From the sequence record DRR378314_1567: 34,147 nt of DNA; one strand, 5' to 3'. Under the pieces are notes generated by a model, which saw nothing but the letters and a program-made list of their open reading frames with translations, had not been told where the DNA came from and searched no databases. Position numbers and translations under genes: made by a program. Shown piece after piece: positions 1 to 34,147 of the stretch; the first letter of the stretch is position 1; each line of letters opens with the position of its first letter.

Positions 1-48
1 GAAAAAATTTTAGTCCAATAAGGTTATCCCTGCGAATGCTCAACAATA

Positions 49-59
49 CCCTAACCCTA
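49..59 (+). promoter_or_regulatory. Telomere-repeat-like (telo-box type) motif CCCTAACCCTA upstream of the LMF gene
   Basis: Nearly two (CCCTAA) units about 150 bp upstream of the ATG at 212. The same 10-mer recurs in the DNAI7/MAPK promoter. Confidence 0.4.
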
Positions 60-211
60 CCTGGATGAGCAGCACAAGACGCGAACGGCGATGTCACCCC
101 TTGCGCTGCGCGCGCGTGAGGGAGTTCGAGAGCGTACGCGAAACGGCGGTCTCCCTCTTCGTTTGTTACCGAGCTTCTGCCCGCGTACCTACGTCGCAGA
201 CTGAGGTGTGC

Positions 212-3200
212 ATGGTACAGCCAGGGAGCAAGGACGATGAATGGGCAAGGGAGGAGCCGGTTGCGAAAGCAACTGCACCTGCTGTCAAGGCGGCGGAGTC
301 ATTTCGCGCAGCGCGGCACGTTCTACTGACAGCGCTTGCCCTGGTGTACACAGCGGCATTTGCCGCCGCATTCTTCCAGCTCGAGCCGCTCGTGGGATCG
401 AAGGGCCTTGCTCCAGCCTCGCTTTACTTTGATGCCGTTGAGCGGCAGACTGGCTCAAAGTGGGCCGCATTCAAGGTGCTTCCGTCACTTTTGTGGCTCG
501 ATTGCAGCGATGCTGCGCTACGCTGGCTGGTGGGCACCGGACTTGCGCTTGCGGTTGTTGCTGCAGTTGGACTGTGCCACCATGCATTGCTCTTTGGCTT
601 TCTATACTGCATACAAATGTCCATTATGAGTGCCGGTCAGGTATTTTACGGGTACGGCTGGGAGATCCTCCTTGCGGAGGCTGGATTTCTGGCGGTATTT
701 CTTGCTCCGGTGCGCTCGCGGACCTCGCTCGCCAGCAGCTCCGAGCCGCCTGTGGCAGTGCTGTGGCTGTACCGTTGGCTGCTCTTCCGCGTCATGTTCG
801 GAGCCGGGCTCATCAAGATCCGTGGAGACCAGTGCTGGCGCGATCTCACATGCATGCAATTTCATTACGAGACCCAGCCCATTCCGAATCCGGTGTCGCC
901 GCTGCTGCACTCGCTCCCGCCAGCGCTGCACGCAGCCGAGGTACTCGTCAACCACATTGTCGAGCTGCCCGCCCCCTTTCTTGTCCTTCTCCCATGTCGG
1001 CTCGCGCGCATGACAGGAGGTATAATCCAAATTGGGTTTCAAATCCTGCTCATCATCTCAGGTGCGATAGGACCTGCTCAGTATGCCCACAGTGCGCTCC
1101 TCCGCACACCGCAGTGCTCCGGCACTTTTGCACGAGCGCTGCACAGTGTGCGCCGTTGCCGAAGTCGATTCTCAGATGGTTGCGGCCACTTGCAGGCTGG
1201 TTCAAGCGCATTCGCCGTTCGCGCAGTATAGCGGCGCGTCCGCTAGTAGTGAACCCTTTTTTCCAAATGTGGTTTCGTGATTAGCAGGGGAAGGACAGTG
1301 GGCCGGATGTGACGCTGTCAGTGGCGCGCAACTAATCCTTGGTCTTGCTGGTTGTGCTTCTCAAATGCGCGCACGTCATCGTAACGGCCAACATTCTTCG
1401 ACCAGGGAATCTGAGCTTTCTCAACTACCTCACGATCGTCTTGTGCTTCAGCTGCTTCGATGACCAAGCGCTGGGCTGGGCAGTTTCTTTACAACGGAAA
1501 GGCATATATGACCGCCACGATCCGCGGAGCGGACGCGCAGCGCGCGCGACCAGGCGAGCTTGCACAGCCGCTCTGGTGGTGACTGTGCTGTGGCTGAGCC
1601 GCGCGCCCGTCGAGGTACGCGCTTCCCCAAACGTTGCCATCGTTTGGAATCGCTGCACACGAGCTCTCGTGGCGATTTTTCTTCTATTGTACTTCACCGT
1701 ACAAAGAGAATCGCGCGTAGATACGCTGCGATGGCGAACGGATAAGGAGCGGGGGGGTGAGGGCCACGGGCTACGAAATTATGGGCACCCCTCCACGCGC
1801 GCAGCTCTGCGCGCGGTGCGGGTGAGCAGTGGCCTCGCGGCCTGTGGGAAAGGAAGACGGGCCGCGAAGATTCGTGGCATAGAAGATGTTTTATCCGCCC
1901 AGTGTACGAATGATTGACAATGTCAACTTTGCGTGCTACACAAAGGCTGTTGTTGTAGGATGGACCACGCGAGCCATTCCGAAAGCGACGGTTTCTTCTG
2001 CTAGAGCTGCGAGAAACGATGGTCTGACGAATCGCCCTGGTCCGCTCGTTGCTTTTCCCTGCTGCACCTGCGCAGAACATGATGTCGCCCGGCCAAGTGA
2101 TGAACACTTCTTTCGACCCATTTCATATTGTGAATACGTATGGTGCATTTGGTTCCATTGGAAGGGATAGGTTCGACGTCATTTTGCAGGTGCGCGCCAT
2201 CATCGACTGTGCGCCGCTTTTGCGCCTCTGGTGTGCGCAACAGCAGCCGTGCCTTGCCGCTTCCAGTACTGGGAATGACACGATTCCCCCCCCAAAAAAA
2301 AAACGCTGCGATGCGAATGACGTAACACCGTGTGCAGGGAACCTCGTCCACCGATCCTAATGCGAATGCTTCCGAATGGCACGAGTACGTTTCACGCCAC
2401 GCGGCGCGCGGGACGGGAGTAGCAACGCACAAGTTTACGAAACTACAGCAGCCTGTGCGGTCTGCGTCGCTCGGTCGCCAAGGAGCGAGAACGCCCCAAT
2501 GTCTAGCAACCGCGGATGCCGAAATGTCCTGAGACTGCCACTCACAGAGTTTTTTTTGAAGAATCAGAGAAAGAGCACGCCGTCGTATACGGAAAGCGAC
2601 GCGTAGGCTTTGTTCCTGCAATATCGCGCTTGCTGACCCCGCACCGCCTATGAACGCCTCCCGCGCGGTCGGTGCACCACAGGTTCGAGTTCCCTTGCAA
2701 GCCCGGAAATCCCAATCGGCCGCACTGTGTTGCCGCTCCGTTTCACTACCGCCTCGACTGGCAGGTCTGGTTTGCGGCAATGCAGAACTACGCTCAGGTA
2801 TGCGACTGAGGTTGATCGCAATGCCCCCCCCCATATTCGCCCTCCCAATGTGATCCGAGAATGCTCTGAGAAGACGCAGAGAGGTGAGGGTGGAGCAGTG
2901 CACCGGAAAGGATTCTTTCGTCGTGCGGGTGGAGCGCTGCGTCCTCGACGCCCTTTTTTCGCTGGGTGATGCCGTTGTGTGCTGCATTGCACGTACCTGC
3001 ACAGCTTCCCCCCCCCATATTTCGCTTTACAAGCCCTGTGCTCACTGGGTGGTGCTCTGTCGCGCTGGTATAAACGGGAACTTTTTTGTGCAGAATCCGT
3101 GGCTGGTTCACTTGGTGGCAAAGCTGCTTGCTGGGTCGTCGCAGCACTACGCACTTCTCAAGTCTTCCTCGCCCTTTTCCGCCGACTCTCCCCCGCGATT

Positions 3201-3677
3201 CATTCGTGCGCAACTGTACCGAATGAATTTTGCAAAGTACGTAACTTTCGTACCCTTTCGTTTCAAACATGATCCCTTAGCTCGCGTTTGTGTGCGCTAA
3301 TGATTGACTCAGTGCGAAGATGAAGAATCGGATTCTGAAGCTTTTCTCTCAGGATATGCCCCAGCGTGCCGCTCTGCCGTATTTCCCACTGCAGCTTCGT
3401 ACCTGAGCTTGCGAATATCGCCGCGATTGGGAATCACGTGTATAGTCCTTTTTTCAGATGATGTACCAATATCGTGCTTTTATTACAGTATTCTGACTGT
3501 GTATCTACGCGCTGTTCGGTGACGTGGGATGCTCCGGTGCGAAACGGCAGTGCTGGTGCAGCGCCGTACTGGCATCGAGAGGCGGTTCGCGAGTACCTCC
3601 CAGCGCTCAGCCTCGACAACAAGAGCTTGGAAATTTTTTGCAAGGCGTACGGATGGATTTGGCCTCCAGAAAAATAG
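212..3677 (+). CDS. LMF1: Lipase maturation factor family ER membrane protein, 7 exons, ~534 aa
   Basis: Exons 212-1061, 1406-1614, 2076-2189, 2338-2384, 2683-2797, 3094-3236, 3551-3677 join in frame (1605 nt), all GT-AG. LMF motifs: FYGYGWEILLAEAGFLAVFL, WLLFRVMFGAGLIKIRGDQCWRDLTCMQFHYETQPIPNP, ISGNLSFLNYLT, IVNTYGAFGSI, EFPCKPG, PFHYRLDWQVWFAAMQ, NPWLVHLVAKLL, PPRFIRAQLY. The last acceptor (3551) is the least certain junction. Confidence 0.93.
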
Positions 3678-4062
3678 GAGACAATGGTTTTGGTATCAAT
3701 ACATCAGTACTTTGGAACTCGTGTTCGAGTGGGGTGATCGTGCGCAGCAGAAAGCTGCCGCCACGAGAACAGCTGCAAACGGCAAAGTAGCAGTAACTTG
3801 CGGCGATGGGCTCCGCAGCACGCCTCCCAGCCCAGCGCTCTCGACACAAAATCCGTACCATTTCGCTGATTTCTTTTACTTTGCAACTCCAACGGTAGCG
3901 AAGATCCCGGTATGTATATCCTGATGTATTGATCGCGCTTGCCGTGACTTGGAAAATGGAAAACCCTGTTGGCCTATCTTCGGCAACACTATTCTGACTC
4001 AAGTACGAGTATTCCGCGCCTGTTCGCAAGTGCATCCACTTCAGCAAGGTGAGAGATACGCA

Positions 4063-7000
4063 CTACGCTGTAAATGCAAGGACACGAAGTTGGTCTAACA
4101 AGTCTCGTAGCGTCTCTGTAAAGCTTGGCGACGTCGTCCCGAGTTCATCAGCTATTTCCGCGTTGAGATCGCGCAGAGAGTGCAAGAGCGCACAGTGCGG
4201 CTGAACGAACAAGAAACAAAGAAAAAAAAACAGTGTGCGAGCAACATTCGTTCATACCATTGGCGACCATAACGAAAATCATTCGGAGACGAAATCCAAG
4301 ATGATTCCCTTCTCTCGGATAAAGCGTGAACGCGCGCGTTTCCCGCGCAAGAAGTGCCGAGCGACTGGCAAGCGCTGTCGCTGACGTCCCTCTGGATACA
4401 CTCGACAGCACCCACTCGTTGCCACAATGGGCTAGCGATAAGCCCAGGAATTTACCATGCACCGGCCAAAATCGAGAAAATGAAGATGCCTCTACTCATT
4501 TTCGTACCTCGAGTCCCTCAGTGGCGGTAAGATTCAGCTCCGTGTCAGACTCGCGCATCGAAATTAAGCGCGACGAAAGGTGCTGGAAATACACGAGCTG
4601 CCAGTCGTCCTGCTCGGTACGAATGTATAGCACCCACATTGTAACCGGAGTGAATTCCAGGGAGCGCGCGTTGTTGCTCAACAATGAACTCCTCGTTCTA
4701 CCACATTAGAGGGTAAGCGTTGTACGATATTATCGGAATCGCATGTAGAACACGGGGAGAAGCGCTGCCAGAACAGAGGAGCTGGAGGCCGTGGACTTTG
4801 TCGCGTAGCCATGCGCGTAAGAACTCCGTCGAAGCCGCTCACACAGCAGCGATTCTCATTATCCAATTCTCTTTCTCCTTACTCATTTTTCTCATCCCGC
4901 TCATTATTCCACATCAGAGATGCGAGAAAGACGAAATCGCCCACTATCCACTAGGATAAGGAGGGGACGGGAGAGCTCTGTCCAGCGACAAGAATGTGTT
5001 GCACCTTTCCCCCTGCAGGACGCCCGGCGAGCAACACGATGTATAAAGTACACGCACCTCTTTCGGATCGGGAACGCCTTCGCCCTTTACCACTTGTTTC
5101 ACACGAAAAACATACGCGTCGTGTTCTTTGCATTTCTACATAGCGTCAATACATGAAAGGGATGGGCCAGTTTGGGGGCATGAGCTCGCGACAAGAGTTT
5201 GACACGAGGCGATCGGACTGCGGCGTGGCATCACAGTAATATGCGCAAGAACCCCTGCTCCGTGACTCGTCCGGACACAGGTTCCTATCGTGGTCATTCT
5301 CCTCATCCGTTCGATGAAAACGTACAGAGTTTACTACACTCGAAGCTACTGCATATCGAGATGCGATCCGGGAAATGTTGTAATGGACTTCTCGCTCGAT
5401 ATCTCCATTCTGCACAGCGACGGCAAAAGCGACGGTGCGGCAGCCTGAAAGAAGGATCGAACAGGAGGCGTTTCCGCCAATGATCGACAACCCGTCGAAT
5501 GCGCATTGCAAACGTGTCGAATCCAGCCCAAACACATGAAGACACCGCACTATGAATGCGCAGAAACGAAACGTGTTGTGCTGGAAATATGCTGGCAATG
5601 CTGCATGGAAGCCTTCTCGCCTGTGGGTGAAATGACTTTCCTGCGAGTAGGAGGATTGGTGTGTGTCGAAGTACTTTCCGTTGCCGCGCACAACCTCCCT
5701 TTGCGATCGCGTACCTTGCCCAACAGTTTTGGCACCTCTGCTTCAGGCACATGCTGTGCCATTAGGAATATCCCTCGATACGCAAGCTTGCGTAAGAGAG
5801 CGCGTGGTCTGTGCACGTGTGGCATCGAAAACAGGTATCATATGCTTACACGTTGTGACAAAGGTCGCACTGGGCAGAAACAGAGCCGCGGTGGCCGCGG
5901 CGGAGGAGGGGGCGCGCGCGTCGATCCCGCGACCATGGCACAGCAGCAGCGATCGCTATTACGCCGCTCAAAGAAATCAAGCAGGTGTCATTCAGAACCA
6001 AATGCACAGACCAAAATCCCATGCAACGTTTAGAGACTCAATTTTGTAGGGTCAGGCCTGTGGAAGCTCTAGGGCCTGCCCCCGTGGTGTGGTGGGCAGC
6101 GTATCGTGCATCTGCCCGTGAGCGTGGACCCCCGTGCGCCCTCGCTGAGGCATGACATCGACGAAACCGCCCCACGCAAACATTTGTGCGAGGGCACGCC
6201 AAAACGGACAGTACGCACCTTTCACAAGCCTCGCGATATGGGGCAAATTCTTCGGTGAGGGGCTGGATAAGGCTGATGCCTTTCCTGCTGACACCGAATC
6301 CCACTGTGAGATCGCTTGCACTCTTCACATACACCTCGGCACTGCGAGACACGGCCGAATCGCACGTGATGGACAGGATCGGCCGTCAGACATGGCCGTA
6401 GAGAGACAAACGGGGACGTGGAAAACATTTTGCATCCTTCAATTATGTGTTGCGGAAGACGCAAGGTCAGGAGGCGTCTGAGGTCCCTCGGACCACTTGG
6501 ACAAGGCACTTGGCGAGCAGAACTTGACTGACCTTTCGTTTCCGGAGGGAACTATCGACCACTCCTGATACGGAAAACAATGCAACCTCGACTGTACGAC
6601 TGCGAGGTCGCGAAGCCGAGTAGTTTGGAATCGCACTGTCCGTGTAGACCCTTCGTAGCGAAGGTCACTGATATCGTCTGCAGAACCGCCATTCTCTGAA
6701 GAGTGCAGAGCGAACCGTGCAGTAGTAAAAGGCCGAAACGTCGATGCAATTGTGCGATTGGCAGCACGACAGCATGGTGCAGCACAGACTGCGGCCCTTC
6801 GGCTGCGCGCTTCACAACCCGAACAGCGAATACTCGCACATGTGGAGCAATAGTGACGCATAGATAGTGGCACGCCGACAGAGACACAACTGCATAGACG
6901 AATAAATGCCCACGGGACATAGTCGTCGTTTGTTTTCGTTTTGTACGTCTCATGAGTGGTGTATGGCACAGCTGGGGGGAATCCACGGGCGTGATCTGAG

Positions 7001-10000
7001 CCACGTACCTACATTCTCGCCGCCGATGCACGGGAGAATGTCGGCGAGGAGAACATCAGGAGGGATCCTGATCGATACTCTGGGAAAAGGAACGGCAGTT
7101 TGCGAATCAGCATACATGCCAAAAGGCTCGCGCTTACTACTATCATAATTACACGGAGGGGTTGAATGAGCGTTTGGTAGCTGGTGGACTCGATGAAGGA
7201 GTCGACAGAGGTTTCACGTACCCAAATGGCGGCGCTTGCGCACCACGTCCCGGTGCGCTTGGATAAGCTGCTCCAGATACACCATTGCGGAGAGCAGAGT
7301 CAGTGTGCTGCGCCGGATTCTGCACCGTGAAAACACTGACAAGCAACCGTATCAAAGGGTACGTTGTTGGGAAGGTAACACATCTTAGCAAGCTCATTTC
7401 GCATGAGCCCAGGGGAAGAGCACAGGTTTGGTGTCCTCTTGCGCTTGACATCGCGACTGGGAGCGAAGAGGCAACACAGAATCGTATCGTCAAGGCGACG
7501 GCCGGGCTTTCCCACGAGTTTTCCGTCCACATAGTACTCTTGCACGCCTACACACAAATACGATTGTTAGCATCCAATCATACCTGGGAGCAATAGGAGG
7601 AAGTGGATACGGAAGTTCATGCAGTTCTCCTACCTTGGCAGGCAGTGGTCGTAGCCGCCATCTGCGACCGAGGGCGCGCAACAAGCAAAAGAAGATCGCA
7701 ACACTGAGAAGATGAGAAAGTACAGACAGGAACACCAGACTGCGTACGAGATGAACACAAAAAGGCGTTGGGCGGTCTCGGTGCTTGTATCGTGCAGTCG
7801 GTTTTGCGCACTCTTCAAACGGGCACCTGCAACGCAGTGGTGGGAAACCGCCAGTGCGCGAGTGTGCCTCTTTCCCTCGGGACGTCGACGCTACAGGTGC
7901 ACTTCACTGTGTACTGACCCTCCAACAAGCACTGGCGGCGGTGGAAGCGCGATGAGCTCAACATGCACGCGATTTCCAACAACATGATTTCTTCCAGCAG
8001 CGTTTAGCTGAGGACTCCTGTATAAACGCAAGATCAAGCGAGGCGTAGAAAACGAGATATTAGCAGCAGCGGACAGCAGCGAAAGCAATGTGTTACGGCG
8101 CACGCCAGTAGGAGCTAAAGGAATCGTTGGGAGAATGTGCGCAGTAAAGAATCGGGCATGGTACCTCGCTGTTTGTATGAGAAATCAACTCCCCCCCATT
8201 TTAGTATATCTTCTGCAATTCCGTATTCCGCTTGCTGACCTCTTGCGCGGGAAAACGTCACGAGGTGCAAGTTCGGTGCGCGGTAACGCTGCTACATCAG
8301 ATTCCGCTTCACCACCGTGTCATACCTCTCCACCAGTAGTCTCACAGCAAAGGAGTAGCTTGCCGCCATTATTGTTTTAGGAAGTTCCACAGATATTCCA
8401 AGCTCATCTACAACGATCAAGAAAAAATAGAGGAAGTGGGAGCCGACATTTTGCAGGTCGTCAAGGAGAAGAAAGGAACTGCTGCTGCGCTGCTTGGCTG
8501 TGACTGTGCCACACCGCGTTCGCCGATCCCTTGACCTTATTCCCGCTGCACACTTTGAAGCGTTGCTTCCCGTACCGATCGCAACAGTGCGGAGCCGTAG
8601 CCTCCCAGCACCAGCTTGATGAACAAAAATTGCAAACGCCGTGCGGGGCAGCAGGACTTGCTTTGTCACGGACGTCCGATCTCGAGGATCAGCACCTTCG
8701 CCGGGCGGTTCTGCGCGTTGCAAGTACAGAGCGCGTAGTACCGGAAGAGTACACTGAATTTAGGAAAACAAAACATACAAGCCAGTCATCATATGCTTTT
8801 TCCGTATACACCAAGAAGTAAAGGAGTAGTATACACGACTGAAATACGAAACGGCGCAATCGGTATCGATAGAGAGGATATGCGGAAGAACTTGTCGCAA
8901 TGCTCGGGAACGATCCGCACGGTTCCTTGGCTGCTCCGGGGAACATCGTCACGTGCTTTTCTCTGTCCTCGGTTCTTTGCTACAATGCAAGGAAGATGTA
9001 GGGTTCTTACAGCTCTTTGTTTTCATTGTTATATAGTTAAGCATTTCTCTGCAATATACTTTCGTCTTGTGGGTGAAAGGCGTGATAAACGTTTCCCTTT
9101 TCGACGAACCATAGGAGGTCAGGTACGCCATCGTTACTTCGTCCAGCCTCCGGCGGATGTTTTTGGCGAGTCGATGGCGAACCGCTCTTATTCTATAACC
9201 GCAAAAGGCAACGAACCGTATTTATAAATCAGAGACAAGAATTCGGGGATGATGCTTATATAATGGTGGATTATTATTTCTGTTGGGGTGTTTCTGAACC
9301 GAAAATGCTGCCGCAGCACGTACTGGGTGAGAGTATGTCAGTTTCGCGAACGTGGTAGTACGCGTACAATGGAGAGACTTCCTACCGCGGTGGCGCGTTA
9401 AAAGGCCCCAGCAAACGCACGTATTCACCCGATCCTGTTGACCAAGTTCTTCCACGAGAGCTTCTTCCTTCTCAAGAGCAATCAGGAGCTCTTCTTCTTC
9501 TTTTATGATCGCCACACCCTTAGCAGGAGTGGCGCCACGAGTCCCAGCAGCAAAGCGAAAAAGAACCAACATGCACTGTCAAAACAGTCGCGCAGTTCGA
9601 ATGCCCCTTGACCGCCATGTCCCCATGCACTCACACCATCAATAGGTCGATGACAATTTCTATACAGTTTTCAAAGAGAGGTAATCATAAAAAAGGTTTG
9701 TTTCTTATGACGGACAATCGGTGTGGTTCTTCCCGAGGGACGGGAGTCCAGGTCGCTGCCAAGCAGGTTGACGTACATCGGCAAAGGATTTATCGAAGCT
9801 GGTCTCAGTCTCCCACTGCAGCAGCGCCGTATTGAGCGCTGCTTCGTCGCTTGGATCGGGGGTGCGAACGCAGTTCCGAAAGGCTTCCCACCGCACTGCA
9901 CATCCAATGGAACCCATAAAAGCAGGAAATGACAAAAAAATACTTATCAGAGACGTGAGCGTGGATCTCACGTGCCCCGTCAGACGCTTGGACGGACTAC

Positions 10001-11907
10001 AAGGGCAGTGTTCGCGTGCTCGCAAGGACGCAGCGACTCCCTGTGGCTCTCACGCAACCAATTTACGTCATTCAAGTATACTTACCAATGGATAGTACTA
10101 TCTATTTGGCCCGCTATATACTTGTTCCTTGTTTCTTCCCTTACGAATGCAGCAGGGGTTGGTGAGGTGGCGCACAAGCACGGCGCTCAACGTACATGCA
10201 TCTCGCTCCTCCTGGAGTTCGGTAAGCCGCTGCTGACACCGTGCGTCACGGTCCCGCAGAGTGGCCGATATTTCTCCTTGAAGGCGCTTCTCTCTGGAAT
10301 ATCCCGTACCAACACAACACCATGCCAATGAGCATAGAAAGAAGGTTTCTCTATGAAAGACGAAGGGGGATGTTGGCCGCCATTGCCATTTCACTGATCA
10401 GAACGGAGCGCTTTCGATCATGAAAGCTGTCGCACGCCGCTTGCCCGCTCCACTGTTCGTGCGACCGTTCCTGCTGCGCAGAAGGGACGAGCTTTCTGTG
10501 CTGCAAACTATGCAATGTACAAACAGAGCGCTGGAGGAGCAATACACGGGAAACGCAAAGCTTACTCTTCCTCTTTCTGTCTCTTTCGTTCTTGTTCCTC
10601 CGCAAGCTCTCTCGCGCGTCGCTCCTCTTCCGCACGTCGTTGCTGTTCCAGCTCCTCCTGTCGCTGACGCTCAGCTTCTTCAGCCGCCAGAGCTGCGTGT
10701 ATTTTGCACGTAAAACAGATTATGTTGAGTATAAGGTGTAAATACATCATATATTCCCACAACGCTCATTCGTTCCTCTTGCACAGGCCTGGTGGCGACA
10801 GCACTGCGCCAGAGATTGCTAGCCCTGTGCTTGTACAAGTCAAGTTCCGTATTCACGCGGCGCTCTTGACATACTTCGAAGCCTCACACAATCGTTTACA
10901 ACGATAGCATTCTATGCAAGGAAAAAAGTGAAAGATTTCTTCGCAAGGCTTTCTGTGTCTCTCTACACAGTGGGGAAGCTTCCCTATCTCTCGCAAGAGA
11001 AGCATACCAAGCTCTTCTTCGCTCTTCTTCTTCGGTTTTTTCTTTCCTTTGGCGCTTCCTTTCCGCGGAGGCTGCTTGTTACATTTCCAGCATGCAATAT
11101 GAAGACCACAGTGATAATGTACTGAGAAAGGCCACAGGTGCAGCAAGTTTCGCCCTTTCATTTGGAAGGCGAGCGTCTCTCTTTGTTTGAACGAAAGATT
11201 GGCAACAGGTGACTGTGGATCGGGCATGCAGCGAAGGTGGATTTTGCTGGGTAGTGTGAGCTTCGTTTGGCGAGCCGCTCGTCCCATGCTTCCTGAATGA
11301 AACTGCTCCCGCATATATCAGGATTGCCTTGCTGCAACAAAGAGAACAAGGTCCATCCATGTGCGTATCCTACATTTGTAACGAAACTATGTACTCTTGT
11401 GTGCTCCTTGTGGAGCGAAGGGGCGCGCGGTGGCCCTGCTGTCCAGAGAACTGCAAGGGTGCCAGGGTCTCAACAAGCACGACCGAGTCCGAGCTCGTTG
11501 CCCCACGCAGCGCACGTCAGGCAAGCCTTCGCGGTGCTTAGCCATGGAAACTCATCGACAGACACAGATATCGCAAAGCTCTAGAAATTTCCACAGCTAT
11601 CTTGTGCGACTCACTTGTTCTTTGGCACCTGCCACTGGCCTGCTGTTTCTGCACAACCAATGGAGCTGTACAAGCCGCTGCGAGCCGCTGCGAGCCGCTG
11701 CGCTGCGCGCTTGCTCTGCCTTGCAAGCGGCAGGAGGCTTGCATCTTGCTGCAAGTGTGCTGCAGAGTTTGCAAAACTGTAGAGTGCGAATGAGAATCGT
11801 GCATTCTTTTAACAAGTTTGAGCTCCTTCCTGACTTTCGCACGCATAGAGGGAACAGTTGTTCCGCGTGCCGCGCGAGTACTTCCAGAGACCCTTTCATC
11901 TTACCAT
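4063..11907 (-). CDS. DNAI7: Dynein axonemal intermediate chain 7 / CASC1 / IC97 homologue, 20 exons, ~650 aa
   Basis: Minus-strand exons 11907-11905 (ATG only), 11071-11008, 10692-10566, 10293-10196, 9895-9777, 9518-9421, 9192-9110, 8710-8576, 8407-8326, 8017-7919, 7661-7584, 7335-7222, 7079-7009, 6695-6533, 6341-6219, 5808-5715, 5409-5326, 5135-5058, 4609-4508, 4200-4063 join in frame (1953 nt), all GT-AG. The protein has a Lys-rich N-terminus (MPPRKGSAKGKKKPKKK), an E/R coiled coil, then WEAFRNCVRTPDPSDEAALNTALLQW (cf. CASC1 W..Y..C...PDP....MNTF..LW), GISVELPKTI, VHVELIALPPPP...GW, FPYQEWSIVP, DDWQLVYF and C-terminal LLDQLRVLAF, colinear with CASC1 as recalled. Confidence 0.88.
11673..11702. 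repeat. Perfect tandem repeat (AGCCGCTGCG)x3 in DNAI7 intron 1
   Basis: Three exact 10-bp copies read directly from the sequence. Confidence 0.85.
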
Positions 11908-12532
11908 CTTACAAGGGTCAGCGCTCGCGCGACGAGCACTCGGGCTGGCAGCTAGGCGCTTTTGAAGACGGAAGGAATGTCCTTTTCTCTCTTGTTAAAC
12001 GAATTTGAAGACTTAATTCCACAGGGAAATGGGGCGATACAGCGCAGAGTGCTCCCTCCCTGGGTAGGCACCTGGTGTTTTGGGACAACACTGCCGCGAG
12101 AGCGAAAACCGGCGCAGGTTCGCGTTTCGCGAGAGGTCGCCAGCGATTGCAAAAAGGCCGTCAACGCCCGGAGAAGAGAGTAACTGCATGGAACCCCTGT
12201 TCGCCAACAGAAACGCGCGCTTCGGCCCGATCGACTAGGGTTAGGTCTGGTGGCAAGTGTTCGCTGTTCTGCGCTGCAAGTTCATGAAATACGAAGACTC
12301 GCGTTGCATCTAAATATATCGTACGTTGAGTCCGCAGCACTTCAGCTGAGTGCCGACCGGCATGGAGCCCCAAGGCATTTCTGCGTGCGACCTGCAGCGC
12401 GCGCGTTGCACGTTCTTCCGCGACCACAGCCGTGCGCTCCGTCGCTCTCTTTCCGCGGTTTTCGTCCACCGGTTCTCTCCATATTCTTTCCGGCTCACCA
12501 TTTCGCTACACACCGAGTAGCAGTATTTCAAA
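11908..12532. promoter_or_regulatory. Divergent (head-to-head) promoter region for DNAI7 and MAPK, containing TAGGGTTAGG at 12236-12245
   Basis: 625 bp separate the two outward-facing ATGs (11907 on -, 12533 on +). Confidence 0.6.
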
Positions 12533-17493
<4,961 letters not shown>

Positions 17494-18144
17494 CGACCTC
17501 TGCGCACGAGCTCCTTTTCCCCTTGTTCTACGTCGATGAGGTCCTTTCCTTTTGATCGCGCAACGTCCGCTCCACGTTCCCTTCCGCGGAACCGGCCGTT
17601 GACGCTCCGGCTTGACGTGCGCGCCGCCCTGTGGGCTCTTTTCCGTTTTGTTCGGCGCGCACACAATGCAATTGACTTGCTTATGTGATGGAATGGAGCG
17701 GGAGAGAATGCGAGTGAACCTTCTCTCCCGCGCGGGTGTTCGCCGCTGCTGCTCCGTGTTTCCTTCGTTTCGCCGCGCTCGCGGCCGTGCGATCGCGCAG
17801 CGCGAACAGTGAATACAAAGAGAAAAATGAAATAGGAAGAATCTATTAAAAAGAATCGTGCTCTTTATCGGTACAACATTCGCGCGTGCATGCACGGAAC
17901 ACATGCTTTATTTGCGCCCTTTGCGCAAACGAATACCGCCTCTTCGCATACGACGAGAAAGAGAAAGCGCCTGAGCTTCCCTCTGCGCCCGCGCTTGCGT
18001 GCGTGAGCGTGAAGCACGGAAGGGCAGTCGGAGGACGCTGAGCGCTCTCACGCGCACAAGAGTCGCTGCGACTCCGCCCTCCTCCGTCTAGCTCTATCTA
18101 TACAGCAGCGCGCCTGGTACTGGGCGTATGGTGGCGCCTCTGGT

Positions 18145-20253
18145 TTACCGCTGCGCGGTTTTGTGGAGCGGGGCAACGTGCGCTCGACGCGATAGGCCTG
18201 CGGTTCGACAGAGATGCGCAGCGGAAAAACAGACGGAAAGGCGAGTCCCGCGTGAGAGAGTTCGCGCAGCGCCGCATAGACGACCAAATGCTAGTATTCA
18301 GCCTTGTGCGGGCGGCCTATGATGTCGCAACGCTAACCGCGCAGCACTGCTACCACAGGGTCGATCAACTGCCGAGAAGAACATCGTAAACATGGGAGAT
18401 AGCGCAACGCAATCCGCCGCTTTCCCATTCACTGCGCGACCTTGACACATCTCCGATACAATCGAACGAATCACGCAGGAGACGAGACAAACACATAGAC
18501 AACAACAGTGATTCTACCTGCGAGGAAACTCTGGTACGAGAAAGACGTGCGCGTCTTGCCTGTGCGTAAACGCATCCTTGCGAAACGCTGCATCAAAGGG
18601 GCATTCACCATCCACCGCGTAGTAGCACGCGCGCGCTGGGGAAAGCACCTCTCTCCTTCCTTCCCTTTCGGCAACACTGTGTACCTGCCCACCAGTTCCT
18701 CGCTGTCGGGGACACTCCTTTCACCGATGATTAGCAGCGCACACAATCCTTTGCTCTGTCGGCACCCAGGGGCGTTCTCTCACGCACAGCATCATGTACA
18801 AAGGCGGAAGGTAGTGTGTAGGAAAACGTACCGAGGCGGAGCCGCGGCGCGCCCGCCGGGATCCTCACCGGGCCCGACGCGCCGGCTGGCGACTGCGCGC
18901 CGGCGGACGGCGAGAGCGAGGGAGCTGCGCGCCGTGCCGCAACTGCGGAGGCGGAGGACTTTGCGGTGGCGCGCTGTGCGATCGGAGGACTGGTTGGCGC
19001 CTTGCGCGCAGGCTCGTCTTTCTTCTTTGCGGGGCTGCGCGCTGCCGCCGCGCTGCCGCCGCGCCCGCCGCCGCGCCCTCGGCCGCGCGCTCCCCCACGC
19101 CCTCGGCCCTGGCCTTTCGCAGCAGGGCGCCCTGCACGCCCCTCGCTCGAGTAATCTTCAGATTCAGATTCGTCGCTTCCGTCTGACTCAGCGTCGCTAA
19201 AGCTCTTGGCATCAGAATCTGCATCCTCCTCGGCACTCTCGTCGTCATCCGAAGCGCCGGAATCTTCGGCTTCACTAGCCTCCTCCTCACTCTCCTGTGT
19301 GCTGCTCTTTGCACTCCGGGTTGAGCGATTCGGGCTCTTCGCGGGTGGCGCCTCTGGTTTCTTCTCTGCATGATATGGTACAGTGGTGCATTTCGTGCAA
19401 GATGTTGGAAAGCGATACTATGGACAGCGGGTACAACGGCATTCGCCCTGCGATCTTGTGCGCAAGGCCACGCGTCATTCTTTCGCGCACATCCACGCAA
19501 CAGGAATCTTAAAAAACGAGAATAACAAGCGAGGACACACCAAATGCATGCACTGCTTGCCATAATGCGGTGTGTATCCCGGCTCTGCTCACAGGAACGC
19601 ACTCGTAGGCGACGACGCGGTGCGCGAGGCGCGCGCATTCTTGGCAGCAGCAGCCACCTCGCTGAACGAGTCCGGCTCGTCAGGCTGCGAGTCCGCTACA
19701 AGCACAACTTCATCACCGTCGCTGGCGCTGTCGTCGTCGTCACCTTCGCTCTCCTGAAAACGACAAATGCAGCAATGCAAAGCACACATCCGTCATAATT
19801 ATACTTCTTGTTCACCTTTGTAAGGGCCGGGTAGCTCAGGCTTTCCGACAAACAGTCAGCACTGCACACAACGGGCGCTGCTGCGCGTTGGCCAGTCAAG
19901 CTGCGGGCGCAACACGCACATATGCACCACAGATTCGCGGTGAAGTACATAAAGGCCATTCCCTGGATTGCGGAAACCAGACCATGGGCACAAACCTTGC
20001 GAGACTTTTCCAGTGCTTCGGCTAACTGTCGATCCTCGGCAGCTGTGCGCGCATTGCGGCGTCGATTCGAGCGCGATGCCGTATCGCCGCTCGCGCTTGA
20101 TCCAGAGTTGCTCCCCGATCCGCGCGATCGCTTCGCCCGGCTCGGTGCTACCGCACCGACGAAGTCGTCGGAGTCTTCTTCGGACGACTCATCGATAATC
20201 GCCGCGCGCCGTATGGCGCTCTCTGCCGCAGCTCTACGCTTGGGACGCGCCAT
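18145..20253 (-). CDS. RAD51AP1: RAD51AP1-like intrinsically disordered protein with C-terminal RAD51-interaction motif, 4 exons, ~331 aa
   Basis: Exons 20253-19996, 19753-19603, 19365-18832, 18197-18145 join in frame (996 nt), GT-AG. The spliced C-terminus is RLRLG|LSRRAHVAPLHKTAQR*, compared with human RAD51AP1 LRLGLSRLARVKPLH (recalled). The N-terminus is MARPKR...EDSDDFVGAVAPSRAKRSR, followed by a UIM-like EDRQLAEALEKS, an acidic tract and an RG/RGG tract. Confidence 0.75.
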
Positions 20254-21151
20254 TCCTTCACCTTTCCTTTGGGAGATGGATTGTGCGAGGTTGGAGCTGG
20301 AAGGAAATAGAACAAGCGGAAACTACCTCGGCGACTCCGCGAACCTACGAGGAAGTGCGAGTGCGCCCAAACAGGAACAGAAAGCACCGCACATTTCCTC
20401 TATGGTAAGCGCACGAACACTGCACTCACGCATACGATACGGGATACAGGGGCATAATATCCCATGCGAGCACTCGAGGGACGAAGAGAGCGCAGTACGC
20501 AGCCACACCCAGCGCGAATTCCCCGCGCGCGTCGGGACAGACCAGCGGCACTACCGAGCCACCGCGCGCGCGGAGAGCACGAAGCGCGCAGAACCCGCAC
20601 CGACCCAGGGCGGGAAGAAGCGCACAGGCAAGCCGCGCGCTCCGGCGATACACCTCGCGTGTCAACCCAAGTCCCCTCCGTGTTCCTGTTATCTATACAG
20701 GTATGCAACATACCAGCCGGTAAGCGCGCGCGTCAGCGCGCGAGGTCCTGGACAGAAGCAGGAAGAAACGCTTCGTGGCGCGCGCCGCTGTCACGCGGGC
20801 GGCAGCAGAGTTGCTCTGCGGCGTTGCGGCCCGCAGAGGACGGGCAAAGCGCGCGAAACGCGCGCGACAAACCCCAAGTGATTACAGTAAATCCAGGCGA
20901 AATCGAGTTGCTCATCAATCCAGTATTCAGTACGAAAAGTAAAGGGATTGACTAGTTCCTCTTTATGTGACGGAGGAGAATTTTGATCAATGTTTGATCA
21001 ATATAATTTTTATCATTTGTCAAAAAAACGTTTTCCGAAATGTACTATGATCGCAGCTTCCTCCGCTATTCTGCAAAAGGTTGACGCCGCACGTTGTGCT
21101 CGCTCCACGTCGCACGGCGTTTGCGTAGACGCAGGTTTCCAGCCCGATTCG
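20254..21151. promoter_or_regulatory. Divergent promoter region for the RAD51AP1-like gene and AsnRS
   Basis: About 900 bp lie between the outward-facing ATGs. It has a GC/CpG-rich half and an AT-rich patch (~20880-21050) with tandem TTTGATCAAT copies. Confidence 0.55.
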
Positions 21152-24100
21152 ATGGAGGGAGCACTACGGTGTGGCGTGCGCCGTATGTGCACGCGCACAT
21201 TGCTTCCTCTCTCCGGTGTTGCTCTTTGTAGGTGCGTTGCATCGCTCTGTTTCTGTACCTTGCTGAACCGGCGCTGCTGCTCTCTCGCGCTCTTGCGTGC
21301 GATGTTTGCGTGACAGCTTCGCGAACGCGCGTGTTTGTTGCAAAACGCGCCGCTGCATGTCATAAGATTACGTTTCTCTCTTCTGCATGGTACATCTCAG
21401 ATGCTGTATCGATTATCGCCGCACTGACTTGAGCTTTGCGCTGGGAAAAAGACTATGCCCGCCATTCATCTGGTGCTGTGCTGACGAGAGGCCTCGCGCG
21501 CTGTTCGCGACGTGTGCGCCCGTGCTCGCTGCCCGTATGCTTCCACTGTGTGCTATCTGCCAGCCGAGCAGTGAAAGCAGCGAGCAGCTCAGGCGCTTCG
21601 AACGGGTCATGGCCAACGATCCAGCGGATAAAGCAAGGGTTTCGAGCTGACCAGGCCTCCCAATCTGCAACTGCTCGCGGGTGGGTCCGCTCTGTGCGCG
21701 CACAAAAGACAGCAACGTTTCTCGAGGTGCGCAGTGCCTGCCGGGGAGCACGCCGTGGGCGAAGGCTCGATGCTCCACGTATTTTCTTTTTCCCTCGCGC
21801 ACCGACCTTGCGTAGAGTCATGCTGTCGCTTTCCGTGGAAAGCGTCCATGGTGATAGCCGGCTGCTTGCGGCTGCGGATTTTGCAAAGCGCTGCAGTCGA
21901 TTGGTGTGCAGACACCTGAGGACTATGAAGCGCCTGCTGCCGCGCTGCTCCCGCGGCGAGAGCTCCGTTCGCCCTATTTCTTTGGGTTTTGTTCTAGGTA
22001 GCGCCGCTCCTGCGAAAAAAGCACCAGACATGTGCCCGCTGTGAATATTTTTCAACTTAATTTTCTCTTCCTTTTTGGATTTCATTGCACGATTTGCTCT
22101 TAATGGGGAAAGATCAACGATGGGTCATCGCTGAGCGGAATTCAAGTTGTTGTCGACGGCGGCCTGGAAGGAGTGGCGACAGGAGCGGCGGTATCGGCAC
22201 GGGGCGTTTTGCAGCCACATCCGCGCGACAGCTCCACGCCAGAGCTTCACGCTGAATCCAAGGACATTGACATTGTTGGCCCTTCCGACGACACGTACCC
22301 GCTCCAAAAGAAGCGTCACTCGTTGGAGTTCCTACGCGAACAGTTGCATTTCCGCGCCAGGACGAACACGATCTCGAGCATCCTCCGTGTGCGGCACCAT
22401 CTATCGCGCGCCGTGCATGATTTCTTCGCAGAGCGGGACTTTGTGCACGTACACACGCCAATTCTTACATCGAGTGACTGCGAAGGTGCTGGAGAGCTCT
22501 TTGAAGTGAAAGCATCCGGCTTGCCAGAGGGCGAGCAATTCTTCGGAACGAATGCTTATCTGACCGTCAGCGGTACGATCGACAAGCTCGCGATTCCTCC
22601 TTCGATTCCTGCACGCTCCAGCCAAGCGTCCGCCTTGTGCTACCGCCTCTGCTGCGAAACGATCCAGCTCGCGATGCAGAGTTTCTATACCTGCAGTATG
22701 CCCGGTACTGTGTGGCTGAGGGGGCTGCTTGGTGTTGAGTCGAGAGCATGTATTTCGCCAACGTTGGACGTTTCCTGCTCGACGTGAAGACGCAGCTGCA
22801 ACTTGCCGTCTCCCATTCGCCCGTGTTTCTCTGTCGCGCATGCTGTGAAACGCGCGCGAAGAGCAGATGCTGTCGCGCTTCCATTGCTTCAAAAACGATT
22901 TTCCTTATATCGTATTCTTATGCCGATCTTTCTATGTCTGCGTTTCTGTCGCATTTTTTCCTGGTGCAACTTGGACATTGTAGGGCAACTGCACGCGGAG
23001 TCGTTGTGTGAAGCGCTCGGCCGCGTATATACGTTTGGGCCCACATTCCGCGCCGACCACAGCAACACGTCCCGTCATGCAGCAGAATTTTACATGGTGG
23101 AACCAGAAATTGCGTTTGCATCTATGGACGATGCTCTTGACATTGCTCGTGATCTCGTTGCGTTTTGCGCCGCTTCGGTTCTCGAGAATCCACGATTGGA
23201 AGAGGAGATAACCTTCTTCACGAAGCGGCATGATGCAGCGCTGCGCGGTCGCCTTGAGAGCGTCGCGAGCGGTGATTTCGCGCGCGTCTCGTACGACGAA
23301 GCGATCGACATTCTCACATCTGAGAGGTGTGAAATGCAACATGTGATTTTCTCTCTTTATATCACAGCATATGGTGGTGTTTGACCGGAGATAGCGTTCC
23401 CTTGAGTAAGAAATCGGCGCAGCACCCTGCTCTTCTGAATTTCGGGGCGCGCCCTCTGCATCTTTCTCCCTCTGCCGCCCGATCACCGTTTCGGGGCCCT
23501 TTCCGTCTTGCCGTACACTGGAGGCTCCCGCTCCGCTTCTTGTGTGCAATGCGTCATCTACCGCTACACACAAGAGACTCTCCTGTCACAGCCGTGTCTG
23601 CAGTTCCGTGAGGCCTCTCGGATCAATCGTGAAGAAGGAGCGCTGTCTACTTGTTCGTAGATCGGTATCCGCCGCGGGGTTCGCATTCCGGCGCGGCTTC
23701 TCTGCGGTCTTTCGGTTTCTCAAGGTGGCGCGGTTGTCGTGTACGCTTTGTATGCAGCGCGGGATTCCAAGGCCAAGTCCAATGGGGCGACGATCTCAGC
23801 ACTGTGCACGAACGGTATTTAGCTGAGTCACATTTCAAACGACCTGTATTTGTGACCGATTATCCAGCTGCTATAAAGCCGTTTTACATGAGGCAAGTGG
23901 CAGGCGGCTCTCCGAACGGGGATGTTGCGCAAGCATTTGATCTCCTTGTCCCCACCGTCGGTGAGATTGTTGGCGGGTCGGCGCGCGAAGCGGATGCAGC
24001 GGCCCTGCGCAGCAGAATGGAAGCTAGTGGACTGAACATCGCAGACTACGAATGGTACGAAACGTTCTTGTTGGAACTCGACTTCGATGTTCGTTTCTGT

Positions 24101-24609
24101 GGGGACGGGTTAGGGCCGGCGAGCCGGGAGAACCTGGTTGGCGCGCACACGGTGCTGAGCGGGTGAATTGGTGTAGCACCGCGTGACGGAGGGCGCACTT
24201 TCTAATGCAGCACGCTGCATCCCATGGCATAAAATATCTTGCTTCGTATGTTTCGGCTACGCCTGATGACAGCTGTATATCCTCTGTTAGACTTTCCCTC
24301 GTTGCTTGGAACAAGGGATTGCGCAACCAGACCGATATTCGCAGACGCCCGTGCCTGTCCTGTATCGATCCAGATGTACATGCCAGTAGATCACGGATGC
24401 AGAGCTGCTGCACGGGGCGCTCTGTTTGACCTTTTTTTTCTTCTTGCCCCTGACCTATGCGTAGGTACTTGGATTTGCGTCGCTACGGATCTGTGCCTCA
24501 TGCTGGCTTCGGACTCGGATTCGATCGCCTCGTACAATTTCTCACAGCCACATCGAATATCCGCGACGTGCTCCCCATGCCTCGCGCCCAGCGCCTGTGC
24601 AAGCTGTAG
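21152..24609 (+). CDS. NARS2: Asparaginyl-tRNA synthetase, bacterial/mitochondrial type, 6 exons, ~495 aa
   Basis: Exons 21152-21231, 21564-21726, 22113-22572, 22984-23326, 23758-24054, 24465-24609 join in frame (1488 nt). Motifs: [115 protein letters not shown]. The Arg-rich N-terminus resembles a mitochondrial presequence. The start codon is inferred, since in-frame ATGs also lie upstream (e.g. 20990). Confidence 0.94.
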
Positions 24610-24671
24610 CACTCGCCGCTGCCTCCCGTCGTCTTTTTACAGGAAAAGCGCTTCGCAGCTATAATACATGA

Positions 24672-28681
<4,010 letters not shown>

Positions 28682-29808
28682 TCGTGGCGTCCGCCCTTTT
28701 TACGTCGGGTTTCGCCACCGGCTGCCTGGTTCAGCCGCGCAGCTTATGCGCTTGGAATACACCACCCCCTACAGCTTGCTCTTGCAGCCTCCACATGCCC
28801 GTGCGCCTTCCCGTATTTCCGCCACCCCTTGTCCGAACACAAACATTTTTGCTTCCCAAAGGGAGCGACGCGCCTAAAAGTACTCCATCTTACACACATA
28901 TACGTTGCTGCCGTTTGCTCCCGTGTCCCTCTCTCTCTCTCGCCAGAGGAGCAAGACGTACTGGTCGACATACTAGGTTTACTTGGTGACGCAATGTCCT
29001 TAGTATAGACTACTTCTTGTGAATAGTACAGTTATTTCTTCGAGCAAAGTCTATTCTGCGCGTATATACGGCAGCTCTCACGGCGCCGCCGCGGCCAAGG
29101 GGGGAAAAGCCAGTGCGTCACGTGCGCATTGTGCCGCAACGCGCAGGACCCGCGGAGAGAAAAGTACGTGCATACGTACCCGAGCTCTGTTGGTGTATGT
29201 GGTGAATATTTTAGTTCCATCGCTTCCGCTTTGCGGCACCGCTTGCCCTCCGCTGCGGCTTGCTTGCGTCGCCACTTCCGCGGAACGGGCGCTCGCGCGC
29301 GCCGCCGCGCTTCCGAGCTCTCCGCGCACTTCCTGCCGCAGCCGCAGCTGCGCGCCGCGATTTCGCAGCGCAACGGATCGGTTTCCTTGTGCCATTGTTG
29401 CTACTCCGCGCTCGTACTCCGAATTTAGCGAAGAACACATTGTTCGTGAGGGTGAAGCGGGTAGAAGCGTGCTCCTCGCTTGTGCTTGTCCACTGTCCGT
29501 GCGCGATAGAACTTGCGCCCGGGGTTGGCGCGGACGCAACGGACCGCGAATGCGAGCGGAGTCCTGCGCTGCGCTGCTCCTGCACTGGCTTCTGTTCTCC
29601 GAGGCGCTCAGCCTCTTGTGCATCTGGAAACGATAAGTGTGACCTGTGTTGTTCAGGCATTTACATCATCCATTTGACTGGGGCTCGAAAAGGGATATTC
29701 GGAGAGAGTCTCTTGTCTATTGTTCGCGCGGGGGCTCCTTCGTGCAAGCAGCTTCGCTCGCTCTGACGCGCGGTCACTCCCGTGCTTTCGGTGCTGCAGG
29801 ATTCCACT

Positions 29809-32800
29809 ATGCTCATCCCAACGGACGCGAGCGGGAATACTTTTCTCCCTCCGTTTGATACGGACGCCGCGACACGAGATGCCGCGCAAAAAGACCCTGT
29901 TGCGGTGCAGAGCGTCTCTGCAAACCTTCAGGCACTCACACTGTTCCTCGCGCAGCAGGTTCGTCGCAGCAGCAGTCGCTCTGCCCTCCTCAATCCAACA
30001 CGAGGGAGCACCGACCCTCGCTGCTCCGAGTGTTCCCGCCGGCGTTCGTTCCCCGTTTCATGATCTCGTGTTGACAAGTCCTACCTGATCATTTCTTTTA
30101 TCAAACCGAACAGGTGGTCGGCTTGACAAATGATACAGATATGTGGAAGAATATCGCTGCGTGGGCGCGTGCGAATAGCGGAACAGGGTACGCTGCGCCG
30201 CTCTTCCTCGCCCATTGCCTCCAACACACGCGCGCGCGTGCTCTGTGATGTGTACGCCTGAGACTCTCTCTCTCTCTCTCGTCATGATGTACACTACAGT
30301 GGTTTGCTGTCTTGACGTGTGACGCCCCCTCTCTTTGTTCTTCTGTGTATATACAGCGTCGTTCCCGAGTGCACAGCGACTGCAGACGCGACTGGGAAGC
30401 TCCTTGGCGCCAACCGGATCGTTAACGGACAAGTACGTGAACAGCGGAGAGCTGGATCCACTCTGTGCTCGTTTCCACACAGGCCTGCGAGCACCAGCGC
30501 ATTTTTATTGAACAAATGAATAGCCTTAGTATCTTGTGTGTGCTTGTTGGCATCCTTGGTGGAGCCGGCGCGCTGCAGCGCGTGCAGTTCGCAATTCCAT
30601 TGAGTAGTTGCTTATCCCGTGCTGCTGCTGTTGCTGCCGCTGCTCTGATTGGGCAATTCGCTCCCTGTTCTCACCCTGCTACTCCGTGAAACACCACTCG
30701 TCTCACTCTTTCTATCGATCCTCCGTTATTCCGTATATTTGTTCCTCTCCACTGATCTTGCAGGAACCGCAGGACAACTGGAATCTGCTGCTGTGGCTTA
30801 GACGGCGCGAATCTGCGCCGAATTCGCAAAACAAAGCAGAAGGTGAGCCGCTTTGTGGGATGTTCGTCAGCAGCAAGCGAGATCAACGTCTATGCGTTAC
30901 TGTGACCAGACGCAAAAAATACTTTGTTGTGGGACTGCTACCGTCCAATGCGCTATGGATTGACACAAGCGATCCGGTTTGTGGGCTTATGAGTGCTTTC
31001 GGGGGTCGTCTTGCAATTGTGTGGCCGAAAAAAACAGAGTCAGCTATCGACTGTGCCTTTCTGGTTGTGCATGGTTAGAGACGCTCAGAATCTCGGAATG
31101 CCTGACTCGTTTTTTTGTAATATTGAGTAGTGAGCTGTGACTTGTGCACTTACGGATTGTGATTTGTTCGTGATGTGGTGTAGGTTGTAGGTGGTTTCTG
31201 GGCAATTATGTTCGCAGTCACTCCCAAGCGAAGACTATATTTTGTAGAATCTCTGCCATTGCTTCTCCCTCTCCCTCCTCCGTATCGATGCTGAAGAACA
31301 AAGTCCTGTTCCTGCGCTGTTTCGCTTCGTTGCTTTGGCAGGAGCATGTCCCTACTTTTCAATATCTCTTCGACCTGGAATCGCTCAGCCAGATGAACGA
31401 ATTTTGCACATTTTGTCGATCACGGAGCAAGAAGTGAATCGATTAATGCGAAGTGGTGACCAATCAGGTCCGATAACTGCTCATAACGAACGATGTGGTC
31501 GTATTCCGCCCTTCAATGCGAAGAACACGCAGCGAATGGGCTTCAAAGGCGCGATGATTTATTCCCCGAATCGTGTTCGTATTGATTGATTCTGCGCTTT
31601 TTTTCCGCAAGTAAACATTGTCCATCTCGATTCGTTCACTGAATGAGCCGAATGCTTGCGCATGATGTTTCATGTCTGAGCAATTGTGAGCCTTAGCGTA
31701 CTTTGTTTCCTTCGTTTGAAGAAGCACAAGTATAAAAGCTGCCGTACGTAGTTGTTGCCCTCCCTTTTTTTATTACATTTGGTCATTTCTTTCGCGTATC
31801 TGTTTCGGCGCTGTTCTGTCCTGTGTTTCTCGCTGTTTTGTTTCGTTGGTCATCGTGGTAGGAGGACGAGGAAATCGCCAACAACAAATCACCTTTGACC
31901 CAGCGAAGGAAACAATTGACGTATTTCTGCAGCAAAACAAGCCATCGCAAGCGAAACAAAGTGGTGCCCACTGGATTGAGGTACTTTATTTGTGGTGTAT
32001 CAGCAGAGCAAGTAATTCCACGAGGTAGATCGAATTCGGTTGCGCACGAATCGTCCCTCGCTCGAATTGCACGAGATATATTTTTTCTCACCTCTCAGAA
32101 TCGTGTTTGTTCGTATTCTCGGCAAGATTCGCGTGAAGAAGACTGTGGTTTGGTTGTACAAACGATGTGACGTTGCGCGCATCTGCTCTTCTCTCCTTTG
32201 TTTGTGTTTTGTTCAACGTTCTGTTGTTGTTGTTGTTTCGCCAATTTCGCCTTCTCTACGTTCCGAAAGGTTAAACTACGTGATCGACATGAAGTTCAGA
32301 ATCTACCTGCTCTCAAATCTGACTGGGAGAATCTCTGCAGCAATGCAAAAGGTGCGTAATGGCGCGAAATGGATGGTAGTTGTGCGAGAAGGATACCGCG
32401 ATTTCCAGGGGCACGTAAACGCTGTGACGGCGAAAGGTGAGAAGGAAAAACCAGGGCTGTCGCTGTGGAAGTACGACGCAATTTATTCTATTTGGCTGCG
32501 TCTCGTTTTTTTTCTTCTTCTTTTCTTGGCTCTCTTCAGCTGCACTTTGCTTTCCTTTGTTGTCTTCGTTGGTTATGTTTCGATTTGTGATCACCCTTCT
32601 TCGCATCGTGTGCTGCTTGGATATCACTTGCTGTAATTGTCTGTTCGGTCGACGATTTCCTCAGTTTGCACTTTCATCGTGGGACTTTCGTTGCACAGTC
32701 TCCTATCGCTACTTTTTTTCGCGACCCTGTTCTGTGAAGCCAACTTTCTTTCTCGGATGCGTATGATTTATGCTGTATCTGTTTTGATCTCCGCGTTGGC

Positions 32801-33784
32801 GGTTGCTGTAGGTCCCCAGCGAAGGAAAATCACCGAGGACGACATTGTCAATCTCGCACGACGTTACAGTCATGTGGAAGGTATCAACGTTGCAATCCGC
32901 GTAACTGCCAAGAGGCGCCATATCTTCCGTCGCCATTCACGACAAACTTCGTCTTTTGCAATGTTTTTTCATCAGAAAGCATTTGTAGTTGGCATTTAGT
33001 TTAGTGACTGGGCGCCGGTGTGTTTCGATGGATTTGAGCGCAAGTACCTAGCTCTCCCTTTCCGCTTCTTCTCGCTGTGTCCTCGGTCGCGAATATCTCA
33101 TAAAGGCGCTCGGAATGTGATCTGCCTCTTTTCAACACGATTTTTCCTTGTTCAAGGGCGATGGATGGTATTTGTGTCTGCAGATGCAGTTGATGACGCA
33201 TTTGCAGCTGTTTCAAAGGCTCTCCTGAGTGGTCAGCTCGGAACAAGGTTTGTTTGGTCACGAGCCGAGATATCTCGTCTCGGTGTCTGGAACGGATCTA
33301 CCACGTGTCCTTTCTCGTCATTATCAGAGTACCGCAGCACGTGTAGATCGCGAAAATATTCTTGAACTTGCCTACTAAAGCAGTTATGGCGGTATATTCC
33401 CGGTGCGACCCGTCTCCGTCGTCTTTTTTATTTGATACCGTTGTGCGGTGTTGTATTCTTTTTCCCTTGTTTTGTCCATATCGGCTTCGCTCGCTGCCGG
33501 TAAACCAAAGAGTGGAAGTTTTTTTTCGTACCGCTTTCCTATCGATTGCAATGCCCTGTACTCCTTTCCCTTCACACATGACCGTGCCGTTCTTTTGACG
33601 GGAAGGCTCGTTTGCCACGCTTTTCGCGTCCTCGCATGCGAGAAGATTCTCTCGGAGCTGCTCCGCTCATTACTGGCCCTCGTTTTGTTGTTGATGTCGT
33701 TGTAGTGTTCGTGTTGCTACGAGCCCGGACGCGCAGAATTCGTACATCATTCTTGTCTCTACAAACGACTTTACGAATCAACAG
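29809..33784 (+). CDS. DUF1917 / Bles03 (C11orf68/UPF0696-like, eIF4E-like fold) protein with unrecognised N-terminal region; 3' end runs off the window
   Basis: Phase-consistent exons 29800-29958 (first in-frame ATG 29809), 30114-30187, 30357-30432, 30764-30842, 31342-31467, 31862-31980, 32270-32351, 32812-32880, 33157-33247, 33706-33784, plus an upstream intron 29722-29799. The C-terminal part ITFDPAKETIDVFLQQNKPSQ...WIEV...ALKSDWENL...LARRYSHVEGRWMVFV...VDDAFAAVSKALLSGQLG...YIILVSTNDFTN follows the DUF1917 pattern (FL...PPS, WI.V, L..AW, GKW, VD.AW..I, VICVYT.DF). The start and the linkage of the 5' exons are less certain. Confidence 0.72.
30264..30280. repeat. (CT)n microsatellite in an intron
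   Basis: CTCTCTCTCTCTCTCTC within intron 30188-30356. Confidence 0.8.
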
Positions 33785-34120
33785 GTATGTTTGTGGTTTC
33801 TTTACTAATCGTTCAATACGCTTCGCGTAGTAAGTTGTATGTGTAGATATTTTTAGTTCTGCAAAAAGTGCCTCTGAGTGTTTCTGTTCGGGAACGAGGA
33901 AGAGATTGCCGATTGTCCTATATCAGCGACGTGTGTGGATATGAAATGATCTCTTTTCTCACTGATTGAGAAAAAAAAGTGAATATCTGAACGTTATTTT
34001 TATCTCCTTTTTGCGACAGTATCACGTGTTGTATTCATTCGCTAGTTTGTTAGCGAATTACGTAGTTGAAGTTTTTCTGCGTCGGTGCTGGCAAGGAGGA
34101 AGAAGTCGTAGAGTTGGTGT

Positions 34121-34147
34121 TTTTGTTTTTGTTTTTGTTTTTTTTTT
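34121..34147. repeat. T-rich low-complexity tract at the window end
   Basis: Repeated TTTTTG units ending in poly-T; probably intronic or the sequence end. Confidence 0.7.

Follow-up and report, generated by a model that had tools for sequence, protein, structure and literature searches.

A candidate RAD51AP1-like gene of a non-vertebrate eukaryote with a RAD51-binding-type motif predicted to be assembled by splicing

A four-exon gene was found on the minus strand at 20253..18145 of the window, which is the whole 34,147-nt stretch of DNA that was analyzed. Its CDS of 996 nt is translated to 331 aa, followed by a TAA stop. Judging by the sequence, we hold with moderate confidence that this expressed gene encodes a RAD51AP1-like RAD51 accessory factor of nuclear type that is disordered over nearly all of its length. 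A pattern search of the spliced protein located LRLGLSRRAHVAPLH at residues 312-326 of 331, a stretch that depends on the splice joining 18832 to 18197. This stretch resembles the C-terminal RAD51-binding motif of human RAD51AP1, and outside it the sequence comparisons point to no demonstrable homology.

Gene structure and transcripts

The gene model described in the first-pass annotation is present in the sequence and gives 331 aa on splicing. The length had been called similar to that of human RAD51AP1, which agrees with the 335-aa human isoform given in the accessible part of PMC1636435. All three introns are GT..AG introns, and the coordinates of the features are collected in Table 1.

Transcripts were taken from a single public run (X1), in the form of Logan contigs, and the type of this run is only guessed to be RNA. 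A 757-nt contig maps to 20333-19995, 19752-19603, and 19365-19098, joining exons 1, 2, and 3 as predicted. No upstream ATG was seen in the 5' UTR, and an in-frame stop is located at 20323-20325. A second contig of 292 nt covers 17950-18198. Its three extra letters fail to match the intron, and therefore the contig departs from the genome at the exon-4 acceptor. The end of matching at 18198 backs the acceptor of intron 3, while the donor is without RNA. Confirmation of the 18832/18197 junction by RNA had been suggested, and support was obtained for the acceptor side; the joint itself is in none of the X1 contigs, and 18202-19041 is uncovered in that run. Together, the contigs support a gene that is real, spliced, and transcribed.

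Table 1. Coordinates of the RAD51AP1-like gene in the window and the evidence for each feature
Feature	Position	Strand	Evidence
5' UTR, minimum extent	20254..20333	(-)	start of X1 spliced contig at 20333
Exon 1, residues 1-86	19996..20253	(-)	exon 2 junction seen in contig
Intron 1, 242 nt, GTTTGT..CAG	19754..19995	(-)	absent from 757-nt contig (joint 19752/19995, cut +1)
Exon 2, residues 87-136 + 1 nt	19603..19753	(-)	contig shows both junctions
Intron 2, 237 nt, GTGCGT..CAG	19366..19602	(-)	absent from 757-nt contig (joint 19365/19603)
Exon 3, residues 137-314 + 1 nt	18832..19365	(-)	contig covers 19098-19365 only; 3' end predicted from donor TCG/GTACGT
Intron 3, 634 nt, GTACGT..CAG	18198..18831	(-)	predicted from GT-AG ends, phase 1
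Exon 4 coding part, (G)LSRRAHVAPLHKTAQR + TAA stop	18145..18197	(-)	Pfam PF15696 RAD51_interact match
3' UTR, minimum	17950..18144	(-)	292-nt contig extends ~40 nt past 17950

The sequence blocks that had been quoted earlier are all found in the spliced translation. The N-terminal block MARPKR...DSDDFVGAVAP...KRSR is encoded in exon 1, where a basic N-terminus is followed by F-V-G-A within an acidic patch, by a KRSR cluster, and by a Ser-rich stretch, and where a UIM-like helix begins. The block RQLAEALEKSRKE lies across the exon 1/2 junction. Exon 2 adds an acidic stretch and VVLV (19697-19708), the sole hydrophobic SIM-like cluster in the protein. The first part of exon 3 holds a KKK cluster, the central D/E/S tract (about 19139-19294, residues ~161-212), and an RG/RGG box (19055-19114); the later part holds a second KKK cluster, an Ala/Ser/Pro-rich linker, and L-R-L-G, the first half of the motif (18832-18841). 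The second half is at 18163-18197 in exon 4, and the quoted C-terminal block RLRLGLSRRAHVAPLH finishes 5 residues ahead of the stop.

Two antisense ORFs, at 19835-20881(+) and 18499-19200(+), matched no Pfam family and were taken as by-products of GC-rich DNA.

The C-terminal motif and the last splice

The motif has the form LRLGLSR-x6-LH, with the L-H pair 5 residues from the C-terminus. In human RAD51AP1, the accessible part of a cryo-EM study (PMC12704761) places Site-M at 332-LRLGLSR-338, where L334 and L336 occupy a RAD51 pocket and R333 pairs with RAD51 D50. The same source describes L345 and H346 of Site-C, the latter close to the extreme C-terminus, as occupying a groove on RAD51, and it reports that L336Q and H346A break RAD51 binding. 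All nine documented human residues of Site-M and L345/H346 are identical here, the spacer has a length of 6 in both proteins, and the equivalents of L336 and H346 are L316 and H326. Two of the differing motif positions correspond to human L322 and K326 (335-aa numbering), the substitution of which left RAD51 binding unaffected in a yeast two-hybrid assay described in the accessible part of PMC1636435. The claim that the last splice makes a RAD51AP1-type C-terminus was thus upheld in residues, spacing, and terminal position, conditional on the 18832/18197 junction.

This junction was examined against a local donor set (n=6) composed of two RNA-confirmed donors and four that homology placed without any error in length. 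At +4, +5, and +6, all six show C/T, G, and A/T, respectively, a pattern to which the proposed donor GTACGT at 18832 conforms. Between 19097 and 18731, 15 GT sites leave the frame open into exon 4, and 18832 is the only one of them that creates L-R-L-G/L-S-R. From these features, we infer that 18832 is the donor. It is quite improbable that the true last junction differs and leads to another C-terminus in which the motif is never made. The rival donors for intron 3 are 18869 (GTGAGG), 18788 (GTGCGT), and 18784 (GTGAGA). For example, 18869 or 18788 with the same acceptor, in phase 0, would make the protein 351 or 378 aa long, give it a different, basic, Cys-containing tail, and lose the motif. 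Such a junction would be compatible with the contigs, none of which bridges intron 3, and with exon 4, which is open in all three frames (17-49 codons); also, the 18788 site likewise conforms to the local donor pattern and the 18869 site resembles the general consensus donor. However, exon 4 alone bears G-L-S-R-x6-L-H in the frame of the proposed splice and matches RAD51_interact, and the L-R-L directly before the 18832 donor completes the published seven-residue site, for which the chance per site is ~1e-3 from residue frequencies. GTACG is, moreover, the donor in two of the four neighboring introns placed by homology, while both GTGAGG and GTGAGA have A at +4, which is found in none of the six local donors.

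The 20-aa piece from exon 4 matched PF15696 RAD51_interact, and no other Pfam family, at 17.2 bits (E=0.006) over profile positions 25-36 of 39. The 50-aa exon-4 ORF scored 14.1 bits against the same family, and the exon-3 tail alone gave no Pfam match. In the HMM test proposed in the first-pass annotation, RAD51_interact was the family matched, but the score of 17.2 bits falls under the Pfam gathering cut-off of 25 bits. The scan covered contiguous DNA, with 12 of the 39 profile positions available, to which the shortfall under the cut-off is attributed.

Chance was considered next to these matches. GLSR-x6-LH occurs once among the window's 68,290 six-frame residues, at this locus, with a per-position probability of 1.6e-7 and ~0.01 occurrences expected in the window. 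The per-position probability of LRLGLSR-x6-LH is 1.4e-10, or 3.8e-13 with the Leu- and His-poor composition of the protein, of which the 15-residue motif stretch contains 4 of the 8 Leu and both His. These values bear on another explanation, namely that the product is a generic acidic/RGG protein of the nucleus or nucleolus with no RAD51 role, for instance a disordered protein that binds chromatin or RNA, whose C-terminal match is fortuitous or non-functional. Beyond the 15-residue motif, the protein is low-complexity throughout and has no detectable relative, exon 3 matched only weak acidic-tract look-alikes in Pfam (Nop14, BUD22, and CDC45; E 0.086-8.4), and the RAD51_interact score is below the cut-off. 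In addition, the motif was picked from a very large scan, and this post hoc selection inflates the apparent significance. Nevertheless, the identity of all the functionally documented residues with like spacing and terminal position, the low per-position probabilities at either composition, and the gathering of the protein's few hydrophobic residues in the motif, as is expected for a binding site conserved within a disordered chain, make this explanation unlikely.

The rest of the protein and known RAD51 partners

Full-length, colinear homology to RAD51AP1 had been claimed, and this was not borne out; the likeness of the N-terminal and middle blocks to human RAD51AP1 that had been put forward with it stays a lead. 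Searches with exon 1 found no relatives: phmmer gave 0 matches at E<=0.001 among 1,835,955,588 representatives (1.84 billion), and a word-indexed search of proteins of 114-364 aa gave 0 of 288 candidates at E<=0.01. The exon-4 ORF, compared to longer proteins, yielded 8 candidates and 0 at E<=10. None of the PDB sequence searches, made with the exon-4 ORF, with exon 1, and with the 20-aa tail, retrieved a RAD51AP1 chain or the deposited C-terminal fragment, and exon 1 had no related entry there. The 20-aa tail had no usable match in the ESM Atlas. Site-N of RAD51AP1 lies upstream of the RAD51 site and has conserved K, K, W, P, and P (accessible part of PMC12704761); the DMC1-binding W-V-P-P motif with flanking lysines is defined in the accessible parts of PMC11229353 and PMC12704761. 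This W-V-P-P site is absent from the protein, in which neither Trp nor [FWY]-x-P-P occurs. Its only x-P-P sites, at residues 141-146 and 261-266, are without an aromatic residue.

Disorder-promoting residues make up 79% of the protein, in which basic and acidic blocks alternate. RAD51AP1 has two basic regions that bind DNA/RNA; by composition only, K/R clusters are seen here at residues 5, 64, 137, and 250. Six of the seven RG dipeptides fall within residues 224-239, in the RG/RGG box at 221-240, and 17 CK2-type S/T-x-x-D/E sites are present in the protein. A UIM-like L-x-x-A-x-x-x-S-x-x-E is found at residues 77-87, across the exon 1/2 junction; the UIM (PF02809) consensus is a hydrophobic-x-x-Ala-x-x-x-Ser-x-x-acidic helix. 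Exon 1 alone gave no Pfam UIM match, and its best named cluster in the ESM Atlas was 13% UIM with a score of 0.76, under the level that counts. F-V-G-A (residues 31-34) was not accepted as a BRC-type F-x-x-A: so short a motif is too weak here, with two of the three Phe followed by Ala at +3 in a protein that is 20% Ala.

RAD51AP1 (RAD51-associated protein 1, or PIR51) of vertebrates shares with this protein the C-terminal LRLGLSR, six residues, and LH near the C-terminus. Both are also mostly disordered, with basic segments of nucleic-acid-binding type and an acidic Ser-rich tract, and are alike in size (331 aa here vs 335 aa); the accessible part of PMC12704761 describes RAD51AP1 as a mostly disordered protein that has sites for DNA/RNA binding and, at the C-terminus, a site for RAD51. 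The two differ in that the protein found here lacks the W-x-P-P DMC1/Site-N motif, has a prominent RG/RGG box, and shows no similarity beyond the motif that was measurable in the searches made. Here, an intron interrupts the motif, whereas the whole RAD51-interacting region of human RAD51AP1 is in a short last exon (accessible part of PMC1636435). In contrast to the vertebrates that carry RAD51AP1, the host is a eukaryote outside the vertebrates with a compact genome.

RAD51AP2 provides a precedent for the motif on an otherwise unrelated protein. In the accessible part of the literature, it is a vertebrate, meiosis-specific protein of 1159 aa that has only the C-terminal motif in common with RAD51AP1. 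The critical Leu and the Leu-His pair are 9 residues apart in both RAD51AP2 (L1134, L1143, and H1144) and the protein found here (L316, L325, and H326). RAD51AP2 is, however, 3.5 times longer, and the size and charge-block layout here are those of RAD51AP1. To our knowledge, NUCKS1 is without a C-terminal RAD51-binding motif, the single trait shown for the protein found here. This RAD51AP1 paralogue is described in the accessible part of PMC4787752 as a small, chromatin-associated protein with extensive homology to RAD51AP1 that supports homologous recombination. The F-x-x-A of BRC and the F-x-P-P "P-motif" of BRCA2 dock on recombinase protomers as short peptides, which lie in disordered regions (accessible part of PMC11229353). 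The protein found here contains the F-V-G-A described above but no [FWY]-x-P-P.

We infer that the protein binds RAD51 and nucleic acid and acts in recombination. The last splice would assemble LRLGLSR-x6-LH, which would dock on RAD51 protomers in the filament like the human peptide. The leucines of L-G-L would enter the hydrophobic pocket between the N-terminal domain of RAD51 and the ATPase core, the motif arginine would pair with an acidic RAD51 residue, and the shallow groove would take up the L-H pair. With an RG/RGG box and lysine clusters that could bind DNA or RNA, the protein may act as a bridge between the presynaptic filament and duplex DNA and in this way help to stabilize the filament and to form D-loops. 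The long CK2-type acidic tract, together with the SIM-like and UIM-like islands, may serve regulation or the binding of partners.

Age of the motif and identity of the host

RAD51AP1 had been said to be commonly called vertebrate-specific, and it is described in this way in the accessible literature that was searched. A review of recombination in Toxoplasma gondii lists RAD51AP1 as undetected both there and in yeast. No non-vertebrate homologue was described in the literature searched, and Pfam PF15696/InterPro and SI Fig. S1B of PMC12704761 may hold some.

A RAD51AP1-type repair helper may be much older than the vertebrates. That RAD51AP1 is an ancient eukaryotic recombination factor and the protist gene its full-length orthologue is a tentative and somewhat doubtful reading. 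If so, the orthologue would have been overlooked because the protein is disordered and fast-evolving, its only hard-conserved part is a 15-residue peptide, and an intron divides this peptide. In that case, the interface of the peptide with the RAD51 groove would have been kept since before the split of the host lineage from animals, and many other eukaryotes should have similar orthologues that are still hidden. An alternative to descent of the whole protein, suggested by analogy to RAD51AP2, is that only the binding module is common with RAD51AP1. Short linear motifs can evolve independently, which counts against a RAD51AP1-like reading. The motif copy would either mean that RAD51 has been regulated in this way since far earlier in eukaryote evolution or show a striking convergence on the groove. 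As a RAD51AP1-like factor, the protein would supply a simple candidate for an accessory factor of RAD51 in a lineage with poorly known mediators, and it would show that disordered repair factors missed by ORF or profile annotation are within reach of splice-aware motif searches.

Scanning of the window for Rfam families and for tRNAs gave nothing. The DNA may look coccidian, an impression to which no weight was given, and the host was approached through neighboring genes. The LMF1 neighbor had 5840 matches at E<=1e-10, the best 120 of which showed 43-54% identity; five of these 120 carried an organism name, all bacterial MAGs. Comparison of the AsnRS exon to metagenome contigs gave 598 pattern-matching stretches, of which 178 encode a relative. 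No close relative was found among the best 80 of these 178, with identities of 41-52%. For the MAPK exon, the best PDB match was "Mitogen-activated protein kinase 6", chains 6dtl and 5ci6, which we take to be plant entries.

Gene model and C-terminal motif

Spliced translation of the window gave a four-exon gene on the minus strand, with a spliced CDS of 996 nt encoding 331 aa followed by a TAA stop. Its start codon is the first ATG downstream of an in-frame stop, and its three introns (242, 237, and 634 nt) are all GT..AG. The first-pass annotation had reported a RAD51AP1-like gene missed by the ORF track; this was confirmed, as the four-exon model and the C-terminal motif are present in the window sequence and the stop-to-stop ORF list contains only fragments of the gene. 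The gene and its promoter are overlapped in antisense by two long open frames, 19835-20881 (+) with 348 aa and 18499-19200 (+) with 233 aa. No Pfam family was found in either, and they are probably by-products of GC-rich DNA.

Features of the gene, its predicted protein, and neighboring genes
Feature	Position	Strand	Basis
Exon 1	20253-19996	-	spliced translation of window
Exon 2	19753-19603	-	spliced translation of window
Exon 3	19365-18832	-	spliced translation of window
Exon 4 (coding)	18197-18145	-	spliced translation of window
UIM-like L-x-x-A-x-x-x-S-x-x-E helix	residues 77-87, across exon 1/2 junction		pattern match only
SIM-like VVLV cluster, single, acidic flanks	residues 102-105		pattern match only
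Long Asp/Glu/Ser tract	residues ~161-212		
RG/RGG box	residues 221-240		
LMF1-family gene	about 250-3660	+	homology
MAP kinase	around 14.2 kb (exon 14160-14300)	+	homology
Class II (Asn-type) tRNA synthetase	22113-24594	+	homology
Glutathione-reductase-type flavoenzyme	24.9-28.4 kb		homology

A pattern search located LRLGLSRRAHVAPLH at residues 312-326 of the 331-residue spliced protein, in keeping with the claim of a RAD51AP1 motif at the C-terminus. In a 2025 cryo-EM study on RAD51 filaments, human RAD51AP1 332-LRLGLSR-338 is termed "Site-M"; L334 and L336 occupy a hydrophobic pocket of RAD51, and R333 pairs with RAD51 D50. L345 and H346 form "Site-C" in a shallow groove, and binding is disrupted by L336Q and by H346A (PMC12704761). 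The spliced protein matches the human one at all nine of these residues and in the six-residue spacing. Among the positions at which it departs from the human motif, two correspond to human L322 and K326 (335-aa numbering), and substitution of R321, L322, and K326 left binding unaffected (Kovalenko et al. 2006, PMC1636435). According to that paper, RAD51AP2 has only this motif in common with RAD51AP1, with the same Leu-to-Leu-His spacing, and both human genes carry the entire motif on a short last exon, whereas an intron splits it in the gene studied.

Pfam RAD51_interact (PF15696), the RAD51AP1/RAD51AP2-type motif family, was the only family matched by the exon-4 piece. For the final 20 residues, a contiguous exon-4 piece covering profile positions 25-36 of 39 only, the score was 17.2 bits with an E value of 0.006, and for the 50-aa ORF containing exon 4 it was 14.1 bits; both scores come from the exon-4 part alone and lie below the family's gathering score of 25 bits. 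The exon-3 tail alone had no Pfam match. Calculated from composition, the probability of the full LRLGLSR-x6-LH pattern at any one position is 1.4e-10, and its exon-4 part occurs once in the 68,290 six-frame residues of the window. We consider it unlikely that the motif is fortuitous and sits on a generic acidic/RGG protein. With some reserve, we favor a RAD51AP1-like RAD51 accessory factor, which would dock on RAD51 through a C-terminal peptide with human-identical functional residues.

Transcript evidence and the last splice donor

Transcript data came from X1 alone, the one public sequencing run containing part of the stretch (Logan contigs, type guessed "RNA?", 0.36 of sampled words present). 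Its contigs were aligned to 17950-20450, and two were informative. A 757-nt contig covers 20333-19995, 19752-19603, and 19365-19098, and exactly introns 1 and 2 are missing from it; the joints ("skips 242" and "skips 237") have ends CT..AC on the plus strand, corresponding to GT..AG in the orientation of the gene. Therefore, the gene is transcribed and spliced as predicted at both junctions. A 292-nt contig covers 17950-18198, plus three letters not matching the intron, and stops following the genome where the exon-4 acceptor is predicted; the placement of base 18198 is ambiguous because exon 3 ends in an identical base. The RNA check thus upheld the gene model at introns 1 and 2 and at this acceptor, and the 18832|18197 joint, which would bring the two halves of the motif together, was in no X1 contig from this region.

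Fifteen GT sites between 19097 and 18731 retain an open frame into exon 4, and 18832 (TCG|GTACGT, phase 1) is the sole one yielding L-R-L-G|L-S-R. For a local donor set, neighboring introns were placed by homology to bacterial-type guide proteins. Four of the 7 gaps examined were solved with zero length error, giving donors GTACGA, GTGTGA, GTACGA, and GTGCGA; the RNA-confirmed donors of introns 1 and 2 are GTTTGT and GTGCGT. In all six, +4 is C or T, +5 is G, and +6 is A or T. The proposed donor at 18832 agrees with this pattern. So does GTGCGT at 18788, which for that reason stays a formal rival, but the other rival donors, GTGAGG (18869) and GTGAGA (18784), do not. We regard a different last splice, with which the motif would never be made, as quite improbable. 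Used with the same acceptor in other phases, 18869, 18788, and 18784 (minus strand), in or just past exon 3, would give proteins of 351, 378, and 347 aa and may represent alternative isoforms, some without the predicted RAD51-binding tail.

The local donors follow GT[A/G/T][C/T]G[A/T] rather than GTRAGT, with GTACG in two of the six, and this pattern could aid gene prediction in the host organism. The intron donor positions considered were 19995, 19602, 18831, 22573, 23327, 24055, and 1062; the acceptors of these introns are without a clear polypyrimidine tract.

Homology beyond the motif

From N- to C-terminus, the protein presents a basic N-terminus, an acidic patch, K/R clusters, UIM-like and SIM-like segments, the D/E/S tract, the RG/RGG box, and an Ala/Ser/Pro linker. 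Disorder-promoting residues make up 79% of it, Cys and Trp are absent, and the C-terminal motif holds four of its eight Leu and both His; 17 CK2-type sites were counted in the whole protein. Pfam did not report a UIM for the UIM-like segment, and the Atlas UIM lead scored 0.76. The W-V-P-P site, the second recombinase site of RAD51AP1, is absent: no [FWY]-x-P-P occurs anywhere in the 331 residues.

The "full-length, colinear" homology to RAD51AP1 that had been proposed, with a candidate resemblance of the N-terminal and middle blocks to the human protein, was not established. No relative of exon 1 was found by word-indexed search (0 of 288 candidates), by phmmer against 1,835,955,588 representatives, or among PDB sequences, and searches with the exon-4 ORF turned up no relative among longer proteins or in the PDB. 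Distant homology is still compatible with these results, since a pairwise or profile comparison aimed at one family can succeed with many fewer bits than are required to find a match among billions of sequences. We view full-length orthology with vertebrate RAD51AP1 as possible but doubtful; if true, it would imply an ancient origin of the factor. As a whole, the first-pass interpretation is partly supported.

The description of RAD51AP1 as vertebrate-specific matches wording in PMC1636435, where the term is applied to RAD51AP1 and RAD51AP2, and in a review of Toxoplasma gondii homologous recombination the RAD51AP1 entry reads "ND" in both yeast and T. gondii (PMC4853372). No description of a non-vertebrate homologue was found in literature searches on RAD51AP1 in Apicomplexa, Toxoplasma, invertebrates, and Arabidopsis and on RAD51AP1 homologues, orthologues, or RAD51AP1-like proteins in general; the PF15696 species range or the supplement alignment of PMC12704761 could list catalogued non-vertebrate members, which would lower the novelty. 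The Arabidopsis and Leishmania papers checked refer to the human protein.

Neighboring genes and host

Genes in the window are closely packed and have several exons, with introns of 237-634 nt (measured or inferred), and the host is a non-vertebrate eukaryote with a compact genome. At least 5 introns interrupt the LMF1-family (lipase maturation factor) gene. Its relatives are 43-54% identical (best 120 of 5840 matches), and all five with organism names are bacterial MAGs; it is a bacterial-type LMF in an intron-bearing eukaryotic context. In the Asn-type tRNA synthetase gene, homology supports four exons, with introns of about 410-430 nt; this gene is divergent from the gene studied, their coding starts lying about 1.9 kb apart. 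One exon shows 41-52% identity to bacterial-looking metagenome genes (best 80 of 178 relatives), a resemblance that makes an organelle-targeted enzyme probable. No close annotated relative was among the LMF1 or AsnRS-exon matches listed. The best PDB matches of the MAP kinase exon were "Mitogen-activated protein kinase 6" chains 6dtl and 5ci6, which are plant entries; they hint at an ERK/plant-type MAPK and do not place the host. GC content across the window is 46-63%, with ~46% at the right end (31000-34147) versus 51-63% elsewhere.
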